DNA of 64,000 nt from a virus. The position numbers and the translations under genes were made by a program. Positions within the stretch are counted from its first letter, which is position 1, and each line of letters starts with the position of its first letter. Location of the stretch: IMG/VR virus record IMGVR_UViG_3300046170_000301; one strand, given 5' to 3'. The notes below the pieces were generated by a model. It made no database searches. It was not told the origin of the DNA and saw nothing but the letters and a program-made list of their open reading frames with translations. This document shows positions 1 through 64,000 of this stretch, one piece after another.

Positions 1-269
1 GGATAAGGAACTTCGTAAATAGTCAAACATCCCCAAGGTTCTTTACCTCCTTTTGTAGTTGTTTTTGATATTCTATTCAATCTCCATTCCATTGTCCATT
101 TGGGAATAGGGTTATTCGGATGGAATCTTACCATAAAAATCCATATCTTGATGTTTACTACGAACATCTTTGATTGTAAATAAATCCATGCTCCCACATT
201 AGCATCTACTGCTATCATAAAAGCGATAACAGCAAATACTGTGAGAAGCATGTAATAATAAGTTGTCAT
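1..269 (-). CDS. hypothetical membrane protein, runs to the window edge; probable homopolymer indel near nt 62-66
   Basis: ATG at 269 reads MTTYYYMLLTVFAVIAFMIAVDANVGAWIYLQ...FHPNNPIPKW, with a hydrophobic N-terminus; not in the ORF track because it is open to the edge. Confidence 0.6.
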   Translation of the reverse strand, partial: MTTYYYMLLTVFAVIAFMIAVDANVGAWIYLQSKMFVVNIKIWIFMVRFHPNNPIPKWTMEWRLNRISKTTTKGGKEPWGCLTIYEVPY

Positions 270-270
270 G

Positions 271-528
271 TTAGAACCAAGAACCCTTTAAAGATTTATG
301 TGATTGTTTCATTGCTTTATAAAGTTTCTTGATTTCTTTATAAGCATCTTCTACTGCTAATTTATTACCTATTGACATACTAGTGAGGTAAGAAACATGA
401 TGAGAGAAGTTATTCAGATTATTAATTTGTGCCATTTCATAAAATGTCATGTCTGTATCCGAGTTGAGTGGTGGTTGTGGATACAGAAACTCTTCTTTCT
501 TTTGATGTGCTGTTTTAGATGTTGTCAT
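271..528 (-). CDS. hypothetical protein (85 aa)
   Basis: ORF tightly packed between neighbours; FSHHVSYLTSMSIGNKLAVEDAYKEIKKLYK resembles a common cyanophage hypothetical. Confidence 0.7.
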   Translation of the reverse strand: MTTSKTAHQKKEEFLYPQPPLNSDTDMTFYEMAQINNLNNFSHHVSYLTSMSIGNKLAVEDAYKEIKKLYKAMKQSHKSLKGSWF

Positions 529-734
529 TGAGGGAACTTCCTATCAAAGTATTTCATAGTCATCACACAAGCTTCAAACTTTTGAAAGTCTTCTTGCGAG
601 AAGTTATCTGAAGCATAAGGAATGCCAAAGATAGAAGCACATGCTTTATTGGCATTGAATGTTACGATTTCAGAACTTAGCGTCGGTGTCGTTGTGGCAA
701 CGAACAAGAATGGTAGTGCAAAGAGTGTTTTCAT
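525..734 (-). CDS. small hypothetical secreted/membrane protein
   Basis: ATG at 734 gives signal-peptide-like MKTLFALPFLFVATTTP; the longer start at 785 in the ORF track overlaps the helicase end. Confidence 0.6.
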   Translation of the reverse strand: MKTLFALPFLFVATTTPTLSSEIVTFNANKACASIFGIPYASDNFSQEDFQKFEACVMTMKYFDRKFPQ

Positions 735-781
735 AGGTTTGATTGCAACTAAACATAGTATAGGCACCCCTGTCAAGTTTT

Positions 782-2004
782 TCAACGGATGTCAATGGCG
801 GGTTCACCCTTGACGAAAATGGTGTTGACGACCTCTTCAAGACGACGCTGAGTTTTTCTTGCCATGATTCTTGAACACAGGGAACAGTGACGTAACCAGT
901 GGACTTACGATACAGTTCAAACTTACCAGCAGGAATCTTGCCATCAGCAATATCCTTGGCATCTTCTTTGTTAAGACGAATGACACGACCAATAGTTTGT
1001 GCCATCTCAACAATAGGAAGATTGCGAAAGTAGAATAGTGTGAGTCAGACCATGAACGTTGATACCTTCGGATAGAATGCTGTAGTGGAAGATGATGAAC
1101 TTACGATTGGGGTCTTTACCCCAAGCATTGAAAGTATCAAAGAAAGTTTCACGGTCAACTTTGGTGCGATTGATATAAGCACCATACTTACTGGTGATAT
1201 GAAGAACATCAAAACCACGCACAGCAAGGTCCTGGAGCACCCTGGTGCTCGACAGCATCTGCCAGAGCACTTTGCTACTGGGGGCGGGCGGACAAGCACC
1301 TTCTGGACGCTCTCAGCGTCCATCTCGTCAATCATATTAATGAGGTTGGTAGCGTCGTCGTCGGCAGCACTCATACCCTTCTGACGCTCGTAGTCAACTT
1401 CATGAATACAAATCGTAGGGAGGAAGAATGTTACCTTGCTCAACAAGTTCAGGAGCAGAAATATTAGCAACGACTTGACCGAAAATGAACTTGTTGTTCA
1501 TTCCAGTGACACGACGATGCTTTGCGTAGCAGTAAAGAAATAACGGTTCTTTGCTTCACATACACAAATAGTTTCAAAGAAATCTGTGCGAGTGCCATTA
1601 TGGGCTTCGTCAAAATAAATCACATCAACATTGATGCCAGATTGATTGACACGACGAAGCGAGTTATAAGTAGTAAAAATAAGTTTATGATTCTCGACAA
1701 TACTGCCCCAAGAAGCAATAACATGAGGTTTGGTTGTGCTATTGTGGTGCGTTTCTCCACTATGGACATGAAGAACATTGACATTATCAATGAACTCAAG
1801 AAACTCACTGGACAATTGCTCTGCCAGGAGAATACGAGGAGCACAAATGACAAATGTCATTGGAGTAGTGGATTCTTTCATGCGACGCATCGCATCAAAA
1901 ATCATCATATAAGTCTTGCCAGCACCAGTAGGAGCAATAATCTGACCATACTGATGATTTTGCATAGCATTGATACCTTGCTGTTGCTGGGGACGAAGTT
2001 GCAT
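782..2004 (-). CDS. superfamily 2 (DEAD/DEAH-box) helicase, broken by several single-base indels (sequencing error or pseudogene)
   Basis: Q motif LRPQQ, Walker A APTGAGKT, DEAH, motif V SEGIN and motif VI QTIGRVIR are spread over ORFs 1498-2004, 1045-1470, 1007-1270 and 670-1005; reconstructed end GEPAIDIR* at 782. Confidence 0.85.
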
Positions 2005-2028
2005 GACCTTTTGGTTGATTACAAAGAT

Positions 2029-2062
2029 AGTATTGCATTAAAAAAGGGGGCAGTCAACCCCC
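2029..2062 (-). promoter_or_regulatory. sigma70-like early promoter overlapping an intrinsic terminator
   Basis: minus strand GGGGG-TTGACTG-CCCCC-TTTTTT; TTGACT-N17-AATACT with TG extension, upstream of the helicase. Confidence 0.65.
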
Positions 2063-2080
2063 TATAAGTTACGCTTATGA

Positions 2081-2935
2081 TTAAAGCTCTCGGAATAAGT
2101 TATGCGTAACTATCCCAACAGTTCTATTTACTATTTTTTCATTCGCATCAATATCAAACTCTAAAGTAAAATATCTTTCGCCACTTAGATGTGATTGAAT
2201 GAAATCAGCATCATCTTGATTGATAATATTATTCTCAATCATATCTGTAATGATTTCTTGATGGTAGTCTTCATACTTTATTTTTTGAAGTCTTACCAAA
2301 TTCTTTTCATCTATACCTTTTCTAAATGTTCCATTAACAACTGGCAATTTGTATTTTAGTATAGATTTATAAGTTCTATTAGTGTTAAAAATAACAAAAT
2401 TATTATATCGTTTTTCTGTATTTTTAAATTCATTTATAAAATTAATATCACTATTGTCTTTAGTTTTATTGTATTCAACATCAAAAATACCAATACCAGT
2501 TACCTTACCAGCTCTATCAAATGTAATATCACTTAGATAGTTTGTTAATACATCCGTTTTTCTTATTTTTTCATCAATAATATATTTTAAACCCATCAAC
2601 TCATGAAGATTAGTAGATAATACAAAATCTTCCCAAAAACTTTGTTTTCTAAGATAATTATAATGTATTTTAGTTTTTACATCATAATTTAATACTTCGC
2701 TACCAAAATAAAAAGCACCGAAAAAAGTTTCTTTTTCACTAAATGGAATAGTTTTGTTATTAAATTTATAGTTTAATACATCTTTAAACTTGTTCTTTAA
2801 ATTTTCACTTAGTTCTGGTTTATATATATCATTTTGTATAGACGTAAATTCCGAGAATATATTTTCATATGTTCCAATGTATTCCTTGGAATTTAAATCA
2901 TATTTTTCTATAGCATAAAATTTTTCGGAAAACAT
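2081..2935 (-). CDS. hypothetical protein (284 aa, AT-rich)
   Basis: long ORF at the end of the oxygenase operon; no recognised motif. Confidence 0.75.
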   Translation of the reverse strand: MFSEKFYAIEKYDLNSKEYIGTYENIFSEFTSIQNDIYKPELSENLKNKFKDVLNYKFNNKTIPFSEKETFFGAFYFGSEVLNYDVKTKIHYNYLRKQSFWEDFVLSTNLHELMGLKYIIDEKIRKTDVLTNYLSDITFDRAGKVTGIGIFDVEYNKTKDNSDINFINEFKNTEKRYNNFVIFNTNRTYKSILKYKLPVVNGTFRKGIDEKNLVRLQKIKYEDYHQEIITDMIENNIINQDDADFIQSHLSGERYFTLEFDIDANEKIVNRTVGIVTHNLFREL

Positions 2936-2936
2936 C

Positions 2937-3281
2937 TTAGTTACTTGCTATTACTTGACCTGAAGGATTATAAATTGAGAAATGAATATAAAACTCTTTT
3001 TCGCAAGATTCTTGGTCTTCAGGAAGAACATCATCAAAAAATTTCATTGCTTGCTCAGTATCATCAAGAGTAACAAAAACAAACTCCGATTGTGTCAATG
3101 TGGTAAAAATATCAAGAGGAAGAATCTGTTTATATACTTCCATTGATTCGTTAATTTTATCTACATCTGTGCTATTATTCCACCCATACGAACGAAGATA
3201 TACTACACATTTTTGTTGTGATTTAGCATATTCTTCAATCATATCTTCAAAATATGTGCATTCATATTCTGCGTTTATCAT
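2937..3281 (-). CDS. hypothetical protein (114 aa)
   Basis: ORF abutting neighbours with 1-nt gaps. Confidence 0.75.
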   Translation of the reverse strand: MINAEYECTYFEDMIEEYAKSQQKCVVYLRSYGWNNSTDVDKINESMEVYKQILPLDIFTTLTQSEFVFVTLDDTEQAMKFFDDVLPEDQESCEKEFYIHFSIYNPSGQVIASN

Positions 3282-3282
3282 T

Positions 3283-3816
3283 TTATTTCTCCAGTAATAA
3301 TTTCCAAGCTATTGTTATACGCAAACCAGTAAAAAGTCTAGAAGTTTCTTCGGCATAATGCCAAATCCTCCCCGGAAACAAAACTGCACAGTTTGCTTTT
3401 GGTAATTTACAATAATATTTATCTCTATCCAAAATAAAAGTAGTTTTACCTTGCCACTCTAAATCCCACGAAGAGTTTGGATAATATAAAAATGTGTATC
3501 CTGTTTCGTCATACCAGTCTTGATGTGGTCTTCCTTTTGTTCCATAAGTATGACCATTTGCATAAACAGAATTTAATGAAAACTTTTTATCTGTTAATAA
3601 ATTAATTTTTTCTAGCAAAACATTAGTAAAAAATATATCATCATTTAAGTCCATAATCCAAAAAGGTGGAGACCCTTGATAATTTTTATTTTTTTTATCC
3701 GAACCATGACCATAACGCCACCTTGCTCCAGATAAAATATTCAAAATTTTGCGATAATCATTTTCATTGAATACATCAACATAAGATATGATATCACTTT
3801 CATTAAACGTCTCCAT
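3283..3816 (-). CDS. 2OG-Fe(II) oxygenase
   Basis: HxD (PHQD), distal H (WHYAE) and 2OG-binding R (LRITIAWK). Confidence 0.85.
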   Translation of the reverse strand: METFNESDIISYVDVFNENDYRKILNILSGARWRYGHGSDKKNKNYQGSPPFWIMDLNDDIFFTNVLLEKINLLTDKKFSLNSVYANGHTYGTKGRPHQDWYDETGYTFLYYPNSSWDLEWQGKTTFILDRDKYYCKLPKANCAVLFPGRIWHYAEETSRLFTGLRITIAWKLLLEK

Positions 3817-4462
3817 ATTCCCTCATTAAATTAATTCTGCTTTGCTCAAGTTCTTTGTATTTTTGTTTAATATCTGTATTATCATGCTTGCATAGATATG
3901 TAATTATTTTTGCAAGTTGCACACAATGTTCTCTAATAATTTTATCTTTAAATATACTTTGAGCCCAAAATAAAATTACATCACGCTGCCCCTTCTCTAC
4001 AATATTTACTTTATGAACTGTTCCAGTATCATATAAAATTGCTTTCCCTGCGGGTAATTTAATGGGCGTCTCTACATCTCCTTGTTTTAATACAAGTTCC
4101 CCCCCTTCATATTCATCTGGATTATTTAAAAACAAAGTCATACTATAATCAGTCCTAAGTCCATTCATCTGTAATTCATCTACATGATAATCATAAAACA
4201 TACCATCACAATAACGAACTGGATATGGTATTGTTAAATCCTTAAATGCATATGTTGTACTGAATATATTTTTTTGTGCTAATATTGAAGAAAAATATTC
4301 ATATATTTCTTTATAAGATTCATGATTTAAGTCTGCCGATAAAGAATGTTTGATTTTTTTATTTAACCCCTGCTTTGTTTCTCCTGGAATAAATTTAATA
4401 TTATCAAATAATCTATTCGCTTCTTTTAACTGAGCATCATCTAAAACATCAATAATATGCAT
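3803..4462 (-). CDS. PKHD-type (PiuC/YbiX-like) Fe(II)/2OG hydroxylase
   Basis: YHVD...RTDYSMTLFLNNPDEYEGGELV...HKVNIVEKGQR...WAQS matches the PKHD-type pattern. Confidence 0.85.
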   Translation of the reverse strand: MHIIDVLDDAQLKEANRLFDNIKFIPGETKQGLNKKIKHSLSADLNHESYKEIYEYFSSILAQKNIFSTTYAFKDLTIPYPVRYCDGMFYDYHVDELQMNGLRTDYSMTLFLNNPDEYEGGELVLKQGDVETPIKLPAGKAILYDTGTVHKVNIVEKGQRDVILFWAQSIFKDKIIREHCVQLAKIITYLCKHDNTDIKQKYKELEQSRINLMREYGDV

Positions 4463-4463
4463 T

Positions 4464-5360
4464 TTACTCCTCTTTTATAAGAAATTTGGTTATATCAAAA
4501 TCTGGATTTGTTTCGTGAACATCCATAGATTTAATTATATCATAAACTTCTTTCTTCACTTCTTGGAACTGATTTATGTAATCTTTATTATGATTCAATA
4601 TATTATCAACTCTGTTATTAATAAAATCAATAGAAGCCTCTGCATCGTGTTTTACCCACTGGTCTTCTGTTTCTAAATATCCAACTTCATTGTTAGGATA
4701 TTTTCTTCTGTATATTGTTGGGTCAATTGGAAATTTTACGTTGTAAATATATTTTGCAAATTCTAAATTAGAAGAAAAATCATCTGGATTCTTAATAGTA
4801 TTATTTCTTAATTCTCTTCTCCATCGTATCCACATTTCCTTTTCCCCATCATATTTTTCTTCAACGTCTGGAAGAACTCTCCAATCAGATTCTGCCAATA
4901 AAAGATTTCTTTCACGTTTTTTCTTAATATATCTTTTTTGGAAGAAAAGATTTTGCTCTTCAATTTTTTCTACTTTTTTAAGAACTGCTAAACTTTTAAA
5001 CTCGGTGCTTACAATTCTTAAAGCAGAAATTGCATCAACTAAATGATTACATTGCTCTTTAGTTGCTCCTTTAAAATTATAAGTTTCCCAACTGTTAGTT
5101 TTGGTTTTAAAATCATATTTTAATTTTTTTCTTTGGCATAAGTATTCTTCAGTATTAAAATAAATAAACACCTCTAATTGGTCTTTTTCATTGTGCCAAA
5201 AACTACCAACAGAATTTAAAAACTTATCTAATAATTCATCACTTACAGATATACGGTATGGTGTTGGTAATATAGTATCATCATCAATACGATTAAAGAA
5301 TATAACATATCTGTTAATCAAGTCAAATTCTAATATTTGGTGCTTGGTAGTTATTTCCAT
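4464..5360 (-). CDS. protein with a tail fibre assembly chaperone-like domain
   Basis: RERNLLLAESDWRVLPD...WRRELR, the RNxLLxxSDW motif of tail assembly chaperones. Confidence 0.65.
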   Translation of the reverse strand: MEITTKHQILEFDLINRYVIFFNRIDDDTILPTPYRISVSDELLDKFLNSVGSFWHNEKDQLEVFIYFNTEEYLCQRKKLKYDFKTKTNSWETYNFKGATKEQCNHLVDAISALRIVSTEFKSLAVLKKVEKIEEQNLFFQKRYIKKKRERNLLLAESDWRVLPDVEEKYDGEKEMWIRWRRELRNNTIKNPDDFSSNLEFAKYIYNVKFPIDPTIYRRKYPNNEVGYLETEDQWVKHDAEASIDFINNRVDNILNHNKDYINQFQEVKKEVYDIIKSMDVHETNPDFDITKFLIKEE

Positions 5361-6022
5361 TATTTGTCTACTTTAATGTACCATCCCGTCAGTATATATT
5401 TATCTGTAGTTAATACTGTATTTCCTTTATGAACATGCGTCATTCCCGCAGGAAAAACCACAATCGTACCAGTTTTTGGTTGATACCTTTTTCTTTGATA
5501 AAGAAATTCGGTTTCCCCTTCTCCATTTGGTACATCATTTAAGTAAATCATCCAAGTCAATTCTCTTTGAGCATGAGAAGCAGACGCATTTTCATAATGC
5601 CACAAATGATATCCGCCCCCTGGAGAAGTTTTTTGCATTTTAATATCACTAGAAAATAATCTCAAGTGTTTTAATTGATTAAATTCATGAATATAATGTG
5701 ACACGCAAGAATACAAAAATTGGTTTATTTGATATGTAAATTTTTGATTCGTGTAATTCATCAAAATAGATATATCTTTTCTATTTAAAGAACCATTATA
5801 CTGGGTTTCTCCAAACATAACGCTTGTATCTTCATATTCTGAAAATTCATTTTCAACAATAGAAACTTTATTATTCACCACATCTTCAAAATATTTTATT
5901 ATTGTTTCACAAAATGGAGCAGGGACAAAAGAATCCCAAACTCCAATGAAATCGTTACACTCAAATTTTGTTAGTTTTGGGTCTAACATCAATTCAAGTG
6001 GTCTATATGGTTGTATTGTCAT
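5360..6022 (-). CDS. 2OG-Fe(II) oxygenase (prolyl-4-hydroxylase-like)
   Basis: GGGYHLWHYE...WMIYLNDV...GETEF...THVHKGN...KYILTGW. Confidence 0.85.
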   Translation of the reverse strand: MTIQPYRPLELMLDPKLTKFECNDFIGVWDSFVPAPFCETIIKYFEDVVNNKVSIVENEFSEYEDTSVMFGETQYNGSLNRKDISILMNYTNQKFTYQINQFLYSCVSHYIHEFNQLKHLRLFSSDIKMQKTSPGGGYHLWHYENASASHAQRELTWMIYLNDVPNGEGETEFLYQRKRYQPKTGTIVVFPAGMTHVHKGNTVLTTDKYILTGWYIKVDK

Positions 6023-6027
6023 AATTT

Positions 6028-8935
6028 TTAATATGCCTTTATTATATATTTTACTTTATGAAATTCATTTATGATTGGAACTGTTCTTTGAGGTTCCATA
6101 TAGAACGTAGGAGAAGGTCTTTTGGAATTACTAAATGTAAACTCAGCTTCATTTAATCCAACAAGAACTTCTGCTTGATTAAATTCAATTTGAATAGAGT
6201 CAGAATATCCACCAAGACCGAACGCTTGTCCAGTTCCAGACACATTTCCATAAGTAAAATCTTGATTTATATCTGTGTACTGAGTAAGTCCTAATACATG
6301 ACTATGAGATTTCAAACTTCCAGGAGATGTATATGTAGATATTGTACATGAAATATCTCTAGTGTCAATTACACCCGCACTCTGTCTTCTTCCCCCATCT
6401 ATGCTGTCAACATTTTCATGTTCAGATAAAGTTAATTGAGAAAAATCAGAATACCAATAATTACCAAATTGCTGTATTGTAGATCCTTCGGCAGAAGGAT
6501 AACTAACTTGGTCCGCTGTAAGTCCTGTTAATTGAACTTCGCCAAGAAAATCTCCACGTGGAGATGCAGTAAGATAAGATTCAAATGTTCCTCGAATCCA
6601 ATCAGGAACTCCTGGAGATTCGTCAACGTCAAGACCAGAAAACGGTCCATCACTAAATGTTTCTGCAGTGTGGTAATAAGCTCTAGATGACCAAGGAATT
6701 ACTCCATCACCACCATCAGCTTCTACTGCACTGGTAAAAAATTGATGGTCATGTGGAGGAACATTAACAAAAACTTCTGTTACCCCAGCAATAGTAGCAT
6801 CAACTTTGGAAGATGCCGCTATTTCAAAATTAGCTTCACCTTCAATATTTTCAGTACCAAAAGTTCTGATAGTTCCGAGAGTAAAGAAATCACTAGTAGT
6901 TCCAGTATTTACACTAGCGCTAGGAGCAGTTACTTGCTGAAATGGGTCATCACCAGAAACATCTACTTTATCAACATACCACCATCCACCAGTTTCGCCA
7001 ACTTGAGCATTAGAACCACCAGAGGATACTGGTAAGAATGTAGAAGACCCAGAATTTCCATCAACGACACCAGTTCCACATACTCTTTTATTTCTATAAT
7101 CAGGAACATTAAATGTAGTTGTTACTCCTTGTTGGTCAGTAACTCCTGCATTATAAGCAGTTCCTCCATAAGTATTACTGATAATGGCGTGTAAAAATCT
7201 ATATTGGAAAGTATTTAAAGATCTACCATCACATTCTATAAACCCAGGGAATCTAGTTTCAATAGTTCCATAACTATTTGTAGATTCCTTTAAAACTTGA
7301 AGAACTGTTCCAATAGCATATCCCTCATACTTATCATTCTTCTTACTATACCATGTTCCAACAATATTTGATATAACTAGAGCAGAAACAGCAGTTTGAA
7401 CACTCCAAGTAAATGGTGTTGCGGTTCCAAAAGTAACTTCTGTAGATTTAGCAGGAGACCCATAACTATTATTTGTAAGAAGTGTTATAGAAACAAAACT
7501 ATTCACAGAAGGGTCAAATGTTCTCGGTCCTGCTACAGGAGCATCAGAATCTATAGAAATTAATGCTCCATTTGTTGCTGTTAATTCTATCGGAGTATTT
7601 ACAGCAGTTAACTCTATAAGTGAACTAGAGACGTATTCATTAGCATTTTGTCCAGTTAGATTTGGTGGCTGCGAAAATACTGGAGTTGTAATTGGTGGTC
7701 CAGCAGTCTGAATAGTCCAAGTTCCAATAGTTCTTGTTCCAACTTGAATTTGTGTTTCTACAGTTCCATTTTCTGTAGCAGAAGATGTATTATAAAGATA
7801 AATTACATCGCCATTATCTACAAATACATTTGAAAAACTTCCAATAGACCCAGAAGAACCTATTTTTATTTGGGGAGTGGTTCCAGCTGTAGCAGAAACT
7901 AATGTAACTGGAACTGGTTCATCAATTCCACTGATTGAGGTGGGATTTCCAGTAGAAGGGTCTCTCATTACAGCTTCTACTAGTGTAGAAGGTTCGATGC
8001 CAGTTACATCACTGAATATAAATTGGTCTGGTTCTTTGCTGGGTCCACTATTTGTTCTTACTTGCCAAGAAGTCTATACCAGTACCATCACCAATAGAAA
8101 GACTTACTACTATTGGGTCGTTTGGTGTACTAGAAGAAGTTACCCGCAACTGTAGATATTGTCCATTTGATATATTTCCAGTTGTTCCAAAAGTAGCACC
8201 ATTTAAAACATTATATCCATTTGAATTTTCTGTTGTAGCATTTGAAGAAGAAATAACAAATTCTGGAGTAACACCAACAGTAGTAGTAGAAAGAGATACA
8301 GCAGCAGAAGAATTTAATCCAAGAATTTGAACTGGTTCACTATAAACCATTGTATCTAATTCCTCGGAATTTTTATCTTCAAAACTTGGTGTTGGTGATG
8401 GAACATTTACCGCTATTTGTTTTGTAGTAATTTTCCATGTGCCACTAGTAGTTCCAACATTGACTACTACCTTTGTTTCTGCTGCATTACTAGTTTGAGA
8501 TTTCGCAAAAATATTAAAAGTGTCCCCATTTTTAACTGTTTGAGACCCGTCTGTTAGGATATAGTTGGGAGAATCGTTTATTTTTATTCCATAATTGTTT
8601 ACATTTTTTACAAGATTTGCTGTTATAGTAATTGGAACTTCAAGATTTTCTGTTAATCCAGATACAGTAATTACATCTTCATTTGTTCTAGTTCCATCAG
8701 CATAATAATATGCAGTATCTAATTCAGCATTAGATATACTCCTAAATGTAAAAGTATCCGCACCAAAATCTGCTGGGGGGACAGAAATTGCCCAGGTAAA
8801 AGAAGCCTCACCAATATAAATCGTTACTGTTTCCGTTAATCCATATAAAGATGGCGCTCTATATTCAAATATAAGTTGGTCGCCAACATCTACATAAACA
8901 GGACCATCTGCATTTGGTCTAAACGTATAAGCCAT
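6028..8935 (-). CDS. tail fibre protein with tail-collar domain; one frameshift near 8070
   Basis: ORFs 8048-8935 and 6028-7968 join by removing one base (GIDSWQVRTNSGPSKEPDQFIFSDV); collar motif PGFIECDGRSL...FNVPDYR; C-terminal KYIIKAY. Confidence 0.75.
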
Positions 8936-8965
8936 TCAGAATATTACTATATCCTAAAGTATTTA

Positions 8966-10678
8966 TTATTGCTTTTCACGAATGTTTAACCATGTGGTGC
9001 CACCATCTATACTGACTTTTATGGGAGAATTAGCTTTAACTTCTACTGGAATATCTACACCTTGTATTTCTAAATCAGTATTGGGAAATGCGTCTGGGTC
9101 TGGAGTATAAACTGGTTCTTCATTTTGTTCACCTTCTGTTCCTGGAATAATTAAATTATCTGGAGATAAATCTATATTTACATCAACAGTTTTAGTGACA
9201 GATTCTGCTCCACCACTACCCTCCACTTCTACAGTATAACTAATTTGGAAAGGTCCATCATTATTATATACAGGCGAAAGAAGAATAGTGTCTTCAACCA
9301 AAGAACCATCAACACCAAACTCAGCAGAGGAGGATAATGGTGTTAAGTCAACAGTATCACCATTAACAACTGTAAACCCATCATTATTAGCATTTCTATA
9401 TCTATATTGAGGTGTTACTTTAGCACTAATATTAGCATATTCGTATTCATATTGTAAAGTCACATCTTCACCATAATTCACATCTACAGGAAAACTAATG
9501 TCTACTGTTGGTTTTTGAAATACTCTAACTAAAAAACTATCAGAAGCACTTCCACCAAGTCCACTAGTAGTTGCTGTATATGTAGTAGAAATTGAAGGAG
9601 AAACAGTAATGCTTCCATTGTTCGGGACACTACCAATTCCATTATCTATACTAGTAGTATCAGCATCTCCAGAAATAACCCAATCTAAATCAATACTTTC
9701 GCCAACAATAATCGCCGCTTCATTTGGAACAACTCTACCAGAATATAAATTTATTCCAGCTTGTATTATGTAATATAAAGTAATATAACCACTAGAACCA
9801 TTATCTGCCCTCGATGCTCCTCTTGCGCCACCAGAACCAACAACAGTTCTATAAGAAGAACCTGGATTATATCCAGCTAATATTAAAGTTTCTCTGGAAA
9901 TAGTTTCTGTTTCTATTTTACCACCAGACCCTCCACCAGCGCCACGCAAAGCACTTCTTTGACCACTAGTAGTTACAGTAAAAGACCTAATGTAACTGTT
10001 GCTACTAACTCTACAAAAATAAACTCTAAAACTGCTACTAGTTTTATCACTACTTCCAGCATAAATAAACGGACCATCTGTGCTTCCGCCAGCAGCTTGA
10101 TTAGCAAAACTATTCATTGTAATAGTATATGAACTATTATCATATGGAACATCCAATGCTACTCTATATCTTTTATAACTACTACTCGTACCGCAAGGCA
10201 ATCCATCCGCTGCGTTTTTATTTTCAAAATCTACACTAATTCCAGCACTAGTAGATGTAAATGTATGAACATTATTATCATTATCAAATATATGGTTTAC
10301 AGATGCTGTAAAAGAACCAGTTGCATTTGAACCATCACCGCCGCTTCCTTTATTATTATATCCAGAACCACCAGAATTTACACTTCCGTTATTACCAGTA
10401 GACCCAGAAACTGTTATTCCATAAGTAGAAGACCACCCAGCGTTATCTTCAAATCCGCCGCCAGTTCCTCCCGTTTTATTAGAACCACGACCGCCACCTT
10501 CTGCAATTAATCCCATAAAAGAACTATCGCCACCAGCAGTTCCAGGACTTCCAACTCCACTGGTAGTATTAATGCTTTCGCCACCACCACCAGCACCCCA
10601 TAAAGTAATTTTCATTGAATACACATCGCTAGGTATAGTTACATTTTGCGTAGATGTAATGTTATTAGTTACAGGCAT
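8966..10678 (-). CDS. glycine-rich tail fibre / virion structural protein
   Basis: ITLWGAGGGG, GGDSSF and GAGGGSGG glycine-rich domain; Ser/Thr-rich beta repeats; tail operon context. Confidence 0.7.
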   Translation of the reverse strand: MPVTNNITSTQNVTIPSDVYSMKITLWGAGGGGESINTTSGVGSPGTAGGDSSFMGLIAEGGGRGSNKTGGTGGGFEDNAGWSSTYGITVSGSTGNNGSVNSGGSGYNNKGSGGDGSNATGSFTASVNHIFDNDNNVHTFTSTSAGISVDFENKNAADGLPCGTSSSYKRYRVALDVPYDNSSYTITMNSFANQAAGGSTDGPFIYAGSSDKTSSSFRVYFCRVSSNSYIRSFTVTTSGQRSALRGAGGGSGGKIETETISRETLILAGYNPGSSYRTVVGSGGARGASRADNGSSGYITLYYIIQAGINLYSGRVVPNEAAIIVGESIDLDWVISGDADTTSIDNGIGSVPNNGSITVSPSISTTYTATTSGLGGSASDSFLVRVFQKPTVDISFPVDVNYGEDVTLQYEYEYANISAKVTPQYRYRNANNDGFTVVNGDTVDLTPLSSSAEFGVDGSLVEDTILLSPVYNNDGPFQISYTVEVEGSGGAESVTKTVDVNIDLSPDNLIIPGTEGEQNEEPVYTPDPDAFPNTDLEIQGVDIPVEVKANSPIKVSIDGGTTWLNIREKQ

Positions 10679-10730
10679 TTAATTTTTCTCCCTAACATTT
10701 GACTTTGTACTATTATAATACTGTGACATT

Positions 10731-11606
10731 TTAAAACTTAATAATATATTCTACTAAAATAAAAGGTGTAACTACTTGATTTAAACTTTTAATATTATCT
10801 TGAACGTCAATATCAAGTTCACTGTATAGTCCATCAACACTTATATCAAATTGATTATACTTATATTGAAATGTAGAAGTATAACTAAAAGGTTTCTCTA
10901 TTCTATGTTTATGCACAGAAAGATTACTTGCATTTAATCCAGAAAATTCAAGTATTGTTCCTGCACCGCTATTTCCAGTAGCTTGACCAGAATCTTTTCC
11001 TTGTCCGCCAATATCGTGATTATAAGTGATGTTTATTTGAGAAGCATTAGTATTATGAGCATGTCCTTGAAAATTAACAATATCTAATGTAACTTCTTCA
11101 AGACTTCTAGGCATGTTCATTTTAGGATTAGACCTCATATCAACAAAAGACCCTTCAGCAGCATTAAAATTACCACCATAATCTACTCTTATTTTATTTC
11201 CAACATTAGATAATACTTCTACTCCAGGACCAACTTTAGTAATATTACTTTGGTCTAGTTTATCACCATTATAAGTTCCAGATGCTAATCCAGGACTTAA
11301 AACTTTAGAACCCAAATCTGGAAGTTGAAATTGTCCTAAAGTTCCCGCATCAGCATCTGGTTCTTGTAATACTTGATTTTCTTTTCTAAATCTAGAATTA
11401 GAACCAACCCCAAGAACTCTTGATAATGCCAAAAATTCACTTGCATTTTTTACACTACCATCACATCTTAAAAACCCCGCTGGCAATGTACTCCTGAATA
11501 AAGGAGAATTTGGGTCATTAGTATTTGCTAACAAGTTAGTAGCATGAATTTGAATAGAGCCAACATATCCACCATATCTGGACCTTTCTTTTGTGTAATT
11601 AGACAT
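10731..11606 (-). CDS. tail-collar domain protein (short tail fibre-like)
   Basis: LPAGFLRCDGS...FQLPDL and C-terminal PFILVEYIIKF. Confidence 0.8.
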   Translation of the reverse strand: MSNYTKERSRYGGYVGSIQIHATNLLANTNDPNSPLFRSTLPAGFLRCDGSVKNASEFLALSRVLGVGSNSRFRKENQVLQEPDADAGTLGQFQLPDLGSKVLSPGLASGTYNGDKLDQSNITKVGPGVEVLSNVGNKIRVDYGGNFNAAEGSFVDMRSNPKMNMPRSLEEVTLDIVNFQGHAHNTNASQINITYNHDIGGQGKDSGQATGNSGAGTILEFSGLNASNLSVHKHRIEKPFSYTSTFQYKYNQFDISVDGLYSELDIDVQDNIKSLNQVVTPFILVEYIIKF

Positions 11607-11607
11607 A

Positions 11608-12876
11608 TTAGTAAGCTCTTATTATATACACAGTGTTTAAAGATGGTTGTACAGTATTAAAGTTAATTTGCAAAGCTCCTTCATTAGAAGCATTATCTAA
11701 ATTAACATTTGTGTTTGGAGCAGTTACAGGAACGTTCAACGATGTTAATGGTCTCATACTAGCAGTGTCAAATTCAACATCAAATAGGTCATGAAAGTGT
11801 GCTTGTATTTGGTCGCTTACTCCTGCAGTTTGCGATGTTGTCAAAAAATTAGTTCCAGGATTACTTAAAAGAGTGCCATAGTTATCATTTACAGATAAAT
11901 CTGGATAATAATTTTTTTGACCCGCAGGGACAGTAACGGTAGAACCAAAAAGACCAACGCCAATTGTATCGCCACCATCAAATCTATTATCATTAATAAA
12001 GCCAGGATTATCCTCACCTTCATCGTTACCATTTGAAGTAATTGGTGTATGAGTGACATTAAATGGAGTCGCATTTACTGGAGGATTTTCGCCTTCAATT
12101 CCAGCAACAACTCTTCCAGCAATTCCATTATCAAACCCACTTCTACCATCTTCTTCATTAATCATTTCCCATTCAAATATCCATTGGTCTTCATCTGGAC
12201 TTCCGCCTGGGGGTTGAGGACTTGGTTGATTTACAGTAGTTTTAAACTCATACGAAATATTATCCCATGGAATAACTCCAAGTCCAGGTCTAGTGCTACT
12301 AGCACCAGATAAAGTTTCAAAAGATCCAGAATGATTATGACTTTTTAAATGGTCTCTTCCAAGTTTTCTTGGTCCTATATAAACAGATTTTGTTGCAAAT
12401 CCAGGTTCAATTACATTACCAGTAATTTTTCCGCTATATCCTGTCGTATCATTCAATTCAAAAACAACATCAGTTAACGCATCGTTAATAATAGTTTCAA
12501 CACCATTATCAGAATGAGTTCCTATTAAAGGTTGAATTAGAGAGGTTGCAGTGCTATCTTCGTCGGCAGAATTTCCAGTTGAACCACTACCAGTCCCAAA
12601 ATATGATGTTTCAATATCCATCAGATTTTTATTATTTAAATTAGGAATAGTTATAGAACCATTATAATTTGGAAAAGAACCGCCGAAATCACTGGTAGCA
12701 CTTTCATTATAAGAATCTCCAATTGATTTTGATAAAAGAGGATAATCTTTTGCAGCCACTGTTCCACCATTACATAAAATCCACCCTTCTGGTATATCAG
12801 ATAATCCACCAGTCCATGGCATAATAGTTCCCATGGCAGCAGCTTTTGCAGTTTTTAATGACTGATAAAAAGCCAT
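11608..12876 (-). CDS. tail-collar domain protein
   Basis: GTIMPWTG...IPEGWILCNG...YPLL; C-terminal QPSLNTVYIIRAY. Confidence 0.85.
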   Translation of the reverse strand: MAFYQSLKTAKAAAMGTIMPWTGGLSDIPEGWILCNGGTVAAKDYPLLSKSIGDSYNESATSDFGGSFPNYNGSITIPNLNNKNLMDIETSYFGTGSGSTGNSADEDSTATSLIQPLIGTHSDNGVETIINDALTDVVFELNDTTGYSGKITGNVIEPGFATKSVYIGPRKLGRDHLKSHNHSGSFETLSGASSTRPGLGVIPWDNISYEFKTTVNQPSPQPPGGSPDEDQWIFEWEMINEEDGRSGFDNGIAGRVVAGIEGENPPVNATPFNVTHTPITSNGNDEGEDNPGFINDNRFDGGDTIGVGLFGSTVTVPAGQKNYYPDLSVNDNYGTLLSNPGTNFLTTSQTAGVSDQIQAHFHDLFDVEFDTASMRPLTSLNVPVTAPNTNVNLDNASNEGALQINFNTVQPSLNTVYIIRAY

Positions 12877-12879
12877 TCA

Positions 12880-15800
12880 TCAAACCTCCATTAGATACCA
12901 ACCAACTTTAGATGTTGGTGTAGCTGTATTATTATCTAGGTCAGATGCAGCAGCATAAACTAGAGTAAATGCAGCTCTTGGCGTTTGAACAACTAATTCA
13001 CCAGCATTAGTGGTATATCCAGCAAGGCTTTCAGTAACTCCAGTCAATAGTTCACTTCCAGTATTTGTATTATCTCCCTGAACAACTGTACTATCAGGAG
13101 CACGAACAATCAAAGTAACAGTATTTGAAAGATTGCCGCCGATATCAATAATGTGAACACTATCTCCCATTTGAGCATTTGATGGAAGTTTCACAAGAGT
13201 ATTTGCAGATGTATCAATAAAGTATCCATGATTTGGTAGTGCAGTAAACCCAGATGAATTGCTATATAACCACTTTCTACCACCGCTACTGCTGAAGAAA
13301 TTATCAACGCCAGCAATCTTGACAGAACCATTATTTGAAACTTTAAAGATTTCATCTCCATCAATATTATCGATTGCAAACTCAGAATCTTTAGCAGTTC
13401 TTCCAGCACCATCTTGGAAGTTAAGTTTCAATCCACCATCAGCTTCAATAGAACCACCAAACTCACTAAGTCCATTTCCTAAAGCAGAGAGTTTTCCATA
13501 TGTAGTAAGGTCACCAGAAGAGTTTACAAGTTTGAATACCTGCGTTGTTCCATCATCTTTATAAACATCAATATTACCACCGTTAATGACTAAGTTTCCT
13601 GTTGTGCTATCAACTTCAAACTTAGTATTAGTTCCATCAGTTATTGTTAGTTTTTGACTGCCAGCAACAACAGAACCATTTAAGGTTATAGAATTTTCCG
13701 TAGTTAAAGTACCAGCAATATTTGTATTTCCAGTGGCACTAGCAACAGTAAACTTATTATATCCAGCACCAACAGAAAGACTTCCTAGAGCTTTAACATT
13801 TCCGGTAATTGATTCTACAACAAATATTTTAACTTCTGGGTCCGCTTCACCATTTGTAATGATTAATGACTGAATATCTGTAGAAATAAGTTCTTCAATA
13901 GAAAGTATCTCACTTCCTCCAATATAAAGATAATCAGAAGTTGTCAGTACTCCACCAAACTCAGCAATACCAATTCTAATGTCAGAAGCATTATTTGGCA
14001 TTCCTGCACTAGGAGTATCAAGTTCGCCATCTTCATCACTGTCAATACCAGTCAAGAAACTAGCATTTGGTTGTCTATCAATCTTAGCAATAACAGTGTC
14101 TTCTGGGTGGTTTGTTTGTTGAGTAGTTCCAAACTGTGCTCTATTTACCTCTAGTGCATAACCGCCAGCGGCGCTGGGGTTTGTTAGATTAATAATCCCA
14201 ACTACTCTAAGAATCTCACTATATTGTTGGTCACGAAGTCCAGTTTGATAACCAGTTTGTCCAACAACTCCAGCAGTATCGGGAGAACTCGCATTTGCTC
14301 TATCTAAAAGAAGCAAATCATCAACTGCAAAATCTGAAACAGAAGATGCACTTATGGGAAGTACATAATTAGCACTAGGAACTGTAACATCAGTTACAGT
14401 AAATTCTACAGCATCTGCTCCCCCGCCACCAAGAGCGGAATCTGGTATTTGTAAAATTTCTGATTCTGCATATCCAGAACCACGTTCTACAATAGAAGAT
14501 ACTGTTACTGCACCAGTTCCATCAACAATAATGTTAAGAAGTAATCCAGTTCCAGCTCCTGCTGCGCCAGAATATGTTGGAGTAACATTTAAGTAAGTTC
14601 CAGCAGTTCTATCCGTATCTGCTGGCGTAGAACTATTTAAAGCAACAATTCCGCCACCAGCAACCTTAAACGAATCTCCACCCCAAAGACCTTGACCACC
14701 AGTGTTAATACTTCTTCCTGTAGAAATATATTTAAATACGTCGATATTTTGATTTGCTAAACTACCAACAGGATGTGCAGATTCATCCGTAGAGAACCTT
14801 GCTCTCTTAACCTTAACAATACCAGCGTTAAGACCACCGATTAATTTAATATTTGAATCAACAATCAAAGATGATTGAACTCTAAGAGCATTTCTAATAG
14901 TAGTAAATCCACCAAGTCCACCAAGTTTCAAATCAGGACAAGAAGTTGCAAGAGAAACATTCGTATTGAGGTCACTGGAGAACATTTCAATTTCCCCAAC
15001 TCTTGTTCTTATTCTGGCGGGATTTCCAGTGCTTCCCTCAGAATAATAATTGCCAATAGTTAGTTCGCCATCAAAAATAACATTTTTAGTTCTAAATTTA
15101 ATTTGACTTGTATTTCCAGAACCACCAGCAGAAAAAGCACCACCAATTTCAATATCACAACTATTTGTTTCGGAATCTGGTACTGTGGCAAGTTTTACTT
15201 CTGCTCTGGTAGAAGCATTATGAATTAAAAGTTTAGACCTAGTAGTTACAGCAGAACCAATGTATACATCTTGAGTATCCGCTTTTGTTCCAATTTCTAG
15301 TAGTTGACTACCAGTATTTTTAGAAAATGCTTTTACGAGTTGTGCGTCACCAGCAAAGTTCAAATTCTTTACATTATCTTGTAATAAATTAAATGTTTCG
15401 GCAGTACTATTAATGTCACCACCATCAACACTTAAATCTTCTTCTACAAGAATATTTCCAGTAAATCTAGAATCTCCAATAACAACAAAGTTTCTATCAA
15501 GACCTAATGTAGGACTTCCTAGCTTTGTATTAATACCTACTCTACCACCAGTTACATAAGTAGAACCTTGGTCACCAGATGCAAGGTCTGTTGTAGACAC
15601 CCTTAAAGTAGCTTCGTCATTTGGCGTGTCGCTATCACCACCAACAATTAGAGCATTATCTTGAGCGGTTTCTGTTTTGGTAATTCCAGATTCAGTAAGA
15701 TAAGAAAGTATTTTCTTACCACTAATAAATGTATTACCAACAACATCTAGATTCGCTCTTGGTTCTGTAGCACTACTTACAAAAGCGGTTAGATAATCTG

Positions 15801-18800
15801 CATGAATAGTTCTAGCAACAGTATTAATACCAACTTTGTATTCACCAATACTTTGAGTATCAGTTCTTATTGCTTCAGCACCAAGAACGCCAACTTCTTT
15901 CCATACAGAGTTTCCAATTTCTAATAGATTTGTAGTTCCCCAAGTAAAGGTATTCGCTGGAACTGTTGTTCCAATTTCAAATGCAACTTCAGTATCAGTA
16001 GAGTCAAAAGAATCTGCATCAACATCCCAAGTTCCATTAATAGCAGCAACAGAGAATCCAGAAATCCTTATTTTTGAAGATTCATTTACACCAATGGCAG
16101 CATTAGTAGCAGTTCCTGCCCATTTAATAACAATCTTATTTGTTCCATCTGATACAATTTCATCTACAGCATCACTTTCATCAGTAAATGTGCTAGCAAA
16201 AATCCATCCAAGTGAACCAGAACCACCAACATCAGAACCTTTTAATAAAACATCTCCAGGACTTGGAGCAGAACTTCCATAGGAAACTAACTGAGCAGCA
16301 CCGAATCTAGACGAAGCACTATCTTGTGCATTGGTCTGGGAATTTTGATTTGGTGTAATATTTGATGGTCTTCCAGCTGCAAAATGAGTTCTAAAAGTAT
16401 AACCTTGACCAAATAAACCAACTTCACTTCTTGGTGTTATTTGATAAACAGCAGAATTAATTCTGTTTTTACCAATTTTAATATCACCGTCTTCAAATGG
16501 TCTGAACTTAGACCTATCAAGAGTTCCATCTTCTCCTACAGTTTCATCAACTCTGCTGGAAATTCTTAGTGGAGTTCCTTCATCTGGTGCAGTATTGATA
16601 AACACTGGGTCATTAAATGTCGCTTCTCCATTAACAGTAATTTTATCATTAAATGTTACTGGATTATCAAATGTTGTTACAAGAGCACCGCCCAAATCGT
16701 CATCTTCATCAGAAGAATCTAGAAGAACTGCTCTTTCTAGGAATGTTTCTTCACCTGTAATAGCATTAATCTTACGATTACCAATATAAAGGTCACCGTT
16801 AGAGTTTAGACCAGTGTAGAAAACGATACCACCATCTTCTTTCTTAGACTGAGCATAGAAATCTTGAAGGTCTGAAAGAATGACCTCTTGGCGAAGTGGG
16901 AAACCAGTTGAGTAGTTACCAGGACCGAAACCAAGATATTCAAATGTGTGGTTACCAGAACGAGCAATAGAAGGACGACGTAGTTCTACATATACTTTAT
17001 CTTCTAATGGATATACAGTATCACCTTTAATAGGAATCAATCTATCTTCAGAACCAGAAGTTGCATTACCTTGCTGTGCTCTGATTCTGTTATCAATATT
17101 ATTAGTATTTGTATACTCAGCACCTTCAAATGCTGGAGTTTCAAGCAAATCTAGAACGACTTCTTTTGTTTCACTGTTCTTGGCATCATTTGTTCTTACC
17201 AATCCATGAACATAGTTATCAGCAGCACAAATAGTTGCTGGTGGGTCATTATTTTCTACATCTAACTGCTTATACCACAGTGGGTCGTTTTTGTAGTTTA
17301 GAGGATATAACTGAGAGATTGGTTGCGAGAACTTAAAGTTTCTAAAGTTTGTCCCAACACCAGCACCAGTTGGATATGGAGAAATATTTCCTCTAACACA
17401 TGACAGATAGTAAATACCATCTTGCTGTTTTGGAATTCTTTCTTGAATCTCATCAATATCAAAGATATAGAAAGTATCTTCGATTTCTCCAGCATCTTCT
17501 ACACCAGAAATAACATAAACATTATTTGCGTCATCAGTAATCTCATCTCCAGGAACTAAAGTATATGCATTAGCACCAGCGACTCTGTAAAGATAATCTT
17601 GACGATTTGACTTGCTCTTTCCATCTGGGTCGCCAACACTATCAGGTGCCGCCTTCAGTAATGTAAATGTTGCTCCTTGTTCAAACTTTGTCTGAATAAG
17701 TGGATTATATTCAATAGTTCCAGTAATTCTCTTTAGAATTAGAAAATATCTAGTGCCATAAGAAAGGAAAGCATGGGCATATGCAGTTCCAGAGCAATTT
17801 CCACTCCAACTTACTTCACTAGTAACATCAAATGTAAAGTCTTTTGTTGTAAAAGAACCACCTTGAGGACCTTCAACCTCTACTACAGTTAGATTTTCAT
17901 TTCTAATTTGCTGATTGGTAATACCATAATCAAAAACAATCATTTCTAGATTGTCATCATCATTTTTCTTAGCAGCTTGAATATCAAACGCAATTCTACT
18001 CTTGGTTTGATTACTAGAAACTGTTTTTGGTGAGAAATATGGGTCATATGATGGAACAATATTAAGTCCATCATATTCAGATTTAGTAAGTCCTAGTTGT
18101 TCATTTGCTTGGTCTGGGTCTGGATTATAAAAGATGGCAGTATCTGGTGTCTGGTCATCCTTTGGAACTAAAACAATCTTTTGTGGTAGAAGTCTTCTAG
18201 TATCATCAGTTCTTAGTTTGACAACAAATCCATTTAGAGGGTCTCTTACTGTCTCAAGATACTGTGGAATGACATAACGTAATCTGTATACTCTATCTGT
18301 TGGTTCTCTGTTATCAATAACTCTTTCAAACCAAGTATCATTTGTTCTGATTTTTCCACTATCATCATCATAATCACCAATAGGATTCTGTAGTCTCTTG
18401 ATGATATTTTCAGTATTTGTTGCAGTATCGTCAACTACCTGCAAATACCACAAACCACTATCATTTTCAGTGCTTGTTTTTGTGGCATCAAATCTTAGAG
18501 GACTGTTTCTCTTATCCGCAAAAACATAGAAATTATTTCCAGTTCCAGAAACAAAGTTTAATGCTCTAATATTTGATACAGCATCAGTAAATGATTCGTG
18601 AACAGTAAACTTGTTACTATCAACATATCTCGCATAGAAATAAGTGTTAGTATCAACAGTTCCAGAAGCAGTTTGAGGTAATGAATTAGTATCTCCCCTA
18701 AAGAAAATTAGATGTGGAGTAACTCCAGAAGCAGGAACATCAAAAATATGAGCAACACTTGTAGTAACTTCTGTTCCTGAAGCATTACAAATATACTCAT

Positions 18801-21800
18801 GTAAATCATACGAATCATCAAGAACAAACTTTTGAATTTGAATCTCTACATCTGGGTCAATAGAATCTGTTTCTGGCGAGTAAATGTAAATACCAGCGGC
18901 AGCATTTTCTTTACTGCTTGCAAGCATGAACTTAGTTTGGTCAGAACCATCAAATACGCTATTTTCGCTATAATCCTCTGGATAGGTCTTTCTTCCAGGA
19001 GCAATTACATAATATTTCTGATTTGTCTCAAATCCATCTGGTAATCTAATAACTCTCTTATCAGGATTTGTTCCATCTTTCGCTTTTGGAACTAATCTAA
19101 GTGGTGTTCCAGTTTCAAAGTTATGTGGATTACCACCAGCAATAGTAAATACAGTTGCTCTTGAGGCAAGATTTTCAACATCAAGTTCTGGTTCTACTCT
19201 AGTAACCCCATTTCCAGTCAATCCAGTAGAAAGAATAACATTAATGTCATCAAAATAATCACTAATAATTCCTGCTACATCATCACATTCTGGGTATCCA
19301 GTATCTTGAATAATAGAATCATCTTTTTGAGGGTTTTCAACCGCCCAAATTGGGTCTTGAAAATCAAAATACAAAAATGCGTTGGTCTTATTTGAATTTG
19401 CAGTTACTTCAATTCCATCATCAAGATACGAACCAGTTTCGCCTAATATAATTGTAGTGTCGTCTTTAATTTCTTTAATATATGTTCCAGAAGGAATAGC
19501 AGAAGTAATTTGTGTGGAAATATCTTTTAACTTACCATCTTCAAAATCTACTTCCGCATATTCACCAACTCTCATTCCGACAACAAGACCAACAGTGCTG
19601 CCAACATTCACTTCAGCACTACCGTTTGTAATTGTGCAATTTCTAATCAGATAATCATAGTTACGCATTGCAGCGATACAATGATTTCTAGTATATTCAA
19701 GAGCTTCTAAAGTTTCTGATAACTCCCCAGAAATATAAGTTAACTGTCCACCAACATAATATGACTCTGCCGCTTGAATGGTGTTAATATTACCACCAAG
19801 TCTCAAGTCTTTTACAACTGCATCAACATAATATCCGACATCTCTTTTGCATTTTTCGATGTTTATTGTCGTTTTATTTAAAAGACCTGGGTATTTTCTT
19901 GTAATATATTCATATACTTCACTTTGAATCAAAGTTTTATTGTCTTCAATTCTGTTCGCAGCATCTTGTCTCTTTCCATAAGCAGAGTCATTTTCAATTT
20001 CTGGTGGATTGAGAATATCAAGAGAAACAGTGTTTACTTCAAATCCAGATGGTTTTAATGTGCAATTAAATCTTTCTGTTCCGCCAGCAGTTGCTGGGTC
20101 TAATTTTACAAATAATTTCTCATCAGATCTAGCACCAATTCTATATCCTTGTAGTGTCGCTGCTGGTCTTGTGAATGGACTGGTTAAATCATCTCCAGCA
20201 AGATATAGTTTTGTCTTATTACCAGAATCATTTGTTTGTAAAATGTCAATGGTATAATATGGAACTTTTTCGGAATTTGTTGATTCTGAGAAAGCATCAG
20301 TTGCATATCCACCAGTAACTTCTCTCGGTGGAATAATATGAGTTAAATATCCTCCTTTATCTTGATTGAAAGAATATCCTTTATGTCCAATAGCATGAAG
20401 TGAAGTATTACCAAAGTTAGAGTTGGAGTTGGTGATAGACATATCACCACCAGACTCCATCAAGAAGTGGTCAAAGAATCCAACAGCAAAGACCGAAACG
20501 CACTGAATAAACGCATCTTCAGAAGCACGAATGTGGAAGTTTCTCCAGTCATCCTTCCAATATGCATCACCTTTTGTGTGATATGGAACTGTAGCAAATG
20601 CATCAGTTAGAGATGCTTCATTCCAAGTGTTGGTGAATCTATCGTAACGAATAAATGCTCTATCGTCTTTTTGTAGAGAAACACCAGTATACTGGGCAAC
20701 AACCATGGATTTAAATCCAGTTGCTTTTGCACCATTCGCCCACATACCACACTGACCCCAGGTGGAACGGATTGAGCAGTTAAAGACATATGGTGAAGCA
20801 GATTCTACAGAGTCAATTTCTGCTTGTGCTACAGCATTAGTATCAAGACCATTTGCAGTGCTATAAACTTGATTATTAACAAGACCAAATGCACCTGGAA
20901 CTTTATTGTCAATTTGATAAGTAAACACTTTCGGGTTTAGATTACTAATAGATGTAATCTTAAATGTTCCGTTCAGTTCTTCATCTAGTCCAGTATTAAG
21001 AACCGCAACATACTGACCAGCGAAATATCCGTGATTGATTTTTGTTGTTACTTCAAATGTAGTTCCATCAGTTGTTTCTGTTGTTTTAATACTTTCAATA
21101 ACTCTGGTATCTGAAAGTGGCCCAACAATTCTGTTTTCTTGAACAAGTGCTTCAAACTCCCCATCATCAATAGTTGGTTGATACTTAGAGAATGAAAGAC
21201 CAACTTTTGTATAGTAATCATCAAGTTCTGAGTTATCTGCATATTCCATGATGCAGATTTTGTGGTGAGAATACTCAGGAATTGATAATGTTGTTGTATT
21301 ACCTGCTTGGAAATATACTTTACCTACATTATCATTTTCATCAAATAATGGCGAATTAGCAGATAAATCTCCATCTTTAATTGTAAACTGCCAAAGATAG
21401 CAACCACCAGTTAGATTAAAGATAGAAGTTCTTCCTTGATTACCATCTGCTGGGTCTGGAACATACAGTGGTCTTACAATAGTTCTACGAAGGTCATATC
21501 CAACAAGTGAACAACCTCTAGGAACAATAGCGCCACCAGTAGTAGCGTTATACTTATAAAGAACGTTATTTGGGTTTGAAAGGTCTAAAATAGACTCATC
21601 TTCCCATTCACCAGTAGATTGGTTGAAATTAAAAATGGGAAGGTCTGATAAAGTTTGTGGGTCTTCTGTTGCTGTGTAATTTACTAGACCAGGGCGGTTA
21701 TCAATGTAGTGGTCACCAGGCATCAACATGATGCTAAACTGGTCAAATCTATCGTTATTTCTTCCAGGAAGATATGAATACCTTGCTACTTCAATGAAGG

Positions 21801-21942
21801 CTCTTTGAATTGTCTTAAATGGTCTTAGAGGTGAATTACCTCTATTGTCTAAAGCGTCAGTAGCGTTAAAATCGTCTGGAGAAACATATAGATATTTTCC
21901 CGTTTTACTTGAATATAGATTATCAAGTCTAGTAAGAGCCAT
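12880..21942 (-). CDS. giant virion structural / tail-fibre-like protein (3020 aa)
   Basis: N-terminal LYVSP...GNSPLRPFKTIQRA; SITNSNSNFG and HTFEYLGFGPGNY motifs of cyanomyophage fibres; T4 late promoter upstream. Confidence 0.8.
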   Translation of the reverse strand: MALTRLDNLYSSKTGKYLYVSPDDFNATDALDNRGNSPLRPFKTIQRAFIEVARYSYLPGRNNDRFDQFSIMLMPGDHYIDNRPGLVNYTATEDPQTLSDLPIFNFNQSTGEWEDESILDLSNPNNVLYKYNATTGGAIVPRGCSLVGYDLRRTIVRPLYVPDPADGNQGRTSIFNLTGGCYLWQFTIKDGDLSANSPLFDENDNVGKVYFQAGNTTTLSIPEYSHHKICIMEYADNSELDDYYTKVGLSFSKYQPTIDDGEFEALVQENRIVGPLSDTRVIESIKTTETTDGTTFEVTTKINHGYFAGQYVAVLNTGLDEELNGTFKITSISNLNPKVFTYQIDNKVPGAFGLVNNQVYSTANGLDTNAVAQAEIDSVESASPYVFNCSIRSTWGQCGMWANGAKATGFKSMVVAQYTGVSLQKDDRAFIRYDRFTNTWNEASLTDAFATVPYHTKGDAYWKDDWRNFHIRASEDAFIQCVSVFAVGFFDHFLMESGGDMSITNSNSNFGNTSLHAIGHKGYSFNQDKGGYLTHIIPPREVTGGYATDAFSESTNSEKVPYYTIDILQTNDSGNKTKLYLAGDDLTSPFTRPAATLQGYRIGARSDEKLFVKLDPATAGGTERFNCTLKPSGFEVNTVSLDILNPPEIENDSAYGKRQDAANRIEDNKTLIQSEVYEYITRKYPGLLNKTTINIEKCKRDVGYYVDAVVKDLRLGGNINTIQAAESYYVGGQLTYISGELSETLEALEYTRNHCIAAMRNYDYLIRNCTITNGSAEVNVGSTVGLVVGMRVGEYAEVDFEDGKLKDISTQITSAIPSGTYIKEIKDDTTIILGETGSYLDDGIEVTANSNKTNAFLYFDFQDPIWAVENPQKDDSIIQDTGYPECDDVAGIISDYFDDINVILSTGLTGNGVTRVEPELDVENLASRATVFTIAGGNPHNFETGTPLRLVPKAKDGTNPDKRVIRLPDGFETNQKYYVIAPGRKTYPEDYSENSVFDGSDQTKFMLASSKENAAAGIYIYSPETDSIDPDVEIQIQKFVLDDSYDLHEYICNASGTEVTTSVAHIFDVPASGVTPHLIFFRGDTNSLPQTASGTVDTNTYFYARYVDSNKFTVHESFTDAVSNIRALNFVSGTGNNFYVFADKRNSPLRFDATKTSTENDSGLWYLQVVDDTATNTENIIKRLQNPIGDYDDDSGKIRTNDTWFERVIDNREPTDRVYRLRYVIPQYLETVRDPLNGFVVKLRTDDTRRLLPQKIVLVPKDDQTPDTAIFYNPDPDQANEQLGLTKSEYDGLNIVPSYDPYFSPKTVSSNQTKSRIAFDIQAAKKNDDDNLEMIVFDYGITNQQIRNENLTVVEVEGPQGGSFTTKDFTFDVTSEVSWSGNCSGTAYAHAFLSYGTRYFLILKRITGTIEYNPLIQTKFEQGATFTLLKAAPDSVGDPDGKSKSNRQDYLYRVAGANAYTLVPGDEITDDANNVYVISGVEDAGEIEDTFYIFDIDEIQERIPKQQDGIYYLSCVRGNISPYPTGAGVGTNFRNFKFSQPISQLYPLNYKNDPLWYKQLDVENNDPPATICAADNYVHGLVRTNDAKNSETKEVVLDLLETPAFEGAEYTNTNNIDNRIRAQQGNATSGSEDRLIPIKGDTVYPLEDKVYVELRRPSIARSGNHTFEYLGFGPGNYSTGFPLRQEVILSDLQDFYAQSKKEDGGIVFYTGLNSNGDLYIGNRKINAITGEETFLERAVLLDSSDEDDDLGGALVTTFDNPVTFNDKITVNGEATFNDPVFINTAPDEGTPLRISSRVDETVGEDGTLDRSKFRPFEDGDIKIGKNRINSAVYQITPRSEVGLFGQGYTFRTHFAAGRPSNITPNQNSQTNAQDSASSRFGAAQLVSYGSSAPSPGDVLLKGSDVGGSGSLGWIFASTFTDESDAVDEIVSDGTNKIVIKWAGTATNAAIGVNESSKIRISGFSVAAINGTWDVDADSFDSTDTEVAFEIGTTVPANTFTWGTTNLLEIGNSVWKEVGVLGAEAIRTDTQSIGEYKVGINTVARTIHADYLTAFVSSATEPRANLDVVGNTFISGKKILSYLTESGITKTETAQDNALIVGGDSDTPNDEATLRVSTTDLASGDQGSTYVTGGRVGINTKLGSPTLGLDRNFVVIGDSRFTGNILVEEDLSVDGGDINSTAETFNLLQDNVKNLNFAGDAQLVKAFSKNTGSQLLEIGTKADTQDVYIGSAVTTRSKLLIHNASTRAEVKLATVPDSETNSCDIEIGGAFSAGGSGNTSQIKFRTKNVIFDGELTIGNYYSEGSTGNPARIRTRVGEIEMFSSDLNTNVSLATSCPDLKLGGLGGFTTIRNALRVQSSLIVDSNIKLIGGLNAGIVKVKRARFSTDESAHPVGSLANQNIDVFKYISTGRSINTGGQGLWGGDSFKVAGGGIVALNSSTPADTDRTAGTYLNVTPTYSGAAGAGTGLLLNIIVDGTGAVTVSSIVERGSGYAESEILQIPDSALGGGGADAVEFTVTDVTVPSANYVLPISASSVSDFAVDDLLLLDRANASSPDTAGVVGQTGYQTGLRDQQYSEILRVVGIINLTNPSAAGGYALEVNRAQFGTTQQTNHPEDTVIAKIDRQPNASFLTGIDSDEDGELDTPSAGMPNNASDIRIGIAEFGGVLTTSDYLYIGGSEILSIEELISTDIQSLIITNGEADPEVKIFVVESITGNVKALGSLSVGAGYNKFTVASATGNTNIAGTLTTENSITLNGSVVAGSQKLTITDGTNTKFEVDSTTGNLVINGGNIDVYKDDGTTQVFKLVNSSGDLTTYGKLSALGNGLSEFGGSIEADGGLKLNFQDGAGRTAKDSEFAIDNIDGDEIFKVSNNGSVKIAGVDNFFSSSGGRKWLYSNSSGFTALPNHGYFIDTSANTLVKLPSNAQMGDSVHIIDIGGNLSNTVTLIVRAPDSTVVQGDNTNTGSELLTGVTESLAGYTTNAGELVVQTPRAAFTLVYAAASDLDNNTATPTSKVGWYLMEV

Positions 21943-21983
21943 AATTATTCAAACCCTGGTGTGATTGCTTTTTCTCTTCATTG

Positions 21984-21991
21984 TATTTATA
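21984..21991 (-). promoter_or_regulatory. T4-type late (gp55) promoter
   Basis: exact TATAAATA about 40 nt upstream of the 3020-aa gene. Confidence 0.8.
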
Positions 21992-21995
21992 CAAT

Positions 21996-22020
21996 AAAAC
22001 CCCCCTTGACGGGAGGTTTT
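21996..22020 (-). terminator. intrinsic terminator
   Basis: AAAACCTCCC-GTCAA-GGGGGGTTTT hairpin just before the late promoter. Confidence 0.6.
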
Positions 22021-22024
22021 AAAG

Positions 22025-22093
22025 TTAACCAGTTCTTTTTTTAGAACCCCAAGTTGGCGTTTGTGTATGGCAGTTAGGACATAGAAATCTTAT
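22025..22093 (-). pseudogene. HNH endonuclease C-terminal remnant
   Basis: IRFLCPNCHTQTPTWGSKKRTG* with no start codon; LCPNCH is the terminal zinc/HNH motif. Confidence 0.7.
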
Positions 22094-22095
22094 AA

Positions 22096-22245
22096 TCAAA
22101 ACCGTTCTGCTTGAATTTTCACCCAATTAAGTAAAGCGTAATATTGAGCACACTCTTCAGCATCATCTTGTGGGTCAAGATTGTCCAAATGTGTTTGAAT
22201 TGCCTTAACAACTAAAGTATGGTCCTGAAAAGATAATAATGTCAT
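22096..22245 (-). CDS. small hypothetical protein (49 aa)
   Basis: MTLLSFQDHTLVVKAIQTHLDNLDPQDDAEECAQYYALLNWVKIQAERF*; GAGG-like RBS upstream. Confidence 0.6.
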   Translation of the reverse strand: MTLLSFQDHTLVVKAIQTHLDNLDPQDDAEECAQYYALLNWVKIQAERF

Positions 22246-22252
22246 TTTTTTA

Positions 22253-22310
22253 CCCTCGACTTTTTGAGCGATTTTTTGGCGGGAAATTTTTTCCCGATTT
22301 CGTGGTTTTG
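22253..22310. repeat. intergenic T-tract element, copy 1
   Basis: CCCTCGAC-T5-GAGCGA-T6-GGCGGG-AAA-T6-C...TGGTTTT; near-identical to 41261-41317. Confidence 0.75.
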
Positions 22311-22338
22311 AAAAACGAATTTGGAAAAACCAAATTCA

Positions 22339-22420
22339 TGCGAGAGAAGGGACTTGAACCCTTACGCCTTTCGGCATTGCTTTCTAAGAGCAACGTGGCT
22401 ACCAATTACACCACTCTCGC
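22339..22420 (-). tRNA. trnL: tRNA-Leu (anticodon UAG)
   Basis: GCGAGAG/CTCTCGC acceptor stem, TTGCT-CT TAG AA-AGCAA anticodon arm, long variable arm, GTTCAAGT T-loop. Confidence 0.92.
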
Positions 22421-22942
22421 TTATATCATTCGTTTAAACTCAAACCTACCGTATTTAGACCCCCATATCTGATGATGATGCTTTGCACACATACCTTTGT
22501 CAATAACAAAATAAAAATCTTTTGTTAATTCAACTTGAGTTTGAAGATAAGTTTCTCGCCCCCTCCAATTCACAAAACATTCACATCCTTGAGTGCCACC
22601 AACAAAAGAATCATTCACCTGCTTGAATACTGTATCACACCCATCTTTTATTGTCAAGTCTTTTCTGGTAAGCATTTCAAGATTTTTGCCATTACGATAG
22701 TTTTGTTTGTCTTTAATTTCGTAGTTTATAATTACGATTTCATCACCATTAAGTGTTGGTTCAAGAACAAACTGTCTATAAGGAAGACCTAACTGATAAT
22801 TATATGCTTGCTCACCATAAAATAATCCGTCACCAATATCGATATGTGTTATTCTAATATATGCATAACGACTTGGATGAGAAAATGCCTGTCGTTTATT
22901 TTCAAAAGAACCAACTAGATATTCTTTAAAAGTATCAATCAT
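22421..22942 (-). CDS. cpeT: CpeT/CpcT-family phycobiliprotein lyase
   Basis: GSFENKRQA, FYGEQAY...PYRQ, GCD, IDKG...QIWGSKYGRFEF. Confidence 0.9.
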   Translation of the reverse strand: MIDTFKEYLVGSFENKRQAFSHPSRYAYIRITHIDIGDGLFYGEQAYNYQLGLPYRQFVLEPTLNGDEIVIINYEIKDKQNYRNGKNLEMLTRKDLTIKDGCDTVFKQVNDSFVGGTQGCECFVNWRGRETYLQTQVELTKDFYFVIDKGMCAKHHHQIWGSKYGRFEFKRMI

Positions 22943-23207
22943 CTTTAGGTAATAAATCTGGATTTTCTAAATCAAGAGAAAACATTAATGGGTGCATCTC
23001 CTCACACACTAGATAATTAGTATACATATATATATCTTCATCATTATAATCTCTACCTTGTAAAGCTTCTGCTTGTATGGCAGGATGGTCTTGAACTATT
23101 TTTGGCAACTCATCAAATGTATATGGGATTCCTTGAATAAAATACATTCTCACTACTTCCCCATTATAAAAACAATATGATTGAGTGAGTTTGTATTTTC
23201 CCGACAT
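22935..23207 (-). CDS. conserved cyanophage hypothetical protein
   Basis: VRMYFIQGIPYTFDEL...EEMHPL; overlaps both neighbours. Confidence 0.75.
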   Translation of the reverse strand: MSGKYKLTQSYCFYNGEVVRMYFIQGIPYTFDELPKIVQDHPAIQAEALQGRDYNDEDIYMYTNYLVCEEMHPLMFSLDLENPDLLPKDD

Positions 23208-23860
23208 TATGTTTTTGCGTAAGAGAATAAAAAATTTTCTACATAATCTTTCGCAAAAGTTTTTCCAAATCTTTGCTGCATAAACCCAATAACTGGGTCT
23301 AGTTCATAAATATATGTATCAAAGTTTACAAAATTATCTACTTCATCATCTATTGGTTTGTAAGTATTCAATAACTCAGAATAAGTTTTTACATACTTTT
23401 CAAAATCAAGTAAATAATCATCAACTTGAGACATCTCACATTTTTTAACAAAAATATATCTAGAGAAATGATTTCCTGGTTGAAAAAATCTAATTTTTTT
23501 TGTTATTCCATTGTATTCAGATAAGTTTTTTCTGATGATTGGATCATCATAATCATAGTTATCTGCAGGATGTTGAAAATCAAAAACAATGATGACTTTC
23601 TTCTCAAAGAACGCCATCAAATCAATACCTAAACAAGGTAGGTTTTTTCCAGTTTTTGGATAAATTATATTGTTGTAGATATATTCCGTTTCTCCAGATT
23701 CAACATATGTTTCTCTAGATTTTAATACATACTCACCAGTATAAAGTTTAGATTCTAAACGATTGTTCTTCTCTTGGTGGTCTGTTGAATAAACCAATTT
23801 CAAGTCAAGATTTTCGTGCAGACATTTTCTATAGTTATTCCATAGCATTGGTTTATACAT
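23207..23860 (-). CDS. pebS: phycoerythrobilin synthase (ferredoxin-dependent bilin reductase)
   Basis: IYPKTGKNLPCLGIDLM..KKVIIVFDFQHP, RFF..GNHFS, FDTY..ELDPV and FLFSY closely match the P-SSM2 PebS sequence as I recall it. Confidence 0.88.
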   Translation of the reverse strand: MYKPMLWNNYRKCLHENLDLKLVYSTDHQEKNNRLESKLYTGEYVLKSRETYVESGETEYIYNNIIYPKTGKNLPCLGIDLMAFFEKKVIIVFDFQHPADNYDYDDPIIRKNLSEYNGITKKIRFFQPGNHFSRYIFVKKCEMSQVDDYLLDFEKYVKTYSELLNTYKPIDDEVDNFVNFDTYIYELDPVIGFMQQRFGKTFAKDYVENFLFSYAKT

Positions 23861-23883
23861 TCAACAATATTATTTATTGTTAA

Positions 23884-23957
23884 TACCCGAGGTGGGATTC
23901 GAACCCACGACTGCTCGATTTTAAGTCGAGAACCTCATTCCGCTGGGTCACTCGGGC
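23884..23957 (-). tRNA. trnL: tRNA-Leu (anticodon UAA), short variable loop
   Basis: GCCCGAG/CTCGGGT-A acceptor, CTCGA-CT TAA AA-TCGAG anticodon arm, GTGGG-TTCGAAT-CCCAC T arm. Confidence 0.88.
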
Positions 23958-23965
23958 TTGTTAGG

Positions 23966-24038
23966 TGCAAGTTGAGGGAATTGAACCCACCTTAGGCGCT
24001 TTATGGGAACGCTGTATTTGACAGATTGCTAGACGAGC
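23966..24038 (-). pseudogene. degenerate tRNA with CAU anticodon (Met/Ile2)
   Basis: GCGTT-CC CAT AA-AGCGC arm and GGTTCAATTCC T-loop, but three acceptor-stem mismatches and C at position 33. Confidence 0.65.
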
Positions 24039-24097
24039 AAATTATCATATTCCCAATGACAATTAGGACATAAAGGCATTAAATTTGTTTCTGCATT
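24029..24097 (-). pseudogene. HNH endonuclease C-terminal remnant
   Basis: NAETNLMPLCPNCHWEYDNLLV*, with an in-frame stop immediately upstream. Confidence 0.7.
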
Positions 24098-24116
24098 AAG
24101 TTAGTTCAAAACACAA

Positions 24117-24207
24117 TAGGGACACTCGGATTCGAACCGAGACCTCGCACTAATCTGGTGCTAATACGGATTATAAGACCGCTGTTCTGCCGTTGAACTA
24201 TGCCCCC
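24117..24207 (-). tRNA. trnI: tRNA-Ile (anticodon UAU) with a 24-nt extra arm
   Basis: GGGGGCA/TGTCCCT-A acceptor, GTTC/GAAC D stem, CT TAT AA loop, CTCGG-TTCGAAT-CCGAG T arm. Confidence 0.8.
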
Positions 24208-24227
24208 TTGAATATGAATCTACAGTA

Positions 24228-24359
24228 TCATATTCGACCTGTTGATGTCAAGCGATTCTTAAGTGCTTGCCTGCGACGCCGGGAGTCTCTCAACGCTTGA
24301 GGCTTGAGACGACGCTTCTGTTCTTTTTTAGAGTGGTGTTGCCAGTTAGGAACAGTCAT
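24228..24359 (-). CDS. small basic protein (43 aa)
   Basis: MTVPNWQHHSKKEQKRRLKPQALRDSRRRRQALKNRLTSTGRI*; GGGAG RBS; resembles a common cyanophage microprotein. Confidence 0.65.
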   Translation of the reverse strand: MTVPNWQHHSKKEQKRRLKPQALRDSRRRRQALKNRLTSTGRI

Positions 24360-24380
24360 CGGTCTCCCGTGTTCATTACC

Positions 24381-24414
24381 TATTTAGTATAGCACCCAAG
24401 CCCAGGGCGGTCAA
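24381..24414 (-). promoter_or_regulatory. sigma70-like promoter with an overlapping late-like TAAATA
   Basis: TTGACC-N17-TATACT-AAATA. Confidence 0.75.
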
Positions 24415-24418
24415 CCCC

Positions 24419-25534
24419 TCAGTTCAGGTAGATTCCAGTTGGTCCTTTGATGTTAACTTTTGTGCGAGATTCAATGTTGGTTTCTCCTGTTGATTTTATA
24501 TCAATTGTTCTTCCTTCAAGTTCCAAGATTCTCATATCAACTAATAAACCACCAGCTCTAGATTCCAGTTGAACATCGTTATTAGTTTCGATTTTTAATG
24601 ATGTATCTTCACTTGTTCCAACAGACACTAAGAAAGTTTCTTTCTGTTTCGTTTCAGTAACTGTTTGTCTTCCAGTAACTTCAATCTTTTTCTTTCCTTG
24701 TATCTTCTCATCAGCATTTCCTAATGCAGTTACAAAGTAATGTTTCTTAGCACTCATTGCATAACTTCCTTGAGTGTTAATAGCAATGTCACCAGAGACA
24801 CCAAGTTCATAGTTTCCATTAACAATATGTCTATAAGAACCAGGAGTTGTGATTTCTGTCAATGCTCCTTTTTTATTTTGTTCTACTTTAAACTCAGCAG
24901 AACCTTCATTATATTCTCCACCTTTAATTTTTTTATTGAAATTTAATGCTTCGACATTTAAATTACCTGTAAATATATTTGTTCTTCCACCTGCTTGTAT
25001 AATAACATTGTCTTCAGACTTTAGCATCAATGTATTCAAAGCATTTAATGAGATGTTGTCTCCTTTAAGACCAACATCACCACCAATAGCTTCAATAGCA
25101 ACATCACCATAAACTGTAATAGAATATGGTGCTACCTTTTGAGTTTCTGTATTGCCATTTGCACCAGCAACTTCTGTTGTATCTTCATCATTGCCTGTAA
25201 TTTCTACAGACATTGATTTATATTTTTGCATCGTGTCTTCGGCAACAACCAATGCTTTGCCACCACAACCACCGAGAGGTTTACCTGTGGCTTGAATCAT
25301 GTTTCCATTAGAATCCATATGGAATGATGATTGACCATTCGTTAATACAAATCCAGATGACCCATCTTCATTTTCATAGGTCATCATTGTCCAGTTCTTT
25401 TCTTTAAAGATGACTGTGCATTTCTGTGGACCAGCACCATTTTCTGGTGGTGTTCCTCCTTGTGGTGTTGAAGCAGGTGAACCTGTCTTGTTTGTTGATG
25501 CGGGGCGTGATTTATTTACAGACATTATGGACAA
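24419..25534 (-). CDS. gp5 C-terminal (beta-helix spike-like) baseplate hub protein
   Basis: VxGD/NxxIxV-type repeats, ends in IYLN, directly follows the gp5 N-terminal gene. Confidence 0.65.
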   Translation of the reverse strand: MSIMSVNKSRPASTNKTGSPASTPQGGTPPENGAGPQKCTVIFKEKNWTMMTYENEDGSSGFVLTNGQSSFHMDSNGNMIQATGKPLGGCGGKALVVAEDTMQKYKSMSVEITGNDEDTTEVAGANGNTETQKVAPYSITVYGDVAIEAIGGDVGLKGDNISLNALNTLMLKSEDNVIIQAGGRTNIFTGNLNVEALNFNKKIKGGEYNEGSAEFKVEQNKKGALTEITTPGSYRHIVNGNYELGVSGDIAINTQGSYAMSAKKHYFVTALGNADEKIQGKKKIEVTGRQTVTETKQKETFLVSVGTSEDTSLKIETNNDVQLESRAGGLLVDMRILELEGRTIDIKSTGETNIESRTKVNIKGPTGIYLN

Positions 25535-28500
25535 TCAATATATTTACCTGTTCCAATCTTGGCATATCCTCTACGCTCAAGTTCATCTGGGTCAAGACAA
25601 CTCAAACTAGGTAAGAATCTTGCACCATATCCTCCACCACCTACAATTTTTATAGATGGTAGAGTTTCGTAATTAATAGTTCTATCAAGAACTTCTATAC
25701 TTTTTATAAATCCATCCTCAACTATTGCTCTAGCAACATTTGGATTTCCATTAACATATACTTTAGGTTCTGATGTATATCCAGACCCAGGTTTAATTAA
25801 TGTAAATGAATCTATAATACAATTTAGGTCATCAGGAGTATTCTTTCTGTAATTCATTCCTTGTCTTACGATACGAACTTCGGATACAAATCCATCGTTA
25901 TCTAATAAAGGAATAGCAGCAGCACCATAACCTTTACCAGTAATAATAATCTTTGGTGGAACTATATAAGGACATCCCTTATCATCTACTTCTATATTAA
26001 TAAGTCTGCCATACTTATCAGTAAGTTCTTTTGCTGTTGGTTTGCTCAAACATGGTTTTGTTGGTTCTGGTTTTAGTTCATTCTTTTCATCTTCTTTATC
26101 AAGAATAGTAACATCAGTTGACACTCCAGTATTATCAATAGTAAATGTAACTCTTTCTGATATTTCTACTTCAGTATCTTCTTCAATGCCTACGATAACA
26201 GTTGCTTTATTGTCAATAATAACAAACGACCCAGTTAAAGTTTTCAATGTGAAATCTTCTGCAGTAATACCTGTTCCAAATAAACTATAAGTTAACTTAG
26301 TATTGTCTGGAACATTAGTAGTAGTTACTGAGTAAGTAATTGCTTCTCCTTCATAGTATGAAAACTTATCAGAAGTTACATTGTATGTTGTTGTTAGGTC
26401 TTTATCTTCTGTGTCTGTAATATCAGGAATAGTAGAGTCTCCATTAATAATAACATCAACAGAAGCAGTTGTATTATCAATAGAGAATGTAAGAATCTCG
26501 GATGATTCTACTACACTATCAGAAACTATTTCAACTTCGACAGTTGCTGTATCAGATGTGATAGTAGCAGAACCAGTCAAACTACCACCAACAATATCAT
26601 CTGATGTAATATTAACTCCAGACAATGTATAATCTAAAACTGTATTGTCTGCAACATTAGTTGTTGTAATAGTATAAGTTATTTTATCTCCCTCATCTAC
26701 AGATGTTTTGTCTGCTGTTACTGCATAAGTTGGAGTAGTTGATGTCTCTCCAGTGATAGTTACTGTTGCAAATGCATTTGTATTATCAATAGAAAAAGTT
26801 AAGTTTTCTGGGTCGTCATCTGCCCCAGTAATATCATCGTTACTTGCAATTTGAATTGTAACTTGAGCAGTATTATTATTAATTACAAACGTCCCTGTTA
26901 ATGTAGAGGAAACAATATCACTGGCATCAATGTCACCAGATAATGTATAACTTAATACTTCACCATCATTAACATTGGTTGTGGTGATAGTATATAAAAC
27001 AGAATCTCCTTCATCTACTTGAATTTTATCTGGAACTACTGAGTAAGTTTGATATTGTGCCGTAGGACTTGTGACTACAGAACTACCACTAACTGGAGTT
27101 GGTGTTGATGATGGTGGTGGGGGATTGGTTGCAAAAGAAGCATCAGTTATTTTACATGCAAAATCATTTCCACTATTAAAATATACATAGTATCCAGCAG
27201 GAGTTATCTCCTCATCAATAGAAAAATAGAAGTCTTCTTCGCCTTCTGTTACTGTATCTGTATACGTATCAAATGTAACAGTTTTTGATGTTTCTGATGG
27301 TGCAAATGCAAGACTACCTAAAGGTGTTACTGCATCATAATCCTGACCAGCAGTAGCACTACCATCACTACTTGCAATCGTTAAACTTGATGCCACATTT
27401 GTAGCACCGCTTCTCGTTATAGTAAAGATTGCTTGACCACCTTCAACTACTGTAACATCAGAACAGTCGTAATTGATACTACCGTATGTTGTAGTTGATT
27501 GATTACTTCCAGAAGATACTGGAGAGTTTGTTGTCTGTCCAGTGCTTCTAGAACCAGGAGCATCTGGTGGTAAAGGTATACCACCAATAAAAATAATATT
27601 TGTTGGTTCTGGTTCTGGATAGTTCCTTGCTTCATCACAAACACTATTATTAAAATCTAAATCTCCATCTTCCACCGCTGCAATCAATTTATCAAGGAAA
27701 TCATCTTCTTCAGCATCAACTCCACAGTCTGTGCATTTAACTTGTATCTTTTCACACTGAGATTCTGGTCCGCTACATGAGATTCCTAATAGATTCATCA
27801 CCTTATTAAGAATACCACCAATAATATTCAATGGTTCGGCAAGGTTTGATAAGATTGCTTGAAGACCACCGAGAATCTTGTTAATAATCTCGTCAACAAA
27901 TCCAAAAATCTCACTCAAGATTCCATTAATTAGTTCATCAATCAAACAACTCGCAGCATTATATGCATCCTCAAGATAACCCAGAAGAATATCAGTTAAC
28001 CATTGAGCAAGTTTTTCTGTTAGGTCAACTATACTGCACCCAATTTCATTTAATGCATCCTCTAGAAAATTTTGGATTCCTTTAATCCTAGACTCTTTCT
28101 TTTTAATTGTTGGGTGTCCACGTTCACCATTGATTTGTTCTTGTAACTTGGTGTATTCAATATCCGCTGCTTCAATAGCATCAGCATCTCCAGATGCTAT
28201 TGCTTCTTCTCTAGCAATATCTGCTGCTTCAATAGCATCTAGTTGTGCTCCAGTTAATGGTCTATCAATATCATCAGGAACAATTTGAGTTTCTGTTTTA
28301 TATAAAGTAACGTCAACAAGTTCTGTTACCCCATTCCTAAGTTCTGTAATAATTTCTCCCTTAACTCTAGCAACAGAACTTTTAACAAGTCTCACAGCTC
28401 TATTAATATGATACCTACCATTACTTACTTGTTCATTAACTAATCCATTAACTTTACTTACATAATAATCTCCAAGCTGTCCGCTACTATTTTGATTAGC

Positions 28501-29199
28501 AGCGAGCATCTCACTCACAATTTTTTGCAGTCCAGTCTTTAGATTTTTTTCTGCTCCGCAATTTGGATTCGCTATAACAACACAAAATTTACCACCAGCA
28601 GGATTGTTTTCATTATTATTCTCAAATACTCCTTGTATTGTTGGAGGTAAACCACCTTCCTCTCCAGACCTAGACGCTGCTATTGGTTCTGCTCCAGTTA
28701 TCCTTGAACCTTCTTCGTATCCAACTTCATTATCAGCAGAAGCAGTTCCAGATTGCTCCGATGCTGGTAAATCTGTTGGTGGATTTAATTCTGGAGGAAT
28801 GAATGTCGTGAAAGATTTACATTTGCCACCAGGATTTGGTTCTTCATTAGTAATCTTAGTTGAACCAGGAACATGACCAATAGAACCAATGACAACTGGT
28901 TTCTGTTTAGAGTTATCAAGATAAAATCCAATAACCCAGTTACCAACATTAAGATTTGATGATGCTCCAGTAACACCACCATCACTATAAGGTGTAGTAA
29001 CTGGCATCATTACAGATGCCCATGGAAGTTCTTCAGTTGGAACAGCATCACACTCTTTCAAATGCTGTCCAACAATTCTTACTCTTACTCTTGCTCCTTT
29101 CTTTGGGTCATCAGTATCTTCTACTTGTCCAACCCACCAACTGAAACCATCAGAACCGATTTGATGGACAGGAAATAAAGATGATAATACTGGATCCAT
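25525..29199 (-). CDS. gp5: baseplate hub subunit gp5 (OB-fold N-terminus) with Calx-beta/Ig-like repeats
   Basis: WWVGQVEDTDDP..GARVRVRIVGQH...LPWA..MP...GNWVIGFYLD...PVVIGS; a Calx-beta (DGSATAGQDY) plus three V.EGD.I.YTITTTNV repeats. Confidence 0.85.
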   Translation of the reverse strand: MDPVLSSLFPVHQIGSDGFSWWVGQVEDTDDPKKGARVRVRIVGQHLKECDAVPTEELPWASVMMPVTTPYSDGGVTGASSNLNVGNWVIGFYLDNSKQKPVVIGSIGHVPGSTKITNEEPNPGGKCKSFTTFIPPELNPPTDLPASEQSGTASADNEVGYEEGSRITGAEPIAASRSGEEGGLPPTIQGVFENNNENNPAGGKFCVVIANPNCGAEKNLKTGLQKIVSEMLAANQNSSGQLGDYYVSKVNGLVNEQVSNGRYHINRAVRLVKSSVARVKGEIITELRNGVTELVDVTLYKTETQIVPDDIDRPLTGAQLDAIEAADIAREEAIASGDADAIEAADIEYTKLQEQINGERGHPTIKKKESRIKGIQNFLEDALNEIGCSIVDLTEKLAQWLTDILLGYLEDAYNAASCLIDELINGILSEIFGFVDEIINKILGGLQAILSNLAEPLNIIGGILNKVMNLLGISCSGPESQCEKIQVKCTDCGVDAEEDDFLDKLIAAVEDGDLDFNNSVCDEARNYPEPEPTNIIFIGGIPLPPDAPGSRSTGQTTNSPVSSGSNQSTTTYGSINYDCSDVTVVEGGQAIFTITRSGATNVASSLTIASSDGSATAGQDYDAVTPLGSLAFAPSETSKTVTFDTYTDTVTEGEEDFYFSIDEEITPAGYYVYFNSGNDFACKITDASFATNPPPPSSTPTPVSGSSVVTSPTAQYQTYSVVPDKIQVDEGDSVLYTITTTNVNDGEVLSYTLSGDIDASDIVSSTLTGTFVINNNTAQVTIQIASNDDITGADDDPENLTFSIDNTNAFATVTITGETSTTPTYAVTADKTSVDEGDKITYTITTTNVADNTVLDYTLSGVNITSDDIVGGSLTGSATITSDTATVEVEIVSDSVVESSEILTFSIDNTTASVDVIINGDSTIPDITDTEDKDLTTTYNVTSDKFSYYEGEAITYSVTTTNVPDNTKLTYSLFGTGITAEDFTLKTLTGSFVIIDNKATVIVGIEEDTEVEISERVTFTIDNTGVSTDVTILDKEDEKNELKPEPTKPCLSKPTAKELTDKYGRLINIEVDDKGCPYIVPPKIIITGKGYGAAAIPLLDNDGFVSEVRIVRQGMNYRKNTPDDLNCIIDSFTLIKPGSGYTSEPKVYVNGNPNVARAIVEDGFIKSIEVLDRTINYETLPSIKIVGGGGYGARFLPSLSCLDPDELERRGYAKIGTGKYIDCP

Positions 29200-29221
29200 A
29201 TCAACTCAGTTTATTTTTTAT

Positions 29222-30640
29222 TTATTCTACCTTAGAAGCATTTCCTCTTCTACCATAGGAATCTCTAATCAATGTCAAAAATGTATTTGATTTCTTATCT
29301 TTAGCAGCGAAGGCATGATTAATCTCAGCAATTAAATACACACCACTATGCTCCTCATCATATGGTTTATCTGTTCTATATGATGTTGGGATTTGATTGG
29401 GGATTTCAATCTCAATCTTATCTCCAACTTTAAGAGCAGGATTACCAGACACAGTAATCTTTACTCTTTGGTTCTCAAGAGTATTTGCTCTAGATATTGA
29501 CTGAGATATATAATATTTTTGAAAATCTGGATAGCTCGTTGTAGTTCCAGTCGCTCCATGTTTTTCCTCAGGTGATGCTATAGTTGCTTGATTGAACCAA
29601 GATTCATGGTCTAATAAAGAACTCATTATCCTTGTAGGATATTGTGATAACTCTTTCTGACCAAAGGGAAGTCCTGTTTGTGTGCCAAGATGACCCATCT
29701 TATCATAGTTTTCTGCTAATGAATATACTTGCTCTTCATAATCTCCAGTACTGAAATCATAGAAACAAATAAGAGATGAGTATGCTCCCATTCTTAGTTT
29801 ATCCATGATGTTAATTTCATTAGTAAAATCTATGTCCATAATTTTTCTTGTAGGTGGCCCACCTACATCGTTATTTTCTTGAACATATCTTGCCACTGGT
29901 TCTGTGCCACCAAATGTCCCAACAGAACATAAGGTATCGATAGATTTGAAATGATAACCTTCACTGTTTTCATAGAAAAAATACCCAGCACTTCCTTTGC
30001 CCTTAGTATAATCTGCTTTATCTGTTTTGCCTGTAGCAGATGCTACATCAACTGAAGGTAAGATACCTGGAGAAGATTTCTTAGCAGTGTTTGTAGAGTT
30101 AGTTCCAGAAAGAACAGTTTTATCTTTAAAAGTATTGATGGTGGCAAATGGACTTTTCTTTCCTGGATTCATTACAATATTATACAAAGAAGGGTCTGTA
30201 AATATTTCCTTATTTGTTTTTAAATTTTGTTGTAGTAACTCCTTAACTATCTCTTCTGGTTTGCCTCTTAATGTTTTAGATATTCTCACACCTTCATTTA
30301 ACAATGCTTCTAAAGATATTAATGATAAAGTATATCGTTGGAATCTATCCGAAGCAAATCTATTTGATATATTATACACATACAATGTATAGTTATAGAT
30401 TTCATCTAAAGCATCTTCAAGTTCAATCTCAACCTTTTCAAATCCTTGTATAGGTAGAGAAGCAATCAAGTTCTTCCCACTATCAACTACATTTAAGTTA
30501 GCAGATACTGCTGGATAGTTAATGCTTTCAAAGTAATCAAATCTTGTAATCAAATCAGTAATATCATATGATTTATCTGACCCAACTTTATAAATGATTG
30601 CTGATTTTAAATTAAAATCTGTAGAGTATTCTTTTGCCAT
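29222..30640 (-). CDS. baseplate hub protein (gp27-like)
   Basis: YFFYENSEGYHFKSID and GNPALKVGDKIEI...SGVYLIAEINH; position upstream of gp5. Confidence 0.7.
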   Translation of the reverse strand: MAKEYSTDFNLKSAIIYKVGSDKSYDITDLITRFDYFESINYPAVSANLNVVDSGKNLIASLPIQGFEKVEIELEDALDEIYNYTLYVYNISNRFASDRFQRYTLSLISLEALLNEGVRISKTLRGKPEEIVKELLQQNLKTNKEIFTDPSLYNIVMNPGKKSPFATINTFKDKTVLSGTNSTNTAKKSSPGILPSVDVASATGKTDKADYTKGKGSAGYFFYENSEGYHFKSIDTLCSVGTFGGTEPVARYVQENNDVGGPPTRKIMDIDFTNEINIMDKLRMGAYSSLICFYDFSTGDYEEQVYSLAENYDKMGHLGTQTGLPFGQKELSQYPTRIMSSLLDHESWFNQATIASPEEKHGATGTTTSYPDFQKYYISQSISRANTLENQRVKITVSGNPALKVGDKIEIEIPNQIPTSYRTDKPYDEEHSGVYLIAEINHAFAAKDKKSNTFLTLIRDSYGRRGNASKVE

Positions 30641-33249
30641 TATCCTATATACATTCCAGAACCATCTAATGGATTGACAGAAGGAGACAATGCTTCTGTT
30701 GCTGCTGTTCCTGGTGGAGTATTTAGTTTTGGTTTTGCCTCTGGTTGTGGTAAGTTTAACATAGCAATAGAAGTAGCACCTTCTCCTGGAGATTGTCTCA
30801 ACATTGATGCTTGGTCTGTCTTTTGTTGTGTTGAATCTGGTCTCTGTATTGCTTGGGGGTTTAGTTTTACTTTCATGTGTTCATGGAAAGCATTAACTAT
30901 TGCTTTTGCTTGTGGTTTATCAGAAGACATATTAATTTTTCTTCCATTTCTATAAAAATCAAATCCTGTTTGAGTTTTGTATGCTTCTACTTCTCCATAA
31001 TTTTGAGTGGTAAAGTATTCTTTTTGATGAACATTCATTCCATAGTTATTTGTTATTGCTTGTCCAAGGTCTTTCAAAGTTTGTTTTGATGGTTCTGTTG
31101 GTTTTGCTGCTACGTATGAAGATAAAGATTTTTCAAATACTTTAGTCAATTCTTCTGGTGTTTTTACTGGTTGACCATAGTAACTAGAACCAGAAAGAGT
31201 GGGGAAAGATGCCATTTCTTTAGAAATAAGGTTCATTACATTTCCACTAAGACCTTCTTGTTCTAAGATTTTTTGTGTAACTCCACGAAATCTTGCCATT
31301 CTATTTAAAATTATCCTGTCTTGTAATTTATTAGTAAACTTGGTGTCTGGGTCTATACCTTGTATTCCCATTTCTTCTTTTAAAACTTCTGGCATTAATT
31401 GATATCTTCCAGTTGCTCTAGACCCAGATTTGTATCCAACATCTCTACCATTTAATTTACCAGTCATCATCATATCATAAACTTGTTGTGTTGTTAATTC
31501 ACCACTTTCTAATTCTGGCACAACATTTCCCCCAAATATTGTGCCATAACTTTTCGATGTTCCCTCAGCATAAGCAATAGTGTCAAGTAATGCTTTCTGT
31601 TCTTTCGTCCCAAAAACAGAAGCACCCCCAGCACCGCCTCCAGGAGGAGCACCGCCTCCAGGAGGAGCACCTCCTGGTCTATCTGGCATGTCATCTATCT
31701 TGCCAGTTAATTTTTCAATAAAACTCTTCATACTGTCTTTGAAGACATCAAACATAGATTTATCTTTTTCTTTTTTCTTTTCTTCTTTCGTTACTGTTGC
31801 TTCATCTAATGTTCCTGCTTTCGCTCTTTGTGCTATGACTGGAGGGACACCAAACACATCAGCTATTGGTCTGATTGCTTGGTTAAGTTGGGGGGCCATT
31901 TCTTTTCCAGTTTCACCCATGCTACTGATGTAATTTGAAGTGGCAGCAATCAAACTACCACCAGCAGCAAGCATTGGTAAAGACATAGCATCAACTAATG
32001 GTTGAGCAAGTTTAGATGCTTGTGTTGTTCCACCACCAGCAATACCAAGTTGTTTTGTGATACCAAATCCTACTTTACCACCAACTCCCGTTCCAGTTTC
32101 ATACTTTTGTGTTGGAGATTTCAATGGTTTCACTGCTGGTGTTTGTGGTCTTGGACGAACCTTTCCATCCATGGCACTTGGTTCACCTTGAGTATAGTTA
32201 TTATCAAGTGGAACTATCAGCTCATCACCATGAAGTTCTACCAAATATCCACTATCAGGACCAGAAACTATACCACCAGTTTCAAAATGTCCCGCCGCCA
32301 GTCTCTGTCGAACTACCTTTTCTCTAAACCCAGCCATCCGCTCGTAAGCATCAGGAATCATAGAAGAGCGTGGTTCTATATCTCTATCACTTCCATTGTC
32401 TCTCTTGCTTTCATCTTCTTTGGTCATCACATCATCAAATGCTTCTGTTGAAGCAACATCTCTTATGTTTTCAATTCTCTTTTCTGCTTCTATATTTTCT
32501 GCTTTATCAATACTCTGCTTTTGGAATTGTGTTTGAGCATTAATTGCTTTCACAATATCATCTAACTTGTCAGCAATAGTATCATTTCTTGTTTTAAGTT
32601 GGTCAGCAATTTGAGATTGTGTAATGTTAGATTGTATTAAATTCTGTTGAACTTCATTTGTAGAGTTGCCAACAGAATTAGCAATAGCATTAATAGATTT
32701 TGCTATCTCTTGAAGACCAAGAAGTAGTTCTTCTTTGCTAACTCGCTTCCCACTACCACCTTTATTGACAGATGTGGAGGTAGTTTTTTCTGTGCTTGGA
32801 ACCAAATCAGATTTTGGTCTAAGCATTGGGTCGTCTTTATATCCTTTATAAAGTTCTAAGAACTGTTCTCTAAAGTTTACCTTTTTAGATTCATCTTTAA
32901 AGAGTTTAAATATTCTATCAAATCTTTCTGCTTTTGATAGTTGTGTTTGTCCATCCTTCCCTCTTATTATCTGCCCAGCAATATCTTTTCTTCTTAAGAT
33001 ATCTTTAAGTTGGTTTTTCTTATTGCCTACATACTCACCACCAAACTTAAATCCTAGTGCTTTCTTGAAAAAATATCCCCTTTCAATACCAGCTTCTTCT
33101 AAAGAAGTATCATACTTTTCTGCTTGTTTTTGAGCAAACTTTCTTTCCTTTTCTGCTAATGCTCTTGCCTCAAGAACTTTAGATACAATATCTCCTACAA
33201 CATTTCTGTCACCAGAAGTATCTTGATAAGAAAAGGTAAAAGCTGTCAT
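30640..33249 (-). CDS. tape-measure-like virion protein with a lambda-type lysozyme domain
   Basis: ALLDTIAYAEGT...ATGRYQL...EMASFP; FETGGIV...LHGDELIVPL motif. Confidence 0.75.
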   Translation of the reverse strand: MTAFTFSYQDTSGDRNVVGDIVSKVLEARALAEKERKFAQKQAEKYDTSLEEAGIERGYFFKKALGFKFGGEYVGNKKNQLKDILRRKDIAGQIIRGKDGQTQLSKAERFDRIFKLFKDESKKVNFREQFLELYKGYKDDPMLRPKSDLVPSTEKTTSTSVNKGGSGKRVSKEELLLGLQEIAKSINAIANSVGNSTNEVQQNLIQSNITQSQIADQLKTRNDTIADKLDDIVKAINAQTQFQKQSIDKAENIEAEKRIENIRDVASTEAFDDVMTKEDESKRDNGSDRDIEPRSSMIPDAYERMAGFREKVVRQRLAAGHFETGGIVSGPDSGYLVELHGDELIVPLDNNYTQGEPSAMDGKVRPRPQTPAVKPLKSPTQKYETGTGVGGKVGFGITKQLGIAGGGTTQASKLAQPLVDAMSLPMLAAGGSLIAATSNYISSMGETGKEMAPQLNQAIRPIADVFGVPPVIAQRAKAGTLDEATVTKEEKKKEKDKSMFDVFKDSMKSFIEKLTGKIDDMPDRPGGAPPGGGAPPGGGAGGASVFGTKEQKALLDTIAYAEGTSKSYGTIFGGNVVPELESGELTTQQVYDMMMTGKLNGRDVGYKSGSRATGRYQLMPEVLKEEMGIQGIDPDTKFTNKLQDRIILNRMARFRGVTQKILEQEGLSGNVMNLISKEMASFPTLSGSSYYGQPVKTPEELTKVFEKSLSSYVAAKPTEPSKQTLKDLGQAITNNYGMNVHQKEYFTTQNYGEVEAYKTQTGFDFYRNGRKINMSSDKPQAKAIVNAFHEHMKVKLNPQAIQRPDSTQQKTDQASMLRQSPGEGATSIAMLNLPQPEAKPKLNTPPGTAATEALSPSVNPLDGSGMYIG

Positions 33250-33272
33250 TTATATTTCCTTCCTTTTCATAT

Positions 33273-36200
33273 TTAGTTTCCTAAACCAATACGAAGTTTT
33301 TCTAATGTCTTAGCATTATATTCATTCTTAGTTCTCCATCTACCAGTAGCCAAAGGAACAAACTCAACTCCTGGAGCAGATGGAGGAGTAGATGGTTTTG
33401 CTTGCTGGTTTACTACTAAGTATTTTGTTCCGCCTCTATTATCTGGACCTTGTAAAGATTGAAACTTTGGTGCTTGTGTTGGAGATGGTTTTATTTCTCC
33501 AGACAAAGATGCTGTTGCTCTCGGTCCCCCGCCTTCCTTTTCTATCTGTCTCTGTCTACTTACTTGTTCAAGTATCCATCTATTTTTATCTTTTGATACT
33601 GGAATAACATTTCCCTTTTCATCAGTGACTTTATTGTTTTCAAAGTCAAAGTTTACCTTCATGTATTCACCTTGTTTATTTTGAACATTATAAGTTTTAC
33701 TTGTTGTCTTGGGAACAACTGGTTCCTGTGGTTCCACTTCTTGATTCTGCCCAGACAAATCAACTTCAGGAGCATCCTGTCTCTCCATTTCCTTGTTAAC
33801 TACAGTAACTTTACCACCACCTCTAAAGAACTTACTGGCATATGGTTGTGGATTCATATGTCCTGTTAATACTCCACCGTTCCATCCAGTTCCAAGTTCA
33901 AAGTGTAAATGTGGACCTTCACTGGCACCAGTGTTTCCTAATGTTCCAATAACTGGGGCATTTCCTTGACTATCTGGTTCTAATTTCTGTCCCTTTCTTA
34001 CATTAATACTATCTAAATGTCCATACAATGTATGTAATCCATCGTCATGTTTTACAACAACAAACTGACCCCATCCAGCATTTTTATTGTTTGGATTTTG
34101 CCATCCAGCAAACACAACAGTTCCTGGTTGTATCACAGATATTGGGGCACCAACTCTTGAAAATGGTCCACCAGAATAATCAACACCATTATGAGTTGGT
34201 CTATTTGATGTTCTAAATCCACTATAAACATATGCCGATGGGTCTTCACCACCTTTTACTGATAAAGCGTCGCCAATATCAATTTCAGGAGCATCAGTTG
34301 GATTTATCTTCCCGCTAATAGCCTTTATCAAACTATTAATAGGGTCCTGTAAAAATCCTAATAGTTTATCAACAAAAGATTCTTTCTTTATACCATACTC
34401 TTCATCTCTTTCAAGAACTTTCTTTTCTTCTTCCTTTTTCTTTAATGATGGTCCAATTGTTGGGAAGTTACCACCAACTGGAGTTTGAGCAATGACATTA
34501 GGGACATCAAATGTTTTCATTAATGGTCCCGCCATCTGCCTAATCAATGGAGCAACTGATGCTCCTGCTGGACCCATGCCACCAACAAAGTTCATGGTAG
34601 CTGCTACCATAGCACCACCAATATCATTAAATGGATTGAGTTTATCTTTATCTAATACAAGCTCTGTGCCATGAAGTATAGCAGTTCCAGGTTCTACATC
34701 CTTTGTTCCTTGTTCGTATCCTTCTGCTCCAGTAAAAGTATCAGAAATCTTAGAACCAGCAAATCCACCACCAATACCACCAAGTATACCACCGAGAACA
34801 GCTCCTATAGCAGCGCCAGGAGCAGCACCAACGCCACCAAAAAAAGCTCCTATAAAAGCGCCCAAAGCAGCTCCACCTTTTGCTCCAGCGGCACCGCCAG
34901 CTGCAGCACCAGCAAGTCCACCCCCCACACCAGATAGTGCTTGAACATCACTCTGCCCAGCTTTTTTTCTTTCTGAATATTCAAGTCCAGCAAAAGCATA
35001 TTTCAATGGTCCTGCTGCTCTACCCACTCTTCCCAATCCTTTTATTTTATTCAAAGCATTAACAGCTTTTCTCGTCTGTCCTGGCATTCTTCTCGCCAAT
35101 GCTCCACCTACTCTCGATGTCACCGCTTTAGTTGCTCTTGACTTCAACATATCAGGAGTCTTTTGTAATTTTCTAAGTCTCCTTCTCATATTTCTAAGTC
35201 TTTTTGGAGACTTTCTGTATAGTTTTTTGGCAAATTTACTTCTTAAATATTTTAAAATAAAGTTCCCCCCTTTGCCATCAGTTTTTATATTACCAGATAC
35301 ATCAACATACTCAAAAGTTCTAGCGGCATCTCTCTTCTCTTCCAATGCTCTTTCGGCAGCAGCATTCTCAGCTTCTTCTGCTAACTGTTTTGCTTTCTCA
35401 TTTTGAAGATTAAATGCCTGTAGTATAGCATCAAGTTTAGATACAATCAAAGAGTCCTGATTTTCAACAGTATCTAAAGCAGATATTAGAACTTGAGTGT
35501 TAGCTAATATAAGATTGTTTTGATTTTGAATTGAATCATTGATGCTTGATAGTTCTCCTTGAATCTTCAAGAAGTTAGACTTCATAAACTCAAAGATTTC
35601 TTTGTTTGTTTTGTAAGAACTTGGTTTAGATGTTGCTCTTTCTCTTTTTTTATTATTGATAACCTGTTCAAGTTCTTCTCTAATGCTGTCTGGTATATCA
35701 GATAGGTCTACCTCTTGTTGAGCATTGTCTGCTTCTTCCAAAACTTCAGCAGCAGTTTCTGCCTGTTCTTTTACTTCTTCAGTATCATTTTCTTCTTCAT
35801 CTCTAATTGAATCAAGAAAAGAATCATCTATAATACTTTCATCTTCATCATATTCTTCTTCATAATCATCTTGTATTGGAAACTCAAATGGTCCATCGTA
35901 AATAGGAGGAACAACTACAGGATTCTCATCTGGATATGCCTTAACAAGTTCAAGAATATATTCCTTAATCCTATCACGATATTCTCTAAGCTCTTCGTAG
36001 TCATCATAACTATTCAATCCAGTAACAGCAAATATCCACTCTCTAACAGCTTCTTTTGTTCCTGTAGATTTTTGGTTATCACCTTTACTGAACTTTGAAT
36101 AATATATTGCTCTATCAATATCAGATTTAAACTCAAGGTCATACAAACCAGTCTGTCCCCACATATATCGTGGTTGAATGTGTTGTAGTTCTGGATATAA

Positions 36201-36629
36201 CTTTGGATGATTTACATTTCTTACTGGTTTTTTTTCAATTTCTAGAACAGGTTTCTCTTCTACTGTAGGGGTAGGTTCTTGAACTGGAGCTGTTTGTTTT
36301 GATTCTGAAGCATCAGATAATCCATCTGAAGCATCAGATAATCCATAAAATATTTTTAGTTTTCTTTGAATGGAATAAAAAGCGGCAGAACTTTTTCCCG
36401 TTATAATTTCACTATCTATATCATCATAATATTCTGGCAAATCTGTTATTGATAACCAAGTATCTCTACTGGCAGAAATTCTTTTTGCTTTATCAATTCC
36501 TTCAGTTGTATGTGGAAGAACCCCATAACTAATTAAATGTCCTTCGAGAATTTCTCGATAAAAATCATTTCTAATTTTTTTTATTGCCGACAGAGGAATC
36601 TCCCCTTTTGATAACTTGAAATCGTTCAT
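33273..36629 (-). CDS. tape-measure-like virion protein with an M23 peptidase domain
   Basis: HNGVD (HxxxD), LYGHL and GNTGASEGPHLHFE; glycine-zipper hydrophobic segment. Confidence 0.8.
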   Translation of the reverse strand: MNDFKLSKGEIPLSAIKKIRNDFYREILEGHLISYGVLPHTTEGIDKAKRISASRDTWLSITDLPEYYDDIDSEIITGKSSAAFYSIQRKLKIFYGLSDASDGLSDASESKQTAPVQEPTPTVEEKPVLEIEKKPVRNVNHPKLYPELQHIQPRYMWGQTGLYDLEFKSDIDRAIYYSKFSKGDNQKSTGTKEAVREWIFAVTGLNSYDDYEELREYRDRIKEYILELVKAYPDENPVVVPPIYDGPFEFPIQDDYEEEYDEDESIIDDSFLDSIRDEEENDTEEVKEQAETAAEVLEEADNAQQEVDLSDIPDSIREELEQVINNKKRERATSKPSSYKTNKEIFEFMKSNFLKIQGELSSINDSIQNQNNLILANTQVLISALDTVENQDSLIVSKLDAILQAFNLQNEKAKQLAEEAENAAAERALEEKRDAARTFEYVDVSGNIKTDGKGGNFILKYLRSKFAKKLYRKSPKRLRNMRRRLRKLQKTPDMLKSRATKAVTSRVGGALARRMPGQTRKAVNALNKIKGLGRVGRAAGPLKYAFAGLEYSERKKAGQSDVQALSGVGGGLAGAAAGGAAGAKGGAALGAFIGAFFGGVGAAPGAAIGAVLGGILGGIGGGFAGSKISDTFTGAEGYEQGTKDVEPGTAILHGTELVLDKDKLNPFNDIGGAMVAATMNFVGGMGPAGASVAPLIRQMAGPLMKTFDVPNVIAQTPVGGNFPTIGPSLKKKEEEKKVLERDEEYGIKKESFVDKLLGFLQDPINSLIKAISGKINPTDAPEIDIGDALSVKGGEDPSAYVYSGFRTSNRPTHNGVDYSGGPFSRVGAPISVIQPGTVVFAGWQNPNNKNAGWGQFVVVKHDDGLHTLYGHLDSINVRKGQKLEPDSQGNAPVIGTLGNTGASEGPHLHFELGTGWNGGVLTGHMNPQPYASKFFRGGGKVTVVNKEMERQDAPEVDLSGQNQEVEPQEPVVPKTTSKTYNVQNKQGEYMKVNFDFENNKVTDEKGNVIPVSKDKNRWILEQVSRQRQIEKEGGGPRATASLSGEIKPSPTQAPKFQSLQGPDNRGGTKYLVVNQQAKPSTPPSAPGVEFVPLATGRWRTKNEYNAKTLEKLRIGLGN

Positions 36630-36631
36630 TG

Positions 36632-36810
36632 CTATTGCTGTTTCTTAGCTTCTTCTTCTTGAATGTGCTGAATCAATAGAGCAACATACACTTCACGTTC
36701 CCAAGGCATCATATTCTCAAGCTCCGTTAAAGAATATTTATGGAACTGCATCAGATTGAAGTTCGTTTTGTAATACCCTTCCAACGTATTGTGGAAGAGT
36801 GCTATACGAA
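36632..36810 (-). CDS. gp51: gp51-like baseplate hub assembly ORF (no good start; in the -1 frame of gp26)
   Basis: RIALFHNTLEGYYKTNFNLMQFHKYSLTELENMMPWEREVYVALL...*; missing from the ORF track; alternative starts TTG 36784 or ATG 36751. Confidence 0.75.
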
Positions 36811-37515
36811 AAAATTTTGTAGTCCCTCAATAACATACGAAGATTCCACACCAGTATTTGGATTCTTCACTTTAAATTCATGACGTAGTTTAGGCATGGT
36901 CTCATAGAATTTTTGAATGGCTTCAAACTGTTTGTTTGTCAACGTCTCCACCCATTCTTCCATCTCTTTCTTTGATGTGGTAGACATATCCCACACTTCT
37001 TCACCATCAAATACTTGTTCAATGTGGTCAGCAATAAACTTAAATACTTCTTCAGTTTTGATATCTTTATCGAGGAACTCAGACTCAATAAATCTATCCA
37101 TACTTGGATACTTTATAATGATACCAAGAGTATCTGTCAACATAATCTTATTGGTATGACCTTCTAGTTTAATTACCTCAACCTCTTCAATGTTGATTGA
37201 TGTTTCTACTTCTGTTTCATTATCATCACGACATGTTACTTTCATTTTAATCATTTCACCAGCAGAAGCAGCACGAATCTTTAAGAAGATATATTCCAAA
37301 TCAAATGATGGAAGTTCTTCTACTTTGATTCTACTGGTAACACAGTTACTAATGAGTTCTTTGATTGCTTCTTTAATTGGTCCTTCTTCTTCTGATTCTA
37401 AGGCAAGGAGAAGAACCTTTTCTTCTTTAACAATATATGGTCTGTATTTAATTTTCTTTTTGTTGGAAGGAAGTTCAAGTTCAAGAGTTGGATAACCAAT
37501 TTTAGGTAATGACAT
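36802..37515 (-). CDS. gp26: baseplate hub subunit gp26-like
   Basis: MSLPKI...YRPYIVKEEKVLL...FDLEYIFLKIRA..GE...MPKL...IEGLQNFF. Confidence 0.85.
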   Translation of the reverse strand: MSLPKIGYPTLELELPSNKKKIKYRPYIVKEEKVLLLALESEEEGPIKEAIKELISNCVTSRIKVEELPSFDLEYIFLKIRAASAGEMIKMKVTCRDDNETEVETSINIEEVEVIKLEGHTNKIMLTDTLGIIIKYPSMDRFIESEFLDKDIKTEEVFKFIADHIEQVFDGEEVWDMSTTSKKEMEEWVETLTNKQFEAIQKFYETMPKLRHEFKVKNPNTGVESSYVIEGLQNFFV

Positions 37516-37544
37516 ATATCTTTAAGTCAAGTCGATGTAAATAT

Positions 37545-38252
37545 TTATCCCTCAAATTTACGAACGTCTGAAGTATAAATGCTGTGAGTTGTGTAATAAA
37601 AATTACCAGTTACTTTTGTAATCTGTGATGTTCCATAAGATAAAGGAACCGCATCAACTGAATAAGGAAAACATTTTTCAATTACATATACCAATGGCAC
37701 TCTACTGTTTGGAGCGGTCTTTCCTCTTTCTGTCTTGGCAATTCTAAGTACTGCTTGATATTGATTAGGATATTTCAATCTAATAGACCTATTTACATTC
37801 CTTTCTTTTGCTTCGTTTTTAAAATTTTTTAAGGAGTCTGTAGTTCTTTGTATAGGATATTCATTAAACAAACCAGCACTAAAAATATAATTGTGCCAGG
37901 CAAGAAGAAACTTATATGGTGCCATGTTGGCATCACACATCCAAGTTAAACTGAAGTCACTCAAAAGTCTTGTATGTGGATAATTCTTCTGTCCTTCACC
38001 AAGATACCTACCATTAACCTGACCAGTGGCAGCTTGAGAATTAGGTAGTTGTGCTTCATCACAGAACATATTAATTAGAGAACCAGGATTGCCAGCATCA
38101 TTTGCTTCAGGAACTTTTATATTATAGTTCTGTAATACTCCGTTAAGTTCCGTAAGTCCACTAAAATCAAACTCAATGTCATATCCATTTGTCATGGACA
38201 TTCCGCCGTTGGCGGAAATCGCTGCCATGAAATTTGTTATTGAACCTGCCAC
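37545..38252 (-). CDS. tail-tube-fold protein (gp54/gp19-like baseplate tube initiator)
   Basis: CDEAQLP, FSLTW, FPYSVDAVPLSY and KVTGNFYY; position between gp26 and gp4. Confidence 0.65.
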   Translation of the reverse strand: MAGSITNFMAAISANGGMSMTNGYDIEFDFSGLTELNGVLQNYNIKVPEANDAGNPGSLINMFCDEAQLPNSQAATGQVNGRYLGEGQKNYPHTRLLSDFSLTWMCDANMAPYKFLLAWHNYIFSAGLFNEYPIQRTTDSLKNFKNEAKERNVNRSIRLKYPNQYQAVLRIAKTERGKTAPNSRVPLVYVIEKCFPYSVDAVPLSYGTSQITKVTGNFYYTTHSIYTSDVRKFEG

Positions 38253-38283
38253 TCTAAATATATCTGATGGACCACTTATATTT

Positions 38284-38721
38284 ATGGCGTATTCTGGAGT
38301 TTATAAACCAAAAAATCCACAGAAGTATAAAGGAGACCCAAATAATATTATATACAGGTCTATGTGGGAAAAAAAGTTTATGATTTTTTGTGATAATAAT
38401 GATAGCATTATAGAATATTCTAGCGAAGAAATTATCATACCATATCGTTGTCCTACTGACGGTAAGTTACATAGATACTTCCCAGATTTTTACATCAAAG
38501 TTAAATCAAAATCAAATCAAATAAAAAAATATCTCATTGAAGTGAAACCAAAGAAACAAGTTACTGGTCCAGACAAAAATCCAAAAAGAAAAACTACTGC
38601 TTGGAAAAGAGAAGTAATGACTTTTGCTAAGAACAGTGCTAAATGGGAAGCGGCGAAAGAGTTCTGTGAAGATAGACAAATGAAATTTCTTATCCTAACA
38701 GAAGACCACTTAGGAGTATAA
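38284..38721 (+). CDS. gp4: head completion nuclease gp4
   Basis: MAYSGVYKPKNPQKYKGDP..IIYRS.WE...RYFPDF...IEVKP...AKWEAA; likely start ATG 38284. Confidence 0.9.
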   Translation: MAYSGVYKPKNPQKYKGDPNNIIYRSMWEKKFMIFCDNNDSIIEYSSEEIIIPYRCPTDGKLHRYFPDFYIKVKSKSNQIKKYLIEVKPKKQVTGPDKNPKRKTTAWKREVMTFAKNSAKWEAAKEFCEDRQMKFLILTEDHLGV

Positions 38722-38722
38722 G

Positions 38723-39553
38723 GTGGCAAAGAAAAATAATTTAAAACCAAAAGCATACGCCAAGAATAATATTGATAGATGGTCGTATCTAACTGGTTAC
38801 GAACTATCTTCTCTTAAAGGATATACAAGAGACCAGTTACGAGGCATTGCTTCAAGATATGGTATCAAAAATGCTTCTCGTTTATCTGGTGATGAAGTAA
38901 TAAAACAGATTCAAAACTCAGAAGATTATAAAAAAGCAGGAGAAGAACAAACAAAGTTAACCATATTTGAAAAGGTAAAAAAGGCAACTGGCGGAGAAGC
39001 AAAGTCAACTGAATGGTATAAAAGAACACTGAAAACATTAAGTAAAGATATAACAAAAGAACCAGCAAGGATGACACAAGAACAGAAGATGGAATCTGTT
39101 CAAGCACTTGTTCATCAAGACCAAAATGTTCTAAGGCGTAGAGTATTTCCAGGTCATTTATATTTCTTTGAGTATAAAGCAGAAACTCCAGACCTACCAT
39201 ACTATGATAAGTATCCTTTGGTATATGTTTTTAAAGTAAGTGGGTCTGAATTTTATGGAGCAAACTTACACTACATCAACTATAAAAAAAGAAAAATAGT
39301 TATCGAAAAATTACAAAAAGACCTCATCGATATACCTAAAAAAATCATCCATAAATATTTAAATAAAAGATGTAAGAGTTTGTTTATAGACTTAGCAAAA
39401 GACGAATGGGTGACTTCTATTTTTCTTCCAGTAGAAGATTTTGTTCTAATGAAAGGCGGTGGTCGTATAGAGTATCCAAAAGAAATGGTCTGGGAAGAAA
39501 TGGATCAATATTGGAATGACCGTATCAAAGGAACAAGAGTAGAAAGAGGGTAA
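38723..39553 (+). CDS. gp2: DNA end protector gp2-like
   Basis: PGHLYFFEYKA...LPYYDKYPLV...FYGANLHY. Confidence 0.8.
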   Translation: MAKKNNLKPKAYAKNNIDRWSYLTGYELSSLKGYTRDQLRGIASRYGIKNASRLSGDEVIKQIQNSEDYKKAGEEQTKLTIFEKVKKATGGEAKSTEWYKRTLKTLSKDITKEPARMTQEQKMESVQALVHQDQNVLRRRVFPGHLYFFEYKAETPDLPYYDKYPLVYVFKVSGSEFYGANLHYINYKKRKIVIEKLQKDLIDIPKKIIHKYLNKRCKSLFIDLAKDEWVTSIFLPVEDFVLMKGGGRIEYPKEMVWEEMDQYWNDRIKGTRVERG

Positions 39554-39557
39554 TCTA

Positions 39558-40589
39558 ATGGCATTTTCACTCGCTGAGCAAGAAGCTATACAGGAAGCAT
39601 TACAACAAAGAAGCGATCAGGAAGCATTACAAACTGGCCAACAAGATTTATATTCATCTCAAAGAATTAGTGTAAAATCTGCTATTTCGGCAGAAAATTA
39701 TCAAGTAGAAAAAGGAGCTACTATATTAAAATATCCAGATAAAATGCTGGATAATAATACCGACTATGTAATATTTGGATTTTATAAGTACGACCCCCCA
39801 TTTGGTAGAGGACAAGGAGGAGATGGCAGTTTAGATTTTGATTCTGGAAATGCAGGATACAATTCTTATGCCAAGTCTGGCATAGGAAAGAAAAGAATCC
39901 GTGGAATGGATCCAATTCTTCTATACATGCCAGAAGATATTCAAGGACAATACAGTGCTAAATGGCAGGGCACTGGATTTGGTGCTACTACAGCTGGGTT
40001 ATTAAGTGCTGCTGGAACTTCAGCTAATATCATGGCTGGTCTAGAATCTTTACCAGCAGTAATAAAAAATGGTGTGTTCAAAGCAGAATTAGAAAAAATA
40101 AACAAACTAACTGGTTCAAGCGTATCTTTAAATCAATTTACTGGAGCAGTATCAGGAACAATAATAAATCCAAATACAGAAATGACTTACGAAGCTCCAG
40201 AAATGAGGGGATTTAGTTTACAATTTAAAATGATTCCAAACAATGGTGTAGAGTCGAAAACTATCAGAAAAATATGCAACAGATTTAAGAAAGCAATGCT
40301 TCCAAGATTTGGTGGACAAGCAATCTTTGGAACAGTTAAAAATGCCCCAAACCTTTTATCAATTCCAGCATTATGTCAGGTAAATTTTATGTCTGGAAAC
40401 GGAATGCACCCATACCTACCACAATATAAATTATGTGCCATCACTGATGTTTCTATTAACTACACACCAGATGGTTCATATGCTACATATGGTGATAAGG
40501 CTCCTGTAGCAACAGTATTAAAAGTTACTTTTAAAGAAACCAAGCTGTTGTTCTCAGATGAAATCAACGAAGATGGAGTAAGTTTCTAA
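39558..40589 (+). CDS. gp48: baseplate tail tube cap gp48
   Basis: ILLYMP, INPNTEMTYEAP.MR.F...F.MIP, K.CAITDVSINYTPDG and L.VTFKE. Confidence 0.85.
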   Translation: MAFSLAEQEAIQEALQQRSDQEALQTGQQDLYSSQRISVKSAISAENYQVEKGATILKYPDKMLDNNTDYVIFGFYKYDPPFGRGQGGDGSLDFDSGNAGYNSYAKSGIGKKRIRGMDPILLYMPEDIQGQYSAKWQGTGFGATTAGLLSAAGTSANIMAGLESLPAVIKNGVFKAELEKINKLTGSSVSLNQFTGAVSGTIINPNTEMTYEAPEMRGFSLQFKMIPNNGVESKTIRKICNRFKKAMLPRFGGQAIFGTVKNAPNLLSIPALCQVNFMSGNGMHPYLPQYKLCAITDVSINYTPDGSYATYGDKAPVATVLKVTFKETKLLFSDEINEDGVSF

Positions 40590-41242
40590 TGGCATACTTT
40601 GAAAACATACCAAACATCGAATACGATACAAAACCAATTCAGTATCCTTTTTCTGAATCTGATTTTGTAGTAGCAAAAAATTTCTTCAGAAGATATCAAG
40701 TCAATCCTGATGTCTTTTCTTACTCAGTTTTCTTTAAGCAATATGCTATTGAAGAAGGAGAAAGACCAGACACTTTAGCAGACAAAGCATATGGAGACCC
40801 TTTCCTTGATTGGGTTATCATACTAACAAATAACCTCGTCAATCCTTTATTTGATTGGCCTTTATCTCAGTATCAACTAAGAAAATATTGTGAATCAAAT
40901 TATGATGACCCATATGGAACTATCATACACTACGAAACGTATGAAATAATCAATGATGTTGGTAACGTTGTTCTGAAAGAAGGGTTATCTGTTGACGAAA
41001 CTTTTTACAACGGCATATTTAAATATTGGAATGGTGATGAAGTAGTTCAAATTCCTGGCGCTCAAGCATGTAGACCGATAACAATCTTTGAATACGAAGA
41101 CCAAAAGAACGAAGAGAAAAGAGAAATCTTTTTGTTGAAACCAGATTATATTGAGTCTTTCATATCTGACTTCAGAAAAACAAATCTATATCAAAAGTCA
41201 AGTGACTACATCAATACAAAACTCAAGAAGACTGGAGTATAA
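40589..41242 (+). CDS. gp53: baseplate wedge subunit gp53
   Basis: YFENIP...ERPDTLA...YGDP.LDWVIILTN...DWPLS...NEEKREI.LLKP. Confidence 0.9.
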   Translation: MAYFENIPNIEYDTKPIQYPFSESDFVVAKNFFRRYQVNPDVFSYSVFFKQYAIEEGERPDTLADKAYGDPFLDWVIILTNNLVNPLFDWPLSQYQLRKYCESNYDDPYGTIIHYETYEIINDVGNVVLKEGLSVDETFYNGIFKYWNGDEVVQIPGAQACRPITIFEYEDQKNEEKREIFLLKPDYIESFISDFRKTNLYQKSSDYINTKLKKTGV

Positions 41243-41265
41243 AAAAAGAGGGGCAAATGCCCCTC
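41241..41265. terminator. bidirectional intrinsic terminator between convergent gp53 and gp32
   Basis: A7-GAGGGGC-AAAT-GCCCCTC, followed shortly by a T-run. Confidence 0.75.
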
Positions 41266-41317
41266 GACTTTTTTGACCATTTTTTGGCGGAAATTTTTTC
41301 TCCAATTAATGGTTTTT
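41261..41317. repeat. intergenic T-tract element, copy 2
   Basis: CCCTCGAC-T6-GACCA-T6-GGCGG-AAA-T6-C...TGGTTTTT; matches 22253-22310. Confidence 0.75.
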
Positions 41318-41328
41318 GTTTTTCAATT

Positions 41329-42234
41329 TTAGTCTTCCTCAGCAAGACGAGCGAAGTAACTAAGAGCATCGTTATCTTCATCAGAAGAACTACTCACACC
41401 AGCAGAAACTGGTTCTTTAGCAGTAATGTCTGGAGCATTGAAAGACATGGGTTCTTCTTCTTCCTCATGCTGTGCCTGACGGACAGCAGGAGAAGGAGTA
41501 GAATCAAGTCCAAGAGCAATGTTCAAACGATTATTAAGTTCTTCATAATTTTTGAACTCAGAAGGAGCAGTGAATGCTTCAAGAGAATACTGTTGCTTCC
41601 AGATGGATTCCATCTCTTCTTCATCAGGACTAAGAGCGGTAGGAGAAGCAAACTCAGAAGAATCGTAGTTCCAATAACCACCAATTGTTTTGATTTTCAG
41701 TTTGAAGTTAGCACCTTCCCAGAAGTCAAAGACGTTAACAGGAGTTTCGTCTTGAAACTCGGGTTGCATGGCAGCAAGAATCTTGTCATGAATCTTCTTA
41801 CCATACCTGTAGAGAAAAACTTTACCGTTGTTTTCTGGATGCTTGGAGTCGTTTACGACATAAATGTTGCTGTAGTAAGAAAGCTTACGCTTACGTTGGC
41901 GAGCAATATCTTTATCAGATTCATGACCGCTGTTCCACAGCTTCTGGTTGGTAGCACAAATGGGACACTTATCACCATTGGTAGTGAGACAGTTATCAAT
42001 CAACCAACCGCCAGGACCTTGGAAAGCATGAGAATAAATCTTTGCCCAAGGGAGAGACTCCCCTTCGGGAGCAGGAAGGAAACGAATAACAGCGTATCCA
42101 TTTCCAGAAGCATCAAGTTCTGGCTTCCACAGACGCTCGTCGGCACCATTACTATTGGTGCTGGACTTTTCAAGTTCCTTTTGAAGGAAGTCAAAGTTGG
42201 TCTGGGATTGACGCTTAAAATCAGCAAAAGACAT
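41329..42234 (-). CDS. gp32: single-stranded DNA-binding protein gp32
   Basis: DERLWK...GNGYAVIRFLP, H/C zinc ligands, FDFWEGANFKLK, NYDSSEF and acidic tail. Confidence 0.95.
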   Translation of the reverse strand: MSFADFKRQSQTNFDFLQKELEKSSTNSNGADERLWKPELDASGNGYAVIRFLPAPEGESLPWAKIYSHAFQGPGGWLIDNCLTTNGDKCPICATNQKLWNSGHESDKDIARQRKRKLSYYSNIYVVNDSKHPENNGKVFLYRYGKKIHDKILAAMQPEFQDETPVNVFDFWEGANFKLKIKTIGGYWNYDSSEFASPTALSPDEEEMESIWKQQYSLEAFTAPSEFKNYEELNNRLNIALGLDSTPSPAVRQAQHEEEEEPMSFNAPDITAKEPVSAGVSSSSDEDNDALSYFARLAEED

Positions 42235-42290
42235 ACGGATTACCTCAGATTTATTTGGATTTGGCCTTTGTGACTTGTGGTCACCTACAC

Positions 42291-42333
42291 ATTATAAGGG
42301 AGGCGGAGGGTAAAGTCAACCCCCTTCCGCCTC
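42291..42333 (-). promoter_or_regulatory. sigma70 promoter for gp32 with -35 inside a hairpin loop
   Basis: TTGACT-N17-TATAAT; flanking inverted repeat GAGGCGGAAGGG/CCCTCCGCCTC. Confidence 0.8.
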
Positions 42334-42666
42334 AAGTTGGGATTTAATGACAGAGATCTTCTTGGTAAGGTCATCGAACATCTCAAGGATGTTATCAGTA
42401 GGAGATGCCCCAAGCATCACGACAGCATCTTTCATTGATCGTGCCATCTCTTGTGCTTCTGGGTCATCACTTAATGTCAACCGATGATAAAAAATCTTCT
42501 GTTTTTCAATAAATGTTTCAAGAACATTGAAGTATTCCATTTGTTTTTCAGGAGATAAAGCAGGAAATGCTACCATTGACCTCATACAAAACTGCTGAAG
42601 GTCAGACATTTCCTGAATATCACCACGAACTAATTCAGATTTAAAAAATTCAGACATATTATACAA
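42316..42666 (-). CDS. DUF1825-like protein
   Basis: FFKSELVR...IEKQKIFYHRLTLSDDPEA; usual position upstream of gp32. Confidence 0.75.
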   Translation of the reverse strand: MYNMSEFFKSELVRGDIQEMSDLQQFCMRSMVAFPALSPEKQMEYFNVLETFIEKQKIFYHRLTLSDDPEAQEMARSMKDAVVMLGASPTDNILEMFDDLTKKISVIKSQLEAEGG

Positions 42667-42904
42667 GCATAAGTTTTGCTCTTGATGTTTTCTTAATGAA
42701 GTTTAACTTCTGGGCATCGTATTTAAGTTTCTCTTTCAATGGTTTTGAAATTAACTTAGATACTGATTCAATTTCAATTTCATTCTTCTCACAGTAGTGA
42801 ACAATAGCGTCAATATAATTCATTGAGTTTTCGTGTGCTATCTTTTCAACATCCTGTGAGAACCTCGCCGTTGTCATAAACTTGTCCTCCAGTTTTTCTA
42901 TCAT
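42659..42904 (-). CDS. gp33: late promoter transcription accessory protein gp33
   Basis: FSQDVE...NYIDAIVHYCEKNEIEIE...LISKPLKEKL; start ATG 42904. Confidence 0.88.
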   Translation of the reverse strand: MIEKLEDKFMTTARFSQDVEKIAHENSMNYIDAIVHYCEKNEIEIESVSKLISKPLKEKLKYDAQKLNFIKKTSRAKLMLV

Positions 42905-43574
42905 TTTTTTCTCTATACTCCTCGATGTACTCTTGTAACCTATCAAGATACTCTTTTTTAGGAGGCACAGCTTCAACTTGAACGTCTCCGTTCTCACAAA
43001 CAATAATAGTAACAAGTTGCTTTACAGATAAACCATAGAGTTCTTGTAACATACAGGCATAAGCACATTCTTGAACAAAATAGTCGTAAAGATATGCCTT
43101 ATTCTTTTCCTTTGCTGATGTTTTAAAATCAATTATTGATAGTTCACCATCATATTCTGCTATACAGTCCACACGCCCAGCGATTTGTAAATAGTCAGAA
43201 TAGAGTGCCGCTTCTTGTAGGTATATGTTATTTATCTTATTTAAAATTTTAGTCGAGGAGTCAAACATAATCCACGGCAAAGGTAGGTCTCTATATTTTT
43301 TGGTGTCCAACTCATTGTTGAGATAATCTTCAATGAGTTTATGGACTCTTGTTCCACGTCCAGCAGCACGATTAGAAATTGCTTGTGCTTTATCTTTACC
43401 TACCCTTGCTTTCCATTTAGCAAGACTTGCTTGCTTTCTACTATTGCTTCCAATCACGGTGGTTACAGATGGATATTTTCCCCCACTTGGTACACAATAA
43501 TGTCGCTTGCCATTTATATTAACGGTGTTCAATTCAATGGGGACAATCGAACCAACGTGATTGAATGTTTTCAT
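42846..43574 (-). CDS. PD-(D/E)XK exonuclease
   Basis: YPSVTTV, GTRVH, AGRVDCIAEYDG.LSIIDFKT and YFVQ..AY. Confidence 0.85.
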   Translation of the reverse strand: MKTFNHVGSIVPIELNTVNINGKRHYCVPSGGKYPSVTTVIGSNSRKQASLAKWKARVGKDKAQAISNRAAGRGTRVHKLIEDYLNNELDTKKYRDLPLPWIMFDSSTKILNKINNIYLQEAALYSDYLQIAGRVDCIAEYDGELSIIDFKTSAKEKNKAYLYDYFVQECAYACMLQELYGLSVKQLVTIIVCENGDVQVEAVPPKKEYLDRLQEYIEEYREKNDRKTGGQVYDNGEVLTGC

Positions 43575-44323
43575 AATCCTAAATTAATTTTACTAATGAG
43601 ATAAGATTTAACCAAACCAGACCTTACGATATCTTCAATGCCAAATTCAATGAGAGAAAACTCATCCATATTCTGAAGAATTTTTTGGAAGTCAATGATT
43701 CCAGACCTCTCGTTGCTTCTTTGTAGGTCTGTTTGATTAGCATCCCCACAAAACATAATCTTAGTATCTTTACCAACACGAGTCATGATTGAATCAAGTT
43801 CGTGGAAGTTAAGATTTTGACATTCATCTACAATAACAATACAGTTATCTAATGTAGAACCACGTAAGAATGATGTGCTCCAGAAACTAATAGTTTCCTG
43901 TGCTTTTAGATTCTCATATAACATTTCAAACGAAGCATCATCTGGCATTTCAAACATGTATTTTACCATGTTTTTGTATGGAATCTGATAGAGAGAAGAT
44001 TTATCTTCATGTGTTCCAGGAAGGAATCCAATCTCTCTTGTAGCAACCAATGAACGAACGATATAAACTTTATCGTATGGCGAATCTTCGTTTAATACAT
44101 CACGAAGAGCTAAGTAAAGAGCAACAAATGTTTTTCCTGTACCAGCACAACCATAGACAAATAAATTCTGATCGTTTTCATACTCCTCAAACATAACACA
44201 TTGGTTATCTGTTAGAGGTTCAACAGGAATCATGTATGCCTCATCAATAGGCTTGCGACGCTTCTTTTGCTTCACACTCATACCTTGTCCAGGTCCTTTC
44301 GTAGTCTTCTTTCTTACTGGCAT
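43571..44323 (-). CDS. phoH: PhoH-family ATPase
   Basis: GCAGTGKT, IGFLPG, FLRGST, IVDECQN, GDANQTD and DIVRSGLV; start ATG 44323. Confidence 0.93.
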   Translation of the reverse strand: MPVRKKTTKGPGQGMSVKQKKRRKPIDEAYMIPVEPLTDNQCVMFEEYENDQNLFVYGCAGTGKTFVALYLALRDVLNEDSPYDKVYIVRSLVATREIGFLPGTHEDKSSLYQIPYKNMVKYMFEMPDDASFEMLYENLKAQETISFWSTSFLRGSTLDNCIVIVDECQNLNFHELDSIMTRVGKDTKIMFCGDANQTDLQRSNERSGIIDFQKILQNMDEFSLIEFGIEDIVRSGLVKSYLISKINLGL

Positions 44324-44327
44324 ATGA

Positions 44328-44606
44328 TTAACGATACTTGTCGGTAATAGTTTTGTTTCCTTTGACTGCTGCCTGAGGAGCAATCTTGTTCTTCATAATG
44401 TCATGGAATCCAGGATGAGTTCTGCTCATCTTGTCTCGCCAGTCACCTACCTCACCAGAGGAAGGACAAGTAAGTGGATCACTCCAGTCTCTTGTCCAGT
44501 CTGGATTATCAGTCTTCCACTGATCCCAATCATGGACGCTGAGCACAACGTCCTTTTGTTCACCAGTTTTAGTATTAATTACAGGGTATGTCGCCAAAAA
44601 TTTCAC
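44328..44606 (-). CDS. conserved cyanophage hypothetical protein
   Basis: ATYPVINTKTGEQK...WDQWK.DNPDW.RDWSDP...GEVGDW. Confidence 0.75.
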   Translation of the reverse strand: MKFLATYPVINTKTGEQKDVVLSVHDWDQWKTDNPDWTRDWSDPLTCPSSGEVGDWRDKMSRTHPGFHDIMKNKIAPQAAVKGNKTITDKYR

Positions 44607-44695
44607 CTCCTAAATTTTGTGAAGTTATTTATTGTTTAAATGGGAAGATATTTTCATAATATGATTTGTAAAATCTTCCATGGATACATTACAGA

Positions 44696-44951
44696 ACCCA
44701 TTGATTTTCTACCCCCCCAAGTGCTTCTGCACAGATAGGAAATTGCTTGACAAAGATTTTTTTACATTCTTTAGCAATATCCATATGCTCTTTTTGCGTT
44801 CCATGTTTTTCTCGGAGTGCAATACCCATTGATTTTCTACTCCCCCAAGTGCTTCTGCACAGATAGGAAATTGCTTGGCAAAGATTTTTTTACATTCTTT
44901 AGCAATATCCATATGCTCTTTTTGCGTTCCATTTTTTTCTCGGAGTGCAAT
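44696..44951. repeat. 128-bp tandem duplication of the thyX 3' end (3 mismatches)
   Basis: 44696-44823 repeats 44824-44951; the period is not a multiple of 3. Confidence 0.9.
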
Positions 44952-45476
44952 ATATGTGATCCATGATCTACAACTACCTGCCATATAAAGACGGGTAGGA
45001 GTTGCCAGAGGAAGAACAAAACGGGCACACTCTTTAGCAATACCCTTCTCTATCATTTGCTTGTAGATATCCATGCCACTTTGGAAGTGTCGTTGGATAG
45101 TAATCTCAAGCTCTTGCTTCAAGAAAGGATCAACATCATCGATAGAGTTCTGCCTGTTCTTTGTATCCTGACTGCGAAGATCAAACATAGGGATCTCATC
45201 CGCCAGCATAGAACTATCAGCATACCGCTGAGAAAACTCTTGAAATGTGAACGAACGGTGGCGCAGGATTTGAGCTGAGATACCACGATTCGTTTCAATC
45301 TCAAGCGTCATGAACGCTTGCTCAAACACAGACCAGTGGTTGTGCTTGATACAATACTTCAGGAGACCAGCGACGTTAGGATTCTCCTGATTGTTGGGGT
45401 TCGAGACTCTCGCTACGTAACCCATCATCTTCTCTGCTTCTGGTGTCACTGACACCAACTTCACTAACTGACTCAT
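44709..45476 (-). CDS. thyX: flavin-dependent thymidylate synthase
   Basis: HWSVFE, QILRHRSFTFQEFSQRY and KECARFVLP; start ATG 45476; C-terminus extended by the duplication. Confidence 0.93.
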   Translation of the reverse strand: MSQLVKLVSVTPEAEKMMGYVARVSNPNNQENPNVAGLLKYCIKHNHWSVFEQAFMTLEIETNRGISAQILRHRSFTFQEFSQRYADSSMLADEIPMFDLRSQDTKNRQNSIDDVDPFLKQELEITIQRHFQSGMDIYKQMIEKGIAKECARFVLPLATPTRLYMAGSCRSWITYIALREKNGTQKEHMDIAKECKKIFAKQFPICAEALGGVENQWVLHSEKNMERKKSIWILLKNVKKSLSSNFLSVQKHLGG

Positions 45477-45642
45477 AGTTGTATCCAAATCCTCTTTGTG
45501 TTTTTTCGTAGTTAATAAGGTCTCGACGAAGTTTTTGAATGGTAGCATATCTTTGTTTCAGGATTTTATATTCTTCATCATTATAAAGATGTCCTTTATC
45601 TAAAGCAGCTTTTATTTGCTTCGTTAATGTTTTGTAGCTCAT
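45376..45642 (-). CDS. hypothetical protein; 3' part overlaps the thyX start
   Basis: first gene after a perfect sigma70 promoter; HLYNDEEY...RGFG. Confidence 0.6.
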   Translation of the reverse strand: MSYKTLTKQIKAALDKGHLYNDEEYKILKQRYATIQKLRRDLINYEKTQRGFGYNYESVSEVGVSDTRSREDDGLRSESLEPQQSGES

Positions 45643-45666
45643 GGCAGTATTAAGTTTGTCATGTAC

Positions 45667-45703
45667 ATTATAGCAAAAAAAAGAGGGGTTGTCAAGACCC
45701 CTC
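45667..45703 (-). promoter_or_regulatory. consensus sigma70 promoter embedded in an intrinsic terminator
   Basis: GAGGGG-TC TTGACA A-CCCCTC-T8-GC-TATAAT; exact TTGACA-N17-TATAAT. Confidence 0.88.
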
Positions 45704-45847
45704 GGATTCTAAGAGTTGTTCAAACCAATCTCGTAAATGAACAAGATAACACGACCAATACGTACACCCTCTATAGATTAGTTGATAACATGCTGGTGGT
45801 CTGTTATCTTTATCCATGTCATCATGATGATAGACATAGTTATCCAT
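45692..45847 (-). CDS. microprotein (51 aa) with an LxYRGxxY motif
   Basis: MDNYVYHHDDMDKDNRPPACYQLIYRGCTYWSCYLVHLRDWFEQLLESEGS*. Confidence 0.6.
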   Translation of the reverse strand: MDNYVYHHDDMDKDNRPPACYQLIYRGCTYWSCYLVHLRDWFEQLLESEGS

Positions 45848-45850
45848 TTA

Positions 45851-45961
45851 TCATTTTGCTGTTTTACATTGACAGATTTGACAAAGAGCAGCTTGATGCT
45901 TCCTATCCTCTTTTTGTTTTTGTTGTTTAATCATTTGAAGAACATTGAGTTTAGTTGTCAT
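45851..45961 (-). CDS. basic microprotein (36 aa)
   Basis: MTTKLNVLQMIKQQKQKEDRKHQAALCQICQCKTAK*; TGATG coupling to the upstream ORF; GGAGG RBS. Confidence 0.6.
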   Translation of the reverse strand: MTTKLNVLQMIKQQKQKEDRKHQAALCQICQCKTAK

Positions 45962-46098
45962 CATTTGTGACCCTCCTTCACGAAACGAATGCCACGATAA
46001 GCTTCGTTGTATTGCTGAGGTTGCTGCTGTGCTTGTGACTGTTTTTGGCGACGAGCTTCGATGTCATATGCAACACCACGATATACTACTTTAGCCAT
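45961..46098 (-). CDS. DUF4278-family microprotein (45 aa)
   Basis: MAKVVYRGVAYD...YRGIRF (two YRG motifs); GGAGG RBS. Confidence 0.8.
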   Translation of the reverse strand: MAKVVYRGVAYDIEARRQKQSQAQQQPQQYNEAYRGIRFVKEGHK

Positions 46099-46134
46099 TA
46101 GGATTTCCTCCAAAGAAATGAGATTGTTAAGTCC

Positions 46135-46227
46135 CGTTCCTTCGGGCGGTTTGCGTTCGCTATTTGAAAATAGCGAATGAACGTCCCGTTCCGCCGTCCT
46201 ACTTGCGTCCGATTTCTCGGATGAACG
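46135..46227 (-). ncRNA. tandem glutamine riboswitch (glnA / Downstream-peptide class)
   Basis: two units of CGTTCA-[hairpin]-CGCAA...GGAACG (hairpins TCCGA-GAAA-TCGGA and TTCGCTATT-TTCA-AATAGCGAA) between a promoter and a DUF4278 gene. Confidence 0.8.
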
Positions 46228-46234
46228 TGGATAC

Positions 46235-46263
46235 ATTATAGCGTATCTATACTATGTAGTCAA
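46235..46263 (-). promoter_or_regulatory. sigma70 promoter of the riboswitch operon
   Basis: TTGACT-N17-TATAAT; predicted start about 46228, at the first aptamer. Confidence 0.85.
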
Positions 46264-46270
46264 GGGGCTT

Positions 46271-46286
46271 TGTAAAATGTGATACA
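46271..46286. promoter_or_regulatory. NtcA-like binding site
   Basis: TGTA-AAATGTGA-TACA equals the consensus GTA-N8-TAC, just upstream of the -35 box. Confidence 0.6.
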
Positions 46287-46291
46287 ATATT

Positions 46292-46453
46292 TTATATGAG
46301 CCAGAAAGTATCGTTCTTCCCCTTACAAGACTTTCTTATTTTAATACCGTATCCATTTTCCATCAGGTGTCTGGCATTAAGAACCTTTACGTCATCAATC
46401 TTGGTAACTTTCCAATACTGAATACAAAATGTATTTTGTTTGCTACTTTACAT
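46292..46453 (-). pseudogene. probable degraded small gene (ATG followed directly by TAA)
   Basis: M*SSKQNTFCIQYWKV...ARHLMENGYGIKIRKSCKGKNDTFWLI*. Confidence 0.4.
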
Positions 46454-46748
46454 TTTTCTTTTTAGATTCTTTTGGTTTTACTCCCCACAGTTTTGGATTT
46501 CTCCTGCCATCAGTCCATTCCATACTTTGAATAACATTACCAAGCCTATCATAATAAGCATCAAAGATATCACAACTTAATCCCATCACAATATCATACC
46601 ATTCTTCATCATCTTTTTTTGATTTAACAAGATATGTATTTGATGGGAGAGATTTGTCTTTTGCTGCTTCAATATCACAGTTTGAAGCTATTACTTTGAT
46701 AGAATAATTCTCAACAAATTTTACATCCTCTCCCGACATAACCATCAA
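46443..46748 (-). CDS. conserved cyanophage hypothetical protein
   Basis: DKSLPSNTYLV...YDIV...IFDAYYD...GRRNPKLWG. Confidence 0.75.
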   Translation of the reverse strand: MMVMSGEDVKFVENYSIKVIASNCDIEAAKDKSLPSNTYLVKSKKDDEEWYDIVMGLSCDIFDAYYDRLGNVIQSMEWTDGRRNPKLWGVKPKESKKKNVK

Positions 46749-47176
46749 CCCCTATTTCCCCACTGAATCTGTGGGAACGCTTCCTCCACACACGCCCTGG
46801 TGACCTTGTAACGCTTGCCAAGTGCTTTGTCCTTGACCATAGTCAAGACCGACGCTTCCTCTTCGTGTAGGCCCTCCAGCATCTGAATGAAGAGGTTCTC
46901 ACGCTGGGTCTGGTTCAAAGATGAACCACCCTTAAAAAAGATGTATAGTTTACGATACTCTTTTTCAAGAATAGTATGCTCTGTTCCTTTAGGAGCATCG
47001 TTAGGAGTGTATGGAACTTCACCTTCGGGAAGAAGACAGATAACACTTTCATCAAAATTGGCAATCAAAATTTGACGAAGAGCGTCGCTGTTATTTTCAC
47101 GAATTAGTTTAATCTTTTCTACTTTGGTTTTGGCGTTACTCACTTTTTGGAGCACTTCAGAAATTAGTAATCTCAT
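46745..47176 (-). CDS. conserved T4-like cyanophage hypothetical protein
   Basis: LLISEVLQKVS...LPEGEVPY...RENLFIQMLEGLH; TATAAATA late promoter at 47213-47220. Confidence 0.8.
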   Translation of the reverse strand: MRLLISEVLQKVSNAKTKVEKIKLIRENNSDALRQILIANFDESVICLLPEGEVPYTPNDAPKGTEHTILEKEYRKLYIFFKGGSSLNQTQRENLFIQMLEGLHEEEASVLTMVKDKALGKRYKVTRACVEEAFPQIQWGNRG

Positions 47177-47224
47177 TTTTAAAATATGATAATGGAATTT
47201 TTTTCTTAATACTATTTATAGCAA

Positions 47225-47461
47225 TCAATGATAATCATCCTCTTCTTCTTCCTCTTCATGCTCAACAAATCTTACAGAATAAAGTTCTTCATTAATCCAG
47301 AACCCATCTTCGTCAAGCATTTCGGGATGAGGATGGAATGTATTATTTGGGGCAAAGTAGTTATAAGCAAAATCATTTACTGTCCATCCAATTGATATAC
47401 CAACCACTAGAAAAAGCATCATGATTGTTGCCGAGAAAAAAAGTATAACTTCGATAGACAT
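47225..47461 (-). CDS. small membrane protein
   Basis: N-terminal TM helix, HPEMLDEDG, acidic tail; AGGAG RBS. Confidence 0.75.
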   Translation of the reverse strand: MSIEVILFFSATIMMLFLVVGISIGWTVNDFAYNYFAPNNTFHPHPEMLDEDGFWINEELYSVRFVEHEEEEEEDDYH

Positions 47462-47478
47462 TTGTATTGCTCCTTAGG

Positions 47479-47640
47479 TTAACTACCCTCCCAAGAAAAA
47501 TCAAATGTAATTTGAATTTTTTTATTGAGGAGGGAAATGATCTTATGTAAATGTATTCCTTTTTTGTTTTCTTCTTTCTTTTCCCTCCTGAGCATCAGCT
47601 CTACACCCCTATTTATGGGGATTTCCTGTCTTTTATTCAT
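47479..47640 (-). CDS. small hypothetical protein (53 aa)
   Basis: MNKRQEIPINRGVELMLRREKK...FDFSWEGS*; fills the gap between two genes. Confidence 0.6.
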   Translation of the reverse strand: MNKRQEIPINRGVELMLRREKKEENKKGIHLHKIISLLNKKIQITFDFSWEGS

Positions 47641-47890
47641 GTTTCTTTGAACTTACCAATCCTTTATCTACAAAGTATTTAACTGTAGGAACTAGCCCCC
47701 CAACTTCTTCGTCATCAATAATAACATATGGAAAGCCAGAAGCAAAGGGATACTTGATTTTGAAATCTTCCTTCAACATGTCTCGGGGAATCCTTACCTC
47801 AGTATAATCTTTGATTCCAGCTCTACTCATCAACTCTTTTATCTTAACACAGTATCCACAACCTGTTGTAGTGTAAATTGTAATGTCCAT
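47633..47890 (-). CDS. nrdC: glutaredoxin
   Basis: IYTTTGCGYC...GFPYVIID...GG; start ATG 47890. Confidence 0.85.
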   Translation of the reverse strand: MDITIYTTTGCGYCVKIKELMSRAGIKDYTEVRIPRDMLKEDFKIKYPFASGFPYVIIDDEEVGGLVPTVKYFVDKGLVSSKKHE

Positions 47891-47916
47891 AAAAAATGGG
47901 GGATTTTCATCCCCCA
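47891..47916 (-). terminator. psbA intrinsic terminator
   Basis: TGGGGGATGAAAATCCCCCA-TTTTT. Confidence 0.75.
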
Positions 47917-47942
47917 CAGCATACCAAGTTTTTTGGATTATG

Positions 47943-49971
47943 TCAACCAATCACTGGTGCTTTGAGAGCCACAGGAGTGGATTCAACGGAGGCAAGATCC
48001 AAGGGAAAGTTGTGTGCGTTCCTTTCGTGCATCACCTCAAATCCAAGGTTTGCTCGGTTGAGGATGTCAGCCCAAGTGTTGATAACACGACCCTCAGACT
48101 CCACAATAGACTGGTTGAAATTGAAACCATTAAGGTTAAAGGCCATAGTAGACACGCCAAGAGCAGCGAACCAGATACCAATAACAGGCCAAGCAGCCAG
48201 AAAAAAGTGAAGGCTACGGGAGTTATTAAACGAGGCATATTGGAAAATCAGACGACCAAAGTAACCATGAGCAGCTACGATGTTGTATGTTTCTTCTTCT
48301 TGTCCAAACTTGTATCCGTAGTTTTGGGAGTCTTGTTCTGTGGTTTCACGAACGAGAGAAGAAGTAACCAGACTTCCGTGCATAGCACTAAAGAGGCTGC
48401 CACCGAATACCCCAGCCACACCGAGCATATGGAAGGGATGCATAAGGATGTTGTGTTCTGCTTGGAAGACGAGCATGAAGTTGAACGTTCCCGAAATTCC
48501 AAGAGGCATTCCATCACTGAAGGAACCTTGACCGAAAGGATAGACAAGGAACACTGCAGAAGCAGCGGCAACAGGAGCAGAATAAGCAGTACAAATCCAA
48601 GGACGCATACCCAGACGATAGGAGAGTTCCCACTCTCGACCCATATAAGAGAAGACACCGATAAGGAAGTGGAAGACCACTAGTTGATAAGGACCACCAT
48701 TATATAGCCACTCATCGAGGCTGGCAGATTCCCAGATTGGATAGAACACATAACCCATAAGTTTCCTTATGGTGCTGACTATATCATCACCCTAAATTGA
48801 GGGTGTCGGGCGCTAATGTCGTATTACAGGTCACGCTTGACCAACCGACTAGTCGATGAACCTTACACAGAAGTATCGTCTGTGTCTTGGCTGCTGATTG
48901 CCATACCAGTAAAAGGGTTAGGTTTCCAGCAATTCACCCGATTTTCTTATACCATTACTGATATAAGGCACTCCTTTACGAATGCAATCCAATCGCATTA
49001 GAACTTGGAACAACAGCACCAGAAATGATGTTGTTTCCATACATGAGTGAACCAGAAACAGGTTCACGAATCCCGTCGCCTACATCTAACAAACAACCAT
49101 ATCTTTTGACTTAGGTTGTTTCTGTTGACGGATTTGATTTGCTCGTTTTGCATTTTCTACTCTTCCACCATTTTCTACCCACTCTTTCCAAGTTTGTAGA
49201 TGAGAAATACATTCGGTTATTCTTTCTGCTCGTCGTACTCCCATATAAGGAAGTATTTTTTGTAGAATGAATAATACCTTTTCTTTTTCTCCAATGTGAA
49301 GTGTATAAACTTGTTTACCTTTTACAGTTTTTCTTGATGGTGAGAAATAAGACTTATCTAAAAGTTTACTCAACCTTTGGATAATATCTTCATCTACCAT
49401 AGAAACTTTAATAAAAGGTGCTGGTGGTATTTTAGAAACTTCATAACGGTCTTTGGAACGATTATCTATTCCAAAGTATCCTTCACCTTCTAATAAACCA
49501 GCAATCCAAGCAACATCAGTTTCAGTTAGGTTTAACATTTTACTCTTGCATCTTCTGTATTATTTATACAGCATTAGCAAGAAAAAGTCAACAGTAGATG
49601 TGTGGACTATATCTTCACCCTTCATAGAAGGGGCTGGGCACTCTAGCCTGTTATTAAGAGGACTGAACCTCTCAGGTAGTCTCTGAACCTTCCTTAGGTG
49701 TACCTAAGGCTTGGCTGCTGATTGCCTTTCGGTTTCCAGCAATTCACCCAGTTTCGTCAATACTCTTACGAGTAAGGGACACCGATTAGTTAATGTCTAC
49801 GGGTGGTGCTCCAATAAAAGCAACGATGAAGCAGACAGTTGCGGCGAGCAACGTTGGAATCATTAGGGTTCCAAACCATCCGACATAAAGACGATTGTTT
49901 GTTGAAGTAACCCACTCACAGAATGATTCCCAGACGTTAATTCGTTGAGGTCTAAGAACTGTAGTTGTCAT
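47943..49971 (-). CDS. psbA: photosystem II D1 protein; three exons (49793-49971, 48982-49078, 47943-48746), 359 aa spliced
   Basis: [15 protein letters not shown]|DGIREPV, NAIGLH|FYPIWE and [14 protein letters not shown]; exons sum to 1080 nt in frame. Confidence 0.97.
48747..48981 (-). mobile_element. group I intron 2 in psbA (ORF-less, 235 nt, after CDS nt 276)
   Basis: exon ends in U and intron ends in G; P1 GCAU|UC pairs with GAGUGC with U.G at the junction; P AATTGCTGGAAA, Q AATCAGCAG, R TCATCGACTA, S GATATAGTC. Confidence 0.92.
49086..49538 (-). CDS. single-motif LAGLIDADG homing endonuclease (intron-encoded)
   Basis: [13 protein letters not shown] motif; lies after the S element. 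Confidence 0.85.
49561..49568 (-). promoter_or_regulatory. T4-type late promoter inside intron 1
   Basis: exact TATAAATA 22 nt upstream of the endonuclease ATG. Confidence 0.75.
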
Positions 49972-50000
49972 AGTTAGTTAAAAAGACGGTAGTGTTTAGT

Positions 50001-50030
50001 TATGTAACGAGAGATGTAAAGTTTTGTATC
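50001..50030 (-). promoter_or_regulatory. HLR1-like (RpaB) direct repeats in the psbA leader
   Basis: GATACAAA-N2-TTTACATC-N4-GTTACATA versus consensus (G/T)TTACA(T/A)(T/A). Confidence 0.45.
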
Positions 50031-50041
50031 CCCCATCACAT

Positions 50042-50075
50042 TATTTATAATACAACCTTCTATTTATTCTGTCAA
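50042..50075 (-). promoter_or_regulatory. dual early/late psbA promoter
   Basis: TTGACA-N17-TATTAT overlapping TATAAATA. Confidence 0.8.
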
Positions 50076-50169
50076 TGGGTATCAATGCTTACTAATCTGT
50101 TGAGGCCCTGACATTAGAGTCCCTTATCAAACCAGATAAATAGAAAATAAGTGCCCACCATCGTCTATA

Positions 50170-52425
50170 ATGGCAAAGACATTCTCAAAATTTGGTCTGA
50201 AAAGAAGTTTGAATCTTGGAGATATACCAGATAGAAAGGCAGCGTTAAATAATATCCTAGACAACTTACGAGGGGCAAGAGAAAGTTTTACTTGGGAAGA
50301 CATAGAACTGTTAGGAGATATAAGTTTAACAGAAATAACAACTGAAACATTTACCAGTGCTTCTAATGCTACAGTAAAAAGTATAACTTCAAACGGAACT
50401 CTTCAAATCTATGAACCACTAATTACTTTAGAAAATAGATTTGATAAAGCATACTTCACAACTTCAGAACCTTTCTTTGCTGGTGGTGACGGTTTAACAG
50501 CAAAGTATTATGATAGTAATGCTGTATTACGTCAGACTCCAGAAAATGCTGCATCAAATTTCCTTGGATTTGATACAAATCTACTAGCAAAGACGGATAA
50601 TTTTTGGGAGCGTGGCAACTTTGTATATGATAGTAAAATTATTGTCGAGTTGCTATCTCTTTATGGTGGCGTAGAATGGGAAGGGTATTTCAAACCAAGT
50701 GAAGATGGATTACACAGATTAAGAATAGCCAGTGGCGGATTTGTAAAGATAGAATTTGATGACTTCACAGAAAGTAGAGAATTTACTCTTGATGCTAGCA
50801 ATGGAACATTTAATTATAATAACTATGACTTCACAAAGATGACAGTTCTTGCTGACCAAACAAAGCTAGACCAGTCTACAGATTTAGAAACAGCAGTTGT
50901 TGATGGAACTTCAAATACGATAGGAGACCCAAGAACAATCACCGTAGATTTAGGTTCTCTATCTAAGTGGGAAGCATATAAAATAAGAATCTCATACTTT
51001 ATTGATGAGGCTGCATTAGCACCAGGAGCAGAAGTATCAAAGTCTATCAATGTAAATATTGTTTCTCCTAGTAATCAAACATTTAATGATTTAAATTACA
51101 AAAGACTTTACACAAAAGACTACTTCCAAAACTACGACATTGGAGACTTTAAAGCATTCATTGAAGACTCTATCAGTAAAGGAGGAACAGAAATTGGATT
51201 ACAAGGAACTATTGGTGATACCGTAACAAACTTCAATCCTATTATTTCTTACCACGAGTTTCCAACCTCAACATCACAAATTGAATTAGAAGTAGATGGG
51301 TGTGATGTAGTTTTAGACAGAACTAATATTAAAATATCAAACTCTAGACCAAACTCAACAGAAGATATTGAAGTGGGAAACTTTATTTTTGGTGATGGTA
51401 TTCCTGATGGTTGCAGAGTAACAAAAGTAATTATCAATAATAGCGTTGAAGTTTATCCAGTTCTTACAGGAACATTTAATAATGCAACTTTAACCTTTGT
51501 TAATCATAGAGGTCTTGTTGCTTTTGGTGATGGAGATGTAGCGCAAGATGGCATCACAAACATCACTAATTCAATTAACTTAGCAGATATAAAGAGAGAC
51601 CAAGTTTTACTTTCTTCTGGACTTTCTTCTACATTTGATGATGAAAGAGAGGGAACTACAGGAAACACTTTAACAGGAAGACTAGTAGAAGAATATGATG
51701 GTTCACAAATTGTCTTCAAAGATATTACATCTTCTACTGATATTGGCAATCAAAGATTTTATGTTTATCAATCATTTGGATTGAACAATGATGGATTAGA
51801 TACATTCTGCGTAGGAGTTTATGCAAAGAGAATTAGAGCTGGCGATGGAAACAATGCAGCAAACTTTACCTATACAAACACTGGTGCAACTAATGTTGTT
51901 GTAAAACTTGATGATGTAAATGACTTAACAACTGGGATGTGTGCTCATCTATTCCCAACTATTAACTACGGTTCAAGAGAAGATGGTTCGGTTGATGAAT
52001 TGTTTAGTGAGGTAACTATTACAAATATTTCTGGGAATGATGTTACTCTCACTCATGAGGGAGGTGGTTCTGTATTGATTGCAGATTTAAATTACTTACC
52101 AGATGTAATCACACGAATCACATTCTCACCTACAGATATTAACAAAGAAGTTTGCTTTAGACCAACAGATACTTCGCCACCATTTAGCGCAAGTCCTATT
52201 GGATTAACCACAAACTTTGATGTTGCTATGGTTGATGACTTCACATCAAACGGAGGAGGTAATTTGAATCCTGGTGGTAAAGTTGCATACTTTGCTCTTG
52301 AAATCAATCATAATACTGGAGATGTAGCATCAAACGTATTAACATATTCCAATCAAACAATATCAAACTACTTGCCAATCGAAGATGATGCTGGCAATAC
52401 TTTCTATATGATTTTAGGAGACTGA
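50170..52425 (+). CDS. virion structural protein with a PA14-like segment
   Basis: GLTAKYY...GVEWEGYFKP..DG; ATAAATA at 50136-50142. Confidence 0.6.
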   Translation: MAKTFSKFGLKRSLNLGDIPDRKAALNNILDNLRGARESFTWEDIELLGDISLTEITTETFTSASNATVKSITSNGTLQIYEPLITLENRFDKAYFTTSEPFFAGGDGLTAKYYDSNAVLRQTPENAASNFLGFDTNLLAKTDNFWERGNFVYDSKIIVELLSLYGGVEWEGYFKPSEDGLHRLRIASGGFVKIEFDDFTESREFTLDASNGTFNYNNYDFTKMTVLADQTKLDQSTDLETAVVDGTSNTIGDPRTITVDLGSLSKWEAYKIRISYFIDEAALAPGAEVSKSINVNIVSPSNQTFNDLNYKRLYTKDYFQNYDIGDFKAFIEDSISKGGTEIGLQGTIGDTVTNFNPIISYHEFPTSTSQIELEVDGCDVVLDRTNIKISNSRPNSTEDIEVGNFIFGDGIPDGCRVTKVIINNSVEVYPVLTGTFNNATLTFVNHRGLVAFGDGDVAQDGITNITNSINLADIKRDQVLLSSGLSSTFDDEREGTTGNTLTGRLVEEYDGSQIVFKDITSSTDIGNQRFYVYQSFGLNNDGLDTFCVGVYAKRIRAGDGNNAANFTYTNTGATNVVVKLDDVNDLTTGMCAHLFPTINYGSREDGSVDELFSEVTITNISGNDVTLTHEGGGSVLIADLNYLPDVITRITFSPTDINKEVCFRPTDTSPPFSASPIGLTTNFDVAMVDDFTSNGGGNLNPGGKVAYFALEINHNTGDVASNVLTYSNQTISNYLPIEDDAGNTFYMILGD

Positions 52426-53724
52426 ACTTGCTAACAAGAAATTATACTCTTCTCCGTTAACTATAACTGGTAGTTTATGAGTAAACTTTTGTGGTGGTGT
52501 GAGACCAGTAACAGATTCTACAATAACATTTTGAACCCCGTCCATTGCGATGGGGTTTCCTTTTAATACCATGTTACCAATACTCATTTCTTGATTGGTA
52601 GCAGACCTCCCAGCAATAACAGCATACTCTAATGTTCCAGACGCTTGGTCAAGTTCCCATGGTTGAGTATTATCCGAAAATGCTCTAAGTCTTTGGATAT
52701 TATCTGGGTCTGAACTTGGGTCAATGATAAAAATACCAGGACTATGCTCATCAAATAATTTTTCTGTGCTTGAGTTAAATCCATCAAGGTCAATCGTTCT
52801 AATATTACCACCAACTTTCAAAGGATTGGCATCAAATACATTATCGTTAGACCTCGTATATTTCTTACGTCTAAAATAATCAGCAGCGTCAAGAATAGAT
52901 TCTAAGTAATCAAAGTTATCACCAAAACTTATTCTCAATATATTATTAGAATAATCAAACCCATCATCTTGAAACTCTGGGAGAGAAAGATTTCTCAAAG
53001 ACTGTTGAGTTACTTCATTATTTCTTTCAAAAATTAATGGATAGTTTACTGTAGATGTAATACTTATTGGGTTTACAAGTTGTCCTCTAGTATAACTAGT
53101 TGCTATTTGAAATCTATCAATAGCATTAGACAACACAACAAAATAATCTTGAGTGTAACTCAAAGGATTTGGGAGGGGGAATAAATTACAAATAGCATAT
53201 GGATACCTATCAGTCGAATCAAATGTTCCTGGTTCTTCTCCTTCGTATTCAATGTCTACTAATATTAATGTATTTGTTCCAGCAATTCCGCCAATAGTAT
53301 AATCATTTTCATTGAATCTAATAGTTCCTGGTCCGTCGAAGAATGTATCTCTAAGTCTTACAGTAACTTTTGTGGCAATATCTGTAGTAGTTAACCCATG
53401 AGGTTCATTAAAAGTTACTGTAAGACTGTCATTAACTGAGTTGTAAGTTAGATTACTGATAGACCTACCAGCTTTTAGTTTAATTGGGTCGCCATTTCCA
53501 TAGCAAGCAAGCAAATCAAATCTAAAAATTTTATTGCTAATAATTTCGTTGTTAGGAAGTCCAGGTTTGTATACAACTTTACTAGTATTTTTTGTATTGC
53601 CAGCAAAGACAGAGATATCATCTGATATACTACCACCAGCTAAATTGTTAATAGATTTTACTTCATCTATTGTTTCGGATAGGTTAAAACTTCTAACATA
53701 CCCTTGATTAATTGAAACTGCCAT
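52414..53724 (-). CDS. virion structural protein (436 aa)
   Basis: shares N-terminal and FTHKLPVIVNGE motifs with neighbours. Confidence 0.6.
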   Translation of the reverse strand: MAVSINQGYVRSFNLSETIDEVKSINNLAGGSISDDISVFAGNTKNTSKVVYKPGLPNNEIISNKIFRFDLLACYGNGDPIKLKAGRSISNLTYNSVNDSLTVTFNEPHGLTTTDIATKVTVRLRDTFFDGPGTIRFNENDYTIGGIAGTNTLILVDIEYEGEEPGTFDSTDRYPYAICNLFPLPNPLSYTQDYFVVLSNAIDRFQIATSYTRGQLVNPISITSTVNYPLIFERNNEVTQQSLRNLSLPEFQDDGFDYSNNILRISFGDNFDYLESILDAADYFRRKKYTRSNDNVFDANPLKVGGNIRTIDLDGFNSSTEKLFDEHSPGIFIIDPSSDPDNIQRLRAFSDNTQPWELDQASGTLEYAVIAGRSATNQEMSIGNMVLKGNPIAMDGVQNVIVESVTGLTPPQKFTHKLPVIVNGEEYNFLLASSVS

Positions 53725-56700
53725 TAGTTATTTACCTGAACTACCCAACCAACATTTCTTAAAAACTCTACCGCAGCAAATCCAGTATATGCATTAGCGT
53801 CAGTTCTTTGAGTTACACTACTGACATTAATTTTTATATGACCGAAATCTGTTTCACCAGCAGAGTTTTTAAACTCAATGACATCACCTGTTTTTAATGT
53901 ATCACCATTACTATAGTTTACCCCACCACTATTTATTGCTGTTACTGAATATGAAGCACTATTATAAATGATTGGCGTGATGTCAGTAATTGTAACTTCA
54001 ACATCATCTCCAGTTGACCCCAAATTAGAACCAGCAATAACAATAACATCACCACTTTCGTAACCAGTTCCACCATCAACTAATGTGCAGTTAGTTACTT
54101 GACCAAATGTAGTACTTTGCGAATCTGTATCCACTGTTACAAGTATTCTAGCACCAGAACCATTTGCTTTTGTTCCATTGTCTTCAAATGTTCCACCTGT
54201 CGTATAGTTTCCATCAGTATTTCCTGGTGCGGTGAATGTTCCAATAGAACTCACAACCTTTTCATCTGCATCTACAGTGACTTGAATATTTGCAGAAATT
54301 CCTTGACCATCTCCTGTATTACCATCATATGTTAAACCAACATTTGTGTATGTTTTTGTGATTGGGAAATAACCACTAGCAACTCCACCAACTCCACCAA
54401 AGTTAGTAATCTCTCCACCAGTAACTGTTGGTTGAGTTGCAATACCAAGACCATTTACAATACCCGTAATAATTGGATATGGTGTTGGAGCTGAATTAGA
54501 ACCAAGAAGATTAATAGTAACTCCTCTTCTAACTACTTTCTGGTAGTTCTTTACCAAATCAAATAGTATATTATCGACTGCACTAGTAGAAAGAATGTTA
54601 GCAGATAAATCTAACTGCTTTAATTTTCTAAGGTTTTCAAACCCACCAACATAATTATCAAATTGATTATTGTTTAAAGAAACATATTGAACATTTGGTA
54701 TTTGATTGCTCAAGAAAGGAAGAGTGCCATCAAAATCATTGGAAGATGCATAAAAATATCCCAGATTAGGAGCACTAAAGTCTGGTGAAATAGATGTTAA
54801 ATCATTTCCACTTACATTAATATAATCTAAAGAGTTTTTAGCGGTATATGCAATGCTACCAACAAAGCTATTGTTATATAAATCAATTCTACTTATACTA
54901 AAAGAAGATGAAAAGTTTGGTAGTGGTCCTGTCCATCCTTCATCAGAAGTTCTGATGTCTCTAAGTTGTGTACATTTTTCTAGGTCTGGGAAGTCTCCAG
55001 TAAATCTTCCTGCTGCATACAACATTAGATTTTGTAGTGTATCTTTAAGTGGAGTAAAAGTATTTCTACCAATTGGACCAGCGAAATTTCCATTGTTTAC
55101 CCTAAGATAGAAAGTAACTACTTCTCTTGCTTGTTCAAAAGTATCATCATATAAACATTTAGTTTCTGTTTGTCCTGGTCTTCCAGCAATAAGTCCATTA
55201 CAATCACTCAAATCAACACTAGATAATCTAGAGTTTCCGATGAACTTGGGAATATATCCACGAACACCAGAACCAATCAATCCCATACCAGTGAGACCAC
55301 TACATCCAGCATACTTATAAGGAGCATCATTAGATGGTTCATTAGCAGAACCTATCACACCATCCCATCCAGTGTAAAAAGACCCAAAGTTCCTAGTGTA
55401 AGCAGCATTAAGAGTTTCTAACGTTGTAATGTTTGCTAGAGTTGGACCAGATAATCCAGTGCTATGTATTCTTAAATAAACAAGTTTCTGACTTACTAAT
55501 GAAAAATTAGTATTGACTAAATTGTAATTATTAGATAAATCTAATCTTTGTAATGACTCTAGTTCCTGAATATTTTTTGTAGTTGAACTTGATGTTCCAG
55601 CACTTCTAAAGTCATTTCCAATAGCATAAAATTCTCTAAGCTTATGAGTATTGCCATCAGAAGTTCCATAGAAATTAGGCAGTTCTCCACTTGGATTTAA
55701 ACTATCTGGATAGAAGTATGGAGATCCTGACCTATTAATATTTAAATACTCAAGGTCTTGAAACTTCTCAAATATACCTTGTTCAATACCACCAAAAAAG
55801 TTACCACGAAAAAATAAAGTTTTTAATGTTGCTGGCAGTCTATCAATAACATTTTGATTTAATTTTGTGTAATCTCTATCAGCACCATTATAAAAAGGAT
55901 TGTTATTAATATTAAAGTATTCTAAATTAGGAGCAAAAAAATTAATGTCTGGAAAATCTGTAATACCGTTATTATAAAAATCTAATCTATCAAGATTGTT
56001 AAGTCGTACTCTTGGTATTTCTTGAATATTTGTGTCTACAATTTCTAATCTAGTGATGACATCTGGACTATAGTAAACTTCAATATATCTTTCTGCAGAA
56101 AATGGTGACCTATAATCTAAAATAGATTGATTGTCACTACCAATGTTTTCAAAATCTTCATTACCACCAATGCCATCAGTTCTATAAAGTCTCCAACTTA
56201 CCTTTCTACCAAGAACCTGATTGAAATCAACAACACCATGAAAATTTCTAAAGAATCCTTTGAACTTCAAAGGAATACCTTTCATAGCATAGATGTATTT
56301 TGTTTCTCCGTTAAGATTTATTTTAATTCTATGAGTTGGGACTTCAGAATCAAACTTTTTCTCAGTAGCAACTGTTGTTGTTTTTATTTTGCCAGCTTTT
56401 AATGTGCCTCCAATTTCTACGTCAGCACCATAGATAATAGTATCACCAATAGTGCTCCAAGAACTAACTCTTGATGTAGAAATGTCTCCCCACTTTAGTT
56501 TTGGTGTAGCATCATTCGTATCAATAAGAGTATATCTAAATGCAGTAGAATTGATACTACCAGATACTTCTAAGTTTCCACGTAATTGGAAATCTACTCC
56601 CCCAGAATCAGATAAACTACTTTGATACGTAGAAACATCATTAATATATCTATCAAAAGTTCTCCAAACTGGGGAGGTTAAATTAGATATAGTTTGTAAA

Positions 56701-56894
56701 TCATTTGAATCAAATACAGAACCTTCGTTAATATTTTCTGGGTCAGCATCTTCAGCAGTAGTTGAAATACCTCTAATGATTTCAAGGTCATCAATATTCA
56801 AATCAAGATTTTCTAGTGCCAGTCTTCTATCAGGAACATCTGCTAGAGAAAGTGGAACTGCTATACCAAAAATTCTATTATTCTTAATAGCCAT
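53724..56894 (-). CDS. leucine-rich-repeat structural protein (1056 aa)
   Basis: many LxxLxLxxN repeats (LQRLDLSNN, ISRIDLYNNSFVGSI, LDYINVSGNDL, LKQLDLSANIL); fibre-like GG.GY..GD C-terminal repeats. Confidence 0.8.
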   Translation of the reverse strand: MAIKNNRIFGIAVPLSLADVPDRRLALENLDLNIDDLEIIRGISTTAEDADPENINEGSVFDSNDLQTISNLTSPVWRTFDRYINDVSTYQSSLSDSGGVDFQLRGNLEVSGSINSTAFRYTLIDTNDATPKLKWGDISTSRVSSWSTIGDTIIYGADVEIGGTLKAGKIKTTTVATEKKFDSEVPTHRIKINLNGETKYIYAMKGIPLKFKGFFRNFHGVVDFNQVLGRKVSWRLYRTDGIGGNEDFENIGSDNQSILDYRSPFSAERYIEVYYSPDVITRLEIVDTNIQEIPRVRLNNLDRLDFYNNGITDFPDINFFAPNLEYFNINNNPFYNGADRDYTKLNQNVIDRLPATLKTLFFRGNFFGGIEQGIFEKFQDLEYLNINRSGSPYFYPDSLNPSGELPNFYGTSDGNTHKLREFYAIGNDFRSAGTSSSTTKNIQELESLQRLDLSNNYNLVNTNFSLVSQKLVYLRIHSTGLSGPTLANITTLETLNAAYTRNFGSFYTGWDGVIGSANEPSNDAPYKYAGCSGLTGMGLIGSGVRGYIPKFIGNSRLSSVDLSDCNGLIAGRPGQTETKCLYDDTFEQAREVVTFYLRVNNGNFAGPIGRNTFTPLKDTLQNLMLYAAGRFTGDFPDLEKCTQLRDIRTSDEGWTGPLPNFSSSFSISRIDLYNNSFVGSIAYTAKNSLDYINVSGNDLTSISPDFSAPNLGYFYASSNDFDGTLPFLSNQIPNVQYVSLNNNQFDNYVGGFENLRKLKQLDLSANILSTSAVDNILFDLVKNYQKVVRRGVTINLLGSNSAPTPYPIITGIVNGLGIATQPTVTGGEITNFGGVGGVASGYFPITKTYTNVGLTYDGNTGDGQGISANIQVTVDADEKVVSSIGTFTAPGNTDGNYTTGGTFEDNGTKANGSGARILVTVDTDSQSTTFGQVTNCTLVDGGTGYESGDVIVIAGSNLGSTGDDVEVTITDITPIIYNSASYSVTAINSGGVNYSNGDTLKTGDVIEFKNSAGETDFGHIKINVSSVTQRTDANAYTGFAAVEFLRNVGWVVQVNN

Positions 56895-56898
56895 ATTT

Positions 56899-59800
56899 TT
56901 ACTGCTGTTCTATGTAAGTTAGTGTAGCCTGAACTTCAGTTGATGCTGGTTCTTTTGAAGTTGCTATAAAGAAGTATGCTGTAGTATTTAGAAGGTCTGG
57001 TGTAATGGTTTCTTTTTCAAAGTCAAATATATTATCCAAAGAAATAGTCTTTGTATCTTGACCAACATATAGTTTATCAATTACTTCATATGGTCTTAGT
57101 TGAGATTCATTTTGAACATCAACTAATGCAGAAGATAATCTATCATTATCAGTAAAGTTTGGAGGAGCATCAGTAAGGTTGCCAGTTGTTGTTTTAGTAT
57201 CTCCAATAGGACCAACTTCAATGCCAGTGGTGTCAATAGTCATGTTATTAGTAACAATCCATCTTGGATTATATGTATTAGTTACTTGACCAACTTCTTT
57301 AATAATTGGTCCATTAATTCTAGCACCATCTCTAGATTCAATAAAGAAATACAGTGGATATGGATTAAAGTTTAGTGCCTTGGTTAAAAGTTTTCTGAAT
57401 GTTTCAAGACTGACTGGTATATACCAAACAGTAATATCAGTTAACTGGTCTGTTGCTGCTTGATAAAGTTTACCAGATAGTTCTATAAGTTGATAAGTTA
57501 CTAAGTTTCCTTCTTCGTTTGTGCTAAACGTAATAACATCCGAATTAAAATATACACCAGCACCAACATTAGGAGCTTCATCACTTCCAGTAGGGTCTGC
57601 TGAATTAAATCCAACTTCAGCATTCTGTGGATTAAATGTGAATGGGAAAGAAGAAGACCTCACATACCATTTATTAACATCGAATGATGGATAGACTGCT
57701 TGAATATCTGCTACAGGAAGTTCACTTCCTTTTACTTGTTTACATGCAATAAACTGAGCATCGTTAACAGTGATGTTGACAAACTGACATCTACCTGTAT
57801 TTGAACCAGGAGGTGATGGTATACGATAATCTACAGTAAATGCAGGGGTTCTACCAAAATTTGTTTCCCCAATTTCATACCCATCCACATCCCTAGCAAT
57901 AGCTTCAGAAAAACTTTCTGCGTATAGTTTATAGTCATCGGTAAACTCTGTTGAATTTCCTTGCTGGTCAAACCAATTAATACCACCAGTTCCATCAGAA
58001 ACTGGTTTCAATGATGTAACCCCAACACGCCAATCTGCATATTGTCCATTGGAATATGTTCCAACATCCCTAGCACTAGCACCAATAAACAATAAACTAT
58101 TTTTTCTACCAACAACAGGAATACCAGATGCTGCTAGAGCAGTATATTGAGATAATCTACCAGCAAACTCTACTGGATAATTCACAATAGTATCAAAACC
58201 AGCTCTATATGTTTCTGGTATTTCCCTATCAATTAAATACTCAGTTGCTACTAAATCTTGTAGTCCTCCAGTGGCATTAGGATTAATAGTTTGTAGTTCT
58301 GCTGTTGTATATCGTGGTTCTAGACCAGAAATATCTTCTAAAGTAGAGTCATCAAAGTCTCCAATATAAGTATTCCATATTCTATTTGCAATTATTTTTG
58401 AGAAATAATCTTTTTGTAAAAATACTGGTTGAATTTCAACATCACCTGATACACTACCAGTCAATGTATTATTCAAAATAATAACATTCCCAGCAATTTG
58501 TTGAATGATAGTGTCTGCTGGTATAGATACATTTGTTTGATTAGGGTCTACAATATCACCCGCTCTTAGAAAATCAACATTATCTAGAGTTATAGTATTA
58601 GAATCAGAATTTGTAGCAGATTTTACTAGTTGTTTCAGTTCAACTTTTGTTCTATCAAATCCACCTACGATAGGAGGGAATGCAAAGAATCTTTCTGTTC
58701 CGTTGTATCCTGCTTCTAAGTTTGGTTGATAAGCGTAACCAAACCCAGGACATGATTTACATTTCACAATAGTAATTTCAGACAAACCATCAGAAGATAC
58801 AGAAAGTTCTTTAGGAAAAATAGATTGTTTGTTTTTAATATTCTTACCCAAAGAATTATTGATTACTGATTTTGGTTGAATTGCAACAAGAGTAGTGGAA
58901 CGTTGTGCTCCTTCTACCGTTTCAACTGGAGCGGTTTTTGGATTTGATGTAGCAGATGCTACTTTAACAGTTCCTTCATCGCCGCCATCAATATAGCAAC
59001 TAGTTCCATACTTGTAGATATACTGAGGTGTTCTTACATTAAGATAATCATTTACAATCAATGAATATTTAAACTTATAATAAGGGTCTCCCATGCATGG
59101 TTGACCTAGTTGATTCTCAATGACTAGACGATGAAGTTTAACCCACCTAGCGTCTCCACCACCAATAGGAACATAAGCATAAAACTGAACACCAATAGCA
59201 CCATACCAACCAAACTCAATTTTATACATGGTTACATTTTCTGCAACCCAGTTATACCCACTAGGTCCATTGCCATTTAATGGGTCGCCATTCCATCTGT
59301 CTCTGGTGATAACAGTTTCATATACTTCTCTATCTTCTAGACCAGTAAATACTGTATTATTTTGAGTATCTTTTGTAATTAAAACTTGGTCTTCTGGTAA
59401 CAGTTGATTCTTTGCTAAAACCTCATCGCTAAGAGGGACAACACTCCTTCTAACAATACTAAAGTTAGAACCTCTAATCTGAAACACTAAATCGTCAGTA
59501 TCATTTCCGATACCCCATTCAATAATGACATTGTTATCATCTCTTGCATCATTAGATGCCCTAACACCAAAAGTATATCCACTAATTCTTCCTGGTTGAT
59601 ATCTAAATGCTTTTCTAGATTCTAGATATGCTCTTGATACTTGATTAGTTGCATATCCTGGTCTTGAATTTTGATAAACATTAATATCATCTCCAGTTAA
59701 ATTAAGTGCTTGGACAATAAACTTTTGGACCAAAGCATTAGCATTTACTTCATCAGAATCAAATGGAACACCATTTAATTTATCAAAAGAGTTTCTACCA

Positions 59801-61104
59801 ATGTCTCTCCATGTTTCTGTCCACGTATCTACCTGTGCAAAGAATGCAGCGGAATCTGCATATGCAGGATTAAGTGGCGTCAACATGTTAGAGAAAAACG
59901 CATCCGATGATCCGAATGTCATATCAGATACGATTCTAGCAGTAGTATTACTACTAACTCCTTCAATAGGAATCTCTTCTAAATCTCCTTCATCCAAAAT
60001 TAATCCAATTTCTTCATTAAAATGAAGAACTTTATCCTCCATTCTATACTGTCTTACTGTTCCTATAATTTCTTGTGTATCAGTTCTTCTAATTTGTTCT
60101 CCAGTAACAAAATTATTAATTAAATAGTCCTGTTCGTTAATTGTTTGAAATACTGCATTACTGCCAGTTACAACAGTATCTAATGTTACATGATTAGGAA
60201 TATAAGGAAGGAAGTTTTGAGAGTATCCAAAGTCAACATCTTTGTATTCATCATAAAGTAATGCACCAATTTTTAAGAAATTATTAAATCTTCGATAACT
60301 TTCAGCAGAGTATCCTTGTTCAAAATCTGGGCCATAAGGATATGAATACGGAGTTCTGAATGTCTCTAGAATGATTGCAGATTCTTCTTTTGCTTCTCTG
60401 TATCTAGAACGGAAATGATTTCCATAAACTCTATTTTTCCTAGTTGCCCAAGATGCTGGTTGATATGTACTACCGTCATTACGATAAAAAAGAAACTCAT
60501 CATCATCCAACCCATAACTAGAAACATTAGAAAATAATCCTAACTGTTCTTCTGCTTTTGGATATCCAAGAATAGTTGTGCTGACTTCACTAAACGCAGC
60601 AAACTGTTCTTCAACTGGAAATGTTGGGTCTACTTTCAATGAAGAAAGTTTAATAAGTTCACCAAAAAGAGATGAGTTTGAAGTTACTGATTGTGCTAAC
60701 TTACAAGAATCTTCTCCAGTAACTTCTAATACTTTTCTAGTTTCATATACTTTCATAGAACCTTCAAGTCCAGTAGGAAGAAGAAGTTTATCTCCAGAAG
60801 AAATTTCAGATATAAATGCTCCAGTTCCTGCTTCTGCTGTAACAATATCTCCAGTTACAGAAAAGTTTCTACCAGTTAGTTTTATATTTGTTACCTTAGT
60901 ATAAGAAGGTTCATCCGTAAAAACTACTGACGTTGCTTTTTCTGCTGTTGCTTCAGAAGCAAGAACAATATCTTCAGTAGATACAAGTGGCGTTCCACCT
61001 TCATCAAATAATGGTTGTCCAGTTTGTAAATTGTATATGGGCACATTAGCGGAGGTGATAGGAGCTGGTCTCCTATCATGCCCGATTTTAATCTCTTTCG
61101 CCAT
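56899..61104 (-). CDS. large virion structural protein (1401 aa)
   Basis: SRKAFRYQPGR and VTMYKIEFGWYGAIG motifs. Confidence 0.7.
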   Translation of the reverse strand: MAKEIKIGHDRRPAPITSANVPIYNLQTGQPLFDEGGTPLVSTEDIVLASEATAEKATSVVFTDEPSYTKVTNIKLTGRNFSVTGDIVTAEAGTGAFISEISSGDKLLLPTGLEGSMKVYETRKVLEVTGEDSCKLAQSVTSNSSLFGELIKLSSLKVDPTFPVEEQFAAFSEVSTTILGYPKAEEQLGLFSNVSSYGLDDDEFLFYRNDGSTYQPASWATRKNRVYGNHFRSRYREAKEESAIILETFRTPYSYPYGPDFEQGYSAESYRRFNNFLKIGALLYDEYKDVDFGYSQNFLPYIPNHVTLDTVVTGSNAVFQTINEQDYLINNFVTGEQIRRTDTQEIIGTVRQYRMEDKVLHFNEEIGLILDEGDLEEIPIEGVSSNTTARIVSDMTFGSSDAFFSNMLTPLNPAYADSAAFFAQVDTWTETWRDIGRNSFDKLNGVPFDSDEVNANALVQKFIVQALNLTGDDINVYQNSRPGYATNQVSRAYLESRKAFRYQPGRISGYTFGVRASNDARDDNNVIIEWGIGNDTDDLVFQIRGSNFSIVRRSVVPLSDEVLAKNQLLPEDQVLITKDTQNNTVFTGLEDREVYETVITRDRWNGDPLNGNGPSGYNWVAENVTMYKIEFGWYGAIGVQFYAYVPIGGGDARWVKLHRLVIENQLGQPCMGDPYYKFKYSLIVNDYLNVRTPQYIYKYGTSCYIDGGDEGTVKVASATSNPKTAPVETVEGAQRSTTLVAIQPKSVINNSLGKNIKNKQSIFPKELSVSSDGLSEITIVKCKSCPGFGYAYQPNLEAGYNGTERFFAFPPIVGGFDRTKVELKQLVKSATNSDSNTITLDNVDFLRAGDIVDPNQTNVSIPADTIIQQIAGNVIILNNTLTGSVSGDVEIQPVFLQKDYFSKIIANRIWNTYIGDFDDSTLEDISGLEPRYTTAELQTINPNATGGLQDLVATEYLIDREIPETYRAGFDTIVNYPVEFAGRLSQYTALAASGIPVVGRKNSLLFIGASARDVGTYSNGQYADWRVGVTSLKPVSDGTGGINWFDQQGNSTEFTDDYKLYAESFSEAIARDVDGYEIGETNFGRTPAFTVDYRIPSPPGSNTGRCQFVNITVNDAQFIACKQVKGSELPVADIQAVYPSFDVNKWYVRSSSFPFTFNPQNAEVGFNSADPTGSDEAPNVGAGVYFNSDVITFSTNEEGNLVTYQLIELSGKLYQAATDQLTDITVWYIPVSLETFRKLLTKALNFNPYPLYFFIESRDGARINGPIIKEVGQVTNTYNPRWIVTNNMTIDTTGIEVGPIGDTKTTTGNLTDAPPNFTDNDRLSSALVDVQNESQLRPYEVIDKLYVGQDTKTISLDNIFDFEKETITPDLLNTTAYFFIATSKEPASTEVQATLTYIEQQ

Positions 61105-61107
61105 TTA

Positions 61108-64000
61108 TCACTGCTCCTCCCAGGTAATGCTCGCTAGTATCTCTCCTCTATTTACATAACTTCCAGTTCCGTCTCCACTCTTATAGAATGACTTGGATGA
61201 AGCGCAAACATATAGTGTATCAACTAAATCTGTAAGTGGGAAAGAAAGATAATCTTTGTTGTAATCAAAATATGGTTGTAGATTAAACTCTGCACCAGAA
61301 TTTGGAGAGAATAATGTTGTAACTACAGTTCCAGTTCCAGGAATTGGAGACCTTTGCTCACTATCAGTTGCAACAGCAGACAATCTAGAAAGTGAAGATG
61401 ATGGGAATGGAGTTGTAATTGAACTGAAATCTGGGTCATTAGGATTTGGACCCGCCCACTTACCAGCATACAAGAATCTTCCCCTAATAATAATTGGGTC
61501 AAGCGTTACTTCATTTGCACTGAAATAATACTTACCATTTTCTTTTTCAAGAAGTCCTAGCATTGTGAATGCAAGACCAGATGTATCACCTTCTACAGTG
61601 TACCTAAAGTATCCATATACTTTTTCCCCCTCTGCCAAATATGTTCCACCAGTTTCTGTAATCTCTGCAGTTGGAAGTAGAGTTTTCTTTCCTCGTTGTC
61701 CAATGTTTATGCCACTATTAATAGCAACACTAGCAAGACCATTTGGAGTATCAAATGTCTGGAAGATTGGTGATTTAATTAACTGAATAACAAGAGATTC
61801 TGAACTTGATGTAGCGCCAGTAGCAAGTCTTGTTGGATAAATCTGAACTCTATTTCTTACACCATTGATTTCTTTTCTACACTTAAGTCCAACAAGTGGT
61901 TGTGGTCTATCAACAACTAAAGAAATATCTCCAGTAGTAGCACTTAGAGTTCTGCTCAAATAAAGTCTGCTGGTATCTGCCCAAACAACTCTAACATCCT
62001 GGTCATTGGGGTCTCCAGTAACAACTCTAGCATTCATATAATAATCACCAACATCAGGACCACCATTAGTATTAGTAATCTCCAAAGCAGGAGCATTAAT
62101 ATAACTTACCCCAAAAGTTTGGTTTTGATTTGTTCCAGAGTAATCAAATAATGTTGCATTAGCAGAATCTTGAATCAAATACTTAGAACCACCAACTTCT
62201 TTTAGTGTTTCTGAGGCATAACTAAACAGTCTTACAGTTCCTCTATCACCACCATCAATGTAGTAAGAAGCACCATACTTAGTTAGTTGTTCTGAGAAAG
62301 AACCGTAGCCAGATTCCGTATTGGCAATTCTAGATTCATTTAGATAACCATATCTATTTTCACTACCACCACCATATACCATGTAAGTAATTGGTAGTGT
62401 AGCATTACCAAGAGAAGCAACTTTCAACTGGTTAGATGCTCTAAGGTGATGAACTCTTACCCATCTTGCTTCGTTGTTTTCTACAGGAACATAAGCAAGG
62501 AATGTAGCACCAACAGCACCATACCATGAGAATTCAATCTTATACATGGTAACTTTTGTTGGGTCTAAATCCCATACACTTTCAAATTGAATCTGGTCTC
62601 CTGTTGCTTCCTCAAGAACTGGTTGACCAGCTCTTTTATCAATTACATTGTCACTATAAACAACATCAGTATCAATTCCATTTAGTTTCTCTCCACTAAA
62701 TCTACTGCGAGGAACACGATACTCATATACTTTATAGTATTCTGGATTTACATTAAACCAAACCCAGTTTTTATAAAGTCTCTTGTTAACATAGTTAATC
62801 TGTGCTTTCAAATCAGTAATATTTGATGTTGCTGTATCAATGTATCCAACAGAGTTTGGATCGGATGCACCACCAGCAGGATAAACATATGGGAAAGCAC
62901 CATCAACATATCCAGGAGCAAAATCATTTAGAGAACTATCTGTATAGTTTTGTCCTTTATATGCTCTAACATCATTTGGAAGAATAAATGGTGTTGGAGT
63001 TTGTAAAGTAAATCCTGCATTTGCAAGGTCCCCAGAAGTTGTTGATGCAATATTAAATGCACCGACATCACTATATGCTAACGAGGTATCAGAACCTCCC
63101 CATGGGTTTGTTGGATTTGTTGTGCTTCCACCACCAACAGAAGTATATGATTCTTCATTAGAAGGATTGGAGCACAATCTTACTTGCTGATAAACTCCAC
63201 CAGCCTCAGAAAGAACATTTCTAATCTCATGAATATACCAAATAGAACCATCAGGAAGTGTATCTAATGTATCTGAAGTTATATTTTCAGTCGAACCATT
63301 CTTATTGAAGTATACGTTCTGTCCTTGTTGAAGTAATTCCTTTCCTTCTGGAACAAGAACTTTCATCCACTTGTATGCATTAGAACCATCATCAAAAAGT
63401 TCTACAATATTATAGTTTACTTTTTCTTTTAACAGAGAAACATCATGTGCTGCACCATGAGTCATAATCAACCCATCTCGTAGCACACACATCTCGCCAG
63501 CGGCAGAACCTGATGGCGCTGGAATAGAAGCGAATCCAGCAACTCCAAGTGCATCAATAAGAATGTCAAAAAGATTAGCAGCAGCGGTAGCAGCACCACC
63601 CTCAGCAGAAGTTAGTGTTCCCGAACCAGCAGCATAAGCAGATACAGAAGTTAATCCATTAACACCAGTTACAGAGATATTACTTGGAGCAGAACCGCCA
63701 AGAATAGTAGTAATAGCGTTCTTGATAGCAGTGTATCTATTAATCTCTGCTCCTGGATTATCAAGATAAAGACCTTTGGTATACTTGTTAAAAAATCTTA
63801 GGGTGTTATAAACAGTGCTGGCATTACCACCATACTTAAGGTCATGTAATACACCCTCAATGACAAGACCAGAGTCTCTACGACACTTATCGTATTCTTC
63901 TGGGTCATTTTCTGGGTCTCCAGGAACAGGAACAGCAACTTCTTGGAGGTATCTTTTGTTTGCTTTTAATACTTCATAAGCATTAGGATATTTTGGTGCA
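61108..64000 (-). CDS. large virion structural protein, paralogue of the 1401-aa protein; 5' end outside the window
   Basis: the frame appears open from 63999 through 63492; VTMYKIEFSWYGAVG, YIDGGDRGTV and KCRRDSGLV...DLKYGGN. Confidence 0.72.
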   Translation of the reverse strand, partial: APKYPNAYEVLKANKRYLQEVAVPVPGDPENDPEEYDKCRRDSGLVIEGVLHDLKYGGNASTVYNTLRFFNKYTKGLYLDNPGAEINRYTAIKNAITTILGGSAPSNISVTGVNGLTSVSAYAAGSGTLTSAEGGAATAAANLFDILIDALGVAGFASIPAPSGSAAGEMCVLRDGLIMTHGAAHDVSLLKEKVNYNIVELFDDGSNAYKWMKVLVPEGKELLQQGQNVYFNKNGSTENITSDTLDTLPDGSIWYIHEIRNVLSEAGGVYQQVRLCSNPSNEESYTSVGGGSTTNPTNPWGGSDTSLAYSDVGAFNIASTTSGDLANAGFTLQTPTPFILPNDVRAYKGQNYTDSSLNDFAPGYVDGAFPYVYPAGGASDPNSVGYIDTATSNITDLKAQINYVNKRLYKNWVWFNVNPEYYKVYEYRVPRSRFSGEKLNGIDTDVVYSDNVIDKRAGQPVLEEATGDQIQFESVWDLDPTKVTMYKIEFSWYGAVGATFLAYVPVENNEARWVRVHHLRASNQLKVASLGNATLPITYMVYGGGSENRYGYLNESRIANTESGYGSFSEQLTKYGASYYIDGGDRGTVRLFSYASETLKEVGGSKYLIQDSANATLFDYSGTNQNQTFGVSYINAPALEITNTNGGPDVGDYYMNARVVTGDPNDQDVRVVWADTSRLYLSRTLSATTGDISLVVDRPQPLVGLKCRKEINGVRNRVQIYPTRLATGATSSSESLVIQLIKSPIFQTFDTPNGLASVAINSGINIGQRGKKTLLPTAEITETGGTYLAEGEKVYGYFRYTVEGDTSGLAFTMLGLLEKENGKYYFSANEVTLDPIIIRGRFLYAGKWAGPNPNDPDFSSITTPFPSSSLSRLSAVATDSEQRSPIPGTGTVVTTLFSPNSGAEFNLQPYFDYNKDYLSFPLTDLVDTLYVCASSKSFYKSGDGTGSYVNRGEILASITWEEQ

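Follow-up and report, generated by a model that had tools for sequence, protein, structure and literature searches.

How is a small open reading frame (ORF) translated when its conserved part lies ahead of every start codon that it contains? This question is raised by the 3′ end of gp26 in the window, by which we mean the whole 64,000-nucleotide stretch of viral DNA analysed here (IMG/VR virus record IMGVR_UViG_3300046170_000301), which comes from a T4-like cyanophage. On the minus strand, gp26 (36802..37515, −) encodes in the 0-frame a 237-aa protein ending in ..GLQNFFV, the short chaperone form (TAC-N). The gene ends CAA AAT TTT TTC GTA TAG, and this end contains the slippery heptamer T_TTT_TTC (36808..36814, −) in the X_XXY_YYZ phase, with the 0-frame stop TAG (36802..36804, −) placed one codon past it. 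The −1 frame is closed six codons 5′ of the heptamer and then stays open for 60 codons up to a TAG at 36634..36632, forming a gp51-like tail (36632..36814, −) with 58 codons after the FF. From the heptamer onwards, the −1 frame peptide reads FFRIALFHNTLEGYYKTNF... A −1 slip, in which base 36808 would be read twice, would join 236 residues of gp26 to these 58 residues. The resulting fusion would have 294 aa and the junction GLQNFFR, with ..EGLQNFFR/IALFHNTLEGYYK as its predicted junction peptide. The coordinates that a preliminary description of this DNA had given for the gp26 end, the heptamer, the −1 ORF and the 294-aa fusion all hold on the minus strand.

The gene that follows, which we call tape-measure-like (33273..36629, −; 1118 aa), begins 3 nt past the stop codon of the −1 ORF. 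Its product carries a C-terminal M23 peptidoglycan peptidase domain at residues 812-913 (PF01551, E = 3e-20), and the position and size of the gene agree with those of HTVC008M genes annotated as tape measure. A BLASTP comparison of the 1118-aa protein with T4 gp29 gave no significant similarity, so its identity as the tape measure is presumptive. The same protein contains a long Gly/Ala-rich hydrophobic stretch. On its 5′ side, gp26 is adjoined by a gene for a tail-tube-fold protein similar to the tube initiators gp48/gp54 (37545..38252, −). This neighbour matched PF23849 (Phage_TTP_2, E = 2e-50), and isolate genomes annotate the corresponding gene as baseplate tail tube initiator; BLASTP against T4 gp54 detected no significant similarity. 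The order of tube-fold gene, gp26, −1 ORF and tape-measure-like gene was found in the window and in 11 isolate genomes. The pair thus lies directly upstream of a presumptive tape measure gene, in the G/GT position, as had been proposed. Elsewhere in the window, an ORF of 3020 aa (12880..21942, −) lies within the structural gene block.

To which proteins do the two frames correspond? gp26 matched PF12322 (T4_baseplate) across residues 9-236 (E = 3.1e-70) and phrog_150, 'baseplate hub' (E = 7e-75). BLASTP aligned it with T4 gp26 (E = 1e-9) up to the ..FF, where the T4 protein has ..GLKEFF. The −1 ORF matched phrog_634 from residue 2 onwards (E = 6.9e-28), and its residues 2-47 align with residues 200-244 of T4 gp51; by tblastn, the gp51-like tail was matched in 580 phage records. 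In T4, gp26 (208 aa) consists of the PF12322 domain, ending in ..GLKEFF, plus three residues, and gp51 (249 aa) consists of PF12322 (residues 1-201, E = 4e-52) plus a tail matching phrog_634 (E = 1e-23). On account of these domain and tail homologies, the predicted fusion is built like T4 gp51, and the 0-frame product like T4 gp26. PF28602 is listed on the gp51 tail in precomputed Pfam annotations, so a curated model for this tail seems to exist.

The way in which the pair is encoded differs between the two phages. The proteins belong to the PF12322 family in both, as the domain alone and the domain plus tail, but T4 has two separate, divergently transcribed genes without a T run, whereas here there is one gene with a frame change. 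The FF of T4 gene 26 is encoded by TTC TTT and the corresponding junction in T4 gp51 by GTG TTT AAG; T4 therefore has no slip site, its T run having been lost. Two PF12322 genes are present in T4, and one each in the complete genomes of S-CAM1, S-PM2, HTVC008M and phi-Grn1. With a single PF12322 gene in these related genomes, a long form would need recoding. T4 gp26 and gp51 are listed as hub assembly chaperones, and gp51 is essential yet absent from the particle (Leiman et al. 2010, PMC3004832).

Alternatively, the small ORF might be expressed with no recoding at all, by initiating alone at TTG 36784, at ATG 36751 or at a non-canonical codon. TTG 36784 and ATG 36751 are indeed present, as the only start candidates inside the −1 ORF of the window, and many GenBank/RefSeq records annotate a separate small CDS of 45-60 aa, termed 'baseplate hub assembly catalyst'. 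However, the annotated starts differ between records and several records annotate no small CDS; no joined CDS was found among the 16 isolate records examined. No Shine-Dalgarno motif precedes either TTG 36784 or ATG 36751. We further compared 171 usable junctions, namely 160 uncultured-virus contigs, 10 isolate genomes and the window. None of them has an ATG, GTG or TTG within or 5′ of the conserved −1 peptide. Every start candidate lies 3′ of the conserved residues FFR[IV]A.F.N.LE, and the first candidate varies in position from codon +3 to codon +33. Ten loci lack an ATG in the −1 ORF, one group (L021-L025) lacks any Met, and in another locus (L084) a −1-frame TAG stands immediately 5′ of TTTTTT. 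Separate initiation would also leave the invariant heptamer, the fixed distance to the stop and the T4 gp51 architecture unexplained. Judged from the sequences, independent initiation of the −1 ORF is very unlikely, and we give an explanation without any recoding only a slight chance. It had been noted beforehand that the conserved part of the gp51-like ORF precedes its first ATG, which holds in all 171 junctions, and that the ORF has no clear ribosome-binding site, which holds in the window.

Some relatives show further variation 3′ of the junction. In many metagenome proteins, such as P0032, P0051, P0062 and P0022, the gp51 frame, called from an internal MQHHKY Met, continues without a stop. 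The read-through frame enters an ORF of ~110 aa whose product has an EF-hand-like DxDGDG motif and ends in a hydrophobic C-terminus; P0022 is the one case in which the gp51 frame continues into a tape-measure-like protein bearing a lysozyme-type domain. In distant isolates, this place is occupied by a small ORF of its own (L086:1411-1743, L088:1385-1831, L089:1405-1824 and L090:1386-1814), and the window has none. If the read-through forms are real, the long chaperone form in those phages would carry an extra module.

Conservation of the heptamer and of the −1 phase had been set beforehand as a test of the frameshift proposal. The contigs were drawn as two sets of 80 whose proteins were 48-95% identical to the queries, alongside 13 isolate genomes. 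TTTTTTC is present in 167/171 junctions and T_TTT_TTN in the remaining four, and the gap between heptamer and 0-frame stop is exactly one sense codon in 169/171; heptamer and phase are thus conserved as predicted. Three more isolates, inspected by eye, showed the same layout. The −1 ORF is 53-72 codons long across the 171 junctions. In a set of 58 unique cyanophage junctions, variation falls at the third positions of the 0-frame up to the heptamer and at the third positions of the −1 frame from the heptamer on, and both frames are under purifying selection. Although the first T of the heptamer falls at the 0-frame wobble position of codons that vary between Asn, Ser, Asp and Ala, it does not change in any of these junctions. 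The layout is also kept in phages of Pelagibacter, Vibrio (KVP40-like), Stenotrophomonas, Sinorhizobium, Rhizobium, Pseudomonas, Aeromonas, Cronobacter and Desulfovibrio. In these distant phages, the flanking DNA is no longer recognisably similar.

To gauge chance, we counted in-phase X_XXY_YYZ heptamers in the 34 long genes of the window and found 92, four of which are TTTTTTC. By itself, the heptamer is within chance; its conservation is far beyond chance. Three other genes of the window also contain TTTTTTC in phase, so that on its own the heptamer can be no more than weakly shifty. In-phase T6 is not avoided in the genes of the window, where 8 of the 18 T6 runs are in the slippery phase.

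The same comparison bears on the idea that the split is a homopolymer error of sequencing or assembly, or a decaying gene, and that the true gene is one in-frame ORF of 294 aa. A few in-frame fusions of 294-306 aa do exist in the databases (P0002, P0005, P0006, P0008 and P0009) and would agree with it. The in-frame forms are singletons, however, and the same six-T split recurs in 171 independent assemblies and in isolates from different laboratories and methods, with the purifying selection on both frames also speaking against an error. We regard the chance of an artefact or of decay as negligible. P0005 was considered as a natural in-frame lineage and rejected, because all 80 of its uncultured-virus contig relatives, up to 95% identical, are split, with ..FF[AEG] followed by a stop and two frames. 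P0002, P0005 and P0008 are rare in-frame fusions of 299-300 aa, each from one contig, and such fusions join a few codons 5′ of the FF or without a T run (..GQAF-RVAL in P0005). Either assembly errors or naturally occurring but rare 'long-only' alleles may explain these three. The original proposal of a lambda G/GT-like −1 frameshift joining gp26 to gp51 is supported by the conserved heptamer and phase, the start-less −1 peptide and the T4 gp51 architecture. We hold with high confidence that a −1 frame change at the T run makes the long form.

Which machinery would change the frame? The RNA around the heptamer contains two candidate signals. The first is a predicted hairpin (36771..36804, −), whose main 9-bp stem pairs 36800..36792 with 36783..36775. 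It begins 7 nt 3′ of the heptamer and has a minimum free energy of −12.5 kcal/mol (z = −4.5), with 0/200 shuffled sequences as stable. Over 45 sequences, which are not phylogenetically independent, 94% of cells are paired, compared with 47-62% when the partner is slid, and covariation is seen at one pair only (CG in 25 and GC in 13). In the S-PM2 clade, its place is taken by a different stem of 14 bp (z = −6.5). RNAalifold gave no consensus structure over all cyanophage junctions, because the S-PM2 clade uses another stem, and the clades were then analysed separately. For 118 unique junctions, the 46 nt directly 3′ of the heptamer have a mean folding energy of −10.7 kcal/mol and a median z of −2.4. 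In seven control windows the energies were −4.6 to −6.7 kcal/mol and z was ~0, and the unusual stability is thus limited to the 3′ window. HTVC008M, P10VF, AS-szw and the Desulfovibrio phage have a weak hairpin or none, and both arms of the hairpin encode conserved residues.

The second signal is a GAGG (36825..36828, −) lying 10 nt 5′ of the heptamer, a candidate Shine-Dalgarno-like stimulator. Its Glu codon is GAG in 73/96 unique junctions (76%), compared with 31% at the other Glu codons of the same genes, in counts that, like those for the hairpin, are not phylogenetically independent. The two Gs contributed by the following Gly codon are invariant in 58/58 unique junctions. GAGG overlaps conserved Glu-Gly codons, and T4 gp26 keeps Arg-Gly there without a frameshift. 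The heptamer itself, as U_UU.U_UU.C, is among the −1 motifs measured as efficient in E. coli (PMC4066793).

The frame change could instead arise during transcription, if RNA polymerase added one U on the T6 run and a standard ribosome then read from gp26 into the gp51 frame. The extra U would yield the identical 294-aa protein, and the signal is always a pure T run, which reaches a length of 7-8 T in phiN3, pf16 and HTVC008M. A non-translational mechanism is also suggested by the title of Vladimirov et al. 2022, a paper considered below from citations of it. On the other hand, the window has 65 T6[C/T] runs, with 18 T6 runs inside genes, and slippage at T6 must be rare because such runs are this common. 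Efficient transcriptional slippage in bacteria usually needs runs of 9 or more, and the run is just 6 T in 167/171 loci. Hairpin-assisted slippage would need a stable hairpin upstream, and the 50 nt upstream of the heptamer show no unusual structure (z = −0.3 to −0.8). The stable structure lies downstream instead, where it could act on ribosomes but not on the nascent transcript, and the GAGG codon bias at a dnaX-like spacing would be given no role. The missing run of about 9 or more and the missing upstream hairpin make the slippage model less likely, although they would be compatible with slippage at a low level; overall, we consider polymerase slippage an unlikely source of the long form, though one that keeps appreciable weight. 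A ribosomal mechanism is favoured over it because of the downstream hairpin, the GAGG codon bias, the lack of an upstream hairpin and the combination of a six-T run with a proven heptamer.

For the ribosomal frameshift, we propose the following course. Most ribosomes would terminate at TAG 36804..36802 and release the 237-aa short form. A minority would slip back by one base, with two Phe-tRNAs on T_TTT_TTC (36814..36808), and the slipped ribosomes would read CGT ATA GCA... in the −1 frame to produce the 294-aa form with its 58-residue 'gp51' tail. The slip is probably aided by the hairpin 7 nt downstream and by the GAGG 10 nt upstream, a motif able to base-pair with 16S rRNA in the manner of E. 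coli dnaX. If the two forms act like lambda gpG/gpGT and T4 gp26/gp51, the N-terminal part common to both would form a coat around the product of the neighbouring tape-measure-like gene, and the tail present only on the long form would bring in tube or hub subunits. The data directly show how the sequence is laid out, that it is conserved and to what it is homologous; we infer the slip itself, its ribosomal nature, and the ratio and roles of both forms. On the strength of the sequence comparisons, it is likely, though well short of certain, that the chaperone gene yields its 237- and 294-aa forms by a ribosomal −1 slip at T_TTT_TTC.

The proposed arrangement of signals resembles that of E. coli dnaX, where frameshifting is stimulated by a Shine-Dalgarno-like element at a spacing of ~10 nt similar to that of the GAGG. 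Both would combine three parts at comparable spacing, namely the upstream Shine-Dalgarno-like element, the heptamer and the downstream hairpin, the upstream and downstream parts being candidates in the phage. They differ in that the dnaX heptamer is A_AAA_AAG and its frameshift truncates the protein, whereas the cyanophage one would extend it. The more specific reading, in which non-T-even T4-like phages use a ribosomal −1 shift on U_UUU_UUC driven by a dnaX-like set of GAGG, heptamer and hairpin, has in our judgement slightly better than even prospects.

Conserved −1 frameshifting of tail assembly chaperone genes is well documented (Levin 1993; Xu, Hendrix, Duda 2004, 2013, 2014; review PMC5009743). 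The locus shares several features with lambda gpG/gpGT. In both, overlapping ORFs lie between tube-type and tape measure genes, and the first ORF has an X_XXY_YYZ heptamer close to its 3′ end. Lambda makes a short product and, less often, a long one with the same N-terminal part, as is predicted here. The differences are equally clear. No sequence similarity to lambda-type chaperone families was detectable, and the part common to both products is far longer in this phage (236 aa, which include an additional C-terminal domain). Lambda uses the heptamer G_GGA_AAG where this phage has U_UUU_UUC, and the role described for the T4 homologues is in hub assembly.

Is there nevertheless a structural relationship to lambda-type chaperones? 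AlphaFold2 produced a gp26 model with a pLDDT of 89.5 and a pTM of 0.82. Foldseek found no matches to this model in the PDB, and neither a gp26 sequence profile run against PDB chains nor an NCBIfam search gave any match. We then used exhaustive structural alignment against 48,161 chains, first with the whole gp26 model and then with a model of the N-terminal domain; the guidance of the alignment tool treats a Z below 8 as middling, which applies to all of the scores below. With the whole model, the top three chains align to residues 1-90 at middling Z values of 6.4-6.9, and the score of 2ob9 across the two models is 6.9-7.4. With the N-domain model, the top rank went to 3fgx, an uncharacterised Bacillus protein (Z = 7.5), followed by 2ob9, the HK97 tail assembly chaperone (Z = 7.4, rmsd 3.4, 83 aligned), and 3klu, YqbN (Z = 7.3), with the fourth-ranked chain at 4.5. 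We take YqbN to be an XkdN-type chaperone of PBSX-like prophages. The gap in Z and the nature of the matches support, for the modelled structure, a chaperone-like N-terminal domain in gp26, though the scores are middling; in this respect, the domain would fold like the HK97 chaperone and so resemble lambda-type chaperones. The C-terminal half of gp26 (residues ~88-236) gave weak structural matches (Z ~3) to zinc-ribbon proteins. T4 gp26 (L085:3803-4429) has CxC and CxxC motifs at the corresponding strands, and most of these cysteines are lost in the cyanophage protein.

The preliminary description had added that such a frameshift was not known to be described for T4-like phages, and this part does not stand. 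Our full-text literature search for gp26/gp51 together with frameshift or chaperone returned nothing relevant, and the pertinent work (Vladimirov, Gautam, Davidson, Virology 2022;566:9-15, doi 10.1016/j.virol.2021.11.003) was traced through the PRFect paper. In the citations through which we know it, the 2022 paper is given as the source for gp26/gp51 as chaperones of T4-like phages and for poly-T −1 signals in TAC-N genes of these phages (PMC12846349). According to the PRFect paper, it also reports that some T4-like phages have a short gene and a longer fusion gene. The poly-T signal found here agrees with the account of that work in PMC12846349. As far as these citing accounts go, the chaperone pair and the poly-T signal in T4-like phages appear to have been described already in 2022. 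The novelty of the present locus is low, since it is a further, unannotated example of something already described.

The locus nevertheless bears on a large body of annotation, as hundreds of GenBank/RefSeq records either annotate here a 'baseplate hub assembly catalyst' mini-gene that is variable and lacks a start, or have no annotation at this place. The evidence for the hairpin and the GAGG offers a concrete handle on whether the mechanism is ribosomal or polymerase-based. In nearly all long-tailed phages, one gene is known to supply both a short and a long chaperone form, and T4 has long been an apparent exception. As part of the three-part ribosomal reading, and with the same modest leaning in its favour, the T4-like relatives would be ordinary G/GT cases and the two-gene state of T4 would be derived. 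The locus shows how the T4 exception can be resolved: the relatives keep the frame change within one gene, and T4 holds two diverged copies.

What the first reader, a model, noticed from the sequence alone, without database searches (positions are those of the whole stretch)
45692..46286. Phage nitrogen-sensing module: NtcA box, promoter, tandem glutamine riboswitch and three microproteins
Seen in order on the minus strand: TGTA-N8-TACA centred about -50, TTGACT-N17-TATAAT, two CGTTCA...GGAACG aptamers starting at the predicted TSS, a 45-aa DUF4278 protein, a translationally coupled 36-aa basic peptide, a 51-aa peptide with another LxYRGxxY motif, then a terminator. Known: cyanobacterial gifB (glutamine synthetase inactivating factor IF17, DUF4278-containing) is controlled by both NtcA and a glutamine riboswitch. 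Inference: the phage reads host 2OG and glutamine and makes microproteins that act on glutamine synthetase or compete with host inactivating factors. Riboswitch-DUF4278 pairs are known in marine cyanobacteria and their phages; the NtcA box and the two extra peptides, which are absent from the ORF track, are the less described part.
Basis: partly seen in the sequence, partly recalled or inferred. Interest (0 to 1): 0.8.

Follow-up and report, generated by a model that had tools for sequence, protein, structure and literature searches.

The report
Cyanophage glutamine-gated three-microprotein cassette
A T4-like cyanophage carries a compact early operon in which a nitrogen-regulator (NtcA-type) DNA box, a strong promoter and a double glutamine-sensing RNA precede three tiny, linked, conserved protein genes; the parts are known from the host, but their arrangement in the phage differs and what the proteins act on is unknown.

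Summary

- **NtcA-type box.** It lies about 50 nt upstream of the start site. An exact box sits at the same spacing in 36 of 63 distinct phage riboswitch promoters. Host picocyanobacteria instead place it over the start site (24 of 27 loci).
- **Riboswitch.** The "tandem" riboswitch is not two independent aptamers. The E-loop halves and the two strands of P3 are split between the units and covary. This fits one canonical glnA-type aptamer with a second, circularly permuted core nested in its P3.
- **The three ORFs.** All show clear coding signatures and are translationally coupled.
  - ORF1 belongs to the DUF4278 family, although the window's copy scores below Pfam's threshold.
  - ORF2 is a basic helix that occurs fused to YRG proteins in relatives.
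  - ORF3 is a family with no match in Pfam, PHROGs or NCBIfam and is often unannotated. In the contexts examined it follows a riboswitch-controlled YRG gene.
- **Function.** Action on glutamine synthetase is unsupported. DUF4278 is the part of IF17 that is dispensable for GS inhibition.

This scan has already met the same cassette in at least 54 other genomes, and earlier follow-ups also found the nested aptamers. Verdict: real, a new variant of a known kind, of moderate to high interest.

The parts
46271..46286 (-). NtcA-type palindrome TGTA-N8-TACA (core GTA-N8-TAC at 46285..46272), centre about -50.5, ending 8 nt upstream of the -35 hexamer
   Evidence: An exact box lies 7-9 nt upstream of -35 in 36 of 63 distinct phage riboswitch promoters. 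It is found at 33 of 58 riboswitch promoters but only 12 of 1704 control promoter-like sites in the same loci.
46235..46263 (-). Sigma-70-type early promoter TTGACT-N17-TATAAT. The -10 hexamer lies inside the inverted repeat GATAC...GTATC.
   Evidence: 11 of 12 consensus positions. Inverted-repeat arms around the -10 hexamer average 6.0 nt at 27 riboswitch promoters and 3.1 nt at 211 other strong promoters.
46187..46227 (-). Aptamer unit 1: CGUUCA, P1a hairpin UCCGA-GAAA-UCGGA, CGCAAGUA (5' half of the E-loop), GGACGG (5' strand of P3), then GGAACG
46135..46183 (-). Aptamer unit 2: CGUUCA, a 9-bp P1a hairpin, CGCAAA, CCGCCC (3' strand of P3), GAA (3' half of the E-loop), then GGAACG, which closes the outer P1 with unit 1's CGUUC
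46099..46134 (-). Expression platform: a UUUCUUUGG / UCCUA tract and the SD GGAGG lying 8 nt before the ATG. In the predicted ligand-free fold it pairs with CCGAAGGAA and UAGGA of the aptamer.
   Evidence: MFE -43.2 kcal/mol, z = -3.1.
45961..46098 (-). ORF1, 45 aa: a DUF4278-family microprotein with two YRG motifs (phrog_5049)
45851..45964 (-). ORF2, 37 aa (36 aa from the second ATG): a basic helical peptide whose start overlaps ORF1's stop (ATGA)
   Evidence: The S-PM2p191 homologue is annotated.
45692..45847 (-). ORF3, 51 aa: invariant C20, Y25-R26-G27, Y30-W31-S32-C33-Y34 and H37 in the first alignment of 14 sequences. Predicted beta-hairpin followed by a helix. ATG lies 3 nt after ORF2's stop, with no SD of its own.
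45675..45703 (-). Intrinsic terminator (7-bp G+C-rich stem plus T8). It overlaps ORF3's last codons and carries the -35 hexamer of the next early promoter in its loop.

Best explanation
This is a self-contained early-gene cassette of a T4-like cyanomyovirus that ties the synthesis of three microproteins to the host's nitrogen status.

1. Transcription. Host RNA polymerase transcribes from a near-consensus sigma-70 promoter. A conserved NtcA-type site lies just upstream of its -35 hexamer, centred near -50.5.
2. The sensor. The transcript starts directly with a double glutamine sensor. The outer part is a canonical glnA-type aptamer: P1 is unit 1's CGUUC paired with unit 2's GAACG, with a P1a hairpin and an AGUA/GAA E-loop. 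Its P3 helix is formed between the two units. Nested inside P3 is a second, circularly permuted core that lacks an E-loop (GGAACG, a 3-nt loop, CGUUCA, a hairpin, CGCAAA).
3. The switch. Without glutamine, the 3' strand of the sensor (CCGAAGGAA) and UAGGA are predicted to pair with the region around the Shine-Dalgarno sequence. Glutamine binding would fix the outer P1, E-loop and P3 and free the ribosome-binding site. This would be an ON switch, like the gifB and Prochlorococcus leaders.
4. Coupling. ORF1, ORF2 and ORF3 are translationally coupled (an ATGA overlap, then a 3-nt gap with no SD), so one switch would gate all three.
5. Products. ORF1 is a DUF4278-family peptide built on YRG hairpins. 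ORF2 is a basic helix that probably partners with ORF1, since the two are fused in relatives. ORF3 has a YRG-turn beta-hairpin plus a helix.

Shown: the anatomy, the conservation, the covariation and the coding signal. Inferred: glutamine binding, NtcA binding and its sign, the ON-switch logic, and any target of the peptides. The most likely target is a component of host nitrogen assimilation or signalling, not identified.
For: - Identity and context: the window is most similar to Kyanoviridae phages, and S-PM2 has the same layout between speD and td.
- Riboswitch hit: RF01739 scores 38.9 bits, above the gathering score, as a single hit spanning both units.
- Split elements: unit 1 always has GUA but no GAA, and unit 2 always has GAA but no GUA. 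The segments between covary (AGUCG/CGACU; GGACGG/CCGCCC; AGCCGACx/yGCCGACU with x-y = U-A, G-C or A-U).
- Statistics for P3: only 2 of 10,000 permutations reach the matched duplex energy. Pair 31-93 is AU 18, GC 6, GU 2, and pair 39-86 is GC 7, UA 6, AU 4. Overall 95% of cells are paired and 0 of 500 shuffles reach this.
- Energies: nested fold -28.0, independent tandem fold -20.6, and the MFE -43.2 kcal/mol, which pairs the SD. The SD is at least 3/4 paired in 19 of 28 related leaders.
- Box conservation and specificity.
- Coding signal: variable sites by codon position are 21/14/40 (ORF1), 13/9/28 (ORF2) and 22/17/45 (ORF3). The synonymous fraction is 0.52-0.57 in frame and 0.04-0.14 out of frame.
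- ORF1 family: 26 of 26 homologues hit DUF4278.
- ORF2: it aligns to the N-terminal helix of the MNTLNLIKKQ..YRG..YRG proteins at 81% probability. Fusions occur in L107 and L121.
- ORF3: in the seven contexts examined closely it follows a riboswitch and a YRG gene, and the same holds in the tandem-leader loci that carry it.
- Switch direction: the ON-switch behaviour of the gifB and MED4 leaders is taken from PMC6212724.
Against: - No experiment exists on any phage copy. Ligand binding, NtcA binding and translation are all inferred.
- Each unit alone is below Rfam's cut-off (23.1 and 27.7 bits).
- P1 is invariant, so covariation cannot tell which CGUUC pairs with which GAACG. The nested topology rests on P3, the split E-loop, steric reasoning and nearest-neighbour energies.
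- The window's P3 contains an A.C mismatch, and class-b P3 helices contain two.
- The sequences are phylogenetically related, so shuffle tests overstate significance.
- A box at about -50.5 matches neither the known activating position (-41.5) nor the repressing positions (overlapping the core promoter or start site) for NtcA. A consensus promoter also needs no activator.
- The anti-SD pairing differs between leader classes.
- The peptides have no match to anything of known function.
Confidence: 0.7

Rival explanations
1. One reading: the microproteins are phage glutamine-synthetase inactivating factors, or competitors of host factors, made when glutamine is high.
For: - The ORF1 family belongs to DUF4278, a domain present in IF17 (PMC6212724).
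- The regulatory inputs are the same as for gifB (an NtcA motif plus a glutamine riboswitch).
- ORF1 and ORF2 are basic, as the inactivating factors are.
Against: - DUF4278 is the N-terminal part of IF17. It is dispensable for GS inhibition and mainly stabilises the protein.
- The GS-binding part is the IF7-like C-terminus with its critical arginines, and nothing here matches it (PMC6316151).
- The reviews cited say earlier work argued against IF-mediated GS control in the streamlined marine picocyanobacteria, and that the question needs testing.
- No paper found links a cyanophage to GS inactivation.
Confidence: 0.15
2. Two independent tandem aptamers (a pseudo-cooperative doublet), as glutamine doublets are classed in the tandem-riboswitch survey. 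Each would bind glutamine on its own.
For: - PMC9481103 counts 157 glutamine doublets and treats them as tandem.
- Each unit has CGUUCA, a covarying P1a hairpin, CGCAA and GGAACG.
- Each unit matches RF01739 and RF01704 weakly on its own.
Against: - Only 2-5 nt separate the units, leaving no room for a separate expression platform.
- Unit 1 lacks GAA and a 3' strand of P3. Unit 2 lacks GUA and a 5' strand of P3.
- The two P3 halves covary with each other.
- The tandem fold is 7.4 kcal/mol less stable than the nested fold.
- Infernal's best alignment is one aptamer with an insert.
Confidence: 0.12
3. The upstream palindrome is not an NtcA site that matters for control. It may be bound by another CRP-family protein or a phage factor, or it may act as a promoter-upstream element. 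Nitrogen control would then rest on the riboswitch alone.
For: - The position near -50.5 fits no characterised NtcA promoter class.
- The promoter is near consensus and should fire unaided.
- 24 of 63 related promoters lack the box (2 or more mismatches).
- S-SRM01 has the riboswitch but no box.
Against: - The motif is the extended NtcA consensus TGTA-N8-TACA, with invariant G, T, A...T, A, C.
- It keeps a fixed 8-nt spacing to the -35 hexamer across very divergent promoters.
- It is about 80-fold enriched at riboswitch promoters relative to other promoter-like sites.
- Host DUF4278 genes carry a perfect NtcA box as well.
- NtcA boxes have been proposed to drive many cyanophage genes (PMC3037559).
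Confidence: 0.2

Closest known systems
Synechocystis sp. PCC 6803 gifB (IF17) promoter and leader: NtcA-repressed promoter plus a type 1 glutamine riboswitch (PMC6212724)
   Same: - The aptamer core is the same (CGUUCA, P1a, CG(G/C)AAGUA, P3, GAAGGAACG).
- It lies in the 5' UTR of a DUF4278-containing gene.
- An NtcA motif sits at the promoter.
- Translation is switched ON by glutamine (shown there, inferred here).
   Different: - The gifB leader has a single aptamer. Here a second, permuted core is nested in P3.
- NtcA overlaps the core promoter and represses there. Here the box lies upstream of -35.
- IF17 has the IF7-like GS-binding C-terminus. ORF1 (45 aa) does not.
- gifB has no coupled ORF2 or ORF3.
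Picocyanobacterial type 2 (Glutamine-II, RF01704) riboswitch with a DUF4278 gene, for example Prochlorococcus MED4 PMM1846/yfr6 (PMC6212724, PMC6316151)
   Same: - These are the natural hosts of such phages.
- The products are short YRG-repeat proteins.
- A perfect GTA-N8-TAC box accompanies the riboswitch (24 of 27 loci sampled here).
   Different: - The host box lies between the -10 hexamer and the aptamer, over the start site (centre -12.5 or -11.5 from CGUUCA). The phage box is about 40 nt further upstream.
- Host aptamers are single, pseudoknotted and strong RF01704 matches (50-75 bits). The phage leader scores only 20 bits on RF01704 and 38.9 bits on RF01739.
- Host genes are monocistronic in the loci read.
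Tandem glutamine riboswitches as catalogued (Weinberg 2010, PMC2864571; Sherlock 2022, PMC9481103)
   Same: Two glutamine aptamer cores lie head to tail in one leader. Many of the catalogued doublets probably are this phage element.
   Different: They are described there as tandem or pseudo-cooperative. Here the units share one P3 and one E-loop and have a single expression platform. I could not read Ames and Breaker 2011, so I cannot exclude that this was noted there.
S-PM2 genes p190-p191 and their leader (AJ630128, T4-like gene clusters 872-873)
   Same: S-PM2 has the same box, the same spacing, the same promoter, the same double aptamer, a DUF4278-like first gene, an overlapping ORF2 homologue, and the same position upstream of thymidylate synthase.
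   Different: The third gene, p192, belongs to another family (MDREKLKLI...) and is not ORF3. P3 is of the AGCCGACU class.

Membership tests
Glutamine riboswitch type 1 (glnA RNA, Rfam RF01739) | Covariance-model score at or above the gathering score (35 bits) | tested here: met
   The score is 38.9 bits for 46229..46131, but only when both units are read as one aptamer with a 52-nt insert in P3. The units alone score 23.1 and 27.7 bits.
Glutamine riboswitch type 1 (glnA RNA, Rfam RF01739) | P1 (CGUUC/GAACG), a P1a hairpin and P3 supported by covariation | tested here: met
   All 5 P1a pairs of unit 1 and 4 of 9 P1a pairs of unit 2 show double changes. P3 has 3 pairs with double changes. P1 is invariant and so uninformative.
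Glutamine riboswitch type 1 (glnA RNA, Rfam RF01739) | E-loop formed by AGUA and GAA flanking P3 | tested here: met
   It is present only across the units. AGUA is in unit 1 only and GAA in unit 2 only, in all 26 leaders in the table (27 in the later alignment A3).
Glutamine riboswitch type 1 (glnA RNA, Rfam RF01739) | Selective binding of L-glutamine | not testable with these tools
   This needs in-line probing, ITC or a reporter assay.
Independent tandem (pseudo-cooperative) riboswitch doublet | Each aptamer is structurally complete and has its own expression platform | tested here: not met
   The spacer is 2-5 nt. Each unit lacks one strand of P3 and one half of the E-loop, and the halves covary between units.
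NtcA-controlled promoter | GTA-N8-TAC palindrome conserved at orthologous promoters | tested here: met
   An exact box is present in the window. It is found in 36 of 63 distinct related promoters at a spacing of 7-9 nt, and in 3 more with one mismatch. It is found at 33 of 58 riboswitch promoters against 12 of 1704 controls.
NtcA-controlled promoter | Activated class: box centred near -41.5, replacing the -35 hexamer | tested here: not met
   The centre is about -50.5 and a full TTGACT -35 hexamer is present. The alternative promoter TTTACA-16-TAGTAT would put the box near -36.
NtcA-controlled promoter | Repressed class (gifA, gifB, host DUF4278 genes): box overlapping the -35/-10 hexamers or the start site | tested here: not met
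   The window's box ends 8 nt upstream of the -35 hexamer. In hosts, 24 of 27 loci have it over the start site. Only 7 of 82 phage leaders have a second box there.
NtcA-controlled promoter | 2-oxoglutarate-dependent NtcA binding | not testable with these tools
   This needs an EMSA, a footprint or ChIP.
DUF4278 (Pfam PF14105) | The protein scores at or above Pfam's gathering score (25.3 bits) | tested here: not met
   The window's ORF1 scores 16.8 bits, E = 0.009.
DUF4278 (Pfam PF14105) | Family-level membership with two YRG..Y motifs | tested here: met
   All 26 homologues hit PF14105 at E <= 0.01, the best at 1.8e-13. Y6 R7 G8 Y11 and Y34 R35 G36 are invariant.
Glutamine synthetase inactivating factors IF7/IF17 | IF7-like C-terminal region carrying the arginines critical for GS binding | tested here: not met
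   ORF1 is 45 aa and aligns only to DUF4278. None of the three ORFs has any other Pfam or NCBIfam hit. The domain roles are taken from PMC6316151.
Glutamine synthetase inactivating factors IF7/IF17 | Inhibition of GS activity | not testable with these tools
   This needs an enzyme assay or a pull-down.
DUF4278-like motif in ORF3 | Detectable homology of ORF3 to DUF4278 | tested here: inconclusive
   - The YRG..Y motif is invariant in ORF3.
- hhalign against the ORF1 family gives only 23% probability over 15 columns.
- No Pfam hit at E <= 1.
- The ORF3 profile does find one true DUF4278 protein, P0043, at E = 9e-5.

The most novel reading that the evidence does not exclude
The phage has rewired the host's nitrogen circuit in three ways.
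- It moved the NtcA site from a repressing place (over the start site) to an upstream place beside a consensus promoter.
- It fused two glutamine-binding cores into one nested, possibly cooperative two-site sensor with a circularly permuted inner core.
- It placed three interacting YRG/helix microproteins under that sensor.

Together this would form a gate that opens only in a metabolic state typical of infection (2-oxoglutarate and glutamine both high). The peptides would then act on a hub of host nitrogen control such as GS, PII, PipX or NtcA.
Probability: 0.2. Interest if true: 0.85.

Novelty: new variant of a known kind. Interest (0 to 1): 0.62.

Why it matters
Riboswitches are considered rare in phages; a 2017 survey reported only two glutamine aptamers in cyanophage genomes (PMC5473149). 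Here the element recurs in dozens of isolates and more than a hundred metagenomic contigs, with several features of interest.
- Its architecture (a shared P3 and a permuted inner core) is not what "tandem riboswitch" implies, and it hides each unit from standard searches.
- The NtcA-type box sits at a different place from the host's.
- The cassette encodes three coupled microproteins, two of which have no match in Pfam, PHROGs or NCBIfam.

The cassette offers a small, testable system for two questions. One is how a virus reads host carbon/nitrogen status. The other is what DUF4278 proteins do, which is still open in marine picocyanobacteria, organisms that matter for ocean nitrogen and carbon cycling.

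Tried and rejected
- **ORF3 structure.** Foldseek of the ORF3 model against the PDB gave no match below E = 1.9. The ESM Atlas look-up scored 0.81, which is noise level.
- **ORF2 searches.** tblastn against phages found nothing. ORF2 is too short for the search for homologous proteins. Its homologues were found only by synteny and motif.
- **Family libraries.** NCBIfam gave no hit for any of the three ORFs, and PHROGs gave none for ORF2 or ORF3.
- **Host homologues of ORF1.** The genome-contig scan returned six loci. Four sit in non-cyanobacterial MAGs and look like mis-binned phage contigs. I therefore sampled host loci through RF01704 instead.
- **Type 1 aptamers in hosts.** I considered claiming that hosts lack type 1 aptamers. 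I dropped this because 5 of 41 genomes have RF01739 matches just above the cut-off.
- **Class II NtcA promoter.** I considered a promoter using TTTACA-16-TAGTAT. The spacing would put the box near -36, so I rejected it.
I considered GGCGG/CCGCC. I preferred the register homologous to the other classes (GG-A-CGG/CCG-C-CC), anchored on GUA and GAA, but the two cannot be told apart in the window alone.
- **A conserved anti-SD.** I looked for one across all leader classes. The partner differs between classes.
- **Literature.** Ames and Breaker 2011 is not held.
Full report
**Source and context.** The window is most similar to T4-like cyanomyoviruses (Kyanoviridae: S-PM2, S-WAM2, S-CAM1 and S-RSM4 at about 75-82% nucleotide identity). 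The finding lies on the minus strand between an upstream gene (46748..46443) and a further early promoter, a small gene and thyX (45548..44709). S-PM2 has the same layout between speD and td. There the promoter, box, double aptamer and genes p190 and p191 match the window. Only the third gene, p192, belongs to another family.

**Observation.** All listed elements are present.
- The box TGTATCACATTTTACA is at 46286..46271.
- The promoter TTGACT-N17-TATAAT is at 46263..46235 and matches 11 of 12 consensus positions.
- CGUUCA of the first aptamer unit starts 7 nt after the -10 hexamer.
- ORF1 is 45 aa, ORF2 is 37 or 36 aa, and ORF3 is 51 aa.
- A terminator hairpin lies at 45703..45683.
- GTA-N8-TAC occurs 30 times in the window against 13 expected. 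TGTA-N8-TACA occurs 7 times against 1.9 expected. A single box is therefore not remarkable on its own; its conservation is what counts.

**NtcA-type box.** A pattern scan of IMG/VR for the junction between the two units returned more than 100 loci, most of them cyanophage.
- Among 63 distinct promoter-bearing leaders, 36 have an exact GTA-N8-TAC ending 7-9 nt upstream of the -35 hexamer (29 at exactly 8 nt). Three more have one mismatch. The logo is the extended NtcA consensus.
- In the same loci, only 12 of 1704 other promoter-like sites have a box at that spacing, against 33 of 58 riboswitch promoters.
- Within the window, none of the other strong early promoters has a box at this spacing. 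The psbA promoter has one at a different spacing.
- For comparison I sampled 41 picocyanobacterial genomes with RF01704. Of 27 host riboswitch loci, 24 carry a perfect box centred 11.5-12.5 nt before CGUUCA. That is between the -10 hexamer and the aptamer, over the start site. This is the repressing position already reported for MED4 (PMC6212724).
- The phage keeps the motif but has it about 40 nt further upstream, beside a consensus promoter. This matches neither the activating position (-41.5) nor the repressing class, so the sign of any NtcA effect is open.
- NtcA boxes in cyanophage genomes were reported in 2010 and proposed to drive phage genes under infection-induced nitrogen stress (PMC3037559). 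I did not find their specific link to the riboswitch promoters in the papers I could read.

**Riboswitch architecture.** Rfam scores the region above threshold only as one aptamer with a 52-nt insert (38.9 bits). The units alone score 23.1 and 27.7 bits.
- In the 26 distinct leaders tabulated (27 in the later alignment A3), unit 1 always reads CG(C/G)AA-GUA-X-GGAACG and never has GAA. Unit 2 always reads CGCA(A/C)-(A)Y-(G/A)AA-GGAACG and never has GUA. The two halves of the E-loop are thus split between the units.
- X and Y are complementary and change together between clades: AGUCG/CGACU, GGACGG/CCGCCC (the window), and AGCCGACx/yGCCGACU with x-y = U-A, G-C or A-U, plus two further variants.
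- Matched X-Y duplexes are more stable than permuted ones; only 2 of 10,000 permutations reach the matched mean.
- On an alignment of 27 leaders the nested structure has 95% of cells paired and 12 pairs with double changes, and no shuffle of 500 reaches it. P3 pairs 31-93 and 39-86 each show three pair types.
- The P1a hairpins covary strongly. P1 is invariant and so uninformative.
- The fold that satisfies P3, the E-loop and proper three-way junctions has an outer aptamer (unit 1's CGUUC paired with unit 2's GAACG) and an inner core. The inner core is GGAACG, a 3-nt loop, CGUUCA, a hairpin and CGCAAA, closed by the far end of P3. It has the same circular order of helices as a normal aptamer but is permuted and has no E-loop.
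- By nearest-neighbour energies the nested fold is -28.0 kcal/mol and two independent aptamers are -20.6 kcal/mol.
- Published surveys list glutamine doublets as tandem or pseudo-cooperative (PMC2864571, PMC9481103). I could not read Ames and Breaker 2011.
Several earlier follow-ups of this scan on other genomes reached the same nested reading.

**Expression platform.** This part rests on predicted folds only.
- The predicted ligand-free fold of the window's leader (-43.2 kcal/mol, z = -3.1) keeps the two hairpins and the inner GAACG/CGUUC stem.
- It pairs CCGAAGGAA (3' strand of P3, half the E-loop, and the start of P1) with UUUCUUUGG at the SD. It also pairs UAGGA with UCCUA just before the AUG.
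- S-PM2 has the equivalent UGAAGGAA/UUUCUUUA complementarity.
- In 19 of 28 related leaders the SD is at least 3/4 paired in the MFE, and in 21 the outer P1 is absent.
- This fits a glutamine ON switch, as shown experimentally for the gifB and MED4 leaders (PMC6212724). The anti-SD partner differs between leader classes.

**The three ORFs.** All three have a strong coding signature among homologues. Third-position variability dominates, and the synonymous fraction is 0.52-0.57 in frame against 0.04-0.14 out of frame.
- *ORF1.* The window's copy scores below Pfam's DUF4278 threshold, but all 26 homologues scanned hit it, the best at 1.8e-13. It belongs to phrog_5049.
- *ORF2.* It overlaps ORF1's stop (ATGA). 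It is conserved in about 19 loci, including S-PM2p191 and S-RIM32. It has no match in Pfam, PHROGs or NCBIfam.
- *ORF2 and ORF1 together.* ORF2 aligns to the N-terminal helix of a related family (MNTLNLIKKQ...YRG...YRG) at 81% probability. The rest of that family aligns to ORF1's YRG motif at 85%. L107 and L121 are fusions in the order YRG then helix. AlphaFold models the helix and a YRG-turn beta-hairpin at moderate confidence. These fusions suggest that ORF1 and ORF2 act together.
- *ORF3, placement and distribution.* Its ATG lies 3 nt after ORF2's stop and it has no SD of its own. Homologues occur in 37 phage records, 22 of them with no feature annotated there. A profile search of 1.84 billion representatives found only 21 clusters.
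- *ORF3, context.* In the seven isolate contexts I examined closely, ORF3 directly follows a YRG gene or an ORF2-like gene behind a glutamine riboswitch, often with an ATGA overlap. The tandem-leader loci that carry it show the same order.
- *ORF3, structure and kinship.* C20, Y25-R26-G27, Y30-W31-S32-C33-Y34 and H37 are invariant in the first alignment of 14 sequences. The model is a beta-hairpin with RG at the turn followed by a helix (pLDDT 76). Kinship with DUF4278 is only hinted at: 23% by hhalign, and one true DUF4278 protein at 9e-5.

**Function.** Nothing ties the peptides to glutamine synthetase.
- In IF17 the DUF4278 part is dispensable for inhibition and mainly stabilises the protein. 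The GS-binding part is the IF7-like C-terminus, which is absent here (PMC6316151).
- The function of DUF4278 proteins in marine picocyanobacteria is itself unknown (PMC6212724, PMC6316151).
- I found no paper on phage copies.
- My best reading is a glutamine-gated microprotein cassette associated with an NtcA-type box, acting on some part of host nitrogen metabolism or signalling. GS is one candidate among several.

**Novelty and score.** The parts are known: the glutamine riboswitch with a DUF4278 gene, tandem glnA RNAs, and NtcA boxes in cyanophages. What I did not find described is the following.
- The fixed upstream box at riboswitch promoters, contrasted with the host position over the start site.
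- The shared-P3, permuted architecture of the double aptamer.
- The coupled ORF1-ORF2-ORF3 operon, with fusion evidence for ORF1 and ORF2.
- The ORF3 family.

This scan has met the same cassette in at least 54 other genomes. The window's copy is the plain version, with no gene inside the aptamer.

Noticed in passing
Related loci, e.g. L124:1087-1297 (S-RIM8), L125, L126, L127, L128, L003, L123 and L002:1016-1190. Not present in the window.: A gene sits inside the aptamer. In 64 of 68 distinct leaders where unit 2's CGTTCA is followed by ATG, a 49-66-aa ORF fills the P1a loop. It ends inside the aptamer core (GAC GCA AAC GAC TGA reads D-A-N-D-stop). The start-codon side pairs with the stop-codon side with compensatory changes (UCCCAUGG/CCAUGGGA, UCCUAUGC/GCAUAGGA, UCUAUGG/CCAUAGA). 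Earlier follow-ups of this scan reported the same.
   Followed up: partly
window 46228..46252 (minus strand) and related promoters: The -10 hexamer of riboswitch promoters lies inside an inverted repeat of variable sequence (the window has GATAC-GCTATAAT-GTATC). Arms average 6.0 nt at 27 riboswitch promoters and 3.1 nt at 211 other strong promoters. Seven phage leaders have a true GTA-N8-TAC there, as hosts do. The purpose is unexplained.
   Followed up: partly
Host loci L135-L169: Besides the perfect box over the start site, many host DUF4278 promoters carry an imperfect GTATC-N5-GAAC (GT-N10-AC) about 50 nt further upstream, near -43. This may be a second NtcA-type site.
   Followed up: no
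window 50079..50092 and 50075 (minus strand): A GTA-N8-TAC box ends 3 nt upstream of the -35 hexamer of a TTGACA-N17-TATTAT promoter that precedes the intron-split psbA.
   Followed up: no
window 45667..45703 (minus strand): The loop of the terminator hairpin contains the -35 hexamer TTGACA of the next early promoter (12 of 12 consensus match), and the stem overlaps ORF3's last codons. The packing is very compact.
   Followed up: no
L089:375-460, L112, L118, L037: Close relatives have an extra 27-28-aa hydrophobic ORF (MIAMIAAIAGASTAFIYLIY...) between ORF2 and ORF3. The window lacks it.
   Followed up: no
L129, L130, L131, L133: Cyanophage-like contigs carrying this cassette are binned in Bacteroidota, Poseidoniales, Acetobacteraceae and Rhodospirillaceae MAGs. 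This is probably mis-binning.
   Followed up: no
window 48755..48991 and 49586..49802: Two group I introns lie in psbA, and there are three tRNA genes at 22339..24207. These belong to other findings.
   Followed up: no
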